This document shows positions 1-64,000 of a DNA stretch of 64,000 nucleotides, in pieces (within the stretch, counting starts at the first letter, position 1; each line of letters opens with the position of its first letter). The notes beneath the pieces were generated by a model. The model saw only the letters and a program-made list of their open reading frames with translations. It was not told where the DNA came from and made no database searches. The position numbers and the translations under genes were made by a program. The stretch lies in contig OZ246418.1 in assembly GCA_965231155.1 (NCBI GenBank), positions 174,850 to 238,849 on the forward strand, given 5' to 3'. This DNA comes from an uncultured Candidatus Saccharibacteria bacterium (GTDB taxonomy: Bacteria; Patescibacteriota; Minisyncoccia; UBA6257; 2-01-FULL-56-20).

Positions 1-754
1 CAATGAGAATAAACTTCCGACCTTCTTTATGCGCTGCAATACCACTCGTACCGCTTCCCCCAAAAGGATCAAGGACCAATCCACTTTCAGGAGAAAGAAG
101 TTTGATAAAAAACCTTGGTAATTCAATTGGGAAAACTGCTGGATGTCCCATATTTTTACCAACTAATGGTATAGAAATAACGTTTGCTGGAAGAACGCTG
201 GCTTTCTCTGTCCATCTAGAAATATTCCTACCAAAACCACTCCTATTTTCTGAATTGTGTCTGTTTGAGTCATTTTTACCCAACTTTGCTAGTCTAGATT
301 TTGACCAGTCTCCTATAGGTTGCTTTACTGCTTCAAAATTGATAAATGGTCTCTTGCTTCTAGAGAGATGGAAACAATATTCCCACCCATCCCTAAGTCG
401 AGTGGGCCAAAAACCGGGCATGGGATTCGGCTTGTGCCAAATATAATCTTCGATTGCGTACCAACCCAAATTACTCAACGCACTGATAGTATCCCACACA
501 TATCTATGCCGAGTGCCATTAACGACTTTGTCTTTGATATTAATTACCAGACTCCCCGAAGGTTTTAATGCTTTTAGAAACGGTTCGTGAAACTCAAGGA
601 ACCAATTTGCATACTGATCAGGATGGATACTATCATAGTGATTCTTTCTGGCATCAGCATAAGGTGGCGATGTCACGATAAGATCAACCTGTCCAGAAAA
701 GTTTTGCAAAACCCTTCGACTGTCTCCAAGAATTATCTGATTAGAAATTTTCAT
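1..754 (-). CDS. DNA methyltransferase, beta-class amino-MTase (N4-cytosine or N6-adenine), 5' part; runs off the left edge of the window
   Basis: Own minus-strand translation from the ATG at 754-752 reads MKISNQIILGDSRRVLQNFSGQVDLIVTSPPYADARKNHYDS..., with catalytic motif IV (TSPPY). Near the window edge it reads ...LDPFGGSGTSGIAAHKEGRKFILI, which is SAM-binding motif I (FxGxG) placed C-terminal as in beta-class MTases. The ATG overlaps the stop of the upstream ORF by 4 bp (ATGA). It was absent from the ORF track because it has no in-window stop. Confidence 0.8.
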   Translation of the reverse strand, partial: MKISNQIILGDSRRVLQNFSGQVDLIVTSPPYADARKNHYDSIHPDQYANWFLEFHEPFLKALKPSGSLVINIKDKVVNGTRHRYVWDTISALSNLGWYAIEDYIWHKPNPMPGFWPTRLRDGWEYCFHLSRSKRPFINFEAVKQPIGDWSKSRLAKLGKNDSNRHNSENRSGFGRNISRWTEKASVLPANVISIPLVGKNMGHPAVFPIELPRFFIKLLSPESGLVLDPFGGSGTSGIAAHKEGRKFILI

Positions 755-1692
755 GCTTCTTTGGAGTTACAGAATAGATCAATTAATTTCAGAGGATCAT
801 TGAAATTACCATCCTCATCTAGAAGTCCGTAATTCTTGCACTGTTCCCCAAATGCCCCTAAGAGTTCCTCTGGCATATAGACTGTTTCGACTAAATTTGT
901 TTTTCTACCTTCTTCCGTAAGAACTTCAAAAACTGCCTTGGCTATCTCCCTGTATGTATAGTTAGCGAAGAAAGGCCAGAAAAAATCTGATCCCCACACT
1001 TCTGTATTCACAGAGTACGCAGATTTTGTTTTTGCATTACCTCGTATGCTTCGTTGTCCTCTCTCTATTACAATACCAAATATACAAATATAAGGACCGG
1101 AACGATTTTTATCTGTACGTGCTACATCCTCCAAGGCAAAAATTGCTTTGGGCCAATCTTGACCACCCATTGTATTTGAACGGTTCTTTATAGAAACATA
1201 GATATTGAGAGTTTTATTTTCATCTAGAAGCTTCATTGTTGCATTGAAGTCTGCTTCAGCAGCTCCAATATCTGAAATTGTAGTGAACCTCTTCGAGCTC
1301 AGCGCGCAATCTTTGGCAATGAACTGATACCGCCACCCGGAATTCATTCGTTCTTTTTGTAAGGTCTGGTTACGAAACTGCTCTTTAGCAATTACACTGA
1401 AATGTCTTCCGAGGCAGTCGTAGGCGGAAGTAGCAGGATCTCCATAATATTTCCTGAAATAATCAAAGAGCTTCTTTCCTTTCAGCTTATATATTTTTAT
1501 TCTTTCTTCCCTAGGAGTCTCCTCCGGGATCTCTAAAATTGCACGACTAGATTTTTTACCGGCTCTCAATATAGCTTCTTTGATAATCGCTTTGAGCTTA
1601 GTGCTAGAAATTCTGTTTTTATGACTCGGTAGCTTCGAAACATCTAAGAAGCTCTTCTCGTCACGGGGATATGCCTGAGGTCCATTTGCCAT
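751..1692 (-). CDS. hypothetical protein; putative Type II restriction endonuclease partner of the downstream MTase
   Basis: 313-aa ORF immediately upstream of the MTase and translationally coupled to it (4-bp ATGA overlap). No recognisable housekeeping motif. The call is by genomic context only. Confidence 0.4.
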   Translation of the reverse strand: MANGPQAYPRDEKSFLDVSKLPSHKNRISSTKLKAIIKEAILRAGKKSSRAILEIPEETPREERIKIYKLKGKKLFDYFRKYYGDPATSAYDCLGRHFSVIAKEQFRNQTLQKERMNSGWRYQFIAKDCALSSKRFTTISDIGAAEADFNATMKLLDENKTLNIYVSIKNRSNTMGGQDWPKAIFALEDVARTDKNRSGPYICIFGIVIERGQRSIRGNAKTKSAYSVNTEVWGSDFFWPFFANYTYREIAKAVFEVLTEEGRKTNLVETVYMPEELLGAFGEQCKNYGLLDEDGNFNDPLKLIDLFCNSKEA

Positions 1693-1916
1693 ACCCTAAG
1701 GTTAGCAAATCTAGTGCATTTTACCATCGACAACAGTTGTTGTATTTTTTGCAACAACTAAACTTGGATATCAAAGGGAGAGGGAGGGCACTACGCTATT
1801 CGAACGCGCTCGCTCTACTCGCTTCTCAAAACCTTCGGTTTTGAGTAATTTCCGACACGGGAAACCAATCGTGGTTTCCCGACCCCTTCCGCTGTTCGAA
1901 TACCTCCGCTCACTAT

Positions 1917-1951
1917 AGCAAAAATGACACTCACAAGGAATGTCATTTTTA
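1917..1951 (-). terminator. hairpin plus T-run immediately 3' of tRNA-Ser
   Basis: aaaatgaca...tgtcatttt inverted repeat (9-bp stem) followed on the minus strand by TTTTT. Confidence 0.5.
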
Positions 1952-1955
1952 CTAC

Positions 1956-2044
1956 GGCGGAGAGGGAGGGATTCGAACCCTCGGTACCGGTGAAGGTACA
2001 CAGTCTTTCCAGGACTGCCAATTAAACCACTCTTGCACCTCTCC
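1956..2044 (-). tRNA. tRNA-Ser (anticodon GGA), type II tRNA with long variable arm
   Basis: Reverse complement folds as a cloverleaf: GGAGAGG acceptor stem pairs with CCTCTCC, D-stem 3 bp, anticodon stem CAGTC/GACTG with loop CTGGAAA (U33, GGA, A37), long variable arm, T-loop GGTTCGAATCC, discriminator G then CC. Confidence 0.85.
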
Positions 2045-2094
2045 TTTGGTGTACGCTAGATAGTATACCGACTTTCTTAGCTTGGCAAAACTTC

Positions 2095-2787
2095 CTAAGA
2101 GATAATCGTGCCCACAAACTCCTTGCCATCGATCAGCGCGGAGAAGTTCTTCAGATCACGACCGTCCATGATGATGGCTTTGATTCCTTCCTTCTCGCCC
2201 AAGCGAGCAGCCACGGGATCAACTGGCGAGTGAAAACCTGGGCTCCACTTTTTGGGGATGAGCGAACGGTACTTTTCCCAAGAGATCGTCTCAAACGGTT
2301 TGGCGTCTTTGTATTTCACAAAGTCTTTGTCGTAGACATGACTCGGCTTTCCAGCCACGATCACTTCGCTGGCGTCGAAATCAACGGCTAAGGCGACGGA
2401 GATGAAATCAGTGGACCAGCCTGGGCGCCAGCCGGAGGCGATGGTTACGGGATACTTCAACTTCTTGGTTTTATAGCGAGAGTCAATGACGACAGGATCG
2501 GCGATGTCTTCAAAGACGGTGCGGAGAAGATGGCCGTTCAAGCGGGTGGCGTGGATGCCAATCCAGTCTTTGTCCTCGTCGGTCACTTCGGCAATCTCGG
2601 CGGCGGCTTTTTGATATAAGCGACTGACTCGTCCCCCACCAACCACAATCACAAACTGTTTTCCTTTTTTAACGTACTTACGAATTATCTTCGTAAACTC
2701 CAGAATAAACTTCGTATCAATTTCTTCGGGGTAGAGAATAGATCCCCCGAGGGCGATGACAATAGTTTTACTGAAGCGGTGTTTCAT
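2095..2787 (-). CDS. pyrH: uridylate (UMP) kinase, archaeal-type amino-acid-kinase fold
   Basis: IVIALGGS, FVIVVGGG, IGIHATRLNGHLL and ASGWRPGWSTD motifs; length 230 aa. Confidence 0.7.
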   Translation of the reverse strand: MKHRFSKTIVIALGGSILYPEEIDTKFILEFTKIIRKYVKKGKQFVIVVGGGRVSRLYQKAAAEIAEVTDEDKDWIGIHATRLNGHLLRTVFEDIADPVVIDSRYKTKKLKYPVTIASGWRPGWSTDFISVALAVDFDASEVIVAGKPSHVYDKDFVKYKDAKPFETISWEKYRSLIPKKWSPGFHSPVDPVAARLGEKEGIKAIIMDGRDLKNFSALIDGKEFVGTIIS

Positions 2788-3622
2788 CTTTTTTGGAATC
2801 TACAACGATAGGAAAGTTCATCCAGATAGCGAGTAGGGTAAGGAGGGTCAAAATGATCTGGCTGAAGAAAATGGCAGGGAGAATTGGCAGAGCTACAAAA
2901 ACGAGATTAACCAGAATTCCCAGAGTCATGGCATGCAGTCCAATCTGATATGACTGCTTATAACTAAACTTTCGGCCACGCAGTCGACCAATCGCCATAA
3001 TAAACAGAGCTCCGAGAAGAAGTCCAAGGGCCAGCATGGCAGAAAACCACAGACTGACAAAGAAAATTCCGCCGACAATCAGGAACGGCACCCAGGCAAG
3101 CAAGGGGGTCGCCTCTCCAATCCAACTCACCACCTGCGCTCTATTAATCACCGCATCGGGGATATCTTTCAGAGATTCTGAATCTTCGATACCGCCCTTC
3201 TCGTTGGCCACATAGATCGTATCCTTGGTTGCATACAGCAATGTATTTGCTGTCTTGAAACGCGCTTCATCAAATGGATTCTTTGGGTCGATGACTAAAA
3301 AGTTCTGAGGGAGGCCTGGCGTTGAGCTCCCAAGTGTGAGAGGAATCACGGCCGGCTCTTCGGTGTTTGTGGAGATCTGTCCGGCTTTGATGGTTACTAC
3401 CAAATTCTCGGGAAACCGAGAAACAAGTTCCGGACCGAAGTTATCAAGCGCAGTTCTTACAATTGGCAGGAGGCGGAACGAGACCACGGTACTCACGAAA
3501 AGCGCCACCATTAAGGAGAGTGAGATGAAGTATACAAATGAACTGGAAAGTTTTTCCGTGAGCACTTTCTCGTAGTATGCAACGTTATAAATACTGTCCT
3601 GGATTTCTTTGAAGATAGACAT
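2768..3622 (-). CDS. DUF1189-like integral membrane protein
   Basis: N-terminal MSIFKEIQDSIYN... followed by an extracytoplasmic segment and C-terminal TM helices. Family assignment is tentative. Confidence 0.45.
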   Translation of the reverse strand: MSIFKEIQDSIYNVAYYEKVLTEKLSSSFVYFISLSLMVALFVSTVVSFRLLPIVRTALDNFGPELVSRFPENLVVTIKAGQISTNTEEPAVIPLTLGSSTPGLPQNFLVIDPKNPFDEARFKTANTLLYATKDTIYVANEKGGIEDSESLKDIPDAVINRAQVVSWIGEATPLLAWVPFLIVGGIFFVSLWFSAMLALGLLLGALFIMAIGRLRGRKFSYKQSYQIGLHAMTLGILVNLVFVALPILPAIFFSQIILTLLTLLAIWMNFPIVVDSKKDETPLQ

Positions 3623-3635
3623 GATTTTTATTCTA

Positions 3636-4532
3636 TTACTTTATTTCTATTCCTTTAAGGGCGGCGATACGTTCCTCGATCGGTGGATGGGTCATAAATA
3701 TCTTATGAAACCAGGAGGTCTTCTCCTCCCCTGCGAACGGATCATCAATCCAGAGGTGCGAGGTGGTGTTGTTGGCGATCGACATTGGCGTGACGTCGGC
3801 GGAGATTTTTCTAAGGGCGCTTGCCAAACCTTCAGGATATCGGGTGAGCAGTGCGCCAGAGGTGTCAGCCAGAAACTCTCGGCGACGGGAAACCGCTAAA
3901 CGCATCAGCGTGGCAGAGATTGGCGCGAGAATGGCGATCGCAATGGCCGCAATATAAAACACTGGTGGGACCTGGCGATCTCGATCACGATGCCCCCAGA
4001 ACATCGAACGCAAAAACATATCGCTAATCAAAGAAATGAAACCGACGAGGATGACGGCTGCGGTGCCAATCAACATATCGCGATTACCAATGTGCGACAT
4101 CTCATGCGCCAGGACGCCTTCGAGCTCGGCGCGATCGAGTTTATTGAGTAGTCCTTCGGTCACCGCGATCACGGCGTGTTCTGGATTGCGCCCAGTGGCA
4201 AAGGCATTGAGGGCTGACTCGTGGATAATGTAGAGCTTCGGCATTGGCAAGCCGGCAGTAATCGAGAGGTTCTCGACGATACGATACAGCTCGGGATTCG
4301 TCTTCATATCAACTGGCTCAGCGTGCGCCATCGAGAGCACGATCTTATCTGAGTACCAGTAACTGACAAAGCTAGTGAGAAAAGAAAATCCTACGGCAAA
4401 ATAGAGGATGCCCGGATCACCATAGACCTGCGAAAACACCCAGCCCACGCCGATGATAAAGATGAGAAAAACAGAGAACAAAAGGAAAGTCTTTCTGATA
4501 TTAGACTCTTTTTGCGTATAGAGAGAAACCAT
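3636..4532 (-). CDS. htpX: zinc metalloprotease HtpX (M48 family)
   Basis: HEMSHIGNRD zinc-binding HExxH motif flanked by TM helices. Adjacent to lemA, as is common. Confidence 0.9.
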   Translation of the reverse strand: MVSLYTQKESNIRKTFLLFSVFLIFIIGVGWVFSQVYGDPGILYFAVGFSFLTSFVSYWYSDKIVLSMAHAEPVDMKTNPELYRIVENLSITAGLPMPKLYIIHESALNAFATGRNPEHAVIAVTEGLLNKLDRAELEGVLAHEMSHIGNRDMLIGTAAVILVGFISLISDMFLRSMFWGHRDRDRQVPPVFYIAAIAIAILAPISATLMRLAVSRRREFLADTSGALLTRYPEGLASALRKISADVTPMSIANNTTSHLWIDDPFAGEEKTSWFHKIFMTHPPIEERIAALKGIEIK

Positions 4533-5083
4533 TAGAACTTAACCTGGACTGGAGCTTTTTCTTTTTCGTCCTCAACCTCGAAGAACTTTTCAGAGAAGAA
4601 TCCGAACGAACTGGCGATCATATTCGAAGGGAAGGTCTCGATCATAGTGTTCAGATCACGGACTGTGCCGTTATAGAACCGACGAGCGGCCTGGATCTTA
4701 TTCTCAGTGTCTGACAACTCGCGCTGTAACTCTAAGAAGTTTGTGTTGGCCTTAAGATCAGGATAGTTTTCAGCTACTGCAAACAACGTCTTCAAAGTGC
4801 CGGTTAACATATTCTCCGACTCAGCACGATCTAAGGCACTGCCCGAAGCACCACTCACCGCCGCCCGGGCTTTGGTGACATTTTCTAAAACACCCTGCTC
4901 GTGTGAAAGATACCCCTTCACTGTTTCCACTAAGTTTGGGATCAGATCAAAACGACGCTTCAGCTGTACATCAATATCCGAGATGGCCTCCTGTGCTCGA
5001 AAACGCAAAGTGACCAAACGGTTATAGGCATACACCAACCATAAGGCGAGCAAAACTGGGATTCCAATAATAATGAATGTCAT
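4532..5083 (-). CDS. lemA: LemA family protein
   Basis: N-terminal TM helix followed by YNRLVTLRFRAQEAISDIDVQLKRRFDLIPNLVETVKGY, a LemA signature. Confidence 0.85.
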   Translation of the reverse strand: MTFIIIGIPVLLALWLVYAYNRLVTLRFRAQEAISDIDVQLKRRFDLIPNLVETVKGYLSHEQGVLENVTKARAAVSGASGSALDRAESENMLTGTLKTLFAVAENYPDLKANTNFLELQRELSDTENKIQAARRFYNGTVRDLNTMIETFPSNMIASSFGFFSEKFFEVEDEKEKAPVQVKF

Positions 5084-5191
5084 AGTTCCTGGATTATATC
5101 ACATCATACTCAAAATCAAACAGGCCACTCCTTGACAACATTCACTTTCTTCATATATAGTAAGATCAGCACAACGAAAGGAGGTCTCATC

Positions 5192-5611
5192 ATGCAAATG
5201 AAGAGATCCATTGTAGCTCTATTGGGATTGGTTGTTGCAGTAATCGCCGCCAGCCCCAAGCGAACTAACGCGCAAGATTCTCTGTGTAACATCGAAAGTC
5301 CGACTATCCTAGTCGGTCAGGCCTCGTGGTATGGTCCCCGGTTTCACGGGAAAAAGACAGCCACAGGAAAGGTGTTCGACCAGAACGACCCTTCAATGGC
5401 CGCTTGCCTCGATGGGTTCAAGAATGCCTGTCTTCGAGTGACTAACCTGGAAAATCGCCGCTCACTCACGGTTGCTTGTAGAGACACGGGTAGCTTCTGT
5501 GAAAAATACGGAAGGATCATCGATCTCTCCGAAGCAGGAGCAATCCGCCTCGGGTATAAGACCCGAGGAGAAGCAGACGTCAGAGTCGAACCTGTGGCAT
5601 GTGAATCGTAA
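5192..5611 (+). CDS. RlpA-like double-psi beta-barrel (DPBB) lipoprotein
   Basis: Signal peptide then ASWYGPRFHGKKTATGKVFDQNDPSMAA...VTNLENRRSLTVACRDTGSF, an RlpA/DPBB pattern. Start moved to the ATG at 5192, which is preceded by an AAGGAGG RBS. Confidence 0.7.
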   Translation: MQMKRSIVALLGLVVAVIAASPKRTNAQDSLCNIESPTILVGQASWYGPRFHGKKTATGKVFDQNDPSMAACLDGFKNACLRVTNLENRRSLTVACRDTGSFCEKYGRIIDLSEAGAIRLGYKTRGEADVRVEPVACES

Positions 5612-5631
5612 CGCGTTAGTTCCCCCCCCAT

Positions 5632-5668
5632 GAAAAAGGCCCGTGCGCATCCAGCGTATCGGGCCTTT
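5632..5668 (-). terminator. intrinsic terminator downstream of groEL
   Basis: AGGCCCG...CGGGCCT inverted repeat followed on the minus strand by TTTTTC. Confidence 0.5.
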
Positions 5669-5750
5669 CCTACATTCAGTAAGCCTTTATGAGTATTTTG
5701 ATCCGAAAACCTATAAAGGAAGTCCTAGATTTTTGGATAAAAGATACGAA

Positions 5751-7400
5751 CTAGTAGCCCATGCCACCCATCCCCGGCATACCACCTCCCATACCAGCAT
5801 TCTTATCTTCCTTCTCTGGAATGTTTGTAAGCGCGGCGCCAATAGTCAGATAGGTTGAAGCCACTGAGACCGAGGAAACCAGAGCGGTCTTTGTCACCTT
5901 CAGCGGATCGATAATCCCCGCTTCTTTTAGATCGCCAATCTTATTGGTAATGCCATTAAAGCCAGTCCAACGATCACCCTTGGCTCGCTTCTTCAGTTCT
6001 CCCAACACTGCTTCGGCTGACTCACCGCTGTTGTGTAAGATGGCACGAATTGGTGCTTCTAAGGTTTTCATCAAGATCAGATGCGCAGCTTTCGCCACCT
6101 CATCTTTCTTTTCTACATCAGCCATATCCAAAGAAACATTATAGAGCGCGATTCCACCGCCAGGGACGATACCTTCTTCCATGGCAGCGCGTGTGGCAGC
6201 AACCGCATCTTCCACTCGTTGCTTCAGCTCCTTCTGAGCAGACTCGGTTGCGGCACCAACTTTAATAACGGCCACACCACCAGAAAGTTTGCCCAATCGC
6301 TCCTGCAACTTCTCCTTGTCGAAATCAGAATCGGTCTTCTGAATCTGAGCTTTAATCTGCGAAACTCGACTATCGATTTCTTTTTTATCGCCCTTACCAT
6401 CAACGATGGTAGTGGAGTCCTTTGTAGACACAACACGATGCGCGTGGCCGAGGTCTTCGAGCGTAACATTCTCTAACTTCTTGCCGAGATCTTCAGATAC
6501 GAACGAAGCGCCGGTGACGATCGCGATATCCTGCAACATCTCCTTCCGGCGATCACCAAAACCAGGAGCCTTCACCGCTAACACGTTGAAGATGCCACGG
6601 AGCTTGTTCAGAACAAGCGTCGCCAAAGCCTCACCCTCAACCTCTTCAGCAATAATTACCAACTCCTTCTTGCCACTCTGTACAATCTTTTCTAAGAGAG
6701 CCAGAATCTCCTGAATCGAAGAAATCTTCTTGTCAGTTACTAAGATATATGGATCTTCGAGAGCCGCTTCCATGCGCTCCTGATTAGAAATCATATACTG
6801 CGAAACATATCCGCGATCAAACTGCATACCCTCCACCAACTCATACGAGTTCGCCAAGGTATTCGAATCTTCAATAGTAACTACACCATCCTTACCAATC
6901 TTTCCCATTACTTCGGCGATTAATCCGCCAATCTCTGCGTCCTTCGCAGAAAGAGTGGCAACTTCTTTTACCTTTTTGTTGTCGTTAATAAGTTCTTTCT
7001 GGGTCTCCAAGGCCTTGATAATAGAAGTGCTTTCTTTCTTCAGCTCTTCGGCCAAGTGAATAACATTAAAACCTTTTTCGCGAATGGCTTTCTCACCCTC
7101 ATCGATCATGGCCTGAGCCAGCACGACAGAGGTCGTTGTGCCATCACCGACATTGTCGTTGGTTTTGTCAGCGGCCTGTTTAATAAACTCGGCGCCAAGA
7201 TTTTCGTACTTGTCTTCAAGTTCAACTTCCTTAGCGACGGTTACACCATCAAGTGTCACCTGCGGTGCGCCATAGCCTTTTTCAATCACTACCGCACGAC
7301 CACGAGGCCCAAGAGTCATCTTCACTGCTTCGGCCAACTTGTCGATACCCTTCTTCATCGCGGCTCGCGCCTCTTCGTTAAACAAAATTTGTTTTGCCAT
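5751..7400 (-). CDS. groL: chaperonin GroEL (60 kDa)
   Basis: [27 protein letters not shown]...; Gly/Met-rich C-terminal tail; 549 aa. Confidence 0.98.
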
Positions 7401-7438
7401 AGTGTTTCAGATTTATACGTTTTTAAAAAGACCTTTTA

Positions 7439-7732
7439 TTACTCCAGGATCGCGAGGATATCGTCCTCATCGCCAACCATATACTTCTTGCCGTCGAGCT
7501 CCACCTCGTCTGGACCATATTTCTTGAATAAGACGGTGTCGCCCACCTTCACCGACATTGGGATTCGGGCATCTCCATCCTCGTTCATCTTGCCTGGACC
7601 AATAGCGATAACCTTCCCTCTTACTGGGCGTTCTTTCTCGGCTGAATCTGGCAAAACAATCCCCGACTGCGTAACCTTTTCCGCCTCCAAAGGCTCAATA
7701 AAAAGGTGATTTGATAATGGCTTTACGTTCAT
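7439..7732 (-). CDS. groS: co-chaperonin GroES (10 kDa)
   Basis: 97 aa with the GroES mobile-loop and roof motifs; immediately upstream of groEL. Confidence 0.97.
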   Translation of the reverse strand: MNVKPLSNHLFIEPLEAEKVTQSGIVLPDSAEKERPVRGKVIAIGPGKMNEDGDARIPMSVKVGDTVLFKKYGPDEVELDGKKYMVGDEDDILAILE

Positions 7733-7975
7733 TTTTTTAAAATAAATTGGTTTACAATCGACCTAGTTATTAGTTAATAAGGTGGCTTAATCATAGGGAA
7801 AATTGACGCATAGTCAAGGTTCTCTCGGGTTTTCTTGGCTAGAACACGGATAGAATTCTCACTGAATTCTTCCTATACTCCCACCGCCGTGGTCCGTAAT
7901 GATCTAGCCAACAAAACCCTCGATCAAGGGGCAAAAGGAGACTTCCCTGTCGCTCCTTGGGTCACTGATTCGAAC

Positions 7976-8938
7976 CTAGGAGGTGGCGAAGTATCTTTTC
8001 CAAATCCAATGACTAAACCGCCAGCCGAGAATAATCGCAAGGAGCAAAGTGCCAAGCCACAAGATTAGAACTGGAAGATAGAAGAGGATACGGACGATAC
8101 TATCTATATAACCAGCCAGACCCGTAACCATATTTCTGAACGCCTGTTTGATAGTAAATAACGGCCGCCAGCGAAAACCGAACACTTCAACATCAGCTTC
8201 GGAAGTGAGGGAGATGGTGATGGTCGACATATCAATCTGGCGGGAGAGATAGGTAAGCTGTCCCTGAACCTGCTCGATCTGTCCGCGAACCGAATTAAGT
8301 TCTCTTTGAACTTTTAACGTCTCCTCAACTGTAACCGCGCGCTTCATAATCTCGAGAAACTGACTTTCACCAGCTTTCAGGTTTCGCAAGCGGGCTTCTA
8401 AATCAACAAACTGGTCAGTTACGTCGCTTGCGGAAAGATTCTCGCGTTCAACCTTGATAGCCAGTTTTTTAATCTCTGCCACGGCGGCGTCAAACTGATC
8501 AGCGGGCAGTCTTATGGTGACCGAACCGGTTTTCATGCCATCGGCCACTTCATAAATGTTGGCTGAGTTTATAAACCCTTTAAACTGTGTGGCAATACCT
8601 TTCAGTTTTTCCGCTGCTTCTTCGGCTTTCCCCACAATCAAACTCAAACTGCCATTCTTAATGACTTTGCGATCAATGGCACTGTTCTGAGAAGTCTGAT
8701 TACCACTATTTATTTCTCTATAACTTTCAGTAGAGCCCATCTCCTGAGAAAATTCCCCTGCCCCGCCGGAAGATGGTGCGGCATAATAGTCTGAATAACC
8801 GGGAGCAATCGATGCTGACTTAAAAGCTGATGGCCTTAGGGAGGTAGAGAAAAAAACTATTGCAAGAATCGCTAATACCCCGAAAAAGGCCAACAACACA
8901 ACTACTCCTTTTTTAATTTTCTGAAGCCAGTTCGTCAT
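7976..8938 (-). CDS. DUF4349 domain protein with C-terminal TM anchor
   Basis: Coiled-coil core ...DVTDQFVDLEARLRNLKAGESQFLEIMKRA..VEETLKVQRELNSVRGQIE... typical of DUF4349; terminal TM helix. Confidence 0.7.
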   Translation of the reverse strand: MTNWLQKIKKGVVVLLAFFGVLAILAIVFFSTSLRPSAFKSASIAPGYSDYYAAPSSGGAGEFSQEMGSTESYREINSGNQTSQNSAIDRKVIKNGSLSLIVGKAEEAAEKLKGIATQFKGFINSANIYEVADGMKTGSVTIRLPADQFDAAVAEIKKLAIKVERENLSASDVTDQFVDLEARLRNLKAGESQFLEIMKRAVTVEETLKVQRELNSVRGQIEQVQGQLTYLSRQIDMSTITISLTSEADVEVFGFRWRPLFTIKQAFRNMVTGLAGYIDSIVRILFYLPVLILWLGTLLLAIILGWRFSHWIWKRYFATS

Positions 8939-8967
8939 ATGCAGTTATTATACTATACTACTCCGAA

Positions 8968-9885
8968 CTACCCTTTCACTACCCTGTCGTAGATATTCAG
9001 AACTGCCTTCACCGCATCACCGGCTGAGATGTTGTTTTGCTTGTAGAGAACATCAGAAACATCCCCCACCGCCCAGATGCGCGGATGAGAAGTCTGCTGA
9101 GTGCGCGGATCGGCAACAACCTCGCCAACTTCGTTGAGCTTCACCAAGTCTTTCACAAAATCAGAGTTTGGCAGTGCGCCAATCTCGATGAACACTCCTT
9201 GGAGTTCTAGTTTTTTCTCTTCATTTGTTTTTGCATCCTGATAGATTAATCCTTCGACAGCATCAGTTCCCACAATGGCCTTTGTTTCAGCTTGCGTGAT
9301 GATTTCTACTTTTGGCTCACTCTTAATTTTTTCCTGAGTGACCGCATCTCCTTTCAGTCCAGTAGATCGCTCGAGGAGTGTAATTTTCGTAGCATAGGGA
9401 AGAAGATCTAGAACTGCTTCCAACCCGGCATTTCCTCCACCGACTACCGCCACGGTTTTGTCTTTAAAAATCGGTGCGTCACAAATGGAACAATATGCCA
9501 CACCTCGGCCGTCGAGTTCGTGTTCGCCAGGAACATTCAGTTTGCGTCGTCGACTTCCTGAGGCAAGCAGGAGATATTTCGTTTCTATTTTTTTGCCCGA
9601 TGTGGTTTCGAGAACTAAGTAATCTGCGTGATCAGAAACAGCAGATATACGATCGCCCTCAATAATTTCAATCCCCTCCTGAGCCCGAAGATGTTCTTCA
9701 AGAGATTTTCCCAGATCAAAACCGGAAATAGATTTCGTCCCAATCCAGTTCTGCACATCAGCCGAAACAACCGACTGACCGCCAAACTCCTCGGCAACCA
9801 GGGCCACTTTTATTTTTTTACGAGCAGCGTAGACTCCCGCGGCTACACCACCAGGGCCACCGCCAATAATAACAAGGTCGTACAT
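8968..9885 (-). CDS. trxB: thioredoxin-disulfide reductase
   Basis: N-terminal FAD site VIIGGGPGGVAAGVYAARK, redox-active CSICD, second Rossmann motif VAVVGGGNAGLE. Confidence 0.85.
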   Translation of the reverse strand: MYDLVIIGGGPGGVAAGVYAARKKIKVALVAEEFGGQSVVSADVQNWIGTKSISGFDLGKSLEEHLRAQEGIEIIEGDRISAVSDHADYLVLETTSGKKIETKYLLLASGSRRRKLNVPGEHELDGRGVAYCSICDAPIFKDKTVAVVGGGNAGLEAVLDLLPYATKITLLERSTGLKGDAVTQEKIKSEPKVEIITQAETKAIVGTDAVEGLIYQDAKTNEEKKLELQGVFIEIGALPNSDFVKDLVKLNEVGEVVADPRTQQTSHPRIWAVGDVSDVLYKQNNISAGDAVKAVLNIYDRVVKG

Positions 9886-9905
9886 TATAAAACTCTATTT
9901 AAAAC

Positions 9906-10148
9906 TTACGGCTGAAGATTCAACGCCTTGGCCACTGCCTGGCGGTTGAACCCCACAATAATAGTGTTATCGATATCAATGACTGGAACGCCAAACTGGC
10001 GAGATTTATTCACCATCTCTTCGCGAGCAGCGTCATCCTCGGCAACATTCACCTCTTGATACGCAACGTTATTTTTTTCGAAATACTCCTTCGCCATCTT
10101 GCAGTATACACAGGTTGGAGTGCTGTAGATTTTTACGGTATGAGCCAT
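9906..10148 (-). CDS. glutaredoxin/NrdH-like redoxin
   Basis: 80 aa with a CVYC active site in a thioredoxin-fold context; adjacent to trxB. Confidence 0.85.
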   Translation of the reverse strand: MAHTVKIYSTPTCVYCKMAKEYFEKNNVAYQEVNVAEDDAAREEMVNKSRQFGVPVIDIDNTIIVGFNRQAVAKALNLQP

Positions 10149-10301
10149 GTTTTTTATAAATATTTTTTAACCTTTAGCTCCATTGTAAGGGGACGAACCG
10201 GACCATGTCAAAAGAATATATCCGAGACCCGCCCAAACCACACAAAACAGGCCTACTCCTTTGATTTAGAGGGTTGAAAAAGTGTAGAATGAAGTTCTGT
10301 A

Positions 10302-10937
10302 ATGGATCTTTCTTCTTTCCAGGCCATCTTTAGCTCTATCGCTGATCACAGCTATTTTTTTATTTTTGGAGTAATGGTCATCGAAGGGCCGATTGTGACC
10401 GCGGCGGCAGCCTTTGCAGCCGCCCTAGGGCATCTCAATATACTGATTGTCTTTATCCTCTCTCTCCTCGGAGATATGACTGGCGACCTCATCTATTTTT
10501 CCATTGGCTACTGGGGGAGACTTAAATTCGTAGAAAAATACGGCCTACGATTTGGGCTTACTCCAGCCCGACTAGAACGTCTCTCTCACCTGGTCAAGAC
10601 TCATCCAATAAAAGTTCTTATTGCCTCCAAGTATATACCCTTTGTTTCCGCTTCGGGATTAGCGGCGGCGGGACTCTCCCATCTCTCTCCAAAGCGATTT
10701 ATTATCCTCGATTTTCTAGTGACACTTCCCAACACTATTCTCTTCACCACCACTGGATTCTATTTCGGACTGGCCTTTGAACGACTTTTCCAGTACTTTC
10801 AAAATGCTCAGTATGCCATACTCGTTATCGAGGGTGCGGCGCTAATTCTTTTCCTCCTCTATAAAAAACTCATCGGTATTATTTATAAAGATCTCAAAAA
10901 AGAAGTCGAGCTCGAAGATACTACCTCCTCACAATGA
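10302..10937 (+). CDS. DedA/SNARE-associated (VTT domain) membrane protein
   Basis: Multi-TM protein with a DedA-like core; stop overlaps the GT4 start by 4 bp. Confidence 0.7.
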   Translation: MDLSSFQAIFSSIADHSYFFIFGVMVIEGPIVTAAAAFAAALGHLNILIVFILSLLGDMTGDLIYFSIGYWGRLKFVEKYGLRFGLTPARLERLSHLVKTHPIKVLIASKYIPFVSASGLAAAGLSHLSPKRFIILDFLVTLPNTILFTTTGFYFGLAFERLFQYFQNAQYAILVIEGAALILFLLYKKLIGIIYKDLKKEVELEDTTSSQ

Positions 10938-12118
10938 AAATTGCTTTTTTCTCCGATAATTTTTATCCAGAACTTTCTGGGATTGCAGACTCAATTCTCA
11001 CGACTGCCGAAGAGCTCGCCAAACATGGACACCAGGTCCGCTTCTATGTCCCTCAGTACGCCTCAAGCGACTATGATTCTTCACAAGCGCCAGAACCATT
11101 CAGCAACCCCTCCCTCTCCGTGTATCGCATCAAATCTTTTCATGTGCCTACCGGAACTGGCCAAGGGAGATTTTGCTATTCATTCTCTGAACCACTCAAA
11201 GATATCGAGAAGTTCAACCCCGACATTCTTCATACACACCTGCCTTTTAATACGGGAATTCTTGCGCTTCTCGCTCAACGCAAGTTCAAGAAACCTCTGG
11301 TGGGAACCAACCACACCTTAGTTAAAGAGTTTCTGCCACGTCTTCCTCTCCTCGGTGATAGCCTGAAACACCTTGGCAGTCGCTATGCGGCCTGGTTTTA
11401 TAACCACTGCGCAATTATTAGTACTCCCTCCTCACTGATTCTCGAAGAGATGCGAGAGTTCGGATATAAAAAAGAAGGCCTGTCACTGTCAAATCCAATT
11501 TCTCCGGAAGTCTTCCACGCACTACCTGGAAAACCAGCGCTTAAGAAAAAACATAAACTCCCGGCCTTTACGATTCTCTTCGTAGGCAGACTATCGTCAG
11601 AGAAAAATCCAGAAGTTATTCTCCAAGGTTTCGCTCGAGTGAAAGATCAGATGCCAGATGCAGGTGTTGTGCTCGTCGGCAAAGGAAGTATGGAAGAAAA
11701 ATTGCGAAGACTGGCTAAAGACTTGAAGATTTCTGAGGCGATTACTTTCTTTGGGTTTATCAGGGACAAGGTGGCACTCAACGAGGTCTACAACGCCAGC
11801 GATATATTCGCGATTATGAGCACCTCGGAAACGCAGGGAATGGTAGCCCTACAGGCGATGATGGCTGGCACACCAGTCGTGGCTGCTCGATCCTGGGGAT
11901 TAGCAGAGTATGTTACTGAAGATCACGGATTCTCTATTGAGCCAGGAAACGCACAAGAGCTTGGTGCTGTTTTTCTCGATCTCTACAATAATCAGAAGAA
12001 AATGAAACTCATTGGAAACAAAGGGAAAGCTTATGCCGAACAGTTCACGCCAGAAGCTATCGCCAAAAAATGGCTGGGTATCTATGAACAAGTCCTCAAG
12101 GGAGATTATAATAAGTAG
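10934..12118 (+). CDS. glycosyltransferase family 4 (GT-B fold)
   Basis: MKIAFFSDNFYPELSGIADSI N-terminus and a C-terminal GT1/GT4 donor-binding region. Confidence 0.85.
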   Translation: MKIAFFSDNFYPELSGIADSILTTAEELAKHGHQVRFYVPQYASSDYDSSQAPEPFSNPSLSVYRIKSFHVPTGTGQGRFCYSFSEPLKDIEKFNPDILHTHLPFNTGILALLAQRKFKKPLVGTNHTLVKEFLPRLPLLGDSLKHLGSRYAAWFYNHCAIISTPSSLILEEMREFGYKKEGLSLSNPISPEVFHALPGKPALKKKHKLPAFTILFVGRLSSEKNPEVILQGFARVKDQMPDAGVVLVGKGSMEEKLRRLAKDLKISEAITFFGFIRDKVALNEVYNASDIFAIMSTSETQGMVALQAMMAGTPVVAARSWGLAEYVTEDHGFSIEPGNAQELGAVFLDLYNNQKKMKLIGNKGKAYAEQFTPEAIAKKWLGIYEQVLKGDYNK

Positions 12119-12125
12119 TAATCTG

Positions 12126-12878
12126 ATGAAACTGAGCTTCTCTATACCAGCCCACAACGAAGAAGAAAGGATCTGGCGGTGCCTTGAATCAGTCCTCCGA
12201 GAACTCAAGAGGGGGAAGTACCAAGCTGAAATAATTGTCGTAGATAATGCTTCAACGGACCGTACTGCCGAAGTGGCTCGCTCGTACGGTGGAGTTCAGG
12301 TTGTCTCTGAACCAACTAAAGGACTCCTCTTTGCTCGCCAACGTGGCTATCTCTCTTCTCATGGAGAACTCCTGGCGAATATCGATGCTGACACGATACT
12401 CACCGAGGGGTGGATCAAAACCGTTATCGAAGAGTTCGACAAAGATCCAAATCTAGTTGCCTTGAGTGGTCCTTATATCTACTACGACCTCCCCTGGACA
12501 GCCAGACAGGCAACTAAAGCATTCTATGCAGTGGGAATGTTCTTCCACTATCTCTCCATTCTTTTCACTGGTCGGGGAACCATGGTCCAGGGTGGCAACT
12601 TCGTATTGCGGCGAACTGCTCTTGATAAAATTGGTGGGTTCAATACAAATATCTCTTTCTACGGAGAGGATACCGATATTGCCCGACGCATCAGTCAGGT
12701 AGGGAAAATTAAGTTCACCTTCCGGCTTCCGATGCAGACTTCTGGCCGGCGACTGGCCGAAGAGGGGGTTTGTGTGACCGGACTGCGGTATGCTATAAAC
12801 CATTTCTGGGTACTCCTCTCAGGGAAGCCCTTCACGAAAAAATACGAAGACCTACGACCGCCACAAAAATTATCATGA
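12126..12878 (+). CDS. glycosyltransferase family 2
   Basis: SIPAHNEEE...VVDNASTDRT, a GT2 DxD-type motif. The track ORF start (12012) overlaps the upstream gene, so the start was moved to the ATG at 12126. Confidence 0.8.
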   Translation: MKLSFSIPAHNEEERIWRCLESVLRELKRGKYQAEIIVVDNASTDRTAEVARSYGGVQVVSEPTKGLLFARQRGYLSSHGELLANIDADTILTEGWIKTVIEEFDKDPNLVALSGPYIYYDLPWTARQATKAFYAVGMFFHYLSILFTGRGTMVQGGNFVLRRTALDKIGGFNTNISFYGEDTDIARRISQVGKIKFTFRLPMQTSGRRLAEEGVCVTGLRYAINHFWVLLSGKPFTKKYEDLRPPQKLS

Positions 12879-14209
12879 GCTCTCCTCTTTCTCAAAAGAT
12901 CTTCCTTCTTGTCTCGGGCGATGTTCTCGTGCTTTACGCCTCACTCCTTCTGACGCTTGTTATTCGTTACGATGCAACCTGGCAAGAAGCCTTATCAGTC
13001 CATCTTGGGCCGTTTTCTTTTGTCTTCGCAGTCTGGATTGTAGTCTTCTATATTGCTGGTTTATATGACTTCAGAAAGATTACTAACAATATCACCTTCC
13101 TCACGCTCTTCAGCATTTCTCTTGTCCTCAACACCCTCATCACCACCGCACTCTTCTATTTAATTCCCGCCTTCGGCATTGCGCCTCGTGCAAATCTTTC
13201 TCTTCTCCTTATTATTTTTGCGATATTACAGATCTGCTGGCGTCGAATCTTCTGGTACTACCTTAAACAAAATCAGAATCTTTTTAGCGTCGTAATGATT
13301 GGTAATGATCCGACAATCGACGAGCTCTCTCGGGCGCTCGCAGAAAACCCCCAGATTGGTTATCGAGTAGTAGACCACATCCAGAATCCTCACGACCTCC
13401 AAGTTACTGAAAATATTGCTCAGAAACTCCGGACTGACAAGGCTGATGTGGTAGTCATCCCGCGAGGAGTAAAGCAAAACACTGAACTCCAAAAGATCTT
13501 CTACGGCCTTCTTTCTTCCGGTATCGCCATCTATGATGTCCCCGCTTTTTACGAAGAAGTTTTCCGCAAAATTCCCTTAAAAAATATCGAGGAGTCCTGG
13601 TTTTTGGAGCATATTTCAATCCGAAAAAATGTCTATGACGATCTCAAACGATTAAGTGAAATTATCACCGCCACCCTAACTGGCCTCTTTCTCCTTCCTC
13701 TTATTATTCTGGTAGCTCTTTTCATCCGCCTCTCCTCCCGTGGACCGGTGATTTTTTCTCAGCGAAGAATTGGTGCCCAGAATAAGATATTCACTCTCTA
13801 TAAGTTCCGAACCATGGTGCACGACGCAGAAAAAGATGGGGCAAAGTGGGCAAGTAAAAATGACCCGCGAGTTACCCTCTTCGGAAAAGTTTTAAGATAC
13901 TCTCACCTCGATGAACTGCCTCAGATTTGGAACATCATCCGTGGTGATCTATCGTTCGTGGGACCACGACCAGAACGACCGGAGTTTGTAGAAATCTTAG
14001 AGAAAGAGATCCCCCACTATGACATTCGCCACCTCATCAAACCAGGAGTAACTGGCTGGGCACAGATAAACTATCGCTATGGTTCATCGATTGAGGACTC
14101 CTATCAAAAACTCCAGTATGATATCTACTACCTGAAAAATCGTTCGCTTATCCTTGATATTGCCATTATACTAAAGACATTACGAACTTTATTCGTAAAC
14201 GAGACATAA
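12875..14209 (+). CDS. polyprenyl-phosphate sugar phosphotransferase (bacterial sugar transferase, WbaP/EpsB-like initiating enzyme)
   Basis: N-terminal TM helices plus a C-terminal IFSQRRIGAQNKIFTLYKFRTM...PGVTGWAQI catalytic domain. ATGA overlap with the upstream GT2. Confidence 0.9.
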   Translation: MSSPLSQKIFLLVSGDVLVLYASLLLTLVIRYDATWQEALSVHLGPFSFVFAVWIVVFYIAGLYDFRKITNNITFLTLFSISLVLNTLITTALFYLIPAFGIAPRANLSLLLIIFAILQICWRRIFWYYLKQNQNLFSVVMIGNDPTIDELSRALAENPQIGYRVVDHIQNPHDLQVTENIAQKLRTDKADVVVIPRGVKQNTELQKIFYGLLSSGIAIYDVPAFYEEVFRKIPLKNIEESWFLEHISIRKNVYDDLKRLSEIITATLTGLFLLPLIILVALFIRLSSRGPVIFSQRRIGAQNKIFTLYKFRTMVHDAEKDGAKWASKNDPRVTLFGKVLRYSHLDELPQIWNIIRGDLSFVGPRPERPEFVEILEKEIPHYDIRHLIKPGVTGWAQINYRYGSSIEDSYQKLQYDIYYLKNRSLILDIAIILKTLRTLFVNET

Positions 14210-14314
14210 GGGTTCATCCTCTCGTAACCTTTTCCATATTCAAAAGACACTGTGTGAATAGCTAGAAAACATTATTTTCAAAAAACCAATTAACTCAACA
14301 TAAATAAAAAATCT

Positions 14315-15232
14315 ATGAAAATTATCGTAACTGGTGGGGCCGGTTTTATCGCCTCTCATGTAACAGATGCCTATATCAGCGCCGGACATAAAGTTGTCGT
14401 TATTGATAATCTGAATACAGGGTTTCGCAAAAACGTTAATCCTAAAGCAACCTTCTACAAGGCAGACATTCGAGATCTTCCCACAATGGAGAAGATTTTT
14501 AAAAAAGAAAAGCCAGAGATTCTTAATCACCACGCGGCTATCGCTGAAGTGGTGAAATCGGTCAGCAACCCAATTCCCACTTATGAAGTAAACGTAATCG
14601 GTACCGCCAATGTACTTCTGTGCTTTGGCAAGTTCGGCAAGGGAGCAAAGAAGGTTTTATTCTCCTCTACAGGCGGAGCGATCTATGGAGAGCCAAAGAA
14701 AATCCCCGCTCCAGAGACAACTCCAGCGAATCCCCTCTCTCCCTATGGCCTCTCTAAGCTACTTGGCGAGGAGCTGATAAATTTTTATGCGCGAACCTAC
14801 AAACTGAACTACCTCATTTTTCGTTATCCAAACGTGTATGGCCCCCGCCAGAATCCAAAAGGTGAAGCAGGGGTAGTGGCCATTTTTGGTGGAATGATGA
14901 AGCAAGGTATTCAACCTACAATTTTTGGTGATGGCACTAAGGCCCGCGATTATACCTATGTAGCCGATATCGTTCAGGCGAACCTGAAGGCCTTAACTAA
15001 GGGGAATCAGACAATCACCAACATCGGTTGGGGAAAATTAATCTCCGATACAATGATCTTCGAAACTATTGCCTCTTTATTAAAATTTGAAAAGCCAGCC
15101 AAGTATGCTCCCTATCGTCCTGGAGAAGTTTATCGAATATCTCTGAACGCAACAAAAGCAAAGAAGATCCTGGGCTGGAAGCCCACCGTCCCTCTGGCGA
15201 ATGGAGTAGCCAAAACCCTGGCCGCGCTCTAA
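14315..15232 (+). CDS. NAD-dependent epimerase/dehydratase (SDR, GalE-like)
   Basis: MKIIVTGGAGFIASHV Rossmann motif plus YxxxK. Confidence 0.85.
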   Translation: MKIIVTGGAGFIASHVTDAYISAGHKVVVIDNLNTGFRKNVNPKATFYKADIRDLPTMEKIFKKEKPEILNHHAAIAEVVKSVSNPIPTYEVNVIGTANVLLCFGKFGKGAKKVLFSSTGGAIYGEPKKIPAPETTPANPLSPYGLSKLLGEELINFYARTYKLNYLIFRYPNVYGPRQNPKGEAGVVAIFGGMMKQGIQPTIFGDGTKARDYTYVADIVQANLKALTKGNQTITNIGWGKLISDTMIFETIASLLKFEKPAKYAPYRPGEVYRISLNATKAKKILGWKPTVPLANGVAKTLAAL

Positions 15233-15705
15233 CGTTTCTTTCTGTCTTTTACTTTCTCCACATAGGCCGACAGCAACCAGGAGCTGGACTGTATTTTTCC
15301 GTCCGGTCCGATATTAAAAACCATCTTAGTACCAATCCTTTCGCATACTGGCACTTCGGGAATATTCTTCTTTGTTCGATCACCACCATTTGCAAAAATA
15401 TCTGGCTTTATCTCCTCAAGCTCCCGACAGACACTCATATCCTCTGGGTTTGGCCTGTGCCTTGTGAGAATAACCCGATCAACAACTCGCAACGCTTCAA
15501 TGACTGCTTTTCTCTCAACTTCTGGCATAAAAATATGATGCTTCTTCGCTCGTAACCAGTTGTCATTATTCAAGATAACAACTAGTTCATCACCAAGCTT
15601 TTTAGCTTCTTCAAATAACTGAATGTGGCCGATATGAATAGGATCGAACCCGCCACTCACGGCCACCACCTTTTTCTTTTTGTCCTGCTTCATAATGAAC
15701 TTCAT
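15229..15705 (-). CDS. cytidylyltransferase-like nucleotidyltransferase (HIGH family; TagD/RfaE domain II-like)
   Basis: VVAVSGGFDPIHIGHIQLFEEAKKLGDELVVIL. Start trimmed to an internal Met (15705; 15693 also possible) to avoid overlap with the divergent flippase gene. Confidence 0.7.
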   Translation of the reverse strand: MKFIMKQDKKKKVVAVSGGFDPIHIGHIQLFEEAKKLGDELVVILNNDNWLRAKKHHIFMPEVERKAVIEALRVVDRVILTRHRPNPEDMSVCRELEEIKPDIFANGGDRTKKNIPEVPVCERIGTKMVFNIGPDGKIQSSSWLLSAYVEKVKDRKKR

Positions 15706-15774
15706 TCTAACAAGGGAAATTACTAAAACACAACTCCATAGCAACGGTAAAAAAAATATGCTAACCTCGGGACA

Positions 15775-17238
15775 TTGCCCCATAACATGCTCCAAAAACT
15801 AACCGACTTCTTTCTTATAAATAACTCAACCCGCCAGAAGGTTCTCAAAAACACCTTCTGGCTCTTTTTCGGGCAGGTTGGTTCTCGCTTCGTGAAGCTA
15901 GGAATTATTATCTACGCCGCGCGCGTTCTGGGAGCTAGTGGCTGGGGGGCTTTTTCTTATGCGCTCGGCATCGCTGCTTTCTTTTCCATCTTCATTGATT
16001 TCGGAGTAAACGGAGTACTCACTCGCGAAGGTAGTCGAGATCTCAAGTCCCAGGAAAAATATTTCGCCACTGCCTTGGCTATTAAGATTTTCCTCTTCTT
16101 CCTATCATCGGCCGCTATCTTCCTCCTCTTTCCTTTATTTATGACCAGAAATGAAGTGGCTATCCTCATGCCCTTTGTAGTTTTGATTGTTGGTTTTGAT
16201 GGTCTACGAGATTTTGCGGGAGCGATGTCCCGAGCTTGGGAGCGAATGGAGATCGAAGCAGTGATGCAGATCTTGACTAGCGCGTTCATTCTCATCGCTG
16301 GCTTTATCGCTCTCTTTCTCTCGCCTACTCCGAAGGCGCTGGCCATCGGTTACGCGGTTGGCGTCGGACTGGGAATGCTAGCTTCCTTCTGGCCTTGTCG
16401 AGGATATTTTAAGAATCTTTATCAGGCATTCTCATTGTCACTTATTCGACCAATTGTTTCTGCCAGTTGGCCATTTGCACTCTCTGGACTAATGGGAGCA
16501 GTGCTCTTAAACACCGATACAGTTCTTATCGGATGGCTCCTCGATATTACAAATGTTGGCTACTACTCAGCAGCACAACGAATCGCCCTCCTCGCCTATG
16601 TTATTCCTGGACTAACCGCTACGGCTTTTTTTCCTTCAATGGCAAAATTCTTCGAAGATAAGGAGCGGCGAAAGATACTTCTTGAAAAACTTGCTACCCT
16701 TCAGATATTAATAGCCCTTCCTCTCACGATCGGAAGCTATCTCCTTGCAGAACCAATCATCACACTTTTTTATGGGCAGGAGTACACTCCAGCTATTCTT
16801 AGTTTTCAGATCATGAGCCTCACCTTCTTACCGGTTTTCCTCCAAACTATTTTCAGTAACACAATTTTTTCCATCAACGAAGAAAAGAAATTGTTCCTCT
16901 CTTCTATTGTTGGCATCATTGGCAATCTCACTCTCGATATTATTCTTATTCCACGCTGGGGTATCGCTGGCGCTGCTCTAGCAACTGTCCTCAACCAAAC
17001 CATTGTGGTTAGTTTTTTATGGTGGCTTCTCCGGAAAAAAATTGCCTTCTCACTACTCCCTCAGATCGGGAAGATTATTATTGCCAGCGTTGTTATGCTC
17101 GTCGTTTTAGTTTTCCTTCTTCAATTTACCATCAGCATCTATTTTGTAGTTCCCATTGGTATTCTGGTCTATGGTAGCGTTCTTCTTTTCCTTCGAGAAG
17201 AGATACTACGGGAAACTTTCAGGACGTTTATAAACTAA
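15775..17238 (+). CDS. MOP-superfamily polysaccharide flippase (Wzx-like)
   Basis: 487 aa, roughly 12-14 TM helices, polysaccharide-biosynthesis-protein architecture. A paralog lies at 23644..25143. Confidence 0.8.
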   Translation: MPHNMLQKLTDFFLINNSTRQKVLKNTFWLFFGQVGSRFVKLGIIIYAARVLGASGWGAFSYALGIAAFFSIFIDFGVNGVLTREGSRDLKSQEKYFATALAIKIFLFFLSSAAIFLLFPLFMTRNEVAILMPFVVLIVGFDGLRDFAGAMSRAWERMEIEAVMQILTSAFILIAGFIALFLSPTPKALAIGYAVGVGLGMLASFWPCRGYFKNLYQAFSLSLIRPIVSASWPFALSGLMGAVLLNTDTVLIGWLLDITNVGYYSAAQRIALLAYVIPGLTATAFFPSMAKFFEDKERRKILLEKLATLQILIALPLTIGSYLLAEPIITLFYGQEYTPAILSFQIMSLTFLPVFLQTIFSNTIFSINEEKKLFLSSIVGIIGNLTLDIILIPRWGIAGAALATVLNQTIVVSFLWWLLRKKIAFSLLPQIGKIIIASVVMLVVLVFLLQFTISIYFVVPIGILVYGSVLLFLREEILRETFRTFIN

Positions 17239-17293
17239 AAAGAACATAAAAAAACCCGATGATTAGATCATCGGGGGGGTTCGTCTTCTGTCC

Positions 17294-17821
17294 TTAGATA
17301 AGATTAAGGGAAAGAATCTCCTCAAGGCTCCTCACCACGTGGAGTGGTCTACACAAAGACAACTCTGATTCGTTGTACTCATTGAGAACGAAGATAGTCT
17401 TTAGTCCTGCCGCTTGTCCCGCAAGTACATCTCGGTCACTGTCGCCGATCATGAAAGATGTATTAGGATCGTCGACACCGAACTCCTTCAAGGCCTGGAG
17501 AAGCATACCCGGCTTCGGCTTGCGACAGTCGCAGTTGTCCTCGTTGATATGGGGACAGGCGTACACCTTGTCCAACATCCCTCCAAGTTGCTTCTCCATT
17601 GAAAAATGAATCTCCGCAAGAGTGACAGGTGAGAGCAAACCCTTACCAATCTGCGGTTGGTTGGTTGCTACCGCAAGTTTGTAATCAAGCTCCTTGGCTC
17701 TCTCTAGGAGTTGGACTGCGCCTGGAACTATCTCCAACTGGTCGAGGCGGAGCAGATGCTCCCCCCGAGGCATGGCTCGGACCAACGTTCCATCACGATC
17801 AAGAAGTAGAACCTTGTTCAT
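17294..17821 (-). CDS. gmhB: D-glycero-D-manno-heptose 1,7-bisphosphate phosphatase (HAD-IIIA)
   Basis: LLDRDGTL motif, Zn-binding CPH...C.CRKP and GDSDRD. Confidence 0.85.
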   Translation of the reverse strand: MNKVLLLDRDGTLVRAMPRGEHLLRLDQLEIVPGAVQLLERAKELDYKLAVATNQPQIGKGLLSPVTLAEIHFSMEKQLGGMLDKVYACPHINEDNCDCRKPKPGMLLQALKEFGVDDPNTSFMIGDSDRDVLAGQAAGLKTIFVLNEYNESELSLCRPLHVVRSLEEILSLNLI

Positions 17822-17875
17822 AGAATTCCTTTCTTAATTATTAGCTATGTCCGAGTGTAACACCATTTCTTTTCA

Positions 17876-17904
17876 TTGACAACATTCATATATTATTTTA
17901 TAAG
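17876..17904 (+). promoter_or_regulatory. sigma70-like promoter for the HIT gene
   Basis: TTGACA - 17 nt - TATAAG lying in the AT-rich leader immediately upstream of the GC-rich CDS. Confidence 0.45.
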
Positions 17905-17935
17905 ATCAATAGCTCTTAGAAAGGAGAAAGGAAGA

Positions 17936-18766
17936 ATGCCAGGTATCGTTACAAATCTGCCCGGCGGGCAGCAAAGAACTCTTTCCGGGGGAACTCGGAA
18001 TGAGGTGAAGCTGTCCCGGCCGTGGCAGGCATCGCTTTCCGCGATCATCGATCCGGAAAACTGCCCGTTCTGCAACAAGCCCCAGGAGGATCTCGTTCTG
18101 CCGAGTAATTCTCCGAAGGGTTGGCGATGGCTGCCGAATATCTTCACTCCCCACCCGGAACACACACTCCTCATCCCTGATCGCTGCTGGCTAGAAGAGG
18201 AACTCCAGGAATGGGGTGGAGAGAAGAAAATCTGCGAGGCGATTCAGATTGCCTCTCGGGTATTCCGACGCCACCGAAAAGAGATGATTGCATTGGCTCA
18301 CGTCGAGCATCAGTCCGGACAAAACTTGGGCCACGCTCACTTGCACTTCTTCGAGGTGCAAGTGACAAATCCTCTCTCCGCCAGGTCATTGGAGATGAAA
18401 GATCTGATGGTCCTTGGTCAAGACGGGATCACAGCCATAGCCGGAGGAGTGAAGGCGGGAGAATGCCTTCTCTTCTCCGAACACGAGGCACCTTTCAGTC
18501 TCCAGACGGCCGAAACTGTTGGCCAAGTACTTCACCGCCTCATTGCCGTGGGCAACAAGGCGTGGAAAAGCACCCAGGGCCTCGCACCGAGCTATAGCTT
18601 CGCGGTGCGAGTCTCGGCTGATGGACTCTTTCGGTATGGTTGCTACTCTCCCAATCTCTCAAATTGGGGGGTCTACAACCACACGGTGACAGCCTTGGAA
18701 GGCGAACCCTACGTCCTCCCGTGGCCTCATGAGACGACAGTGGACCATCTTCGCCGTTTCGTCTAA
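17936..18766 (+). CDS. HIT-family (histidine triad) nucleotide hydrolase/transferase with about 120-aa C-terminal extension
   Basis: NCPFCNK...PHPEHTLLIP and GHAHLHFF match the Hint CIFCK...P.APTHFLVIP and HVHLHVL motifs. GC is markedly higher than the flanks. Start moved to the ATG at 17936, after an AAGGAG RBS. Confidence 0.6.
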   Translation: MPGIVTNLPGGQQRTLSGGTRNEVKLSRPWQASLSAIIDPENCPFCNKPQEDLVLPSNSPKGWRWLPNIFTPHPEHTLLIPDRCWLEEELQEWGGEKKICEAIQIASRVFRRHRKEMIALAHVEHQSGQNLGHAHLHFFEVQVTNPLSARSLEMKDLMVLGQDGITAIAGGVKAGECLLFSEHEAPFSLQTAETVGQVLHRLIAVGNKAWKSTQGLAPSYSFAVRVSADGLFRYGCYSPNLSNWGVYNHTVTALEGEPYVLPWPHETTVDHLRRFV

Positions 18767-18775
18767 GTATTTTCT

Positions 18776-18806
18776 GCCTCGTTGCTTACGCAACGAGGCT
18801 TTTTTT
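18776..18806 (+). terminator. rho-independent terminator after the HIT gene
   Basis: Perfect 10-bp stem GCCTCGTTGC / GCAACGAGGC with a 4-nt loop, followed by TTTTTTT. Confidence 0.85.
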
Positions 18807-19548
18807 ATTCACTCTTTTTCTCTCGATACCAATCCTGAGCAAGTTTATATTTTTCAGGAGTGCCAATGTCCAAGATATTCTCTTCGGTAGGAAAACCATA
18901 AATATCGTCTCGCTCTTGTATTAATGAAGGTAGAATCTGACCATCTAGTTTTACTGGTTCAATAGTTGGAATAAAATCAAGAATTTTCTTTGAGAGCACA
19001 TAAAGGCCACTGTTTAAATGATACTTATCTCCATATTCTTCAATTCCATGAGGACGCTTGTGCCAGGCAGTAATTCTTCTGGTTATCGGATCAACCTCCG
19101 CGATCTCACCATTTGCAGGTATGTCAGAGTGCTTAAGAACTAAGGTGGCCAGCGCCTTCTGCTTCTCATGAAAATCGAGAATTTCTCCAAAATTATAAAA
19201 ATGAAGGTGGTCGCCATAAAGCATCAGAAAAGTATCCGATAAGAAAGGCTCCATTTTTTTTAACGCCCCACCAGTTTCTAGTAGATTCTCTGTTTCATCA
19301 GAGTAGACAATCTCCACTCCCCATTTTTCTCCATTGCCAAAATGACTAACGACTATTTCCGATAAATAGTGGAGATTAATTACAAATTTTTTAAAACCCT
19401 GATCGCGGAGCAAAAGAATGGTGTGTTCAAGAAGTGGCACCCCTTCAAACGGCACCATTACTTTTGGCATGGTGTCCGTAATCGGTCGAAGACGAGTACC
19501 TAACCCAGCCGACAAAAGAGCCACTGTAATTTTTGAGCGATCGAACAT
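18805..19548 (-). CDS. sugar-1-phosphate nucleotidyltransferase (heptose 1-phosphate guanylyltransferase HddC-like)
   Basis: LSAGLGTRLRPITDTMPKVMVP NTP-transferase motif. Sits within the gmhA-hddA-gmhB cluster. Confidence 0.75.
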   Translation of the reverse strand: MFDRSKITVALLSAGLGTRLRPITDTMPKVMVPFEGVPLLEHTILLLRDQGFKKFVINLHYLSEIVVSHFGNGEKWGVEIVYSDETENLLETGGALKKMEPFLSDTFLMLYGDHLHFYNFGEILDFHEKQKALATLVLKHSDIPANGEIAEVDPITRRITAWHKRPHGIEEYGDKYHLNSGLYVLSKKILDFIPTIEPVKLDGQILPSLIQERDDIYGFPTEENILDIGTPEKYKLAQDWYREKKSE

Positions 19549-19550
19549 GC

Positions 19551-20156
19551 CTATTGAGCACTACCCTTCTGGACCAGTTGGTCAAAATAATCTTTGAAGT
19601 ACTTCGTCATTAAGTGCATGATCGTGTGATGAACACTCTCCACAATCTCGTACTGCCCCTTCTCAGTCTTCACGAGGATCTTCGCATCAGATAACTGGTT
19701 CAGTTTTCCACCATCAAAGCCAGAGAGACCGATAACTGGCACGTGACGGCTCTTCGCGAGCTCTACTCCCTTGATAACATTTGTTGAATTCCCAGAACTC
19801 GAAATAGCAATAACCACATCGGCATCCTGAAGGTAGTTCTGCAAGGGGCCAGCAAAGACCATATCGAATCCCTCGTCGTTAGCCCAAGCAGTTAACTCAG
19901 ATTCGGTGGTTGGTACTCGGATAGCTTGAAAGCGACGATTATGCTTATCAAGGTGATGGCTAAAAACTGTCTTGTTGAAATCGCTGACCCAGTGGGTGGC
20001 AATGGCCAGCGAACCACCGTTCCCGAAAACATAGATTCGACCATCACGTTCATAGACGGCTTCTAAAATATTCAGAGCTTTTGCAATCTCTTCTGAGGGT
20101 AGCTGATAAAGAGAGTCCGCTACTCGTGAAGAAAAGTCTTCGATATATTTTTTCAT
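19551..20156 (-). CDS. gmhA: phosphoheptose (sedoheptulose-7-phosphate) isomerase, SIS domain
   Basis: VFGNGGSLAIATH and AISSSGNS SIS motifs. Confidence 0.85.
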   Translation of the reverse strand: MKKYIEDFSSRVADSLYQLPSEEIAKALNILEAVYERDGRIYVFGNGGSLAIATHWVSDFNKTVFSHHLDKHNRRFQAIRVPTTESELTAWANDEGFDMVFAGPLQNYLQDADVVIAISSSGNSTNVIKGVELAKSRHVPVIGLSGFDGGKLNQLSDAKILVKTEKGQYEIVESVHHTIMHLMTKYFKDYFDQLVQKGSAQ

Positions 20157-20159
20157 ATA

Positions 20160-21182
20160 TTAAGCAAAGGTTGGTCGCTCGGTATTACCATGATACAGGA
20201 TCTGGGCGCCCGACTGCACAAAGTGAACAGGCACTTCGCGAAAATCTGCTAAGTTATGCTTCTGGCCCATCTTTTGCATAGCCAGACGAATGGCAGGATG
20301 CTTCTCTGGTTTGGCCAGAAGGAGAATGCAACCACCGCCACCAGCACCAAGAATCTTCCCGCCCCAAGCGCCCTCACTTAACCCGGCTTCGTACAAACTA
20401 TCAATGGAAGCAGTCGACATATTCGAAGCCAGAGATTTCTTCCTAGACCAACCTTCGTGGAGCATCTTCCCCATACCCTCGATATCACCGGCCATCAAGC
20501 GACTTTCAAATTCAGGGACGGAATCTGACATCTGCTTCAGAGTTTCGAAACGATTCTGAATATTCGCCTTTTGCTCGGTGAGCACAGACGAGGCAGCACG
20601 AGTGATCCCGGTGTAAAAAAGAAGAATATGATCTTCTAAGGCCAAACGTTTTTTGTAGTCCAGAAGTACCGGCCTTACAGTCACTGTGCTATCTGGATTA
20701 AACTGAAAAATATTAAATCCACCGAAGGCTGAGGCGTACTGATCCTGAAGACCAACCGGTTCTTTTAGAAGTTCCAGTTCAAGACGGACAGCCTCACGAG
20801 CCGCTGACTCCTGGTCTAGTTTTTTCCCCAAATGCGCATGAAGTGCCTTCAAGAGTGCTACTGAAAAACTAGAGGATGAACCGAGGCCAGTCTTACTCGG
20901 AAGATCTGAAAATGAAGCGATTTCCAGGCCTTGGTGAATGCCTAGGTCTAGCAAGGCGGCCTTGAGACGGGTATGCTCAAGCTCGTTAGGATGATTTACT
21001 AATTCTGTCTGGGTATATTTAGCGGTAATTTTATCAACCAGAGGCGTGGGATTAACCAGAATATGGACGTACTTATCAATGGCCGTAGAAATAACTCGCC
21101 CTGGATACTGATGAAAAAAATCGGGTATATCTGTACCTCCACCGACGAAACTAACTCGGAGAGGAGCGCGCACAATAATCAT
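20160..21182 (-). CDS. hddA: D-glycero-D-manno-heptose 7-phosphate kinase (GHMP kinase)
   Basis: PLRVSFVGGGTDIPDF and PSKTGLGSSSSFSVALLKALH GHMP motifs. Start set to the internal Met MIIVRAP. Confidence 0.8.
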   Translation of the reverse strand: MIIVRAPLRVSFVGGGTDIPDFFHQYPGRVISTAIDKYVHILVNPTPLVDKITAKYTQTELVNHPNELEHTRLKAALLDLGIHQGLEIASFSDLPSKTGLGSSSSFSVALLKALHAHLGKKLDQESAAREAVRLELELLKEPVGLQDQYASAFGGFNIFQFNPDSTVTVRPVLLDYKKRLALEDHILLFYTGITRAASSVLTEQKANIQNRFETLKQMSDSVPEFESRLMAGDIEGMGKMLHEGWSRKKSLASNMSTASIDSLYEAGLSEGAWGGKILGAGGGGCILLLAKPEKHPAIRLAMQKMGQKHNLADFREVPVHFVQSGAQILYHGNTERPTFA

Positions 21183-21259
21183 GCCCCGAATATTACCCAA
21201 ATTTCCGAGAAACGTCAAAGACAAGGAATTCCGGAAGAATATCAGAACGCCCTATTTTT

Positions 21260-22090
21260 TTAAAACGATCGACGCTTCCAAAAAGAAAGAACGGTATGCA
21301 ATCTCTTCCTTATAAAAACTGGGAGAAAAGAATAAAGGTACTGGGAAAGATTCAAGCTAAAACCAAACCAGAACCGAGGGTAGTCGTGACGATGCGTCCA
21401 CAGAAAAGACAAGATAGTCCTTGCTTGAGCGTGTTGATGAACAAAAGACTTATTTTGGCCAGCGAGGAGATACGCGGTGAAATATTCCGGGATGTTGTAC
21501 ATCTTCCCCTTAGTACCAAGTTTCAACCACAACTCCCAATCTTCGGCGTACTGCCAGTGACCATAGCCACCAACAGCTAACACAGTTTCTCGACGAAACA
21601 TTACCGTGGTATGCGAAAAGGGATTCGCGAAAAGAGCACCTCGGCGAATATCTTCATCTTTCTCTTTCTTGAGATAGCGATAGAGCTCTTTATTATCCTT
21701 ATCAATCATGACCATTCCACTGCCAACCAAAACATAATCTAGATGAGCCTCTAGAAATTCAACCTGACGGACCAATTTTTCTGGATCTCGCCAGTAATCA
21801 TCATCATCCAATCGGGCAATGTACTCCCCCTTGGAAACTGCAATACCATCGTTCAAAATCTTCGAAATATCTGGATAACTATTTTTTTGATTATGAATAA
21901 CTTTGATCCGTGAATCTTTCTTCTGCCATTCTTCGAGGACAGCCCCAGTTTGATCAGTTGAAGCATCATTAATAATAATGAGTTCCCAATTTTTGTAAGT
22001 CTGATCGACAACGCTCTGAATAGCCCTATCGAGCAACATCGCTCGATTATAGGTTGGCATTACAATAGAAACCAACGGTTCAGGAGTCAT
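21260..22090 (-). CDS. glycosyltransferase family 2
   Basis: VSIVMPTYNRA...IIINDASTD. Confidence 0.85.
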   Translation of the reverse strand: MTPEPLVSIVMPTYNRAMLLDRAIQSVVDQTYKNWELIIINDASTDQTGAVLEEWQKKDSRIKVIHNQKNSYPDISKILNDGIAVSKGEYIARLDDDDYWRDPEKLVRQVEFLEAHLDYVLVGSGMVMIDKDNKELYRYLKKEKDEDIRRGALFANPFSHTTVMFRRETVLAVGGYGHWQYAEDWELWLKLGTKGKMYNIPEYFTAYLLAGQNKSFVHQHAQARTILSFLWTHRHDYPRFWFGFSLNLSQYLYSFLPVFIRKRLHTVLSFWKRRSF

Positions 22091-22094
22091 TGTT

Positions 22095-22784
22095 TTAAAT
22101 TACTTTAGGCTGTCGTGCCTCCCAAAAAAGACAGTAGTCGGAAGCAACCTCTACTTTGACTTGATCAAAAAACTCTTTAAGAACAGCTTCGAGATCCTTC
22201 CGACTGTACTCCCGAAGATGAAAGCGAGAACCAGAAAAAGTTTTATATGGAGTAGGATTATGAGGCGTAGAGCCGATATAAAGACCATCCGGCTTTAAGG
22301 CCATAACAATTCGTGAAAGAAGTCGACGGTACTCCTCCTCCGTAATATGTTCGATAAACTCACTCGAAACAACAACATCAAATCCAGAAGGCAAAGTCTG
22401 ATCTTTTGCTAAATCCTGACTCTGATAGTGAATCTTCTCATTTGTAGAACGGAAGTCGTTAATTTTATCTAAGCCAATAATCTCAGTGACTTTTTCATTC
22501 CCTGCGAGACGACGAGTAAGGTATCCATGGCCACAACCGATATCCAGGACTCGACCGTAGACCTTCTGAGTCAGAACGGTAGCGTAGGATTCGAAATAAG
22601 AATCTCCATCACCAGCTTCGTGTTCGTCAGGACGTTCAGCGCCAAGCCTAGAGAAATAACGCTTATCGAAAGCCATTGAAATCTCACGAACCAAAGGGAT
22701 CTTTTTGGCTTGCCACCGCAGTCGCCGAACGAACAACCGAACCCTTGGAAAACGGTCGAGGAATTTTCTTAGAAATTTCATCAT
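22095..22784 (-). CDS. class I SAM-dependent methyltransferase
   Basis: VLDIGCGHGYLTRRL motif I. Confidence 0.8.
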   Translation of the reverse strand: MMKFLRKFLDRFPRVRLFVRRLRWQAKKIPLVREISMAFDKRYFSRLGAERPDEHEAGDGDSYFESYATVLTQKVYGRVLDIGCGHGYLTRRLAGNEKVTEIIGLDKINDFRSTNEKIHYQSQDLAKDQTLPSGFDVVVSSEFIEHITEEEYRRLLSRIVMALKPDGLYIGSTPHNPTPYKTFSGSRFHLREYSRKDLEAVLKEFFDQVKVEVASDYCLFWEARQPKVI

Positions 22785-22842
22785 AATGCCTCAATAGTAC
22801 TTGAACCGAAGGCCTCTATCAACTACCCAAATAGGGAGAAGC

Positions 22843-23544
22843 CTACCACTCTTTAATAGCTCGCTCCCAGCGTTCCAGTGTTCCACAATCGAAACATCGG
22901 GCATAGTGGTCACGAAAACCATAGAGTCTTCCTTGGCGGGCAAGATCCGGAAGAAGGTCCTGTTCAATCATTATTAAATCCTTACTGAAATCAATATCAT
23001 TAAAAATTTCTGGCTCCATAACATACAATCCACCGCTCACGAAATCTGATGATGGTTCTACTGGTTTCTCCAAAAATGAAACAATCTGATCACCACTCAT
23101 CGTGGGAACTCCGAAGTTGTGTGGATCTGGAACTCTCATCAGTGCCAAAGTTACTTTAGCCTTGGAGCTCTTGTGAGCTGTCAATAAAGCTGTGAGATCA
23201 AAATCTTTCAGATCGTCGCCATTTGAAACAACGAATGTCTCCTGGCCTAACCAATCCCGTAGTAGCTCAAATCCTCCCAGTGTTCCTCGTGGGTGTGGTT
23301 CATGAAAAATTCTTATCGGAACAGCAGGTAGCTCATCAGCCCAAGCTTTGTGCCAACGACGAAAATCATCGGCGTGCTCCTGAGCGGCAAGAAGTCCGAT
23401 CTCGGTCACACTATGACGCGCCAAAAACTCAATGGTGTGATTAACAATCGGTTTTTTCTGAACCGGAATAAGTGGCTTAGGAAGCTCGTAGGTGACTGGC
23501 CTTAGACGGGTACCACGACCCCCAACAAGAATAACGGCTTTCAT
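22843..23544 (-). CDS. sugar-1-phosphate nucleotidyltransferase
   Basis: MKAVILVGGRGTRLRPVTYELPKPLIPV. Start set to the internal Met. Confidence 0.8.
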   Translation of the reverse strand: MKAVILVGGRGTRLRPVTYELPKPLIPVQKKPIVNHTIEFLARHSVTEIGLLAAQEHADDFRRWHKAWADELPAVPIRIFHEPHPRGTLGGFELLRDWLGQETFVVSNGDDLKDFDLTALLTAHKSSKAKVTLALMRVPDPHNFGVPTMSGDQIVSFLEKPVEPSSDFVSGGLYVMEPEIFNDIDFSKDLIMIEQDLLPDLARQGRLYGFRDHYARCFDCGTLERWERAIKEW

Positions 23545-23643
23545 AGTTTGGAAATGATTATAAGGAGATGGAGTACGCAGATCTGGGAGTCCTTGGTCTT
23601 CCCTAAATGAATATGCTAACCTTTCCCTACAAGAATACATATC

Positions 23644-25143
23644 ATGTCAGAGGAACAAAATCAAAGAATGAGTAAGGGGCATCGACTCAAAGTCTTCCTC
23701 CTTAAGAACTCCACTCTTCAACAAACGGTAGCAAAAAATACCTTCTGGCTCGCCGCGAGCAATATGGGAGGCCGCCTGCTCCGGGCTGTCATCATCATCT
23801 ACGCTGCCCGGGTACTGGGCGTGACTGAGTGGGGAGTGTTCTCTTATGCCATCACCCTTTCGGCACTAATGACTGTCTTCATCGACTTTGGTATTAACCA
23901 CATTGTAGTGAGGGAGGTGGGAAAGATTCTAGATAGCCAACGAAAATCTCAGTTAATTTCTACAGCCTTCTTTATTAAAATCGGACTACTCTTTATTGGT
24001 ATATTAGTTATTCTTTTTGCTGCACCACATTTTTCCACGATTCCTGCGGCAAAAGCCATCCTCCCTCTTATCGCCCTCCTCCTCGCCTTCGACTCTCTCC
24101 GAGAATTCGGATTCTCTCTGGCTAGGGCTTCAGAGAAGATGGAGTGGGAGGCGGGACTCTCTTTCGTAACCAACTCGGTCATTGTGATCTTTGGATTTCT
24201 ATTCTTATGGTTGGCACCTTCAGTCCAGTCGTTTACCCTGGCCTACGTAATCGGATCAGCAACTGGCACAATCATAACCTTCTTCACGCTACGTCACTAT
24301 TTCTTCAATCTTATTTCAAATTTCTCTCTACCCGACGTTAGATTTATTCTGACAACCGCTTGGCCATTCGCCGTCTCTACCTTGTTGGGAGGATTAATGA
24401 TCAACACGGATATTTTCATCATTAGTTGGCTGAGATCAGCAAGCGATGTTGGTCTTTACTCAGCTGGTCAGCGTATTATTCAGATCCTTTATATTGTTCC
24501 CTCTATCCTCGCAACAAGTGCCTTACCGATTTTTGGACGTTTGGCCATAAAAGACGACCAAAGAATGCGCCAGGCAACGGAAAGAATTCTAGGGCTAATT
24601 CTTCTCTTGGCTATTCCCCTGGCCCTAGGTGGCTTTCTCCTCGGACCACAAATAATCTCTCTGGCTTTTGGCGAGGCCTATGCGGGATCAGTTAGCTCAT
24701 TTCAAATCCTCGCGCTCACCATACTTGCTGACTTCCCCGCTGTGATTTTAGCGAACGCTATCTTTGCCTACAACAAACAACGAGGACTAATCATCTACTC
24801 AGCTATCGGCGGATTCTTAAATGTCATTCTTGATCTTCTCTTCATCCCCTACTGGGGAATTGCTGGATGCGCCCTGTCTACTCTCATTGCTCAAATTGTC
24901 AGTAATATTTACCTTTGGAGTTCACTTAAAAAAATCAATCCCTTCAGCGTAGGTCAACGACTCTATAAAATTATGGTAGCTACTATAGCCATGGGAGCAA
25001 CCATCGTCTTCCTCGTGTCACTCTCCCTGCATATTCTCATTATCATTCCACTCGCTAGCCTTCTTTATATCGCTAGTCTCGTCGCTCTCAAAGACCCTCT
25101 TCTCGAGGAAGGTCGAGCTCTATGGATAGCCTCAGAGCGTTAG
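23644..25143 (+). CDS. MOP-superfamily polysaccharide flippase (Wzx-like), second copy
   Basis: 499-aa multi-TM protein, paralogous to 15775..17238. Confidence 0.8.
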   Translation: MSEEQNQRMSKGHRLKVFLLKNSTLQQTVAKNTFWLAASNMGGRLLRAVIIIYAARVLGVTEWGVFSYAITLSALMTVFIDFGINHIVVREVGKILDSQRKSQLISTAFFIKIGLLFIGILVILFAAPHFSTIPAAKAILPLIALLLAFDSLREFGFSLARASEKMEWEAGLSFVTNSVIVIFGFLFLWLAPSVQSFTLAYVIGSATGTIITFFTLRHYFFNLISNFSLPDVRFILTTAWPFAVSTLLGGLMINTDIFIISWLRSASDVGLYSAGQRIIQILYIVPSILATSALPIFGRLAIKDDQRMRQATERILGLILLLAIPLALGGFLLGPQIISLAFGEAYAGSVSSFQILALTILADFPAVILANAIFAYNKQRGLIIYSAIGGFLNVILDLLFIPYWGIAGCALSTLIAQIVSNIYLWSSLKKINPFSVGQRLYKIMVATIAMGATIVFLVSLSLHILIIIPLASLLYIASLVALKDPLLEEGRALWIASER

Positions 25144-26214
25144 TCCAATTTTTTCAAAAACACTAGCCAGGCGCTTTTGGGCGGTGTGATCTCGCAAAGT
25201 CCGCTCATAGCCAGCCCGCGCGATTCTCTCTCGTTCAGTATCGTGCTCTAAATAATATTTTATTTTTTTGATCAGATCAGCGACGCCATTGTACATAACT
25301 ATCTCCTCACCATCGACATAATAATCAGACAACGCATCAGCATCATCCGTAATTTCTAGAGAACCACACGCCGGAATTTCAAAATTGCGCCCCTTAATCA
25401 TGAGTGTTCGTTTCTGCAACCACTCTCGTAAATTACTAAAAAAATGATGAAGGTCTAATTTGATGGGTAAACCACCCTCACCCAGCTCTCTCCGCCTTAA
25501 GAAAAGTCGAACGAGAGGTTTTATACCTATATAGAAAGCGGAGATGTTCATAGCTAGCCCAATCTTGCTTCGAGACATAATCTCCACCATTTCTGTCTGC
25601 GAAACTGGTCCCTCTGGCCACCCATTTCCTCTTACACATACGCTAATTCCTGCGCTCCGAAGAGCCTCGATAACTCTTTGACGAGGTTTAGTCCACGTCC
25701 CCACAAACGCAACATCGATATCTTTCACTGAGGCGGTGGGGTGATAAATCTCGGTCTGTACTGGTGCTGAGGAATAAATTACTCGACAACCAAGGCGTTC
25801 GTATTTCGGAATTGCCTTCGAGTAGGTGGTAACCACATAGGAGTAGTAAGGGCCAAAATGTTTCGATAAGCTATCGAAACGAAAGTTATCATCTCCACAC
25901 CAGTACACAGTGGTCACACCACGGGCGGTTATCTTCTGAATAGTAGTCTTCTGTATAGCGTGATCTCCAATGTAAAAAAAGCAAATATCAGGCTTCTCTC
26001 GCTCGACAGTCATAAGTAAATCCTTGTTCATAGCCACTCGATCACCCTTGAGGGCGATTACTTCGTCAACCCAGTAAGGTATGAGTGTGTGCTGTGGCGT
26101 CCCATACCGCAGGAAAGTCAGGTACCACGCATAGTAGTCATGGCTATGCTCTCGACCGGTTCGCTGCCACTTCACATCATAGTCACGATTTAAACCAATA
26201 AAGAATATCTTCAT
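25132..26214 (-). CDS. CgeB-family / DUF3880-like glycosyltransferase
   Basis: C-terminal KGRNFEIPACG...YYLEHDTERERIARAGYERTLRDHT. Paralog of 38049..39095. Confidence 0.65.
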   Translation of the reverse strand: MKIFFIGLNRDYDVKWQRTGREHSHDYYAWYLTFLRYGTPQHTLIPYWVDEVIALKGDRVAMNKDLLMTVEREKPDICFFYIGDHAIQKTTIQKITARGVTTVYWCGDDNFRFDSLSKHFGPYYSYVVTTYSKAIPKYERLGCRVIYSSAPVQTEIYHPTASVKDIDVAFVGTWTKPRQRVIEALRSAGISVCVRGNGWPEGPVSQTEMVEIMSRSKIGLAMNISAFYIGIKPLVRLFLRRRELGEGGLPIKLDLHHFFSNLREWLQKRTLMIKGRNFEIPACGSLEITDDADALSDYYVDGEEIVMYNGVADLIKKIKYYLEHDTERERIARAGYERTLRDHTAQKRLASVFEKIGLTL

Positions 26215-26215
26215 C

Positions 26216-27184
26216 CTATACTTTGATTAATCGTTTCAATGAACGGACTAGTCGAACCGCCCATGGCCAACGCACTGTTTTCTGAACAATCGGTCGTAGT
26301 CGGTATTTTAATTCACTCACGATAAGTCGTGACGAAAAGACCTGCTCTCGGATAAATCTATTTCGCGAAAAAGTCCCCGGAATAATTTCCCCGTTCGCTG
26401 AACGGTAACGATGTTCAATCTGGCCAGACAAAAGTTTTTTACGATACTCCTTGCCTAGTCTGATATAGCTATCATAGACAGTATTGCCAGTACCAGCAGT
26501 GGCCCACTGCTGCCCCTGTTGATCACCATGGATCCTCCCAAAATTAGCTGCTCGACGGATAAAATGTGGCAGGTAGCCACGCTTATGGAAATGATAATTA
26601 AACTCCATCCAGGGATCGAACTGAACTACTCCGTTCACTCGAAACTCGGTTTCGTTGTATGACCGAAAACACTGCTCAAAAACTTCTCGTCGAACACAGA
26701 AGTTTCCCTCTGGAAACCAGAAGAATGTGGCAAGCCAGTAGTACAAGAAATCCCTCCCCTGAGGAGGCTCTTTCTGGGCAAACTGCGGATAAGAGAGCTC
26801 CCCAAGACGACCATCCTCTGACATGTACTGAGGAAGGCCCCAGACGAGAGAAATATCTGAATTTTTTTCCATTACCTCCACGCACTGTCTAATCCAATCC
26901 TGATCTAGATATCCATCAGTTACCGCACACTGCATAATATACTTCCCCTGGCTACGCTTCAAACCCTTGTCAAAAGCCTCATATGATCCATGATCTTTTT
27001 CTGATAACCACTGAACATTTGGATACTGCCGGAGAATAGAGACTGAATCATCAGTCGAACCACCATCGATTACTAGATGCTCAATATTTTTATATGACTG
27101 TCTTAGAACAGAGTCGAGAGTATCCCGCAAAAAACGACCGTGATTGAAATTCGTAGAAATAACAGATACAAGAGGCTCGGTCAT
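26216..27184 (-). CDS. glycosyltransferase family 2
   Basis: VSVISTNFNHGRFL...HLVIDGGSTDDS. Confidence 0.85.
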   Translation of the reverse strand: MTEPLVSVISTNFNHGRFLRDTLDSVLRQSYKNIEHLVIDGGSTDDSVSILRQYPNVQWLSEKDHGSYEAFDKGLKRSQGKYIMQCAVTDGYLDQDWIRQCVEVMEKNSDISLVWGLPQYMSEDGRLGELSYPQFAQKEPPQGRDFLYYWLATFFWFPEGNFCVRREVFEQCFRSYNETEFRVNGVVQFDPWMEFNYHFHKRGYLPHFIRRAANFGRIHGDQQGQQWATAGTGNTVYDSYIRLGKEYRKKLLSGQIEHRYRSANGEIIPGTFSRNRFIREQVFSSRLIVSELKYRLRPIVQKTVRWPWAVRLVRSLKRLIKV

Positions 27185-27203
27185 TGAGCTTGTTCTTACT
27201 ATA

Positions 27204-28208
27204 CTACTTTATATGCTTCTCTGTCGGTGCGTAGTAGATGATCTGACTGCCTAAATTCTCAAAAGCAAAGGGAACATAGAGAAGATCTGAGAGTACCGCT
27301 CTTATCTTCGGCTGATCTTCCGGACGAACAAAAAATAACATAAATCCACCACCGCCAGCGCCAAGTAGCTTCCCACCTAGCGCACCAGCCTTCCGGCCTC
27401 GCTCATAAATCTCGTCGATACTGTCATTAGAGATTCTCTTGGTCAGCTGACGCTTAATCTGCCAGGCTTCGTCAAGTAAACGCCCGAAATCGTCCAGGCC
27501 ACCCTGACTATTTAAAATATCGATTGCCTGATCAACTGTCTCTCTCATTCGTTGTAACTCGCTTGTCTTCAAAGGGGTGCTCTTTATCTGCTCTTCGGCA
27601 ATTTCAGAAGCCATTCTTGTAAATCCAGTGAAGAAAAGCATAAGGTGATCCTGAAACGACTGTAGACGAGGAGCCGACAAAATAATTGGAGAAACCGTAA
27701 TTTTCTGAGGACCTCCGAACACAATTTTATTCAGACCACCAAAAGCCGCGACTACCTGATCCTGAGATCCCACATGTTCTTTTATTCGTTCTTGTTCAAC
27801 CTGTATAGCATCTAGGGCGAGTTGCCTCTTTGTAACCATTCTTCCCTGCAAGGCGTGAAGGGCGTGGAGTAATCCGACAGTGAAGGATGAGCTGGAACCC
27901 AATCCGGAACGGGCGGGGAGATCAGCATTGTGATGTATTTCTAAATCTTCAACCTGATTCAGAAATTTCATCGCCTCCCGAACTGCGGGATGTTCAACAT
28001 CATGAACCGACTTGGCCATCTGAATCTTCGACCAAACAATTCTGATATTGCTATCAAAAAATGGTGGAAGGTGACGACAGCTAATATAACAGTATTTGTT
28101 AATAGAAGTAGACAAAACTGCTCCATCTCCATTGTTCTCATACCAGACAGGATAGTCTGTACCGCCACCGAAGAATGAGATTCGAAAAGGGGTTCTGCTA
28201 ATAATCAT
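27204..28208 (-). CDS. GHMP-family sugar kinase (second HddA-like heptose-7-P kinase)
   Basis: PFRISFFGGGTDYP and PARSGLGSSSSFTVGLLHALH motifs. Confidence 0.75.
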   Translation of the reverse strand: MIISRTPFRISFFGGGTDYPVWYENNGDGAVLSTSINKYCYISCRHLPPFFDSNIRIVWSKIQMAKSVHDVEHPAVREAMKFLNQVEDLEIHHNADLPARSGLGSSSSFTVGLLHALHALQGRMVTKRQLALDAIQVEQERIKEHVGSQDQVVAAFGGLNKIVFGGPQKITVSPIILSAPRLQSFQDHLMLFFTGFTRMASEIAEEQIKSTPLKTSELQRMRETVDQAIDILNSQGGLDDFGRLLDEAWQIKRQLTKRISNDSIDEIYERGRKAGALGGKLLGAGGGGFMLFFVRPEDQPKIRAVLSDLLYVPFAFENLGSQIIYYAPTEKHIK

Positions 28209-28213
28209 AGTAA

Positions 28214-28882
28214 TTAATGACCAATCAAGACATCCTGGACCAAGGGCACGTTCTTAAGGTCTGCAAAAGTCCCTATCACCTGATCGGCTTCTTTCAGCTT
28301 ATCTTCGCCTAGGGTTGAAGAAATTGCAATGCAATACGCACCGGCGGCCTTAGCCGACTGGATACCTAACGGAGCGTTTTCTACTACAATACATTCATTA
28401 ATTGGAATATTAAGCTCAAACGCAGCACGCTCATAAGGATCGGGAAATGGTTTATTTCTCTCTGTTTTTTCTCCAGTAATAACGGCCTGAAATTGTTCAA
28501 GAAAACCCGTAGGAACAGACTGAGATAATCGAGAGTAAAGGCCAGCACTGACAATGGCTATTGGCACTTTCTTTTCGGCTAGCTCCCCGATAAACGTCTG
28601 GACACCCTGGTAAAAACGGAAAGAATGTCTGGCTATATAAGAAGCTTCTTTCTTTTTTACAATGTCAGCGTAGTCTACACCACGCACGCCATACCTCTCG
28701 CAAAGCAATCGAGCCACCTCGGCCAACTTCATTCCTTCGAGTAGAAAGTATTCTTCTTTCTCTATATCGGCACCGACCTCATGAAGAACTTGCTTCCAGG
28801 CTAAAAAATTATCTTCCATGGTGTCGGCTAAGACTCCATCAAAGTCAAAAAGGATGGCTCGGTAACGACCGAGAGTAGTCAT
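28214..28882 (-). CDS. HAD-superfamily hydrolase (beta-phosphoglucomutase-like)
   Basis: LFDFDGVLADT motif I and a C-terminal HAD motif. Confidence 0.8.
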   Translation of the reverse strand: MTTLGRYRAILFDFDGVLADTMEDNFLAWKQVLHEVGADIEKEEYFLLEGMKLAEVARLLCERYGVRGVDYADIVKKKEASYIARHSFRFYQGVQTFIGELAEKKVPIAIVSAGLYSRLSQSVPTGFLEQFQAVITGEKTERNKPFPDPYERAAFELNIPINECIVVENAPLGIQSAKAAGAYCIAISSTLGEDKLKEADQVIGTFADLKNVPLVQDVLIGH

Positions 28883-28891
28883 ATTGTAATT

Positions 28892-29401
28892 TTACTTGGT
28901 AGCCAACTCAAGAACCGCTTTCATCCAAGGCCCCATATAACGGTAGTGGGGTGAAGTGACAATGTTTTTATCTACAACTGCAGGCGCGTCCACAAACTCG
29001 GCACCGGCATTATTAATATCATCCTTCAGGCTGTAGTAACCACTGATTTTTCTTCCTTTAACTACTTTGGCCGAAATCAGAAGCTGAGCGCCATGACAGA
29101 TGCAGGCAATCACCTTACCTTTGGAGTCCCAGAGGTTGATAAAATCAATAACTTTTTGATTCTGTCGGATGTACTCCATCGCGCGAGCGCCTCCCGGAAT
29201 AACCAGAATATCATATTCATCAGGGTTAAGATTCTCGGTGGTAATATGCACCGGTATCTTAAGGCCAGCCACACCAAACGTTTCTTTGCCATCCTCAGTT
29301 GCCACCACCACTTCGTAGCCGTCTTCCTGTAAACGGTAGTAAGGATAAATGAATTCTGGGTCCTGCACGAACTTTCCGGTAATAATAAGGGCTTTTTTCA
29401 T
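28892..29401 (-). CDS. DJ-1/PfpI family protein
   Basis: ILVIPGG and a CHGAQLL nucleophile-elbow cysteine. Confidence 0.85.
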   Translation of the reverse strand: MKKALIITGKFVQDPEFIYPYYRLQEDGYEVVVATEDGKETFGVAGLKIPVHITTENLNPDEYDILVIPGGARAMEYIRQNQKVIDFINLWDSKGKVIACICHGAQLLISAKVVKGRKISGYYSLKDDINNAGAEFVDAPAVVDKNIVTSPHYRYMGPWMKAVLELATK

Positions 29402-29409
29402 AATTAGAT

Positions 29410-30174
29410 TTAGTATTTACGAATGAAAAGAATCTTCAAACCGTTGGTTAGCGTAACATTATCCGAAACTCCAAGCAACTCTTCACCATGGAAAACATCA
29501 GCATGACCGAAAAGAACATTGCCCGACTGATCTCTAATCTCTCCTTCTAAAAGCACTACGGCGCTATCAGCTACGCGGGGTGATAAGTTTTTAAAATGAT
29601 CAATATCCCTAACTTCAACTACCGCCAATTCGCATTCAGCAAAAACTCTCTTTTCTTCTGCCGTGGAAGCTTCATAAAAAGAAGGCATGACCGAAGGATT
29701 TCGTGGTTGGACGTGTTTGCCACTTTCATAACGACGCCCAGCGCGACCATAGATATCATCAAATCGAACCAAGTTTTTCTTGTTGACTGGCGTCTCAGTT
29801 TCTAAGAGAAAAATCCCACGTGGAGAAATTGCTTCGGTGGAATGGAAAACTCCCTTCTCGATAACTGCACCATCTCCCGGCTTGAGAGAAATTTTTTCAT
29901 CTAGAGTAGAGACAGCTCCCTCTCCGCCGAGTAGAACCATCGAAGTTTTCTTGGCTGGATGACAGTGCATTGAAGTCCGATGTCCTGGTTTGATAAAAAG
30001 AAGCCAAGAATCTACTCTGTCATTTTTGAAGATCGAATACTCGTGACCCCAAGGCTTCTCAATAACTACTGCCGAGTAGTCAAAGGGATCTTCAATAATG
30101 TCGATGGAAGGATCGGTTGGGAGGGAGGACAGCACTGTTTCATCCTTCTGAGAAAGATTAACTCTCTTGATCAT
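29410..30174 (-). CDS. cupin-domain protein, type II phosphomannose-isomerase-like
   Basis: PWGHE...GHRTSMHCHP...EKGVFH cupin metal-binding pattern. Confidence 0.55.
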   Translation of the reverse strand: MIKRVNLSQKDETVLSSLPTDPSIDIIEDPFDYSAVVIEKPWGHEYSIFKNDRVDSWLLFIKPGHRTSMHCHPAKKTSMVLLGGEGAVSTLDEKISLKPGDGAVIEKGVFHSTEAISPRGIFLLETETPVNKKNLVRFDDIYGRAGRRYESGKHVQPRNPSVMPSFYEASTAEEKRVFAECELAVVEVRDIDHFKNLSPRVADSAVVLLEGEIRDQSGNVLFGHADVFHGEELLGVSDNVTLTNGLKILFIRKY

Positions 30175-30184
30175 GGCCTTGGAT

Positions 30185-31093
30185 TTATTTCCCCTCAGCT
30201 ACAATATTTCTGACTTTTTGACAGATCTTTTCTATGCTCGGAGGAAGATTGTCGAGATGAGGAGCAAAACCAGCTGATCGCTCCTCAAGCGCCAGAACCT
30301 GAACAGGCTGGCGAGTAGCTTCTTCAATGTCAAACGCAATACATTTAACCACACCGTTCTCAAAATCTCCGTCCATAACCAACCCGCCATGTTTCGAAGT
30401 TGCCAACGCCGACTTCATTCGTTCCTCAACCACGAAAGGCTTTAACCAAAGAAGATGCACTATGTTACAAGTAATGCCTTCAGCCGCCAGTATCTTTGCG
30501 GCTTCAACGGCATTTAATCTTGTAGAAGAGATTGGGAATAAGGTGATGTCAGCATTTGGGTGAATAATGTCAGGCAACTCATAATCAATCGGAAAAGCTC
30601 GACGATGTTCGCTGACATACATTGGATCATCGTGGGTCATAAAGTGATCCCAAGCAATCTGGTACTCGTTCGGCGTGATCGGAGCGATAACTGGAATGCC
30701 AGGCATGCGCGTAAAAATACTGTGGTGACTATTTGAAGCCACTGGACCGATTGCTCCCTCCATAGCGATGGAACGAACAAAAACTGGACATGGCACACCC
30801 CAAACCTCCTTGGATTTAGCTGCATAGTTAATAACGGTAGCTGCGTTGTACCACTGGAAACCCTGATAACGAACAATATAAATTGGGCGACGACCGGCCA
30901 AAGCTAAGCCAACAGCTACTCCACCATTAGCGACATCAGACATCGGAAGTTCGATCAATCCTTCCTCCTGGGTAAGCTCTGGAACCGTACCACCAACCCA
31001 ACCAACAGCTGTGAGACACTGTCCCAAAGCCACCCCATTCTGGTTTTTCAAATGCTGTCGTGTGATCTCTCTTATTTTTTCAGCAGAAGTCAT
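30185..31093 (-). CDS. TPP-dependent dehydrogenase E1 component beta subunit-like (transketolase-like pyrimidine-binding + C-terminal domain)
   Basis: E1-beta/transketolase-C-like architecture. Start set to the internal Met MTSAEK, which overlaps the alpha-subunit stop (ATGA). Confidence 0.7.
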   Translation of the reverse strand: MTSAEKIREITRQHLKNQNGVALGQCLTAVGWVGGTVPELTQEEGLIELPMSDVANGGVAVGLALAGRRPIYIVRYQGFQWYNAATVINYAAKSKEVWGVPCPVFVRSIAMEGAIGPVASNSHHSIFTRMPGIPVIAPITPNEYQIAWDHFMTHDDPMYVSEHRRAFPIDYELPDIIHPNADITLFPISSTRLNAVEAAKILAAEGITCNIVHLLWLKPFVVEERMKSALATSKHGGLVMDGDFENGVVKCIAFDIEEATRQPVQVLALEERSAGFAPHLDNLPPSIEKICQKVRNIVAEGK

Positions 31094-31998
31094 GATGTTT
31101 TTTGTGCGGTTTCTGGTAAGGCAGCCGTCCACCAACTATCGACTGTTTGTTGTGCCTCTTTTTCAATCTCGATCATTTCTTTCTCATAACCCAGTCGGAC
31201 TAGTTCTTTCTTTACCAAATCGAATCGATTCCACTCTGGCTCAGAGTCCTTACCCGTACCTGCATGCCAGAGATGTCGTACCGTCTGAATATTTATAAAA
31301 GCAGGGAGTTGGTTTTGCAACTTACGGACGTGATGCATGATAAGCCAAGGATCATCAGTAATGTCAACGGCTGGCAAGCCGAAAGAAGAAGCGACATCCA
31401 CCATCTTCCAATTACGACGTACTTCGATTTTTGTAAGTACTGAGAGCTGATTATCCTCGCAAACGAATAATATTGGCAATTTTTTCTGCACAGCGTAACC
31501 AAGGGAAGCCAAAGCATAATCCTCTTCAGCGGCAGCGTCACCCATAATACAGAGAGTCTTCTTTCCTGAACCTTGGGCGAACCCAGTAGCGATAGGCACC
31601 TGATCGCCAAGAAGTCCACTGTGTCCGAACATACTAATTTCAGGAGAATGAATAGAAGCTGAACCACCCATACCACCAGCACAACCAGTTGGTTTATGGA
31701 GCAACTCATCAACAAGACCGGCTGGTTTACCACCGAATGCTAAATAGACATCATGTCCGCGATGCTGAGCGAAAATAGCTGGCTTCGGGAAGGCCACCGC
31801 TAAAGCCGAAGAGATTGATTCCTGTCCGACCGAAAGATAAATCGGCATCTTGATATGTTTCTCGTCGTAAGCCTTCTTGACCCAAAACTCAAACGCCCGT
31901 GAAACACACATCTTTTTGAACACCTCCAAAGACTCTTCTTTGGTAAACTCTTTAGAAACCTCAGGGACTATATTCAGTTCGCTTGATCGTTCATGCAT
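31090..31998 (-). CDS. TPP-dependent dehydrogenase E1 component alpha subunit-like
   Basis: IMGDAAAEEDYALASLGYAVQKKLPILFVCEDNQ, an E1-alpha TPP-binding motif. Confidence 0.7.
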   Translation of the reverse strand: MHERSSELNIVPEVSKEFTKEESLEVFKKMCVSRAFEFWVKKAYDEKHIKMPIYLSVGQESISSALAVAFPKPAIFAQHRGHDVYLAFGGKPAGLVDELLHKPTGCAGGMGGSASIHSPEISMFGHSGLLGDQVPIATGFAQGSGKKTLCIMGDAAAEEDYALASLGYAVQKKLPILFVCEDNQLSVLTKIEVRRNWKMVDVASSFGLPAVDITDDPWLIMHHVRKLQNQLPAFINIQTVRHLWHAGTGKDSEPEWNRFDLVKKELVRLGYEKEMIEIEKEAQQTVDSWWTAALPETAQKTS

Positions 31999-32003
31999 AT
32001 TTT

Positions 32004-32594
32004 TTAAAACTGTTTTGGTAAGTGCGACTTCATTATATCAAATGCATTTATTCCTAAATGAGGTAAGGCTCTGAGCAAAAGCAAAACTGCATCCCATTCA
32101 TCGGTCTCTGCTTTTAATGTTTCCTCAACCCACTCGGCAAAAGGCTTCTCGAACTGTTCAACTTGTTCAGAATCATCCAAACTACCACCGCCCTTATACT
32201 CGCATCCCTTAGCTAAAAAACAATAGAATTTAGCGTGGGAACTCCGAGAGTCGTAATGACCTGAACCAAGAGCAATAATCTCTTCGGCCTCATATCCAGT
32301 TTCTTCTTTGAGTTCTCTTTTCGCTACCGCCTCTGGCGACTCGCTGGAGAAATCGAGCACGCCCGCAGGCAACTCTTCCATAATCTCCTCCGATCCCTGT
32401 TTGAACTGACGAACCATCACGACATTCCCCTCTTTAGTGATTGGAAGGATAACTGACCAAAAAGGGCGTTCGAGGAAATAGAAGTCTGTTTCTTTACCAG
32501 TGTGATCGAGAAACTTTTGAACCGCCAGCTTCTTGCCATAGCCTTCAGCTAGGATGGTAGGCTCCCCTATTTTTTTCCATTTGGTGATGGCCAT
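32004..32594 (-). CDS. NUDIX hydrolase
   Basis: Canonical Nudix box ...SESPEAVAKRELKEETGY. Confidence 0.85.
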   Translation of the reverse strand: MAITKWKKIGEPTILAEGYGKKLAVQKFLDHTGKETDFYFLERPFWSVILPITKEGNVVMVRQFKQGSEEIMEELPAGVLDFSSESPEAVAKRELKEETGYEAEEIIALGSGHYDSRSSHAKFYCFLAKGCEYKGGGSLDDSEQVEQFEKPFAEWVEETLKAETDEWDAVLLLLRALPHLGINAFDIMKSHLPKQF

Positions 32595-32675
32595 ATTGAA
32601 TAAGTGAGTAAAATCCTTATGATGGAGATTATGGGAAAACTTAAGTACTGTTAATATAGTGGAGTCCCCCTACAA

Positions 32676-33179
32676 ATGCAAGTAAATTTTAATCAAATTG
32701 AAGATATCCGAAAACGTCATCCGGGACAGAAACTGGTCTTCTGTGCCGGAGGTTTCGACCTCACGCATGGTGGTCATGTCATATTCTTTGAAGACTGCAA
32801 AAAACTCGGCGACATCCTAGTCGTCGGCATTGCCTCAGACGCTACCCGAAGACAGGAGAGAGGCCCGGCCCGGCCCGTTCTTAATGAACACTTACGTATT
32901 AGAACGGTTGATGCCCTAAAACCAGTGGACTACTCTTTTATCATCTCGCGACTCGCTGAATCACATGAGGATAAGATGACTCCCATTGACTCAATCCTCG
33001 AACGACTCCAACCCGATGTTTGGGTGGTAAATGAAGATGCCTATGACATTCCCCGACGGGAACAGTTGGCAAAAAAAATGGGGTTCGAACTTGTTGTTCT
33101 GAAACGTTGGTGTCCTCCTGAATTTGAAAATATTTCCACCACTGCGATTATCGAAAAAATAAAAAGATTGCCAGATTAA
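32676..33179 (+). CDS. cytidylyltransferase-like nucleotidyltransferase (HIGH family)
   Basis: LVFCAGGFDLTHGGHVIFFEDCKKLGDILVV; paralogous in fold to 15229..15705. Confidence 0.75.
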   Translation: MQVNFNQIEDIRKRHPGQKLVFCAGGFDLTHGGHVIFFEDCKKLGDILVVGIASDATRRQERGPARPVLNEHLRIRTVDALKPVDYSFIISRLAESHEDKMTPIDSILERLQPDVWVVNEDAYDIPRREQLAKKMGFELVVLKRWCPPEFENISTTAIIEKIKRLPD

Positions 33180-33212
33180 AAAAAGGGAGGCTACGTGTGT
33201 AGACCTCCCATA
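33178..33212 (-). terminator. intrinsic terminator of the radical SAM gene
   Basis: GGGAGG...CCTCCC hairpin followed on the minus strand by TTTTTTT. Confidence 0.7.
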
Positions 33213-33217
33213 GTGAT

Positions 33218-34768
33218 TCAACTCTTCTCCTCGAGGAGCTTCCGCTTCAGATCGCGAACTCCATCGACCCAACGATCGATCGAAGTCAGGGCAACCTGCC
33301 CAAACTTCGGGTCAGCCAGAATGCTGCTCCGGAACTCCGCACGCTCGAAGTAACTCACGTGAGCCCAATCTCGGAAGGCCAGGATCTCAGCGGGCGTGAG
33401 CGCATCACCCGCATAGTACGGCTCAGACTCGTAGGCGTACTGGGAGTGTCCGATCCACCCAGGACCACCGGGACGAGCCGGCAAAGGATAGCCTGAAGCC
33501 ACTCCCTGACGGTAGAGCTCCGACCCCGGAAGAGCCTGCGTGCAGTACATATTCACGAACCGCGTGTTCAACTGACACGCCAGTTCATATGTCTCCTGCA
33601 GGCTCTCTCGAGTATCTCCGGGCAACCCGAAGATGTAGTTGGCACCGACATAGGCACCCGCGGCGTGAATCTGATCGACCACGCGTTGGATGTCGCCCTC
33701 ACCGAACTTCTTGTCCTGTCCGGAGCGGACTTTCGAGTTGGCGGCTTCGATACCCAACCCGAACCAGTAGATGCCTGCTCGACGAGCCGCCTCCAGAAAG
33801 CGCGGCTTGCAGGTGTCGACTCGAGCGTAACACCAGAAGTCCAACGAATCCCCGAAACGTTCGGCGATACCATTGGCGATGGTGATGACATGCTCGGCGT
33901 TCAGCGCGAACATCTCGTCGGGAATCTTGAAGTACTTGATTCCGTAGGTCTCGACGAGATGCGTCACCTCCTCCACAAAAAACTCGGGACGGAGGAAACG
34001 GTAGCTGTTACGCCTGACATTGCCCCGATCCATGAGACTCTCTCCAGCCCGAAAGGGGGCCTGGATATTGCAGAAGTCACAGTGGAAGGGACAGCCCTCG
34101 ACCGAATAGGGATTGGCATACCCCGCCCGTTCCGCGTAGGGACGGTAAAAGGTGTGCCAGCCGTCGGCATGATACACCCGCGGATCCATGAGAGCCCAGG
34201 CCTCCGGAGAGACCCTTTCCTCATTCAGATCGAGCAGCGGCGCCGGTGGGTTGTGAATCGTCTGGCCATCCTTGCGGTGCCAGAGACTACGAACTTTGTC
34301 CAGCTCGCCACCACCCTTGAACGCCTGGACCAACTCATAGGCGGTGATTGGTCCTTCGCCGTCGCAGACGAAATCGATCGGCTCCTCCGCGAGCGTTCTC
34401 GCCGGAAGCGCTGCCGGATGAGTTCCCGAGAAAACAATGGGAATCTCCGGACACAGATCCTTGATCGCCTGAGCGTAGGCCCGGGCAGCCGGCATGGTGT
34501 GAGTGCTGGACGACGGATTGAACCCGTAGACCGGCAACCAAACCAATCGCGGCTTTGCATCTTTGACCACCCGAGCCATCAACTCGGATGTGTACCCGAG
34601 AATCGTAGCATCGAGCAATCCCACGCCGAGACCTCGACGCAGAAGGTAGCTGGCCATAAACCGTGCCTTGGCAGGCGGCTCGGTATGGTGTTCGCGCGCA
34701 AAGCCTTGATAGACCTGCACGAGATTGCTAGGAATGACGAAAAGAACGTCGAGCTTCCTGCTTTCCAT
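33218..34768 (-). CDS. B12-binding radical SAM protein (class B, cobalamin-dependent radical SAM; putative sugar C-methyltransferase/epimerase)
   Basis: N-terminal Rossmann-like B12-binding region (DVLFVIPS...) and CPFHCDFC (Cx3Cx2C) radical-SAM cluster motif; 516 aa. GC is about 58-60%, against about 46% in the flanks. GGAG RBS 7 nt upstream of the start. Confidence 0.75.
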   Translation of the reverse strand: MESRKLDVLFVIPSNLVQVYQGFAREHHTEPPAKARFMASYLLRRGLGVGLLDATILGYTSELMARVVKDAKPRLVWLPVYGFNPSSSTHTMPAARAYAQAIKDLCPEIPIVFSGTHPAALPARTLAEEPIDFVCDGEGPITAYELVQAFKGGGELDKVRSLWHRKDGQTIHNPPAPLLDLNEERVSPEAWALMDPRVYHADGWHTFYRPYAERAGYANPYSVEGCPFHCDFCNIQAPFRAGESLMDRGNVRRNSYRFLRPEFFVEEVTHLVETYGIKYFKIPDEMFALNAEHVITIANGIAERFGDSLDFWCYARVDTCKPRFLEAARRAGIYWFGLGIEAANSKVRSGQDKKFGEGDIQRVVDQIHAAGAYVGANYIFGLPGDTRESLQETYELACQLNTRFVNMYCTQALPGSELYRQGVASGYPLPARPGGPGWIGHSQYAYESEPYYAGDALTPAEILAFRDWAHVSYFERAEFRSSILADPKFGQVALTSIDRWVDGVRDLKRKLLEEKS

Positions 34769-34883
34769 GAGTATTCTCCTCTCTTAGATAGTACGAACTT
34801 TTCATACTTTGCATCAAAGAAGAATAGTTGTCAATTTAGAGAAGACAACCTTCTAGATAGGAAAGGAACGTCAAAAAATATTC

Positions 34884-35819
34884 CTAAATATTCGAGAACT
34901 GGTTTCGCTTGATGATCTGATAGCCCTTAATCAACTCAGCGATACCATCAGGAAGAGAGTGCTCCGTTTTATAACCGGTTTTTTCAATCTTCTCATTGCT
35001 AATAATATAGTTCCGCTTATCAGGATCTTCGCCAATCGATGATTCAATAAACACAAATTTAGGAAGTTGTTTTTTAATCTCTTCACATAGCTCGGCCTTG
35101 CTCAAATTGGCCTCGCTCAAGCCAACGTTATAAACATTATTTTTCATGGTTTCAAAATTCTGCATCCCATGCATAAAAGCACGTACTACATCGCGGACAT
35201 GCACATAATTCCGTTTGAAGTGTGGCTCAAAAAGGATCACCGCTCGATCGTAAACTGCTCGATAGACAAAGTCATTTACTAGAAGATCAAGACGCATTCG
35301 CGGACTCGTTCCAAAAACAGTAGCCAGACGAAAAATAATGACTTCGCCAGCCGCCAACAACTTCTTCTCAGTTTCCACCTTCAACTGACCATACAACGAA
35401 ACCGGTTCGAGCGGTGAATTCTCATCACAAAACGCTACGCCTTCGGCCATTCGACCGTAGCCACTATTGGTATTAGGGAAAAGAATCTTCTGCCCAGAAA
35501 CACGTAGTTTGATAATTAGTTCGATCGCTTCAAGATTAATAGTACGCGCAGCAATTGGGTCTTTGTCACAGAGAGGAGCTCCCACGAGACACGCTAAAGG
35601 AATAATAAAATCCTTATCTTTCATTAGTTTGCTCATAAGCACCTCATCACGTACATCACCCCGAATAACCGAAAGCGTCTTCCAGTTGCAAACATCAAGT
35701 AGTGAAGCCTGATTGTACAAAAAATTATCGACAACAGTGACCTCGTGTCCAGCTCGTAAAAGTTCTGGAACCAAGACCGAACCAATATATCCGGCACCGC
35801 CGGTGACAAGTATTTTCAT
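34884..35819 (-). CDS. NAD-dependent epimerase/dehydratase (SDR)
   Basis: MKILVTGGAGYIGS and YGQLK (YxxxK). Confidence 0.8.
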   Translation of the reverse strand: MKILVTGGAGYIGSVLVPELLRAGHEVTVVDNFLYNQASLLDVCNWKTLSVIRGDVRDEVLMSKLMKDKDFIIPLACLVGAPLCDKDPIAARTINLEAIELIIKLRVSGQKILFPNTNSGYGRMAEGVAFCDENSPLEPVSLYGQLKVETEKKLLAAGEVIIFRLATVFGTSPRMRLDLLVNDFVYRAVYDRAVILFEPHFKRNYVHVRDVVRAFMHGMQNFETMKNNVYNVGLSEANLSKAELCEEIKKQLPKFVFIESSIGEDPDKRNYIISNEKIEKTGYKTEHSLPDGIAELIKGYQIIKRNQFSNI

Positions 35820-35822
35820 AAA

Positions 35823-36338
35823 TTAATTTACATATTTCCCGGCCTCATCTCGCTGGGAGAGAATCGGTTGTTTTATTGGCCACCAAATCTTAAATCGTGG
35901 GTCATCATAGCGAATACTAAACTGTCCCTGAGGATCATAATAAGCCGACTGCTTATAGTGAAAGATGATCTCATCAGAAAGAGCCAGGTGACCATTCGCA
36001 AACTTAGGAGGCACTAAAACCTGCCAACGGTTTGTTTCGGAAAGGGTAAATGATTGCCACTGTCCATACTGAGGCGACGACTCGTCAGCATTCAAAACCA
36101 CGAAATAAAATCGGCCTCGCATACAGCTAATCAACTTCCAAGTTCCGGAATCTCCATGTAATCCACGAAGGACATGTTTACTTGAAGTTGAGTAATCATC
36201 CTGAAGAAAATCAACTGTAATGCCGTTTTCGGCAAAAAGTTTTTTACTGTAGGTTTCAGTATAAGTTCCTCGAAAATCCTCAAAGATTTCTGGCTTCACA
36301 AGAATCACTCCATCTAGTTTTGTTTTTTCAAACTGCAT
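35823..36338 (-). CDS. dTDP-4-dehydrorhamnose 3,5-epimerase-like (RmlC cupin)
   Basis: KLDGVILVKPEIFEDFRGTYTETY...LRGLHGD RmlC pattern. Start set to MQFEK to avoid overlap with the upstream gene. Confidence 0.75.
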   Translation of the reverse strand: MQFEKTKLDGVILVKPEIFEDFRGTYTETYSKKLFAENGITVDFLQDDYSTSSKHVLRGLHGDSGTWKLISCMRGRFYFVVLNADESSPQYGQWQSFTLSETNRWQVLVPPKFANGHLALSDEIIFHYKQSAYYDPQGQFSIRYDDPRFKIWWPIKQPILSQRDEAGKYVN

Positions 36339-36369
36339 AGGGGTAAATGAATGGTTTTTTATTATGCTA

Positions 36370-37302
36370 CTATCGTGGGCGCCAAACAACAAGGGTGTAG
36401 CCTTCGAAATAATTCCCCACATAAGTCCGACTCGTCTTCTCGATAGTTAACTTACCAGCTGCTTCCAGCTCTTTTAATTTAGTCAAAAATCCAGAAAGGT
36501 AGTTCCTCTGCTCGTAGTAGATTTTCGACCAATGATCTAAGGGGTTTGTTTCGCTTAAAACCTCTGGGAGAGGCTCAATATGACAACATATCTCTGGTTT
36601 CTTTGCGAGGAGATATTCAATAAACTTGTCGTGCTTCTTACCTACCTGTTCCAGCGCCGCCAGAGTATAGACCATGCTATGAGGCTCTATCTCTACGTTA
36701 TAATCTGGTTCAAAGAAATTGAAATTTCTACCTACCACTCCCGGCAGAATACCCTTCTGATTCATCTCTAGCAAGATCCCCTGAGAAGCGGTAGCCCAGT
36801 CGAGCCCATAAAGATGGGCCTTAGGATTTATCTTTCTGGCCTGGAGCAAGTGATGACCTGTACCACACCCAAATTCGTAGATAGCCGACATCTCTTTCCC
36901 ATACTGCTTAAGAAGCCATTGCACATTTAACCCAAGAAGATTGTAAGAAAAATTCGGACTAAGGGTTTTGACAATTTTCCCCTGCCAGGCCGCATACACC
37001 TGTTGTTTTTCAAAATAACCGGGAACCAAAGGGTTTTCCTTGTCAGTCTTCAGGGCCTCTAGATTACTTCCCCAACCATTTTCCCATATTGGCAGTCGAC
37101 CCTCATGAGAGGGGTCAGTTTTGGGATCTTTGAGCATGCTCTGAATCCAAACTTCCTGTTCTTGCCACTCAGACTCACTCAGATCACGATACTGCAGCTG
37201 AAGTTTATTGACCTGATCCTCGAGTTCTTGATCAAGACTTACTTTGAATAAATTTTCAAAATCAGTTGTGGTAATAGTTTTTGGACCAGGAAGTTCGTTC
37301 AT
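36370..37302 (-). CDS. class I SAM-dependent methyltransferase with about 140-aa N-terminal extension
   Basis: YEFGCGTGHHLL motif I. Confidence 0.7.
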   Translation of the reverse strand: MNELPGPKTITTTDFENLFKVSLDQELEDQVNKLQLQYRDLSESEWQEQEVWIQSMLKDPKTDPSHEGRLPIWENGWGSNLEALKTDKENPLVPGYFEKQQVYAAWQGKIVKTLSPNFSYNLLGLNVQWLLKQYGKEMSAIYEFGCGTGHHLLQARKINPKAHLYGLDWATASQGILLEMNQKGILPGVVGRNFNFFEPDYNVEIEPHSMVYTLAALEQVGKKHDKFIEYLLAKKPEICCHIEPLPEVLSETNPLDHWSKIYYEQRNYLSGFLTKLKELEAAGKLTIEKTSRTYVGNYFEGYTLVVWRPR

Positions 37303-37381
37303 AGTCTGGTTATACTACATTAGGATAAAACTGAAATCAACGATCCGACATACTAAAGACGCCAGCGTTTTATAAAACCTA

Positions 37382-37975
37382 TTAGATCAACCCAGCAACC
37401 TTCATCTCGCTATCCACAATCTCACACCACGTGTGATAAACCAACTCATGAACTTCTTGAATACGAGCAGTTTCTTCAGAAGGAACAACGATCGCTACGT
37501 CAACAGAACTTTCCAAGCTAGCACCCTTCTGACCAGTGAGCGCGATGACTTTAATCCCTTTAGCTTTTGCTACTGCTATCGTCTTGAGGACATTCTTGGA
37601 CTGACCACTAGTCGTAAAAGCAACAAGCACATCACCTGTTGAGCCAAGCGCCTCTAGCTGGCGACTAAACACACTTTCAAAGTCGTAGTCATTCCCAATA
37701 GCAGTGAGCGTAGAACTATCGACAGTCAGGGACATTCCGGGCAATGGCCGACGATCACCTTTGAACCGGCATAGCCACTCGCCAGAAAAATGCTGGCTAT
37801 CGGCCGCCGAACCACCATTTCCACACGCAAAAAGCCGATGGTTGTCTTTCAATGCTTCGAACAAGACTTCTGCCCCTTTTTCAATTTGTGGTTTTATCTG
37901 AAGAAGGCTGTCCTCGATTGCCTTCTGGTGTCGAGCGAAGGTAGCGTTGATTATCTCTGAGGCATTGTTCAGCAT
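37382..37975 (-). CDS. phosphoheptose isomerase (SIS), second copy
   Basis: LFACGNGGSAADSQHF and AFTTSGQSKN. Start set to the internal Met MLNNASE, giving the canonical ~197-aa GmhA length. Confidence 0.75.
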   Translation of the reverse strand: MLNNASEIINATFARHQKAIEDSLLQIKPQIEKGAEVLFEALKDNHRLFACGNGGSAADSQHFSGEWLCRFKGDRRPLPGMSLTVDSSTLTAIGNDYDFESVFSRQLEALGSTGDVLVAFTTSGQSKNVLKTIAVAKAKGIKVIALTGQKGASLESSVDVAIVVPSEETARIQEVHELVYHTWCEIVDSEMKVAGLI

Positions 37976-38048
37976 AAAAAGGTTGAAGTGATTTTTTCCA
38001 ATTGTATACGAAAGTGATTCATAAGGAAAATAAGCCTCTTCCCTAACC

Positions 38049-39095
38049 CTAAGAAAGTCCCAATTGGCGAAAGATCTCTCTGAAACGCGCCTCGTAGGTG
38101 TGTTCCCGAATCGTTCTTTCATATCCAGCCTTGGCAATCGCCTCCCGTTCGTCGTCATGAGCGAGATAGTATTTTATCTTTTCTATATAGTCATCGATGT
38201 TACTGAAAAGAACCATCTCTTTGTCAGGCACGTAAAAATTTCCTAGATCATCAGCTGGGCCAGTAAGGAGAAACCCACCACAAGCCGGAATTTCGAAATG
38301 TCTCCCTTTCACTTGTGGAATACCCCGCTCAAGCCATGAGCGAAAATTATAGTACAAATTGAAATTAGGTCTAATCTTTTCTCGGGAACGACTATAGAAA
38401 ATCCGTCCTAAAGAATTTTTATTGAAGAATCCTGGCGGAGGATTCAGCGCCAAGCTGATTTTGCTTACCCCGAAAAGATGGATCATCTCCTCATCACTGG
38501 CCCGACGTGCTTCTGGCCAACCGCCGCCAAAAACCTCCACTGGAATTCCTGCCTTCTTCAATGCATCAACAATCTGGCCACGACCCTTACTCCAACCTCC
38601 CACAAATGTGACCTCTGGTCTCCGCTCTCCCGACTGAAGTTCACTTGGTTTATACACCAAGGTATTAGCTCCCCACTGTGAACGAATGACATTCGACTGA
38701 CCATATTTTTTGTACCGCTCAGCCATCCAAGAATAGGTGGTGATGACCGCTGAGAAGTGTGGCGCCCAGATCCGAGAGTAGTTCCAGAACCGCCAGCTAT
38801 CATCAGAAAACCAAGCGACACTTTTTGTTTTTTCTTTTATCTTATCCAAAATCCTCGGTTCAAACTCGTCGGTATACATAAAGGCAAAAAACAAATCGGG
38901 CTTAAACTCCTCAATCGTTACTAGAAGCTCCTCATTAAATTTTTCTTTGCCTACTTCTAAAATCCGATCAAAAGGAAAAAACCGCACCTCGTGAGGCATG
39001 GCTTTAAGTTGTAAGTAGAAATTATTATATTCAAAACTTTTTCCCCTCTTTGGATTGTACTGGTCATGTTCCAAACCAGCGAAAAGAATCTTCAT
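38049..39095 (-). CDS. CgeB-family / DUF3880-like glycosyltransferase (paralog of 25132..26214)
   Basis: KGRHFEIPACGGFLL...YYLAHDDEREAIAKAGYERTIREHT. Confidence 0.65.
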   Translation of the reverse strand: MKILFAGLEHDQYNPKRGKSFEYNNFYLQLKAMPHEVRFFPFDRILEVGKEKFNEELLVTIEEFKPDLFFAFMYTDEFEPRILDKIKEKTKSVAWFSDDSWRFWNYSRIWAPHFSAVITTYSWMAERYKKYGQSNVIRSQWGANTLVYKPSELQSGERRPEVTFVGGWSKGRGQIVDALKKAGIPVEVFGGGWPEARRASDEEMIHLFGVSKISLALNPPPGFFNKNSLGRIFYSRSREKIRPNFNLYYNFRSWLERGIPQVKGRHFEIPACGGFLLTGPADDLGNFYVPDKEMVLFSNIDDYIEKIKYYLAHDDEREAIAKAGYERTIREHTYEARFREIFRQLGLS

Positions 39096-39108
39096 AAGAA
39101 CGTTACAT

Positions 39109-40086
<978 letters not shown>

Positions 40087-40164
40087 TCAAATATATCTAA
40101 AGAGAAGATGACACCCCATCCTAAAATTGACTACTAGTATATTTTATTTTATAAAAATACACAG

Positions 40165-40227
40165 TACCAACTCCCAAAGAGTTGGATTGATTAACCCTTA
40201 GCCCTCCCCCAAAGGGAGAAAGGAGTG
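40165..40227 (+). repeat. 63-nt conserved leader, copy 1, upstream of the ORF at 40231
   Basis: GTACCAACTCCCAAAGAGTTGGATTGATTAACCCTTAGCCCTCCCCCAAAGGGAGAAAGGAGT. Hairpin 1 is CCAACTC-CCAAA-GAGTTGG; hairpin 2 is CTCCC-CCAAA-GGGAG, overlapping the SD GGGAGAAAGGAG. Identical to 40923..40985. Confidence 0.9.
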
Positions 40228-40230
40228 ACA

Positions 40231-40818
40231 ATGGAACAGGGAATCCCCGTGAGATTCTCGCCGTGGATGCGACTCAGTGCGGTAGAAGCTGCCACCAAGG
40301 CTGGCAGCAGAAACCAAATGACTGAAACCTCTCTCTGGGTCTACTGGGTTCTGACCCGAGGAGGAAAAACACGGCTGGATCTCTTCGACGTTGGGAGAGA
40401 TCTCTTCTACAGTAATCCGTGGAGAGGTGCTCCTCCACAACCAAAGAAGAATCCCGTACTTAGTCGAGTGCTGGTCGTCGGCACAAACGCCGAAGTCAGT
40501 ACTATCCTCCAAGGAAACCCGCTGGCTCGAAAGTCTCCTAGCTATCAGGCATACAAGAAGGCTTTCGATCAGGGCATAAGACGTCTCAAAGTCGACAGTG
40601 TCGGAACCCTGGAAGGCTTCTGGCCTGTCTTCATGGGCGTTGATGATTTTCTTGGAAGGCCGGACGACCGGAGTTTGCCTTCTCTGGTAGTCACAACTGG
40701 ATTCATGAGAAACTACCCTCGCATAGGGGGTGAGACTCTTGAAGTTGCGGATCGACTCAAAGACATCTGCAAACTCTGCAACGTTCCAATTGAATTTATC
40801 CCTTCTTTTTGTTCGTAA
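40231..40818 (+). CDS. hypothetical protein (GC-rich, no family recognised)
   Basis: 196-aa ORF (track uses a GTG start at 40225; the ATG at 40231 has better SD spacing). High GC, own terminator. Confidence 0.5.
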   Translation: MEQGIPVRFSPWMRLSAVEAATKAGSRNQMTETSLWVYWVLTRGGKTRLDLFDVGRDLFYSNPWRGAPPQPKKNPVLSRVLVVGTNAEVSTILQGNPLARKSPSYQAYKKAFDQGIRRLKVDSVGTLEGFWPVFMGVDDFLGRPDDRSLPSLVVTTGFMRNYPRIGGETLEVADRLKDICKLCNVPIEFIPSFCS

Positions 40819-40850
40819 GCCGAAGATTTAATCTATCTCGGCTTTTTTTA
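40818..40850 (+). terminator. intrinsic terminator after the hypothetical ORF
   Basis: AGCCGA...TCGGCT stem followed by TTTTTTT. Confidence 0.6.
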
Positions 40851-40922
40851 TTAATCACGAAAAGCAGTTGCTCCATTTTCATAATTTGACACTTTATATA
40901 TATTATGTTATTAACCTATCGG

Positions 40923-40985
40923 TACCAACTCCCAAAGAGTTGGATTGATTAACCCTTAGCCCTCCCCCAAAGGGAGAAAGGAGTC
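40923..40985 (+). repeat. 63-nt conserved leader, copy 2, upstream of the NUDIX ORF
   Basis: 63/63 identity with 40165..40227; ends 4 nt before the ATG at 40990. Confidence 0.9.
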
Positions 40986-40989
40986 CGAG

Positions 40990-41634
40990 ATGACAAGCTC
41001 ACAAGAACGGTTCCTGGCTCTGGCCAAGGAGCCAAGGTTCAAGGGCTGGCGCATGGTCGGCGAACCGGAACTGGGAGCAAAGATTCCCTTTTTCGGCCAG
41101 GAACTGAGGTACAAGCTCGAAACCGGAAACGGAACCGAGGAGTACGTTTCCCTCCTCAGGCATTTTGGCTGGGTCGTGGTCTTCGGCGTCAACACTGAAG
41201 GCATGGTGGTGACACTGTGCCAGTGGAAGCCTGGCGTGAACTGCGCCTCTTGGGAGCTCCCTCCGGGAGGAATCGGTCGCGTCAAAACCGATCTCTCTTC
41301 GGATGAGCTTCTCAGGAAAACCCAGGAAGCGTATACTCGCGAAACCGGATACGCTGGCGGCACTTGGAACTACCTCGGTCACGTCATGATCGAGAGCGGC
41401 AAGTATCGCGGCGCAACGGTCGACGACCACGGACTGAAGGCTCACATGTACCTCGCAACTGGTCTGGAGAAGGGAGCGGAAGCTCGCAATCCCAACCCGA
41501 ACGAGATCATGGAAACGATTCTCGTCCCCTTGGACGAGTTCCGCGAGATCGTGTTGAGCCCGAATCGACTCTTCAAGGAAGCCTCGGCTCTGCCTTGCGC
41601 TCTTCTTGCTTTGTCGAAACTCGGCAGGTTGTAG
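40990..41634 (+). CDS. NUDIX hydrolase, ADP-ribose pyrophosphatase (NudF)-like with degenerate Nudix box
   Basis: WELPPGGIGRVKTDLSSDELLRKTQEAYTRETGY (Nudix-box-like, RETGY in place of EExGU), and NudF-like N- and C-terminal layout. GC-rich. Confidence 0.55.
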   Translation: MTSSQERFLALAKEPRFKGWRMVGEPELGAKIPFFGQELRYKLETGNGTEEYVSLLRHFGWVVVFGVNTEGMVVTLCQWKPGVNCASWELPPGGIGRVKTDLSSDELLRKTQEAYTRETGYAGGTWNYLGHVMIESGKYRGATVDDHGLKAHMYLATGLEKGAEARNPNPNEIMETILVPLDEFREIVLSPNRLFKEASALPCALLALSKLGRL

Positions 41635-41652
41635 CAAATCTGCCTTTATGCA

Positions 41653-41689
41653 AAGCCTTAGGAGAAATTTTCTCCTAAGGCTTTTTTAT
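41653..41689 (+). terminator. rho-independent terminator after the NUDIX gene (palindromic, possibly bidirectional with gmd)
   Basis: Perfect 16-bp palindrome AAGCCTTAGGAGAAAA/TTTTCTCCTAAGGCTT followed by TTTTTAT. Confidence 0.8.
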
Positions 41690-41712
41690 ATATTTCTCAC
41701 AGAAAGACTCTC

Positions 41713-42714
41713 CTAACTCTTCGTCGCGCCCCACTTCTCCAGATCAGCGTCCATCATAATCTTTACCAAGTCATCAAATTTAGTCTTTGGTTCCCAATCA
41801 AATTTGTTCTTTGCTTTCGACGCATCGGCAATTAAGTCTTCTACCTCGGTAGGACGATAGTAGCGAGGATCGATCTCTACATACTGCTCCCAGTCATTGA
41901 TCCCGGCGTGTTTGAAAGCCGCTATCAGAAAATCTTTTACTGAATGACTCTCGCCAGTGCCAATCACATAGTCATCAGGTTCTGACTGTTGCAACATCAT
42001 CCACGCTGCTTCCATATATTCTGGTGCATATCCCCAGTCGCGCCGTGCCTCCAAATTCCCAAGATATAATTTCTTATCCAATCCAGCAACGATTCGCGCA
42101 ATCCCCCGAGTAATCTTTTTAGTGACAAATGTTTCTCCCCGACGAGGACTTTCGTGATTAAAAAGAATGCCATTGACTGCAAAGATATTGTAGGCCTCCC
42201 GATAGTTCTTAGCCGTATGATACGCAAACACCTTGGCACAGCCATATGGACTTCGCGGATAAAACTGAGTCAGTTCATTTTGGGGAGGTGGGGTAGCACC
42301 AAACATCTCTGAAGAAGAAGCTTGGTAAAATTTTATTTTCTTTCCCGTGTTTTCCTCAAAATCTTTAATAGCCTCGAGTACACGCAGTGCCCCGACACCA
42401 ACAATCTCTGCGGTATATTCAGGAATATCAAAGCTCACCCGGACGTGAGACTGCGCACCGAGATTATATATTTCGTCTGGTTCAATCTTATAAATCAGCC
42501 TGCGGATTGTGTTGGAATCAGAAAGATCGCCAAAGTGGAGCTTGAATGTCGCTCCAGAAAGATGCGGATCTTGATAAATATGATCAAGTCTGGCCGTATT
42601 GAACGTTGAAGCCCGACGCATGATGCCATGCACCTCGTACCCCTTCTGGAGGAGAAGTTCTAATAAGTAAGAACCATCCTGACCAGTGATACCCGTGATG
42701 AGGGCTTTTTTCAT
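41713..42714 (-). CDS. gmd: GDP-mannose 4,6-dehydratase
   Basis: [31 protein letters not shown] and a conserved GMD core; 333 aa. Confidence 0.9.
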
Positions 42715-42717
42715 AAA

Positions 42718-43380
42718 CTATTTTGCCTTAACAGCACCTGTGTTTAGCTGCCTCTTCTTTAAGAACTCATCAAGTAATTGTTGTGTTTTCGTATCAGTTG
42801 GCCACAAGGTCGTGATCTGATTAGCAATAGCAGTAGTCTTATCGACATCTCCCTGAAGACGATAGAGATCAAAAAGCCCATATAAGAACTGCGGTCGATT
42901 CGGAGCCATTTCATGTCCCAAAGAATAATATTTCTCTGAGGTAGCTAAATATTTTGGATTTCTAGTCTGGACGTAGGCGACCTCATTCATTGAACCCAGT
43001 ACGAATAGATTCTGACCAAAACTCATACCTCGCCCATCCTGCATCATTGGCGCATACAAACTTTCCACATAGCGAAGTAGTTCTTCAGTTGCAGGCGCCT
43101 GGGCAGCGCTAAATCGCTGAACCGTAGAAAGAATGACGCTGGAGAAATGACGGATGGCTTCTCCTTGTCCGATAGGCGAGGGAATAGCAAACACTTCGTT
43201 AAACGCCATCTTCACATCGTCAATGGAACGCATATTGTCCATAGACTGCAATGTAATAATAAATGTTTCTGATTTTTTGAGTGGGAGATACGAGCCAAAA
43301 TAAATTAACCAAAGCAGGAACAAGCTCCCCACAATCGCAACCACCTGTTTGATGCCCGTATCGTTTCTTGGTGTGTTCAT
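42718..43380 (-). CDS. hypothetical membrane-anchored protein
   Basis: N-terminal TM helix; no recognisable motif. Confidence 0.4.
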   Translation of the reverse strand: MNTPRNDTGIKQVVAIVGSLFLLWLIYFGSYLPLKKSETFIITLQSMDNMRSIDDVKMAFNEVFAIPSPIGQGEAIRHFSSVILSTVQRFSAAQAPATEELLRYVESLYAPMMQDGRGMSFGQNLFVLGSMNEVAYVQTRNPKYLATSEKYYSLGHEMAPNRPQFLYGLFDLYRLQGDVDKTTAIANQITTLWPTDTKTQQLLDEFLKKRQLNTGAVKAK

Positions 43381-43396
43381 AGGAATGTTGAATGTA

Positions 43397-44863
43397 TTAT
43401 TTTCTTATTGGAGCTGAATCTGTCTTAAAAATAAAGCTCGCCAATGCCAAAAAGAAAAAGAGGTTTATATAGATTGGCAAAACATCAAAGAGGATGAGGC
43501 CCTGCACAAAATATCCAACCGGCACGACACCAATCAATCCCCAGGCCCAAGGAGAAAGGTAAAACTTCTCTCTTGGTGTCTGCGGTAGATCATCTTTGAA
43601 ACCTCGAATTTTCACTCCAAAGAACTGGAGATAGAAGACAATAAATATACTCAAGAAACTCAACACTCCAAGCAATCCTGTTTCCGCGAGGTAATCAAAG
43701 AAAACACTGTGCGCCCGATCAAACCAAGTCTCACTATTCTGACCAGGAACAAAATGCCTCTGATCGAAATGGCGATCAAAAACAGTACTGAAATTTTCTG
43801 GACCCCAGCCTAAAAGAGGGCGCTCCTTAAATCCTTGCCAGGCACTATTCCAAGTCCAGAAACGGGTCTGAGCAGTTTGCTCACTGAAACCAACATTGAA
43901 AAGCCTTCCGATTGGCAACTTCTGAATAGCGGGGGTGCGACCCAAAGAGAAAAGCGTTCCCACGCCTAAAACTGCAAAGAGAAGGATTCCTCCTGTCCAC
44001 TTTCGACTTGGCTTATGGGTAATAGCCATATAGACCAGGAATGCAAATACCGCGGCTAGAAGTCCCAAGAATGCTCCGCGTGTCTGACTAACTAAAAAGA
44101 AGAAAAAGAAAATGAAAACAGTAGCAATATAAAGTAACGCCTCCAAAGACCGATTCTTGAATCGTCGTTCAGACCACAAGAAAAAAGCATACGCCATACT
44201 AAACATTAAATATGGCGCGACATAGGCCGGATTTCCTAGAGATCCCTGGAAGCGTGTTCCGGTAAACAATGCTGATAGCGTCTTAGGCAGTTGGTCTTTT
44301 GGAGTCCCCTGGTATGGGGTAATGAAACGACTAATGAAATTATTACAGGCAGTTATATTGCCTTTGAAATCATACGTGCAAAACCAGCTCTGATTATGAA
44401 GGAAAAGGAATCCAAAGACACCATAAAGAATCATGAGACAGGCGGCCAAAAGGAACATCTTCAAGGCCCAAATCCAGTCTGTTTTGGTGCGCAAGGTGAG
44501 TACGGCAAGCACAAAAAAGGCGTAGTAATGAAGCATCTGGAACGCACCCTCACCTCGTTCAAAGTTTGACCAGAAAGCACCATTCACGTCGTACGCAAAA
44601 AGAGCGGCGAGAAGGAAAGACAACACAAAAGCAGAAACTGCCAAAAATAGTGGTCTTGATAACAAGTCTTTGATCGCTTCTCCTGATTCTTTGGCGCTGG
44701 CCTCAAAAGCCCACCACAGCAACCAGGCGATCGCCGAAAGTGATATCATCGTCCGAAAGAAGTAATATTTTCCCCCAATAAAAGGGAAGAATGTGGCGGT
44801 GAGTACGATGACGACTGAGAAAATTGAAGCGTACAGAAACCACCGAGAAATCTTAAGGAGCAT
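43397..44863 (-). CDS. O-antigen ligase / Wzy_C family membrane protein
   Basis: 488-aa multi-TM protein with a periplasmic loop containing LVSQTRGAFLGLLAAV (Wzy_C-like). Confidence 0.55.
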   Translation of the reverse strand: MLLKISRWFLYASIFSVVIVLTATFFPFIGGKYYFFRTMISLSAIAWLLWWAFEASAKESGEAIKDLLSRPLFLAVSAFVLSFLLAALFAYDVNGAFWSNFERGEGAFQMLHYYAFFVLAVLTLRTKTDWIWALKMFLLAACLMILYGVFGFLFLHNQSWFCTYDFKGNITACNNFISRFITPYQGTPKDQLPKTLSALFTGTRFQGSLGNPAYVAPYLMFSMAYAFFLWSERRFKNRSLEALLYIATVFIFFFFFLVSQTRGAFLGLLAAVFAFLVYMAITHKPSRKWTGGILLFAVLGVGTLFSLGRTPAIQKLPIGRLFNVGFSEQTAQTRFWTWNSAWQGFKERPLLGWGPENFSTVFDRHFDQRHFVPGQNSETWFDRAHSVFFDYLAETGLLGVLSFLSIFIVFYLQFFGVKIRGFKDDLPQTPREKFYLSPWAWGLIGVVPVGYFVQGLILFDVLPIYINLFFFLALASFIFKTDSAPIRK

Positions 44864-44879
44864 ATGATTTAATAAAAAA

Positions 44880-46400
44880 TTATTTAGCGTATTCGACAGC
44901 TCGCGTTTCGCGGATCACGTTCACTTTGATTTCGCCAGGATATCGTAACTCGGACTGTATGCGATTGGCAATCTGACGGGCCATCTCCAAAGCACCAAAA
45001 TCATCAATCTTTTCCGGGACGACAAACACTCGCAGTTCACGCCCTGCCGAAATAGCATACGAGCTCTTCACTCCTGGAAACTCGCCAGCAATTTTTTCGA
45101 GATCAGCCAAGCGCTTTACATAATTTTCTAAAGTACCTCGACGAGCGCCAGGGCGGGCCGCCGAGAGCACATCGGCTGCCGTCACCAAGAAAGCTTCGGG
45201 AATAGCATATGGGTACTCGTCATGGTGCGACTGCATAGCTTCAATCACTTTCTCATCGACACCATACTTCTTCAGAATTTTTCGGCCAATTTCCACATGA
45301 GTTCCCTCAACTTCATGGTCAATTGCCTTTCCAATATCGTGGAGCAAGGCACCTTTCTTGGCCACCGTGACATTTAATCCCAGCTCGGACGCAAGATACG
45401 AAGCAATATGCACCATCTCGAGTGAGTGATTCAAGACGTTCTGACCAAAGCTGGTACGGAAGTGCAATCGTCCCACCAGTTCCAAAATCTCCTTTGGTAG
45501 ATCATAGATACCAACTTCCATGGCCGCCGCTTCTCCGATTTCACCAATTCGCTTCTGCAACTCCTGCTTCGCTTCCTCAACCTTCTCCTCAATTTTTGCT
45601 GGCTGAATGCGCCCATCTTTAATTAGCTTCTCTAAGGCCAGCAATGCCACCTCTCGACGGAATGGATCGAAGGATGAAATAACAATCGTGTCTGGTGTCT
45701 CATCGATAATAAACTCCGCACCGGTTTCTCTTTCCAGGGTACGAATGTTTCTTCCCTCGCGACCGATGATCTTACCCTTAATCTCTTCGTTGTTCAGATG
45801 AAACACAGAGGTAGTCATCTCAGCCACATGAGAACGTGCATACGTCTGAAGCGAAGTAGTAATAACTTCGGACATCTTCCGATCAATTTCTGCCTGACGC
45901 TCCTGAACCAACTTCTTCGAGAGTACTAAAATATCCTGACGATACGACTCCTCGATCTGACGGAACATCTCCTCCTTGGCTTTTTCCGGAGAAAGACCGC
46001 TTACTTCATGTAATCGCTTCTCAATCTGTTTTCGCTTCTCATCTAAATCTTTCTGATCCTCGGCGATCTTATCAATCTTCACTCGATATGCCGCCTCCTC
46101 TCGGTGCAGTTCACTTAGGCGCTTGTCCAAGCCCTCTTCTCGTTCAAGGACTCGCTTTTCTAAACTGATAATCTCGGCTTTTCTTTCGCGGTCTTCTTTC
46201 TGTAACTCCGCCAAAACATCGGCCGCCTTCTTCTGCGCCTCGACAATAATTGCTGCTGCCTTCTGTTCTGAGGCCTCTAAATTCGCCTTAGACTTCTCCT
46301 CGAGCGAACTCGCCTGTCTGGTTCCCCAGACGTGCCGCACTCCGTATCCCCCTGCAATCCCTGCCACAAAGATCCCCAAGAGTATTGGTAGATTTTCCAT
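44880..46400 (-). CDS. rny: ribonuclease Y
   Basis: N-terminal TM helix and coiled coil, KH domain (GKIIGREGRNIRTLE), HD domain (LHDIGKA...H). Confidence 0.95.
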   Translation of the reverse strand: MENLPILLGIFVAGIAGGYGVRHVWGTRQASSLEEKSKANLEASEQKAAAIIVEAQKKAADVLAELQKEDRERKAEIISLEKRVLEREEGLDKRLSELHREEAAYRVKIDKIAEDQKDLDEKRKQIEKRLHEVSGLSPEKAKEEMFRQIEESYRQDILVLSKKLVQERQAEIDRKMSEVITTSLQTYARSHVAEMTTSVFHLNNEEIKGKIIGREGRNIRTLERETGAEFIIDETPDTIVISSFDPFRREVALLALEKLIKDGRIQPAKIEEKVEEAKQELQKRIGEIGEAAAMEVGIYDLPKEILELVGRLHFRTSFGQNVLNHSLEMVHIASYLASELGLNVTVAKKGALLHDIGKAIDHEVEGTHVEIGRKILKKYGVDEKVIEAMQSHHDEYPYAIPEAFLVTAADVLSAARPGARRGTLENYVKRLADLEKIAGEFPGVKSSYAISAGRELRVFVVPEKIDDFGALEMARQIANRIQSELRYPGEIKVNVIRETRAVEYAK

Positions 46401-46590
46401 AAAAATAATAGATTCCCAAATGCAGTTTTAAGTTTTTGAGCATTCTTGATTCGGGAAAAAGAGACTTTTTTAACCTAAATTGGTTGTACCCATTATAGAT
46501 TAATGTAGGTACTAAGTCAAAGGATCGCTCCTCTCTAAAGTACGTGCACATTTTGGTCAATGGTTCTTTTTCCTCTACAATAGATAGTAC

Positions 46591-48120
46591 ATGAAACCTG
46601 TCACTGTTCTTATCGTGCTTGATGGTTGGGGAATCGGTCACAACGATGACTCAAACCCGATGCGCAAAGCCAAACTACCCACCTTCGACTGGCTCTACGA
46701 GCACTTTCCGGTCACCAGTCTTCAGGCTTCGGGGATTAGCGTTGGTCTACCGTGGGGCGAAACTTCAAATAGCGAGGTTGGTCACTTAACTATTGGTTCG
46801 GGGAAGATCGTCTACCAGTACTACCCTCGAATTACATTGGCTATCCGCGACAATAGTTTTTTTGAAAACCAAGCTTTCCTCCAAGCCTGTGAACACGCTC
46901 GAAAAAATAACTCGGCGGTCAATATTATGGGACTTCTTAGCAAAGGAAATGTCCATGCCTCCGTTGAACATATGCGCGCGATGATTAAATTAGTTGAGGA
47001 CCAGAAGGTTCCCTACAAACTTCACATCTGGGCTGATGGCAAAGACACTCCACCAAAAAGTTTTGAAGATTTAATAAAAAATGTGCCTCGCGAAAAAATC
47101 GCCACCATTATTGGTCGCTATTATGCCATGGACCATGGTCGCAACTGGCGCTCAACTGAACGAGCCTACCAGGGACTTACCACTGAAAGTGGTGAGGTGG
47201 TGAACGATTGGAAACCAACGCTCGACAACTTATACGATCAAAAATTATCAGAAGAGTTTCTCCCGCCCCTCCGCCTCCAACCCGGTGTGCCAATTCAAGA
47301 TAACGAAGCAATTATCTTCTGCAATTTTCGCGAAGATGGCGTCCGACAAATTGCCGAGGCGTTTCTCCTGCCAAACTTTGATAAATTTCCGGTCAAAAAA
47401 TTCCAGAATCTTTTTGCGGTGACGATGACTCGTTATGAGAATACTATTACTGCACCCGTGGCTTTTCCACCAGATGATGTAAAAAATCCATTGGGCAAAG
47501 TGCTTTCGGATAACAATCTTTCTCAACTACGTCTGGCCGAGACTTATAAATACGCGCACGTCACCTACTTCTTTAATGGTTACGAAGAGAAACCTTATCC
47601 AAATGAATATCGCATCCTTGTCCCCTCACTCACTACCCCTAAGATCGACGAGCATCCAGAGATGATGGCCACTGCCATCACCGATCGTGCCTTGGCGGCG
47701 ATCCAGGACCACTCTTTTGATTTTATTCTTATCAACTACGCCAATGGCGATATGGTCGCCCACACCGGAAACTATGATGCCGGAATCAAAGCGGCAGAAG
47801 TGATCGATCAAGAAATTGCCCGTATTCTCAAAGTGGCTCTTTCTGCCCCAGCCAATATCCTCATTACCTCAGATCATGGCAATCTTGAAGAAATGTTCAA
47901 TCCCCTGACTGGACGATACGAAACTCAACACGATCCCAGTCCAGTTCCTTGTTATCTTATTGGTCCAGGTCTAGAAGGAAAAAAATTTATTAACCAAGAT
48001 ACCTATGCGCAAGAAACATTAGGGATTCTTTCTGATGTGGCACCGACAGTTCTCCATATTCTTGGAGTTACGCCACCACCAGATATGACTGGACACAATC
48101 TTCTCGAAAAACTAGTATAA
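46591..48120 (+). CDS. gpmI: 2,3-bisphosphoglycerate-independent phosphoglycerate mutase
   Basis: VLIVLDGWG, SEVGHLTIGSG and a C-terminal metal-binding region; 509 aa. Confidence 0.9.
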   Translation: MKPVTVLIVLDGWGIGHNDDSNPMRKAKLPTFDWLYEHFPVTSLQASGISVGLPWGETSNSEVGHLTIGSGKIVYQYYPRITLAIRDNSFFENQAFLQACEHARKNNSAVNIMGLLSKGNVHASVEHMRAMIKLVEDQKVPYKLHIWADGKDTPPKSFEDLIKNVPREKIATIIGRYYAMDHGRNWRSTERAYQGLTTESGEVVNDWKPTLDNLYDQKLSEEFLPPLRLQPGVPIQDNEAIIFCNFREDGVRQIAEAFLLPNFDKFPVKKFQNLFAVTMTRYENTITAPVAFPPDDVKNPLGKVLSDNNLSQLRLAETYKYAHVTYFFNGYEEKPYPNEYRILVPSLTTPKIDEHPEMMATAITDRALAAIQDHSFDFILINYANGDMVAHTGNYDAGIKAAEVIDQEIARILKVALSAPANILITSDHGNLEEMFNPLTGRYETQHDPSPVPCYLIGPGLEGKKFINQDTYAQETLGILSDVAPTVLHILGVTPPPDMTGHNLLEKLV

Positions 48121-48126
48121 GAATAC

Positions 48127-48480
48127 ATGATTCGTGTTCTCGCGGCCCTTATTGGAAATACTTTTGCCCTCCTCTTGTCCCAGGCGATTGTTCCCGGCCT
48201 TCAACTTTCGCCCAATTTCTTTGACACTCTGATCCTCGCTCTGGTTCTTACCGGGTTAAACTTTTTCCTTAAACCAATCCTCCATCTCATTTTCGGTCCA
48301 ATTATCATCCTCACCCTAGGAATTGGAGCCTTCGCAGTGAATATGGTGATAATTTATATTCTTGACATTCTCTCTAAAGCGATTACGATTCAAGGGAATC
48401 TGATGATAACGTTGCTTTTCACCTCGTTCATCGTCAGCCTGGTCAACACTATCATCCATTCGACTCATAAAAAATCATGA
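48127..48480 (+). CDS. DUF360 / phage-holin-4_2-like small membrane protein
   Basis: 117 aa, 4 TM helices, YvlD-like. Confidence 0.6.
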   Translation: MIRVLAALIGNTFALLLSQAIVPGLQLSPNFFDTLILALVLTGLNFFLKPILHLIFGPIIILTLGIGAFAVNMVIIYILDILSKAITIQGNLMITLLFTSFIVSLVNTIIHSTHKKS

Positions 48481-48695
48481 TCTTTAGCCTCCTTCAACTC
48501 ATTACCGCAATTGCAATCATTACCCTTATTCTCCTTCAGGAGCGTTCCAGTGGTGCCTCTGGTCTTTTGGGTGGCGGAGATTCTACTCACAGTTTTTATC
48601 AGGCACGTCGTGGCGTGGAACGCATGATCTTCCGATCAACAATCGTTCTCGTTGTCGCCTTTGCTGTTCTCTCGGTTTTCCAGTTGTCGGCGTAA
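48477..48695 (+). CDS. secG: preprotein translocase subunit SecG
   Basis: 72 aa, two TM helices, LLQERSSGASGLLGGGDS motif. Confidence 0.8.
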   Translation: MIFSLLQLITAIAIITLILLQERSSGASGLLGGGDSTHSFYQARRGVERMIFRSTIVLVVAFAVLSVFQLSA

Positions 48696-48805
48696 AAAAA
48701 TCTCATCCCCACTTCGCGGTGGGTTTACTATTTCCCCTTCTCTCGTCATACTTTATAGAGAAAGTTTTTAGTGTCTCTTGTATCACCTAATTTCTTGCTA
48801 CTTCT

Positions 48806-50434
48806 TTGATCTATCGTTTTAAAAAAATCTGGCTCGCCTTAAATAACCAAGAACGCCAGTACGCCGTCTTTTTTTCTATCATCGGTGGTATTGCGCTCTG
48901 TGTTGTTCTCTGGCTCCTCTTTACCGCAATCACTACTCCCGCCCCCGCAACTGGAGGATCTTTCAAGGAAGGTGTTGTCGGCCAACCAGCTAGTCTCAAT
49001 CCACTCCTCTCAAAAAATGAAGCAGAAGCGGATCTTTCCCGTCTTCTTTTTTCTCCCCTCTCGCAGCTAACCGAAAGCATTACCCTCTCTAAAGACGGAA
49101 CTTTCTGGACAGTCCGCCTCAAGGAAAACCTTTCCTGGCACGACAAAGAACCAATCACCAGCGATGATATTATTTTTACCATCCAACAGATTCAGGACCC
49201 TAGTGCCAATGCCCCACTCTTCAGTACTTTTCAGGGCGTGAAGACTGAACGCCTTAGCGAACGAGAGGCGAAGGTAATTCCTGCGTCACGCACCTCACCG
49301 TTTCTTTTTGAAACACGCATCGCTGATTTACAAATTATTCCCCGACATATCTTTTCCTCAATTCCTCCCCACAACTGGCTTCTTTCTGAGTACAACTTGA
49401 AACCGATTGGCAGTGGTCCCTACAAATTCGAGAAACTTATCCTCCAAAACGATGGTTTCCTTGAAAGCTATACACTCTCTTCGTTCCAACAAGGGAATCT
49501 CTCTCATACTCCCTATATCTCAACCTTTATTGTCCGTTTCTTTAAAAATAAACAGGAGGCTGAATCGGCTTTTCGCTATGGTCGCATCGACGGCATTGGA
49601 GGTGTCGATCCATACGAAGCAAAATCTATCAGTCGTCCAGCCCAAACACTTCTCTACCAAACCAATGGATACTACGCGGTTTTTATGAATCAAAGCCGAA
49701 ACGAACTCCTACGAGAACTATCTATCCGCAGAGCATTAAATAATAGTGTTTCCCGAAAAGAATTGGCCACTAAAGTTCTTAATGACTACGGCCAACCCAC
49801 ATTCGGCCTTATACCCACCACCGAAACCACCACGCTTTCGGACAGCCAGGTGATACTGACCGCTCTCGGTCTCACCAGAAACGACAGTGACAAACTCGTA
49901 GAAGCTAATGGTCAGGGCATTAAACCGATCGAACTTATCGTCCCGGAACTGCCCTTCCTCGAACACACCGCAGAGATTCTTAAAACTTCTTGGGAAAAAC
50001 TTGGATTTACCATAACCATAAAAACACTGCCAATCGAAACAGTAGTCAATGAAACAATCCCGCGTCGTGATTACGAGATGCTTTTGTTTGGAAATATTCC
50101 AAAACCTGCTGAAGATCTCTACCCATTCTGGCACTCTTCTCAGATCTTCCATCCCGGACTAAATCTTAGTCTCTATAAAAATAGCCAATTAGATAGCTTA
50201 TTAACTGAAACAAGAGCAACCCCAAGCAGTACTGAAAGAATGACGACCCTGAAAAAAGCTGATCAGATCATACAAAACAATCTACCGGCAATCTTCCTCT
50301 ACTCTCCTGCTTATGTCTATCTGACCGTCAAACAAGTTGGTGGCGTTACTCCAACAAGTTCTTTCTCTTCTCCGGCTGATCGATTTTATGATGTCGCCGA
50401 GTGGCACCTAAGAACAAAACGGATACTTAAGTAA
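48806..50434 (+). CDS. ABC transporter substrate-binding protein (family 5, peptide/nickel-type)
   Basis: N-terminal anchor plus an SBP_bac_5-like fold; 542 aa. Confidence 0.65.
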   Translation: MIYRFKKIWLALNNQERQYAVFFSIIGGIALCVVLWLLFTAITTPAPATGGSFKEGVVGQPASLNPLLSKNEAEADLSRLLFSPLSQLTESITLSKDGTFWTVRLKENLSWHDKEPITSDDIIFTIQQIQDPSANAPLFSTFQGVKTERLSEREAKVIPASRTSPFLFETRIADLQIIPRHIFSSIPPHNWLLSEYNLKPIGSGPYKFEKLILQNDGFLESYTLSSFQQGNLSHTPYISTFIVRFFKNKQEAESAFRYGRIDGIGGVDPYEAKSISRPAQTLLYQTNGYYAVFMNQSRNELLRELSIRRALNNSVSRKELATKVLNDYGQPTFGLIPTTETTTLSDSQVILTALGLTRNDSDKLVEANGQGIKPIELIVPELPFLEHTAEILKTSWEKLGFTITIKTLPIETVVNETIPRRDYEMLLFGNIPKPAEDLYPFWHSSQIFHPGLNLSLYKNSQLDSLLTETRATPSSTERMTTLKKADQIIQNNLPAIFLYSPAYVYLTVKQVGGVTPTSSFSSPADRFYDVAEWHLRTKRILK

Positions 50435-50640
50435 TAAGGTTGACGGATCCCTTTGCTGGTTGTAGTATTATCGTAACGTTTGAAACTCTCCTTTATGTCT
50501 TTTGTTTCTTTTTCGTCCACGAAGGAACTCGCCGCTTAGGCAGTTTTTAGGGCGTTATTAGAAATTCGAGAGAAAGATTTCAGAGGGGATCGCTTGCTGA
50601 GGTGGCCCCGCCTAGGCGGGACAAGAGTTTAAAAAGTTAG

Positions 50641-50723
<83 letters not shown>

Positions 50724-50810
50724 CTAGAATTAGGAAGATAGTAGTAAAATAATGGTCGATAATCATATCTTTCCTATTCGTTATTAAGTTACATTATTAA
50801 ATAATTATAT

Positions 50811-52694
50811 ATGTCAGAAACAACACAACCACACAATACTCAACCGCCAGCACGGCCGGTTCGGTCAGTGCGACGGAGTGGACCTGGTACATCATCGACT
50901 CCTTCCCATTCCGGGAGAGACTCTCGACACGGTGGCCAGTCTCACCCACCTCGCAGGCAGACAGATCATGGACGACGAAACTTTTCCGCACGTCCTGCAA
51001 TAGCCACTACAAAACCAAAAGAAATTGAGGACGAAAACGCGGTAAAATTCACACCTCTCGGTGGTCTCGAAGAAATTGGACGCAACTGCTCCTTCTTCGA
51101 GTATAAAAACCAGATTGTCGTCGTCGACGTCGGTATTCAGTTCCCCGAGGAAAATACTCCTGGAGTTGACTACATCATTCCAAACGTTGCCTATCTCGAA
51201 CAAAGGAAAGCAGATGTCCAGGCGATTATCCTTACTCATGGCCACTACGATCACATGGCTGCGATTCACTATGTCATCGAAAAACTTGGCAATCCAATTA
51301 TCTACACCTCGAAATTCACACGTGCCTTAGTTGAAAAACGCCATGAGGAGTTCACTAATGCACCAAAACTTCGCTTCATCAATGTCGAAGTTGGACAACG
51401 GGTAAAACTCTCTGAAGACTTCACCGCTGAATTCTTTGAAGTCGAGCACACCATCCCTGAATCTCTTGGTTTTATCCTCGAAACTCCCGTTGGCAATATG
51501 GCCAGCTTCGGAGACTTCCGTTTAGATTTTGACCGCAACGGTAAAGTTCGCAACATGGAGGTCTTTGATATGCTCAAAAAACGAGGTATTCATACTGCCT
51601 TTATGGATAGCACGAATGCTGATATTGCTGGCAAGGCTGCTTCCGAAGAAACTGTCGAGGAAAACCTCGAGATGCTCATCAAAGGTGCGAAGGGTCGCGT
51701 CATCATTGCTGCCTTCGCCTCTCTTGTTGATCGTATTTTAGAGATCATCAAAATTGCTGAAAAACTTGGGCGCAAAGTGACTATGAATGGTCGCTCCATG
51801 AAAACTAACATGGAGATCGCGAAGCAACTCGGCTACCTCAAGGAAAGAAAGGATCTCCTCTTCCCGCTTGAGGACATAAATAAATACAAAGACGAAAAGG
51901 TTCTCCTCCTTACCACTGGCACCCAGGGAGAAGCGAACGCTGGACTGATGCGCATCGTAAATGGTGAACACCGTGTAGTAGCCTTGAAACCAACTGACAC
52001 TGTTATCTTTTCCTCCTCTGTTGTTCCAGGAAATGAGCGAAGCGTGCAGTTCCTCACCGACAATGTGGCTCGTCAGGTTGATCAGGTCTACAACTCAAAA
52101 CTCCTCGACATTCACGTCAGTGGCCACGTCCACACTGAGGATGCCAAGATGGTTATCGAACGAATGCAACCAAAGTTCATCGTGCCAATCCACGGCTACT
52201 ACTTCAAACGAAAGAGCTACCAAAAGATTGCTGAGATGGCTGGCCTTAAAAAAGAACAGGTCACCCTTATGGACAACGGACAAGTTCTCTCGATGACTAA
52301 AGATGCAGTTAAAGTCCTCGATCGTACCATTCCCTCTTTCTACATTATGGTTGATGGTCTAGGAGTCGGTGACGTCGAAGAAGTGGTCTTGCGTGATCGC
52401 CGCGCCCTCTCGCAAGAAGGCATGGTAGTGGTAGTGATTACTATCGATCGACGTAACGGAAAACTTCTGAAAAGTCCCGATATTATCTCTCGCGGATTCA
52501 TCTACCTCAAAGAGAACCAACCTCTTCTCGAAGAAATGCGCAAGAAAGTCCGCAATTTAATCGCGCGCATCCCAGCGAATCAACCGATTGATAGCGAGTA
52601 TGTGAAAGGTATTGTGCGTGATCAAATGGGTCAGTTCATCTATCAGAAGACTCATCGTCGCCCGATGATCCTACCGGTCGTGATCGAGATCTAG
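50811..52694 (+). CDS. rnj: ribonuclease J (metallo-beta-lactamase/beta-CASP) with about 75-aa basic low-complexity N-terminal extension
   Basis: ILTHGHYDHMAAI motif and beta-CASP motifs; 627 aa. Confidence 0.9.
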   Translation: MSETTQPHNTQPPARPVRSVRRSGPGTSSTPSHSGRDSRHGGQSHPPRRQTDHGRRNFSARPAIATTKPKEIEDENAVKFTPLGGLEEIGRNCSFFEYKNQIVVVDVGIQFPEENTPGVDYIIPNVAYLEQRKADVQAIILTHGHYDHMAAIHYVIEKLGNPIIYTSKFTRALVEKRHEEFTNAPKLRFINVEVGQRVKLSEDFTAEFFEVEHTIPESLGFILETPVGNMASFGDFRLDFDRNGKVRNMEVFDMLKKRGIHTAFMDSTNADIAGKAASEETVEENLEMLIKGAKGRVIIAAFASLVDRILEIIKIAEKLGRKVTMNGRSMKTNMEIAKQLGYLKERKDLLFPLEDINKYKDEKVLLLTTGTQGEANAGLMRIVNGEHRVVALKPTDTVIFSSSVVPGNERSVQFLTDNVARQVDQVYNSKLLDIHVSGHVHTEDAKMVIERMQPKFIVPIHGYYFKRKSYQKIAEMAGLKKEQVTLMDNGQVLSMTKDAVKVLDRTIPSFYIMVDGLGVGDVEEVVLRDRRALSQEGMVVVVITIDRRNGKLLKSPDIISRGFIYLKENQPLLEEMRKKVRNLIARIPANQPIDSEYVKGIVRDQMGQFIYQKTHRRPMILPVVIEI

Positions 52695-52728
52695 CGTGAA
52701 ATAAAAAGTCCCCGCTACTGGGGATTTT

Positions 52729-53160
52729 TTATTTCATCTGAACACGAAAGAAGTGACCATATCGTTTCTGGTCGATATAGTGAATTTCAGTTGGTACAAC
52801 TCTATATAATCGGTGATCCTCTCTAAAGTCATCTGCCCAGGGAAATCGTTTTCTATAAATGACGTAGTGTTTTTTAAAATCCTTATCGGGGACGAGCTTA
52901 GCCCTGCCCACAATCTGCATTCCTTTGACCTGTCCCGCCGTGCCATGATCCTGATTAATCACAATAGAAACTAAACTATTTTTAATAATGTGCTTAGCGT
53001 GCTTGGTATCCGGTCTGGAGTAGAAAAATATATTAAGACTACTATCATACGCAAAAAAGACCGTGGCACCCCAAGGTTTACCGTTAGAAACTGTGCCTAA
53101 GGTCATGAGTCTGTTGCCCTTGAGATACTCGAGCACAATTTTTTTATCAGTGGCTTTCAT
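52729..53160 (-). CDS. pyridoxamine 5'-phosphate oxidase-like FMN-binding split-barrel protein
   Basis: 143 aa with a PNPOx-like pattern. Confidence 0.65.
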   Translation of the reverse strand: MKATDKKIVLEYLKGNRLMTLGTVSNGKPWGATVFFAYDSSLNIFFYSRPDTKHAKHIIKNSLVSIVINQDHGTAGQVKGMQIVGRAKLVPDKDFKKHYVIYRKRFPWADDFREDHRLYRVVPTEIHYIDQKRYGHFFRVQMK

Positions 53161-53237
53161 TGCCTCTCCATTCTATCCCTCGCCAGAAATAAGAAAAGCC
53201 CAAGAAGGGCTTTTCTGCGATCACCATATAAAGAAGG

Positions 53238-53477
53238 TTACTCTCCTTCTGAAGAATTTTTCTCTACTGGCTCCTCAGTACTTTTCTCGAAGGCCCCATC
53301 ATGCTGCATATCTGTACAGCTACATTCGACGAGCGGTTGCCCGAACTTGGCACAACTCTCAGCCCCACAGACAGTAGGCTTCTCAGCCACACCCTTGCAT
53401 CCGCCATCACAAATATAATGTTCTCCCATAGTAAGATATAAATTGATTAGACCTTTATGCCGTTCATCATACCACAA
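53238..53477 (-). CDS. small cysteine-rich protein (hypothetical)
   Basis: YICDGGCKGVAEKPTVCGAESCAKFGQPLVECSCTD; sits 4 nt downstream of ileS. Confidence 0.35.
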   Translation of the reverse strand: MWYDERHKGLINLYLTMGEHYICDGGCKGVAEKPTVCGAESCAKFGQPLVECSCTDMQHDGAFEKSTEEPVEKNSSEGE

Positions 53478-53481
53478 CCAC

Positions 53482-56400
53482 CTATGCCCGACGCAGAGAA
53501 ATATGAGTTATCCCCTGGATCTCCCCAGGCACCTCAATGATGGAACTTTTCATTTTCTCGTAAAAAATATTTTTAGCCTTCACTTCTCGAGCAACTAACT
53601 TTTCTTCCTGCCTAATGAGACTCTCTATCTCTTCAGAACCCTCAACGGCGAGCACAATAGAATCTTGTGGTTTCAAATTCGCTTTCTGTCGAAGATCCTG
53701 AATCTGACGAACTAGTTCGCGTATGATTCCTTCATTCTTTAGCTCTTCAGTTATTGTCGTATCAAGCCAAATTTCTTCTTTGAGTTTTCTATCATACACA
53801 ATTTCTTTTATATTCACCTCGTCCTTCAAGATTTCTAATAACTCTTTCCTTATTTTTATTGCACTGGTTTTAATCTTCAGAGTGGACAGGGGCTGACGCA
53901 CTTTCAATCCTAACTCGGCACGCTTAGCCAGCACCAACGTTGCCAGTCTTCGCACCTCGGCCATCTCCTTAATCAGTTTTTTATCAATTAACTTTTTGTT
54001 GAGTGTTGGCCAGTTCAAAAAATGAACAGAGTCTTTTTTCTTCTTTGGCTCGAGTTGGTGATACAAGAACTCAGCGAAAAATGGAGTGAACGGAGCAGTG
54101 AGGGAGGTGAGGGAGTAGAGAATCTGCCCGAGAGTTTCCGAACCTTCTGCGTAGTCAGTTTTTGAAAGTGGCTTCTGTAACCGACGGCGGGAGCGACGAA
54201 TATACCAACGAGAAAAATCATCTAGGAAAACTTCGAGTGTCAGCGCCGCCTCACGAATATCATAAGCATTTAGCTTCTTGGTTGTTATCTCAATCACCTC
54301 CTCAAGACGAGCGATAATCCACTGATCGAGCAATGATTTCTTCTTTTTAATTGGCTTGGCTGGATTTCTCTTTTTTGGACCATAGGTATCGTAGAAAACA
54401 AACGAGTTCCAAAGCATTAAGTGATACCGTCGAGCCGCCTTTACCACCTCCTGTTCATCAAAATTCTTCGGTTCGCCCGCAGCGGTCGCTGTGTAAAAAT
54501 ACCAACGGACTGCATCAACACCATGTGCGTCGATAACCGAACGAGGCTCCACAATATTGCCTTTCGACTTCGACATCTTCTGGCCAAACTTGTCATTGAT
54601 GAGTCCAAGGGAGATCACGTTTCTATATGGAGCGGGGTACCCAAGAGCCGTAGCGGTAGCAAGCAGTGTATAGAACCATCCTCGCGTCTGATCCATACCT
54701 TCGGCGATATAATCAGCGGGATACGCCTTCCGGCCATCGATCTCTTTCTTGTTCTCATATGGATAGTGAAGCTGAGCAAACGGCATCGCTCCCGAATCAA
54801 ACCAGACATCTGCTACTTCCGTGATGCGTTTCATCGAGCCGGCACACTTCTCACATCGCAATCGAACTTCGTCCACAAACGGACGATGAAGATCGAGACG
54901 ACCAGTATTATCAATAGAGGCCACGGAAGTTTTGATAGGATAGATTTTTCCTTGTTGCGGGAAAAGAAGATTCGGAAGCTTGCTGTCAGGAACACCTTCC
55001 AAAAACCTCTTAGTCAGCCACAAAGTATCTCCATGAGAAACAATCACGATTCTCTCTCCCGGATACTTCGCGACCAACTCCTTCCAAAGCTTGGCCACCC
55101 GCGCCGTCACTTGATTACGACTCTCTCCTTCAGGAAGTGACTTGTCGAGGCTGGTTACTATGTTTCCCAGATAAGAATGGAAGTCTTTCTCTGGATGACC
55201 AGCGAGGGTTCCTGGATTAATGTCCAACAACTCATTCCTTGTCTCAACAGACACACCAGTCACATCACTAATAATAGCTGCCGTCTCTCTGGCACGAGCT
55301 AGTGGTGAAGAAATAATTCGATCAATTCTCTTCTTTGCTAGGAGTTCGGCTGTTTTCCGTACCTCTTTTTTTCCTGCCTCGGTAAGATGAGAAGTGTTGT
55401 TTGGTAAGTCTATGGCTGGACCAGTCAGTTTCTGGACATTGTGTTGCGCCTGGCCATGACGCACAAAAATCAATTCTGGCATCAACGAGGCTTCGTTCAG
55501 TTCTTTAATACTACCGATCACTTTTGTTTCTTTGCACTCCTCACACTGCCAAACCGGCAATGGCACACCCCAGAAACGATCTCGGGAAAGATTCCAGTCC
55601 TTAACCTCACGAAGCCATTCGCCAAACCGACCTTCTTTAATATGCGCCGGTTGCCAGTTTATTTTTGCATTCTGAGCCAGTAGTTCTTTTTTCAACTTAC
55701 TCATCCCAATAAACCAGGAGGTTCGTGCGTAGTAGATGACGGCCGTACCACAACGCCAGCAGTGAGGATACTCGTGGATATACTCTGCAATTTTCAGAAG
55801 ATTACCGTTCCGCTCGAGAATTTCAAAAATCTTTTTCTCTGTTTCTTTGCCTGAGCTTTCGTGATCCTTCGCCATCATCCCGCCCAACTCATGAACTTCG
55901 TTAATGAACCGACCATCCTCCTGCACGGTATGAGACTGGGGAAGTTTCTCTTTGAGACCAAGCTGGTAGTCATCCTCTCCGTACATCGGCGCAATATGTA
56001 CTACGCCGGTACCATCGGTGGTTGTCACGAAGTTCGCGCCATAAATTTTATGGGAGTTCTCGTTTTGCAAACTTGGTATCTCAAAAAGTGGTTCATATGA
56101 AAGCCCAACTAAGCTATGACCAGAAATATTTTTCTGGAAAATAGTTGTTTCTTGTCCGCCAAAAACAGTTTCCAATAAATCTTTGGCTACAATATGTGTT
56201 TCTTGCTTGTCTCGAATTGCAACATACTGAATCTTTTCTCCCACCGCCAACGCCACATTGCCTGGCAGGGTCCACGGCGTAGTCGTCCAGGCCAAAATAT
56301 ACGTTTTCTCGTCAGTCGTAGAATCGCCAATCTTCTGTCCTGATTTCAGCTGAAACTTCACATACGCCGACTTATCTTTCACATCCTTGTATCCCTGCGC

Positions 56401-56982
56401 TAACTCGTGCGAGGACAAGGCAGTCCCACAGCGAGTACACCACGGCACCACTTTGTGTCCCTGAAACAAAAGTTTTTTATCAGATAATCGCTTCAGAATC
56501 CACCACAAACTTTCGATATATTCGTTTTTATACGTAATGTACGCATTCTCCAGATCAAGCCAGTAGCCAATGCGGTTGGTGAGATTCTCCCACTCATCCT
56601 TAAAAAGCCAAACGGCCTTCTTCGCCTCTTCATTAAACTTTGCGATACCAAACTGCTCGATATCTTTTTTTGATTTCAGGCCAAGTGCTTTTTCAGCGGC
56701 AATCTCCACCGGCAAGCCATGTGTGTCCCACCCACCACGTCGAGGTACGTAGTAGCCGTTCATGGAACGGAACCGGAGAATAATATCCTTATAGGTTCGG
56801 GCGAGGACGTGATGAATGCCTGGTCGGCCGTTAGCATAGGGCGGTCCCTCGTAAAACACAAAGGGCTTCTTCCCCTTCCTCTTCGCCAAACTCTTCCTGA
56901 AAATATCCTCTTTCTTCCAGAATTTCAGGACCTCCTCCTCCACCTCGGCCAGCTTGAATGGTTTGTCTTTTTCGAGAAACAT
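53482..56982 (-). CDS. ileS: isoleucine--tRNA ligase (type 2) with an internal histidine-phosphatase (PGM-like) domain insertion
   Basis: HIGH-type PPYANGRPGIHH, editing-domain TTTPWTLPGN, KMSKSKGN, and two Zn knuckles. Between WQCEECKE and RLRCEKCAG lies a region of about 200 aa carrying FVRHGQAQHN and VIVSHGDTLW (RHG...SHG). Start set to MFLEK. Confidence 0.9.
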   Translation of the reverse strand: MFLEKDKPFKLAEVEEEVLKFWKKEDIFRKSLAKRKGKKPFVFYEGPPYANGRPGIHHVLARTYKDIILRFRSMNGYYVPRRGGWDTHGLPVEIAAEKALGLKSKKDIEQFGIAKFNEEAKKAVWLFKDEWENLTNRIGYWLDLENAYITYKNEYIESLWWILKRLSDKKLLFQGHKVVPWCTRCGTALSSHELAQGYKDVKDKSAYVKFQLKSGQKIGDSTTDEKTYILAWTTTPWTLPGNVALAVGEKIQYVAIRDKQETHIVAKDLLETVFGGQETTIFQKNISGHSLVGLSYEPLFEIPSLQNENSHKIYGANFVTTTDGTGVVHIAPMYGEDDYQLGLKEKLPQSHTVQEDGRFINEVHELGGMMAKDHESSGKETEKKIFEILERNGNLLKIAEYIHEYPHCWRCGTAVIYYARTSWFIGMSKLKKELLAQNAKINWQPAHIKEGRFGEWLREVKDWNLSRDRFWGVPLPVWQCEECKETKVIGSIKELNEASLMPELIFVRHGQAQHNVQKLTGPAIDLPNNTSHLTEAGKKEVRKTAELLAKKRIDRIISSPLARARETAAIISDVTGVSVETRNELLDINPGTLAGHPEKDFHSYLGNIVTSLDKSLPEGESRNQVTARVAKLWKELVAKYPGERIVIVSHGDTLWLTKRFLEGVPDSKLPNLLFPQQGKIYPIKTSVASIDNTGRLDLHRPFVDEVRLRCEKCAGSMKRITEVADVWFDSGAMPFAQLHYPYENKKEIDGRKAYPADYIAEGMDQTRGWFYTLLATATALGYPAPYRNVISLGLINDKFGQKMSKSKGNIVEPRSVIDAHGVDAVRWYFYTATAAGEPKNFDEQEVVKAARRYHLMLWNSFVFYDTYGPKKRNPAKPIKKKKSLLDQWIIARLEEVIEITTKKLNAYDIREAALTLEVFLDDFSRWYIRRSRRRLQKPLSKTDYAEGSETLGQILYSLTSLTAPFTPFFAEFLYHQLEPKKKKDSVHFLNWPTLNKKLIDKKLIKEMAEVRRLATLVLAKRAELGLKVRQPLSTLKIKTSAIKIRKELLEILKDEVNIKEIVYDRKLKEEIWLDTTITEELKNEGIIRELVRQIQDLRQKANLKPQDSIVLAVEGSEEIESLIRQEEKLVAREVKAKNIFYEKMKSSIIEVPGEIQGITHISLRRA

Positions 56983-57084
56983 AGTTCTTTGATGATAAAC
57001 CGAAAAGCCCTGCCTTTTCAATGAAATGCCTAGACAAGCTCCAGTTCTAGACTTTCCGTTTTATAAATGATTTAGTTGTTATAT

Positions 57085-57522
57085 ATGAAGGCGTATTCAG
57101 AAAATCGAAAAGCCAGATTCGACTATGCCATCCTTGAGACCTTCGAGGCCGGCATTGTACTCTCTGGTCAGGAGGTAAAAAGTGTTCGTCAGGGGCAGAT
57201 GGACCTCTCGGCCAGCCACGCCATCTTCCAGAAAAACGAACTCTGGCTTTTCAACGCCACGATTCCTCCTTATCAGCCAACGAATCTGCCAACCGGCTAC
57301 ACTCCCAATCAAAAACGAAAACTTCTTCTTCACAAAGAAGAGCTTCGTAAACTTACTACAGCGCTTAAGGAAAAAGGACGCATGCTCATTCCGCTCAAGG
57401 TCTACGACCACAAAGGGTTAATTAAACTCGAAGTTGGCCTAGCGAAGAAAAAGAGTAAGGGAGACGAACGAGAAGCTCTCAAGAAACGCGCCGTCATGCG
57501 CGAGATGCGCACCGAGAAGTAG
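57085..57522 (+). CDS. smpB: SsrA-binding protein
   Basis: MKAYSENRKARFDYAILETFEAGIVLSGQEVKS... and a basic C-terminal tail. Confidence 0.9.
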   Translation: MKAYSENRKARFDYAILETFEAGIVLSGQEVKSVRQGQMDLSASHAIFQKNELWLFNATIPPYQPTNLPTGYTPNQKRKLLLHKEELRKLTTALKEKGRMLIPLKVYDHKGLIKLEVGLAKKKSKGDEREALKKRAVMREMRTEK

Positions 57523-57528
57523 ATCAAG

Positions 57529-58338
57529 CTACTGCACGAGTAGTGTAGCCTTCATCCCAGAGTATTGGTCGGAATAGAATTCGTAAGAACCTGCAGAGAG
57601 CGAGGCGGTTGAGAAAGTATACAACTGCCCAGCCATAACCGTTATCGGAATCGATCCACTAATCAAAATTTTAATAGGTGTCGGATCGTTGTTCCTAATA
57701 TAAATAACGTCTCCTCGTTTTACTGTCAGCTTTGCCGGACTCATTACATAATTCTGTATGAAGAAGATCTGACTACTCACTGTTTTCTGATTTGGATAGA
57801 TAACTGAAAACTTACCAGTCTCAATCACTCCCTTCCTACCCACCTCAAATGTTACCCTGATGATATACTCTCCCGGCTCAATATTCTTTTTCTGACCACC
57901 AGTACGAGAAACTAAAACATCTTGAGTATTCCAAGTGTGCGTCTTCTGATGCAAGGTAAGACTTGGACTAATCACTCCAACAACCGCACCCGTTTTTGCA
58001 TCAACCAGAGAAATGAAACCGTTACCAAGCGCCTCCTCATTCCATTGAATAGAGTGATTTTCCTTGATAACCCACTGATCTCCAGAAAGAGGCGCAATGA
58101 ATTTATTTGAACTTACGACCGGCTTCACCCCCGTAAGCTTTATGGAAGGAGGAGAACTCTTTGTAGGCGATGTACTACTCTGCGCGAGAGAGCTACTCGC
58201 CCCGGTAGCAGTTGTTGAAGACGCTGAGGAGTTTACCTCGTCTCCTGGGGCAGTAGCTGGCGGAGCGGGAATAAGAAATAAGGCAATGACACCCGCCACA
58301 ATCACGACAGCTCCCAGTATTACAGCTTTTTTAATCAT
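57529..58338 (-). CDS. membrane-anchored secreted protein with Ser/Thr-rich linker and cupredoxin-like C-terminal domain (no metal ligands)
   Basis: Signal anchor, S/T-rich low-complexity linker, and a beta-sandwich-like C-terminus. Confidence 0.4.
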   Translation of the reverse strand: MIKKAVILGAVVIVAGVIALFLIPAPPATAPGDEVNSSASSTTATGASSSLAQSSTSPTKSSPPSIKLTGVKPVVSSNKFIAPLSGDQWVIKENHSIQWNEEALGNGFISLVDAKTGAVVGVISPSLTLHQKTHTWNTQDVLVSRTGGQKKNIEPGEYIIRVTFEVGRKGVIETGKFSVIYPNQKTVSSQIFFIQNYVMSPAKLTVKRGDVIYIRNNDPTPIKILISGSIPITVMAGQLYTFSTASLSAGSYEFYSDQYSGMKATLLVQ

Positions 58339-58400
58339 GTAGACAGTATACCAAATCACTACTCTCTGAATAAAAAGTCGCGAACCGAAGTTCACGACTA

Positions 58401-58898
58401 TTAACGAAACCTTTGGGCAGGGTGAAGCCTCAGTCGACGCGCGGTCGAAGTAATCTTATCAGCAACGACCCGAGCGCGTTGCTCGAAGACTTCCTCTGAC
58501 TCCCGTACCATCTCCTGAAGCGGAGTTGTAGGTTTAGGATGGTAGAGGTAGGAACCGATTCCCAAACCATTGTCAGTCCACACCAAGATTGGCATAACCA
58601 CTTTTGGATCAGCGATACAACCAATCGGATCAACGTCCAGAATATTGCCCTGTTTTGTTCGAAGCCAGCTGTGCCAGACCTTTCCACACGAGCCGTCCTC
58701 GACCTTCAACCCATAGCCATAGAGGCCAGCGAATCCCCTGGTCCACATATGACACGATGGCAAAATCGGTTCCGGGTCATCGTGATGCTCCCCGCGACTA
58801 CCAAAATTGAATGGGGGAATTTTCTCCAGAATTCTTCGAACCACCGCGAGGAGAGCCAGCTCCTCCCGAGAAAACATTCGAACATATGGACTTTTCAT
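58401..58898 (-). CDS. hypothetical protein
   Basis: 165-aa ORF, no family recognised; GC slightly elevated. Confidence 0.35.
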   Translation of the reverse strand: MKSPYVRMFSREELALLAVVRRILEKIPPFNFGSRGEHHDDPEPILPSCHMWTRGFAGLYGYGLKVEDGSCGKVWHSWLRTKQGNILDVDPIGCIADPKVVMPILVWTDNGLGIGSYLYHPKPTTPLQEMVRESEEVFEQRARVVADKITSTARRLRLHPAQRFR

Positions 58899-59016
58899 TC
58901 GCTTCCCCTGTGTGGATTACTGTTCCTACTTTTAGAATAAATATGGACAAACGTCAAACCAACCAAGGGATCAAGCCTCTTAGAAGAGATAAAAAAAAGC
59001 CACCTCGCACAGGTAG

Positions 59017-59631
59017 CTAGAAAGAAAACCACAGCTCGGTACGCAAGAAATCTTCTTCTGGTCCGAACTGATATGTTGCACGCAACGATGATCCGGAAAG
59101 GAACGGGATGGGAATGATGAGCTTCGGTCCAACGGACCACGTCCAATCACCACTCCGCCTAATCTCAACCTCCCCGCCAAAACGAAAGTGCCAGGGCGTC
59201 TCATACGTCACCTCCGGCTCGAGCTCTATTTCTTTCGAGTCAACGAGATAGGTCGCGATGAGGCATCCCTCCCAACGACCAACTTCGTGAGTCGCTCGAA
59301 GATCCAGAACTGGCTCGCCACGATGACTATTCGTGAGAACCCCACCAAGAACTTCCACATCGGAGTGATCTTTCTTGTAGATCAGCCCGGCAAGAAAAAA
59401 TCCTGAAGGACTCTCGCGAACAGTCACTAGATCGGGAACGATTCCCCACCCAGCAATCCCTAAGCCTTCCTCTCCAGAAAAAAACTTTTGTCCATGAAGA
59501 GAAAGACGGAATCTATACTTCCCTTTCTCCTCTTCTTCGTGTGTCTCTTCGACAACCTCCACCTCTTCCGAGGCAGAAACTCCAAATGGACAAAAAACGA
59601 GTATCAGGACAACCGCTAGCCCAAGTAACAT
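59017..59631 (-). CDS. secreted hypothetical protein (paralog A)
   Basis: AGGAGG RBS then MLLGLAVVLILVF signal peptide; core FRLSLHGQKFFSGEEGLGIAGWGIVPD shared with the downstream paralog. Confidence 0.5.
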   Translation of the reverse strand: MLLGLAVVLILVFCPFGVSASEEVEVVEETHEEEEKGKYRFRLSLHGQKFFSGEEGLGIAGWGIVPDLVTVRESPSGFFLAGLIYKKDHSDVEVLGGVLTNSHRGEPVLDLRATHEVGRWEGCLIATYLVDSKEIELEPEVTYETPWHFRFGGEVEIRRSGDWTWSVGPKLIIPIPFLSGSSLRATYQFGPEEDFLRTELWFSF

Positions 59632-59770
59632 AAACCCTCCTCCTAACAAGAACTGGCTCAAAAGTATCCTATTTCTATGTGGAGGTCAATCTGTTTTTTC
59701 CTAAAAATCCTGAAAATAAAAGACCGCCTAGAATTTCTAGACGGCAATAGTCCTCTCCGCTTCATAGATA

Positions 59771-60367
59771 TCAGAAGTTCCAAACAATGTAGGTCCTAAA
59801 AACGTCTGGACCTACATCTTTGAACTGATAGCCTATGGCCACGGATAACCCCCGGACCGGAAGAGAGAATGCCACCCGAGGGCCGACGCCCCGGGAAACT
59901 TTACCTTTGATTAACACGATGTCTGCTTCCCCGCCAATCTTTATCGGAGAATCGAACAGATGAATCGGCAGTGGCATAACCACGTTTGGAAGTACGGCCA
60001 TCTTTTCCAGTTCTGGAGAGTAACTGACCTCCAGAAATCCTTCAAAGGGTTCGACCACCCGTTTCTCAAGATAGCGGAGATCAAAAAAAGGCTCCTCTCC
60101 CTGCCTGTCAATGAAGACGCCGCCCATTATTTCAACCCAGCGGTCTTCGTTCTTGTAGAGTCCGCCTCCTAAAATGAATCCTCGAGGCTTAGGAGCGGTC
60201 GTGTCGGGGATGATTCCCCAACCTGCTAACCCCCAGTTTCCAGAAACTGTCTTCTGTCCATGTAACAGAATTCGAAACTGGTTATCGAACTCTTCGGCGA
60301 ACACACTCGCCGAACTAATCAGCACGAGAAGCGTACTGATTGTTGTTCTAACCAAGATCTTTCTCAT
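59771..60367 (-). CDS. secreted hypothetical protein (paralog B)
   Basis: Signal peptide, FRILLHGQKTVSGNWGLAGWGIIPD core, AGGAGG RBS. Confidence 0.5.
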   Translation of the reverse strand: MRKILVRTTISTLLVLISSASVFAEEFDNQFRILLHGQKTVSGNWGLAGWGIIPDTTAPKPRGFILGGGLYKNEDRWVEIMGGVFIDRQGEEPFFDLRYLEKRVVEPFEGFLEVSYSPELEKMAVLPNVVMPLPIHLFDSPIKIGGEADIVLIKGKVSRGVGPRVAFSLPVRGLSVAIGYQFKDVGPDVFRTYIVWNF

Positions 60368-60467
60368 AGCTACCTCCTTCTCTAAGATTTGACGAACTGG
60401 TCATATCCTCATATATTATTGATGAGTGGCCAATACCACCATATGGTGATTATTGCCCCCACATAAT

Positions 60468-61223
60468 ATGAAAATAGAGATTTATGAAAGCTTAGGGCTC
60501 TCCCCTAACGAAGCCAAGATTTATGAAACACTCGTAGAACGGGGCGAATCAACGATCAGTCAAATTGCCATTTCCGCTCAGATCCACCGGCGAAACGCCT
60601 ACGATGCCATCCAGAGGCTAATCAGCAAAGGCCTCTGCTTTCAAATCTTTTCCACAACAGAGAACAAATATAACGCCGTTGATCCAGATAAACTTCGAGA
60701 ACTCTTGGCTGAACAAGAAAGCAAACTTGAACAGATATTACCAGATCTAAAAAAGAAGTTTTCTGAACGATTCGCCCCTCAGGAGGCTTATATTTACAGG
60801 GGCCTTGAGGGACAGAAAAATATCTTTCGAGACATTCTGCGCGTGGCCGAAGATAGTTATTTTATTGGGGCCAAAGGAGGCTGGTATGACCCTCGTCTCG
60901 AAACCAGTCGAACAGCGTTTTTCAAAGAAGCTAACCGAAAGAAAATAAAATTCATTCAGTTGTTTGATCAAGAAGCAATAAGTGAAATACCAAATTTTCC
61001 AAAACGTTTCGAGGGTGCATTAGACTACCGAGTACTTCCTAAAAAATATTCCACCAACTCGGCAATCAATATATTTGGAGACTATGTAATCACCTATACT
61101 GGACTCCCCATTGGGAAGTTAAGTGATGATATTGTTTTCTTTGTTATTCGTAGTAAAGATCTTGCGGAGAGTTACCGCACTTGGTTCTGGTATATGTGGG
61201 AACAGTCGTCGAAGAAAGATTGA
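60468..61223 (+). CDS. TrmB-family transcriptional regulator
   Basis: N-terminal wHTH YESLGLSPNEAKIYETLVERGESTISQIA plus a C-terminal TrmB-like domain. Confidence 0.65.
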   Translation: MKIEIYESLGLSPNEAKIYETLVERGESTISQIAISAQIHRRNAYDAIQRLISKGLCFQIFSTTENKYNAVDPDKLRELLAEQESKLEQILPDLKKKFSERFAPQEAYIYRGLEGQKNIFRDILRVAEDSYFIGAKGGWYDPRLETSRTAFFKEANRKKIKFIQLFDQEAISEIPNFPKRFEGALDYRVLPKKYSTNSAINIFGDYVITYTGLPIGKLSDDIVFFVIRSKDLAESYRTWFWYMWEQSSKKD

Positions 61224-61373
61224 CGACCTGAGTTCCTCCTTGTAAACTAATTTTAATAAGATCGGATCACAATGATATTCCTTAGTAAAACCATCACTAA
61301 GTCAAAGAAGCCTCTTCTCGAGAAGGCGGTTTATCTTTCGTGGTGATACAAAAGAAATTATCACTTGAAATCA

Positions 61374-61407
61374 GAAAAACCACCTTCTCCCGAGGGTGGT
61401 TTTTTGG
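61374..61407 (+). terminator. intrinsic terminator
   Basis: AAAAACCACC...GGTGGTTTTTT. Confidence 0.55.
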
Positions 61408-61513
61408 AATCTGACCTCTGTCCATAACGATAGAAGTGAGCTTCCAAAATAGGTTTGGAAAGCTCGGCTCACTGAAAACTTAATAATGGAAATAACTAAG
61501 GAAAGGAAAAAAA

Positions 61514-62755
61514 ATGAGCAAGGTGTTTGACGATAAGAAACGTAGGCTCTGGTGTCATGGCCCAAAACCAGAATTCGCCACCGACACCGACTGGGCTGAT
61601 CAATGGTACATAGGAGCTCGGACGATTGCATTGATTCGTCCGCAGGTTGACTCCATCATTCTTCCCGGAGGAAACGAGGAGACCGTTGAGTTCTGGAAGT
61701 TCTGTCGAAAAGTGCTTGGATTCGAAGAGGGTCAGGTGATCTGGACTTCTGGAACAAACTATCTGCTCGATGACGATATAAGGATCGAGCTTCTAGACTA
61801 CCTCCGAAATAAGTTAAGGAGGAAAGCCGACTGGGAACTTGTCCCCTACTCGGTCACTCAACCGTTCACCGCTTGGGCAAGTCAACTGAACATCTCTATA
61901 TGCGGTGACGAAATGGCTTGGGTGGAAAGATGGAGTAATAAAGGAATCCTCCATCCTCACCCACTCTTCAACGAACGTCCAGGAGATCCACCACTGCTCG
62001 ACAAACTCGTCCCGTATATATCTGTACCTCGAGGATACTTCTGCACTTCACCTCAAGAGCTAGAGATGGCTTATGGTTTATTGGGGAAGAAGGTCATCCT
62101 GAAGCCGGTAAGTGGGGCAACCGGTGAAGGGATTGAGATTATCACCGACGGAACAATACTCTCTTCATACGCCTTCCCTATGGGTCCGGTCATCTTAGAA
62201 GAACTCCTCGAGATTGACCGGGATCCGAACGGTCAACTGATTGCTCCGAGTGTGCAGTACTTCGGCGATCAGCTGTGCGGAAATGTGACTGATCAGATAA
62301 TCAATGGAGGTGTGGCTCACGAAGGGAATGTCACTCCATCGATAACTACTCCTCAGTTTCAGGAGACACTTGTTCGAGCGGTCAAAAGTATTCTTCAGGC
62401 TATCCAGCCGAGAGGTCCCGGTGGATTCGACTTCCTCTCTGTCAAAGGAGAACCAGTTCTTATCGATCCGAACTGTGGACGCTTCACTGGCGCCCATCCA
62501 GCCTGGATCTTTAGAAATCATCACGCCCCACAAGCATTCTTTCAGTCCTGGAAGATAAAACCGAAAAACTCTGTTTGGGAGTTTTGGGACTTTCTCGGTT
62601 ACAAGGGACTCTCCTTAAATCGAATGGATGAGTATCCCAAGGGAATCTTCCCTCTCTGCTATCTACCAGGTATGTGGGGAATGCTCATCGCGATCGGTGA
62701 AACGCGAGAAGAAACTGATCGTTTTCGCGAGCAAGCCGACTCCTACTTCCTTTGA
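61514..62755 (+). CDS. ATP-grasp-like domain protein (hypothetical ligase)
   Basis: KVILKPVSGATGEGIEIITDG resembles an ATP-grasp nucleotide-binding segment. Weak call. Confidence 0.4.
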   Translation: MSKVFDDKKRRLWCHGPKPEFATDTDWADQWYIGARTIALIRPQVDSIILPGGNEETVEFWKFCRKVLGFEEGQVIWTSGTNYLLDDDIRIELLDYLRNKLRRKADWELVPYSVTQPFTAWASQLNISICGDEMAWVERWSNKGILHPHPLFNERPGDPPLLDKLVPYISVPRGYFCTSPQELEMAYGLLGKKVILKPVSGATGEGIEIITDGTILSSYAFPMGPVILEELLEIDRDPNGQLIAPSVQYFGDQLCGNVTDQIINGGVAHEGNVTPSITTPQFQETLVRAVKSILQAIQPRGPGGFDFLSVKGEPVLIDPNCGRFTGAHPAWIFRNHHAPQAFFQSWKIKPKNSVWEFWDFLGYKGLSLNRMDEYPKGIFPLCYLPGMWGMLIAIGETREETDRFREQADSYFL

Positions 62756-62794
62756 AACTCAAGGGGAGGAACACTCGTATGTGTCCTCCTCTTT

Positions 62795-63916
62795 TTATTT
62801 TGTCTCTCGGCCAACTGCTTCACTAATATTTTTATAGCCATCTTTCTTGAGTAACCCTACTAAGCCAACGTTTATCTCGCTGATAAGTTGTGGCCCCCGA
62901 TAGATCATTCCGGTAATCAACTGTACGAGAGAAGCACCATATTTTATCTTCTTATACGTGTCTTCAGCCGAAAAAACTCCACCGCAGCCAACGATCACAT
63001 ACTTTCCATTTGTTTTCGTGAAAACATACCGAATAAGATCGTTCGAAAGGTCTTCAACAATTTTTCCGCTGAGGCCGCCTTTTTCTGGCACGGCATCGTG
63101 AATCGTAGATAAATCTTTTTGCTTTGTGAGGTTAGAACAAATAAACCCATGCACTCGATGGCGCTCAACAACTGCAATGATCTGATCGATCTGGTCTCGC
63201 GAAAGATCTGGTGAGATTTTTATAAAAATCGGCTGTTTGGTAGGAATCCGATCAAGACTATCGAACAACCGATCAAGTTTCTCCGGGCTCGTAAAGGGCT
63301 CACCTCCAAAAGCATTTGGACAACTAATATTAATCGTGAGGTAGTTTCCAATACTCGTAAAATGACTGAAGGCTTTTACATAATCACGGACGCCAGCTTC
63401 GGTTTCAACTGTTTCCGGAGAGTTTGTTTTTGCCACACTAATTCCTGTGGGAATAGTGAATTTTTCACCATCGAGACGTCGAGAGATCGCCTCACACCCA
63501 TCGTTTTTCAAACCATAATAGACGCCAAGTGACTGTGAGTTTTTGAGTCGCCACAGTCTTGGCTTCGCGTTCCCCAGACACGGTTCGCCAGTAATAGAAC
63601 CGAGCTCGGCAAATCCAAAACCAACTTCCGGCAGAATTTCATATAACTCAGCATTTTTATCAAACCCTGCCGCCAGACCAATAGGGTTAGGAAAAGTAAC
63701 CCCTAAGATTTCCTGTTCAAGGAAATTCCTATTCGAATAACGGAACAACCACCCAGTGATTCGACGTGTTAGCGTGGTATACCCCAGGACTGACCCGAAA
63801 AAGACCATACGATCATGAACAGACTCTGGATCAAAACGAAACAACACGGGCTTTAAAACACGGCGATAAAGAAATCCGCTAATGACATTTCGTAATGTGA
63901 CGAAAATCTCTTTCAT
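62795..63916 (-). CDS. pyrD: dihydroorotate dehydrogenase (quinone), class 2
   Basis: GLAAGFDKN, a class-2 core with an N-terminal membrane-associating extension, and C-terminal GGLSGK...GCGG. Start possibly at 63976. Confidence 0.85.
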   Translation of the reverse strand: MKEIFVTLRNVISGFLYRRVLKPVLFRFDPESVHDRMVFFGSVLGYTTLTRRITGWLFRYSNRNFLEQEILGVTFPNPIGLAAGFDKNAELYEILPEVGFGFAELGSITGEPCLGNAKPRLWRLKNSQSLGVYYGLKNDGCEAISRRLDGEKFTIPTGISVAKTNSPETVETEAGVRDYVKAFSHFTSIGNYLTINISCPNAFGGEPFTSPEKLDRLFDSLDRIPTKQPIFIKISPDLSRDQIDQIIAVVERHRVHGFICSNLTKQKDLSTIHDAVPEKGGLSGKIVEDLSNDLIRYVFTKTNGKYVIVGCGGVFSAEDTYKKIKYGASLVQLITGMIYRGPQLISEINVGLVGLLKKDGYKNISEAVGRETK

Positions 63917-64000
63917 TGTCTCTTTTATAGTATACCCTCCCCAGCCTTCAAGACATAAAAGGAGAAGCCTAGACAATTTTGAGCTTCTCCTTTTGTTTTC

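Follow-up and report, generated by a model that had tools for sequence, protein, structure and literature searches.

A histidine phosphatase domain nested within the isoleucyl-tRNA synthetase of Patescibacteria

The window analysed here, a stretch of 64,000 nucleotides from contig OZ246418.1, encodes an ordinary-looking, complete type-2 isoleucyl-tRNA synthetase (IleRS) within which one whole histidine phosphatase domain is nested. This design is real and widespread in Patescibacteria, and we found no description of it: literature searches on IleRS with histidine phosphatase returned no paper, those on aminoacyl-tRNA synthetases with CPR insertion, or on tRNA synthetase fusion in Patescibacteria or Parcubacteria, returned nothing relevant by title or abstract, and a 2026 preprint on IleRS evolution mentions neither phosphatase nor CPR. 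Few enzymes are as conserved as aminoacyl-tRNA synthetases and, to our knowledge, those of bacteria rarely hold extra catalytic domains within the catalytic core. In a large share of the Patescibacteria, one such synthetase, itself essential, has an intact phosphatase in its CP3 subdomain.

A type-2 IleRS with a nested phosphatase domain

The ileS reading frame is unbroken over positions 53482-57021 of the minus strand (1179 aa from a TTG), and the gene callers chose the ATG at 56982, a call repeated on independent contigs; this confirms the 1166-aa open reading frame from MFLEK that a sequence-only reading of this DNA had proposed. The protein scores 891.7 bits, in two stretches, against the TIGR00392 ileS model (cutoff 621.4), and its Pfam matches are tRNA-synt_1, Anticodon_1 (PF08264), DUF5915 (PF19302) and His_Phos_1, the last of which interrupts the tRNA-synt_1 match. 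Its best PDB relatives are 8c8w (E=7e-234) and 1ile (E=1.4e-231), with the IleRS1 structure 1ffy at only 2e-96. The features discussed below are as follows.

53482..56982, minus strand: complete ileS, type-2 IleRS of 1166 aa plus stop, with nested phosphatase (open reading frame list, TIGR00392, Pfam)
55492..56982, minus strand: N-terminal part of IleRS, residues 1-497, comprising the first Rossmann half, CP1, CP2 and the first half of CP3 (aligns to 8c8w 12-476 and 1ile 4-481)
56809..56820, minus strand: class-I signature in the non-canonical form GIHH, residues 55-58 (motif check)
55534..55545, minus strand: first half of the CP3 zinc knuckle, CEEC, with C480 and C483 (motif check)
54901..55491, minus strand: inserted histidine phosphatase domain with linkers, residues 498-694, about 197 aa (gap in the IleRS2 structure alignment; PF00300)
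55453..55461, minus strand: RHG motif, R508, nucleophile H509 and G510 (R and H invariant in 57 of 57 homologous inserts)
55294..55296, minus strand: second phosphate-binding arginine, R563, within SSPLARARETA (invariant in 58 of 58)
55222..55224, minus strand: general-acid position, occupied by Asp587 in the window copy (56 of 58 family members have Glu, two have Asp)
55030..55038, minus strand: SHG motif, residues 649-651, with the second catalytic histidine H650 (H invariant in 58 of 58)
54844..54855, minus strand: second half of the CP3 zinc knuckle, CEKC, with C710 and C713 (motif check)
54565..54579, minus strand: KMSKS, residues 802-806 (motif check)
53485..54900, minus strand: C-terminal part of IleRS, residues 695-1166, comprising the remainder of CP3, the second Rossmann half, the anticodon-binding domain and DUF5915 (aligns to 8c8w 485-848 and 938-999; Pfam)

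Beyond these, the synthetase carries the CP1 editing motifs TTPWT (residue 234) and GTGVVH (residue 324), the CP3 motif LDLHRPFVDEV, and WFDSG at residue 727. From such intact motifs, both aminoacylation and editing are predicted to be kept in the insert-bearing enzyme. A G/AXHH variant of the class-I signature is known in IleRS2 (PMC10485003), and we saw no association between the insert and the GXHH variant among the IleRS compared, as each of the two signature types is found in insert-bearing and in insert-less enzymes.

The insertion point was located by alignment to a solved IleRS, as the sequence-only reading had suggested: query residues 13-497 match 8c8w chain residues 12-476 and query residues 695-1062 match chain residues 485-848, such that about 197 aa (residues 498-694) stand where solved IleRS2 has a loop of about 8 aa at the tip of the CP3 subdomain. 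The phosphatase domain had been placed inside a zinc knuckle, between CEEC and CEKC, and it does lie between these two halves of the CP3 knuckle (residues 480-483 and 710-713). The spacer, first estimated at about 225 aa where 30-60 aa would be usual, is indeed enlarged, the region spanning residues 478-720 measuring 243 aa in the window IleRS versus 50-67 aa in insert-less type-2 IleRS. C480 and C483 correspond to positions 461 and 464 of Tth IleRS (offset from the 1ile alignment). Tt IleRS has a zinc motif in CP3, a subdomain whose structure varies between IleRS types (PMC7191050), and the knuckle cysteines are retained in only about half of the insert-bearing relatives.

By sequence and fold, the insert is a branch-1 histidine phosphatase closer to the short PhoE, PspA and CobC enzymes than to dPGM. 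His_Phos_1 (PF00300) matches residues 504-673 (nt 54964-55473) with 120.3 bits (E=1.1e-34; cutoff 21.7), and the insert covers positions 1-170 of the 194 in that profile. The AF2 model of the domain (pLDDT 87.5, pTM 0.85) has 6s2q, 4ij5 and 4pz9 (Rv2419c, PspA) as its best Foldseek matches, with probability 1.00 and TM 0.69-0.73, while the family profile searched against PDB returned at its top PspA 4ij5 (2.8e-30), PhoE 1ebb/1h2e and CobC, all in whole-domain alignments. The claim of a complete branch-1 phosphatase inside IleRS with both catalytic histidine motifs is thereby upheld, RHG (508-510) and SHG (649-651) having been verified at their coordinates; its description as 'cofactor-dependent PGM-like' needs a small correction, the likeness being greater to the short phosphatases. 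The insert falls below the equivalog cutoffs for PspA (NF045917, 50.4 versus 350) and CobC (TIGR03162, 71.3 versus 162.9), and as it reaches the threshold of no curated equivalog model, no substrate assignment is transferable to it.

The window insert also retains Asn515, Glu620 and Arg628, and it is an unusual member of its family. After the general acid it reads LLDINPGTLAG where the family consensus is LrEinxGxfeG, it differs from the family at nine of 34 conserved positions, and its insert/core identity ratio is the lowest, which makes it the most divergent insert when measured against its own core. Given these deviations and Asp587, phosphatase activity may be reduced in the window lineage.

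Two origins for so long a gene were considered and rejected. A chimeric assembly does not fit an identical 1166-aa protein on four contigs examined, among them an 808-kb contig and assemblies made separately from two SRA runs, nor the same junctions in 57 divergent species; we also found no GC or skew break at the insert junctions. An intein does not fit either, as no Hint or LAGLIDADG/homing-endonuclease domain was matched by Pfam in the IleRS, and the boundaries (NEA/SLMPE and DNTG/RLDLH) lack an N-terminal Cys/Ser and a C-terminal His-Asn followed by Cys/Ser/Thr. The view of the segment as a genuine domain insertion free of intein hallmarks therefore holds, the architecture recurring in at least 57 other species. 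More broadly, the unusual length of the gene is the only point in favour of any selfish element or artefact, other mobile insertions included; against the recovery of one protein from different runs, its even composition and an insert divergence that follows that of the host gene, we regard such an origin as vanishingly improbable.

Spread and inheritance in Patescibacteria

The survey of related IleRS that had likewise been suggested found the same insert at the identical site in 57 of the 80 GTDB loci kept, that is, in at least 57 species-level Patescibacteria genomes, with record titles naming Paceibacteria, Nomura-, Yanofsky-, Taylor-, Wolfe-, Magasanik-, Falkow-, Peregrinibacteria and similar groups. 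Our architecture data derive from an exhaustive representative search and a genome scan; a word-indexed protein search yielded only fragments of at most 437 aa and was of little use for architecture. The inserts are on average about 30-33% identical to one another, and at such identity their catalytic residues are near-invariant (R508 and H509 in 57 of 57; R563, R628 and H650 in 58 of 58; E620 in 57 of 58), which argues for selection on catalysis. Insert and core distances are correlated (Mantel r=0.43, reached by none of 2000 permutations), and the insertion at the CP3 site is old and vertically inherited within the Patescibacteria (CPR). A neighbour-joining tree of IleRS cores intermingles the 'inserted' and 'adjacent gene' states and is too crude to separate one ancestral insertion with later fissions from several insertions.

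The clade to which the phosphatase belongs is repeatedly tied to class-Ia synthetases. Matches to it form 542 clusters (50% identity) at E<=1e-10, and 107 of the best 150 are embedded in a synthetase. Within IleRS there are at least five insertion sites (core-HMM positions ~419-430, ~490, ~517, ~540-553 and ~677-684) and up to two phosphatase copies, ValRS carries one, two or four copies (four in a ValRS fragment), and an ArgRS-His_Phos fusion places the phosphatase at the ArgRS C-terminus. Among these best 150 of 542 clusters, class-Ia synthetases are the only fusion partners identified; for a 998-aa protein in the same set (P0179) no partner could be identified.

Free-standing members show a similar association. 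The closest of them adjoin argS and/or an insert-less ileS in seven of seven cases examined: in six the insert-less ileS lies within 1.6 kb, and in the seventh the order is ArgRS-HP-DUF805, followed by the end of the contig. One free-standing homologue overlaps ileS by 4 nt. These adjacent-gene examples represent only about 3-4 independent synteny contexts. Lower-scoring homologues are sited elsewhere in three of three cases, in a CobU-CobS operon or in archaeal-looking contexts. Two insert-bearing loci (L003 and L004) have ArgRS directly upstream of ileS, while no separate His_Phos gene was found in the flanks of insert-bearing ileS in the 57 loci, nor a second one in the window when the family HMM was run against all six-frame open reading frames.

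Possible roles of the nested phosphatase

Fusion and conserved neighbourhood are a classic sign of functional partnership, and on balance we lean towards a bifunctional window IleRS, in which the phosphatase is a functional partner of aminoacylation. At the level of the family, residue conservation makes it quite probable that the inserted domain is a working phosphomonoesterase; for the window copy, with its change of Glu587 to Asp and its position as the most divergent member, this is somewhat less likely. In such an enzyme the phosphoryl group would pass to His509, the transfer would be stabilised by Arg508, Arg563 and His650 with the residue at position 587 as the acid, and the phospho-enzyme would then be hydrolysed.

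Comparative genomics suggests that the phosphatase may be a partner of class-Ia aminoacylation and not a random passenger. Its putative substrate, as a best guess, may be a phosphorylated species common to Ile, Val and Arg charging; candidates are a nucleotide, a tRNA end bearing a phosphate, or the synthetase in its own phosphorylated form. The closest characterised relatives take small metabolites as substrates (phosphoserine, glucosyl-3-phosphoglycerate, alpha-ribazole phosphate and 3-PGA) and not RNA or proteins, and we know of no aminoacylation step that requires a phosphomonoesterase. Still, repeated fusion to, and encoding beside, class-Ia synthetases makes a nucleotide or tRNA-linked substrate more credible. 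As the inserts occupy scattered surface loops, it is tethering to, or co-dosage with, the synthetase that seems to be selected, with no fixed geometry. If the partnership is true, these reduced-genome epibionts would have an unrecognised step, for instance in product or nucleotide handling, in tRNA-end or enzyme dephosphorylation, or in regulation.

Two general observations belong here. Adjacency and fusion are obtainable through co-expression alone, which counts against partnership, and the scattering of insertion sites over surface loops counts against precise channeling. Both touch on a rival account that we consider rather unlikely, in which the phosphatase is an active housekeeping small-molecule enzyme (acting on phosphoserine or a sugar phosphate, or of a general PhoE-like kind) that is mechanistically unconnected to aminoacylation. 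As a neighbour of argS and ileS in a translation-gene cluster, it would have been fused repeatedly into surface loops that tolerate insertion, in synthetases that are large and constitutively expressed, with selection acting only on co-expression or gene economy in genomes under reduction. The nearest solved relatives (PspA, PhoE, CobC and Rv2419c) are indeed metabolite phosphatases, the insertions sit in scattered variable loops with no single preferred place, CP3 is structurally variable across IleRS types (PMC7191050), half of the relatives can dispense with the zinc cysteines, and plain adjacency can explain both the ArgRS-HP fusion and the ArgRS-HP-ileS order. However, neutral read-through would hardly produce at least five internal sites, in two paralogous synthetases and with up to four copies, and the account also sits poorly with class-Ia synthetases being the only identified fusion partners in the best 150 of 542 clusters and with an adjacency to ileS preserved in at least three synteny contexts. 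Were gene economy alone responsible, a metabolic enzyme would be concealed in a 'translation' gene and missed by pathway reconstructions of CPR. Under either reading, CP3 and four other loops are insertion-tolerant sites for the engineering of class-Ia synthetases.

Two further accounts concern the identity and competence of the domain itself. PGM is absent from several shallow Parcubacteria clades (Jaffe et al. 2020, PMC7304191), and this reported absence would be explained if the insert were the cofactor-dependent phosphoglycerate mutase of the cell. For some members NF038349, the archaeal short-dPGM model, ranks with the better NCBIfam matches (98-110 bits), and S. pombe PGM (1fzt), a monomer of 211 aa, aligns over its full length. 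Yet the dPGM models score far under their cutoffs (TIGR01258 pgm_1, 38.5 versus 81.7; NF038349 dPGM_arch, 68.5 versus 225; NF002901, 52 versus 261), and most dPGM chains align over the N-terminal half only (profile positions 15-123) whereas PhoE, PspA and CobC align throughout. The substrate-binding signature that follows the general acid in dPGM is of the ERHYG type; the corresponding motif of the insert lacks it and resembles that of PhoE, PspA and CobC. With neither sequence signatures nor curated model scores fitting, we rejected dPGM identity, and the idea of a hidden glycolytic enzyme is highly improbable. Only slightly less so is a pseudo-enzyme or structural module whose fold binds phosphate, RNA or protein, or stabilises CP3, perhaps as a substitute for the zinc knuckle, without turnover at least in the window lineage. 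The window's Asp587, its nine deviations at 34 conserved positions and its low insert/core identity ratio would suit such a module, as would the loss of zinc cysteines in about half of the insert-bearing relatives, as if their structural role had been taken over. But the window retains the nucleophilic His, both Arg, the second His, Asn515, Glu620 and Arg628, residues essentially invariant in 58 sequences of about 30% identity, and Asp is a chemically competent acid.

A more specific and quite unlikely reading is that CPR class-Ia synthetases have in the phosphatase a built-in module for repair or immunity, which would remove inhibitory phosphoryl groups from the charging machinery while tethered to IleRS, ValRS or ArgRS. 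Its target could be a 3'-phosphate or pyrophosphate on the tRNA CCA end, of the kind added by toxic small alarmone synthetases, or a phospho-serine on the KMSKS loop, of the kind that Hip-type kinases introduce in GltX and TrpS; the histidine phosphatase superfamily includes protein phosphatases and phospho-histidine phosphatases. If so, translation would be maintained in epibionts under host or phage attack.

Comparison with known systems

In its synthetase portion the window protein resembles the IleRS2 of Priestia megaterium (8c8u/8c8w) and the IleRS of Thermus thermophilus (1ile), with full-length homology (E about 1e-231 to 1e-234), class-I motifs, a CP1 editing domain and a DUF5915-type C-terminus in common. 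It shares the G/AXHH signature variant with IleRS2, and its CP3 carries a Cys4 zinc knuckle as in Tt IleRS. It differs from the solved IleRS2 enzymes in having about 197 extra residues at the CP3 tip, in place of their loop of about 8 residues.

The insert, for its part, has the fold of the short branch-1 phosphatases PhoE (G. stearothermophilus), PspA (the H. thermophilus phosphoserine phosphatase), CobC (an alpha-ribazole phosphatase) and Rv2419c, a glucosyl-3-phosphoglycerate phosphatase (TM about 0.7, 24-27% identity), shares their catalytic residues and their LrEi..G..eG and GES...R motifs, and is of comparable size (about 190-210 aa). These, however, are free proteins whereas the insert is nested in a synthetase, and unlike them the window insert has Asp at the general-acid position.

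Two other systems offer parallels for the architecture. In the bifunctional RNase H/acid phosphatase of the Rv2228c type, this kind of phosphatase is likewise fused to an RNA-acting enzyme; RNase H-His_Phos proteins are present among our profile matches, and of the phosphatase-type NCBIfam models NF005567/PRK07238 gives the window insert its highest score (75 bits, far under the cutoff of 326). That fusion, however, is end-to-end and with another partner, whereas the window phosphatase is nested in IleRS. The N-acetyltransferase domain-containing IleRS of NF040702, and the domains appended to eukaryotic synthetases, follow the same principle of an extra domain built into an aminoacyl-tRNA synthetase. 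The window protein is no member of that IleRS family (308.7 bits against a cutoff of 1999, with no GNAT Pfam match), and where NF040702 adds an acetyltransferase, the window IleRS adds a phosphatase; one relative (P0112) has both GNAT and His_Phos domains inside its IleRS.

A phosphatase domain in the zinc knuckle of a complete synthetase

The isoleucyl-tRNA synthetase (IleRS) gene of the window, which lies in a neighbourhood of translation and RNA turnover, and its neighbours are arranged as follows.

Features of the ileS region
53482-57021, minus: single unbroken ORF in the ORF list of the window
56982, minus: ATG of ileS within this ORF, as called by gene callers (MFLEK, 1166 aa)
56809-56820, minus: GIHH (residues 55-58), a non-canonical class-I signature at the HIGH position
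54901-55491, minus: inserted segment (residues 498-694)
50641-50723, plus: tRNA gene
50811-52694, plus: RNase J gene
52729-53160, minus: PNPOx-like protein gene
57076-57522, plus: SmpB gene

The protein is identified as IleRS by TIGR00392 (891.7 bits against a cutoff of 621.4), in a match split into two stretches, between which lies a branch-1 histidine phosphatase domain (Pfam His_Phos_1, PF00300; residues 504-673, E=1.1e-34, 120 bits against a cutoff of 21.7). The sequence-only reading had proposed just such a phosphatase within IleRS, and the observation holds far beyond chance, with its quoted motifs all in place (CEEC 480-483, RHG 508-510, SHG 649-651, CEKC 710-713). In phmmer comparisons against PDB sequences, residues 12-476 of Priestia megaterium type-2 IleRS (IleRS2; 8c8w) pair with window residues 13-497, and residues 485-848 with 695-1062, so that about 197 residues (498-694) stand in place of a loop of about eight. 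Window C480 and C483 align with positions 461 and 464 of Thermus thermophilus IleRS (1ile), which we take to be zinc ligands. A zinc-binding motif of that enzyme lies within the CP3 subdomain, whose topology varies between IleRS types (PMC7191050). Together these alignments and the CP3 zinc motif place the phosphatase at the CP3 tip, between the two CxxC halves of the knuckle, as had been suggested. Outside the insert the synthetase looks intact: KMSKS stands at 802-806, TTPWT and GTGVVH represent the editing motifs, and WFDSG, an anticodon-binding domain and DUF5915 are all present. A G/AXHH variant of IleRS2 has been tied to mupirocin hyper-resistance (Brkic et al. 2023, PMC10485003); among 72 aligned IleRS2, GXHH and HXGH each occur both with and without the phosphatase, and the GIHH-type signature and the insert are therefore independent.

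A chimeric assembly, a possibility raised with the original observation, is rejected: the exact 1166-aa protein occurs on four contigs examined, including separate assemblies of two SRA runs and an 808-kb contig, and neither GC content nor skew breaks at the insert junctions. An intein is likewise rejected, in keeping with the earlier view of a genuine insertion, as Pfam finds no Hint or endonuclease domain in the protein and the junctions (…NEA|SLMPE… and …DNTG|RLDLH…) are unlike intein boundaries.

Distribution, conservation and family

A survey of homologous IleRS, the check proposed on first reading, shows the same insert across the Patescibacteria. We scanned one genome per GTDB species with patterns taken from the insert flanks and kept 80 loci, 57 of which, a minimum for the species that carry it, align across the whole insert and its flanks at 26-37% identity; their records name them as Patescibacteria/CPR MAGs from Paceibacteria, Nomura-, Yanofsky-, Taylor-, Wolfe-, Magasanik-, Falkow- and Peregrinibacteria and Spechtbacterales. 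Over the stretch that corresponds to residues 478-720, these loci have 206-266 aa, against 50-67 aa in 23 insert-less type-2 IleRS. The window IleRS core (the synthetase outside the insert) is at most 58% identical to that of any species representative, and the window organism therefore belongs to a deep, unsampled lineage of the CPR radiation.

Any two of the 58 insert-bearing sequences share on average 33% identity over the insert and 49% over the core, and despite this the catalytic set is essentially invariant: R508 and H509 (each 57/57), N515 (51/57), S559, R563, R628 and H650 (each 58/58), E620 (57/58), and position 587 (Glu in 56, Asp in 2). Strong purifying selection acts on the catalytic residues. 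The four zinc cysteines are retained in only about half of these sequences. Insert and core divergence are correlated (Mantel r=0.43, reached by 0 of 2000 permutations), the pattern expected under vertical co-inheritance. At general-acid position 587 the window copy carries Asp, which it shares with just one other sequence; 9 of 34 family-conserved positions are altered in its insert (D582R, R584E and E587D among them) versus a median of 4, and its insert/core identity ratio of 0.54 is the lowest of 41 full-length members, a hint that constraint has been relaxed or has shifted in the lineage of the window.

A confident AF2 model of the insert (pLDDT 87.5, pTM 0.85) best matches the glucosyl-3-phosphoglycerate phosphatase Rv2419c and the phosphoserine phosphatase PspA (TM ~0.7). 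The family profile matches PspA, PhoE and CobC full length and most cofactor-dependent phosphoglycerate mutases (dPGMs) over its N-terminal half only; none of the curated equivalog models for dPGM, PspA, CobC, GpmB and SixA reaches cutoff. The description that fits the insert best is a short, putative phosphomonoesterase of the PhoE/PspA/CobC-like kind.

Neighbouring genes and other fusions

The seven closest free-standing homologues examined, which score 147-179 bits with the insert profile, all adjoin argS and/or ileS; six lie no more than 1.6 kb from an insert-less type-2 ileS, and the seventh (P0189) reads ArgRS–phosphatase–DUF805 up to the contig end. Five of the seven keep the order ArgRS–His_Phos–DUF805/small ORFs–IleRS–RecO, either in full or truncated where the contig stops. 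Free-standing genes of ~190-220 aa beside argS and/or insert-less ileS were found at loci L083, L084, L085, L086, L088, L090, L092 and L098: at L090 the phosphatase gene overlaps the same-strand ileS by 4 nt, and one free homologue is convergent with ileS and has RNase J close by, as in the window. Three lower-scoring homologues have other surroundings: a CobU-CobS operon or archaeal-looking neighbourhoods. Two insert-bearing loci (L003, L004) have ArgRS directly upstream of ileS, a gene order that matches the free-standing arrangement except that the phosphatase now lies within ileS; no separate phosphatase gene occurs in the flanks of any of the 57 insert-bearing loci. The adjacent and inserted states interleave in a rough NJ tree. 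RNase J or SmpB is also close to ileS at L083 and L084; this supports a common origin for these regions and that of the window.

Searched exhaustively with HMMER, a set of 1.84 billion cluster representatives yielded 542 proteins matching the insert at E<=1e-10. Synthetase and phosphatase segments were mapped on the best 150 of these: in 107 the phosphatase lies within a class-Ia synthetase, 31 are free proteins with a single domain and 13 are free with two. In IleRS, CP3 is the dominant insertion site among the best 150, with four further sites.

Further insertion sites in IleRS (core-HMM positions)
~419-430: CP-core/CP2
~516-518: second, tandem copy directly after the knuckle
~540-553: loop after WFDSG
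~677-684: linker to the anticodon-binding domain

Some IleRS in this set carry two copies and one (P0112) carries both GNAT and His_Phos inserts. Curated models identify three ValRS, bearing one, two and four copies, and one ArgRS with a C-terminal phosphatase (P0057, P0153, P0030 and P0078). The thirteen free two-domain proteins show how readily this clade undergoes duplication, also away from synthetases; these (P0044, P0047, P0079, P0092, P0094 and eight others) hold two tandem domains in ~360-450 aa. A further protein of 998 aa, P0179, matches Pfam only through a single His_Phos domain. In many database entries and two loci, ileS is split into two ORFs at recurrent positions: P0031, P0036, P0096 and P0114 start at a Met equivalent to window M427, P0032, P0068 and P0154 start at the insert, and the split loci are L038 (2470-4017 / 3989-5947) and L092 (4678-5571 / 5614-7677). 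Truly split genes, truncation at contig ends, frameshifts, or use of the standard code on TGA-recoded lineages could each account for them.

Possible roles of the phosphatase

Insertion of the domain into CP3 of a complete IleRS2 is both genuine and ancient, and the phosphatase clade is tied to class-Ia synthetases through both fusion and neighbourhood. We infer that the window protein is bifunctional and that its phosphatase is a functional partner of aminoacylation. Since the partners are IleRS, ValRS and ArgRS, any shared substrate would be one common to their reactions, perhaps a nucleotide, the tRNA end or the synthetase itself, and the scatter of insertion sites suggests that tethering or co-dosage outweighs fixed geometry.

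The leading alternative is a housekeeping phosphatase of metabolites that merely rides on synthetase genes. In an attractive version of it the insert would be a hidden dPGM, as PGM is reported absent from some Parcubacteria (PMC7304191); the insert sequence, however, lacks dPGM signatures. A pseudo-enzyme is unlikely for a family with so conserved a catalytic set and somewhat more possible for the divergent window copy. Compared with these rivals, a partner of aminoacylation is our preferred reading of an insertion that is recurrent, clade-wide and catalytically conserved.

A literature screen, mostly by title and abstract, found no description of a phosphatase-in-IleRS architecture. Both parent families, IleRS and histidine phosphatase, are textbook, an NCBIfam model exists for IleRS with an inserted GNAT domain, and the present architecture is likewise a domain-accreted synthetase.
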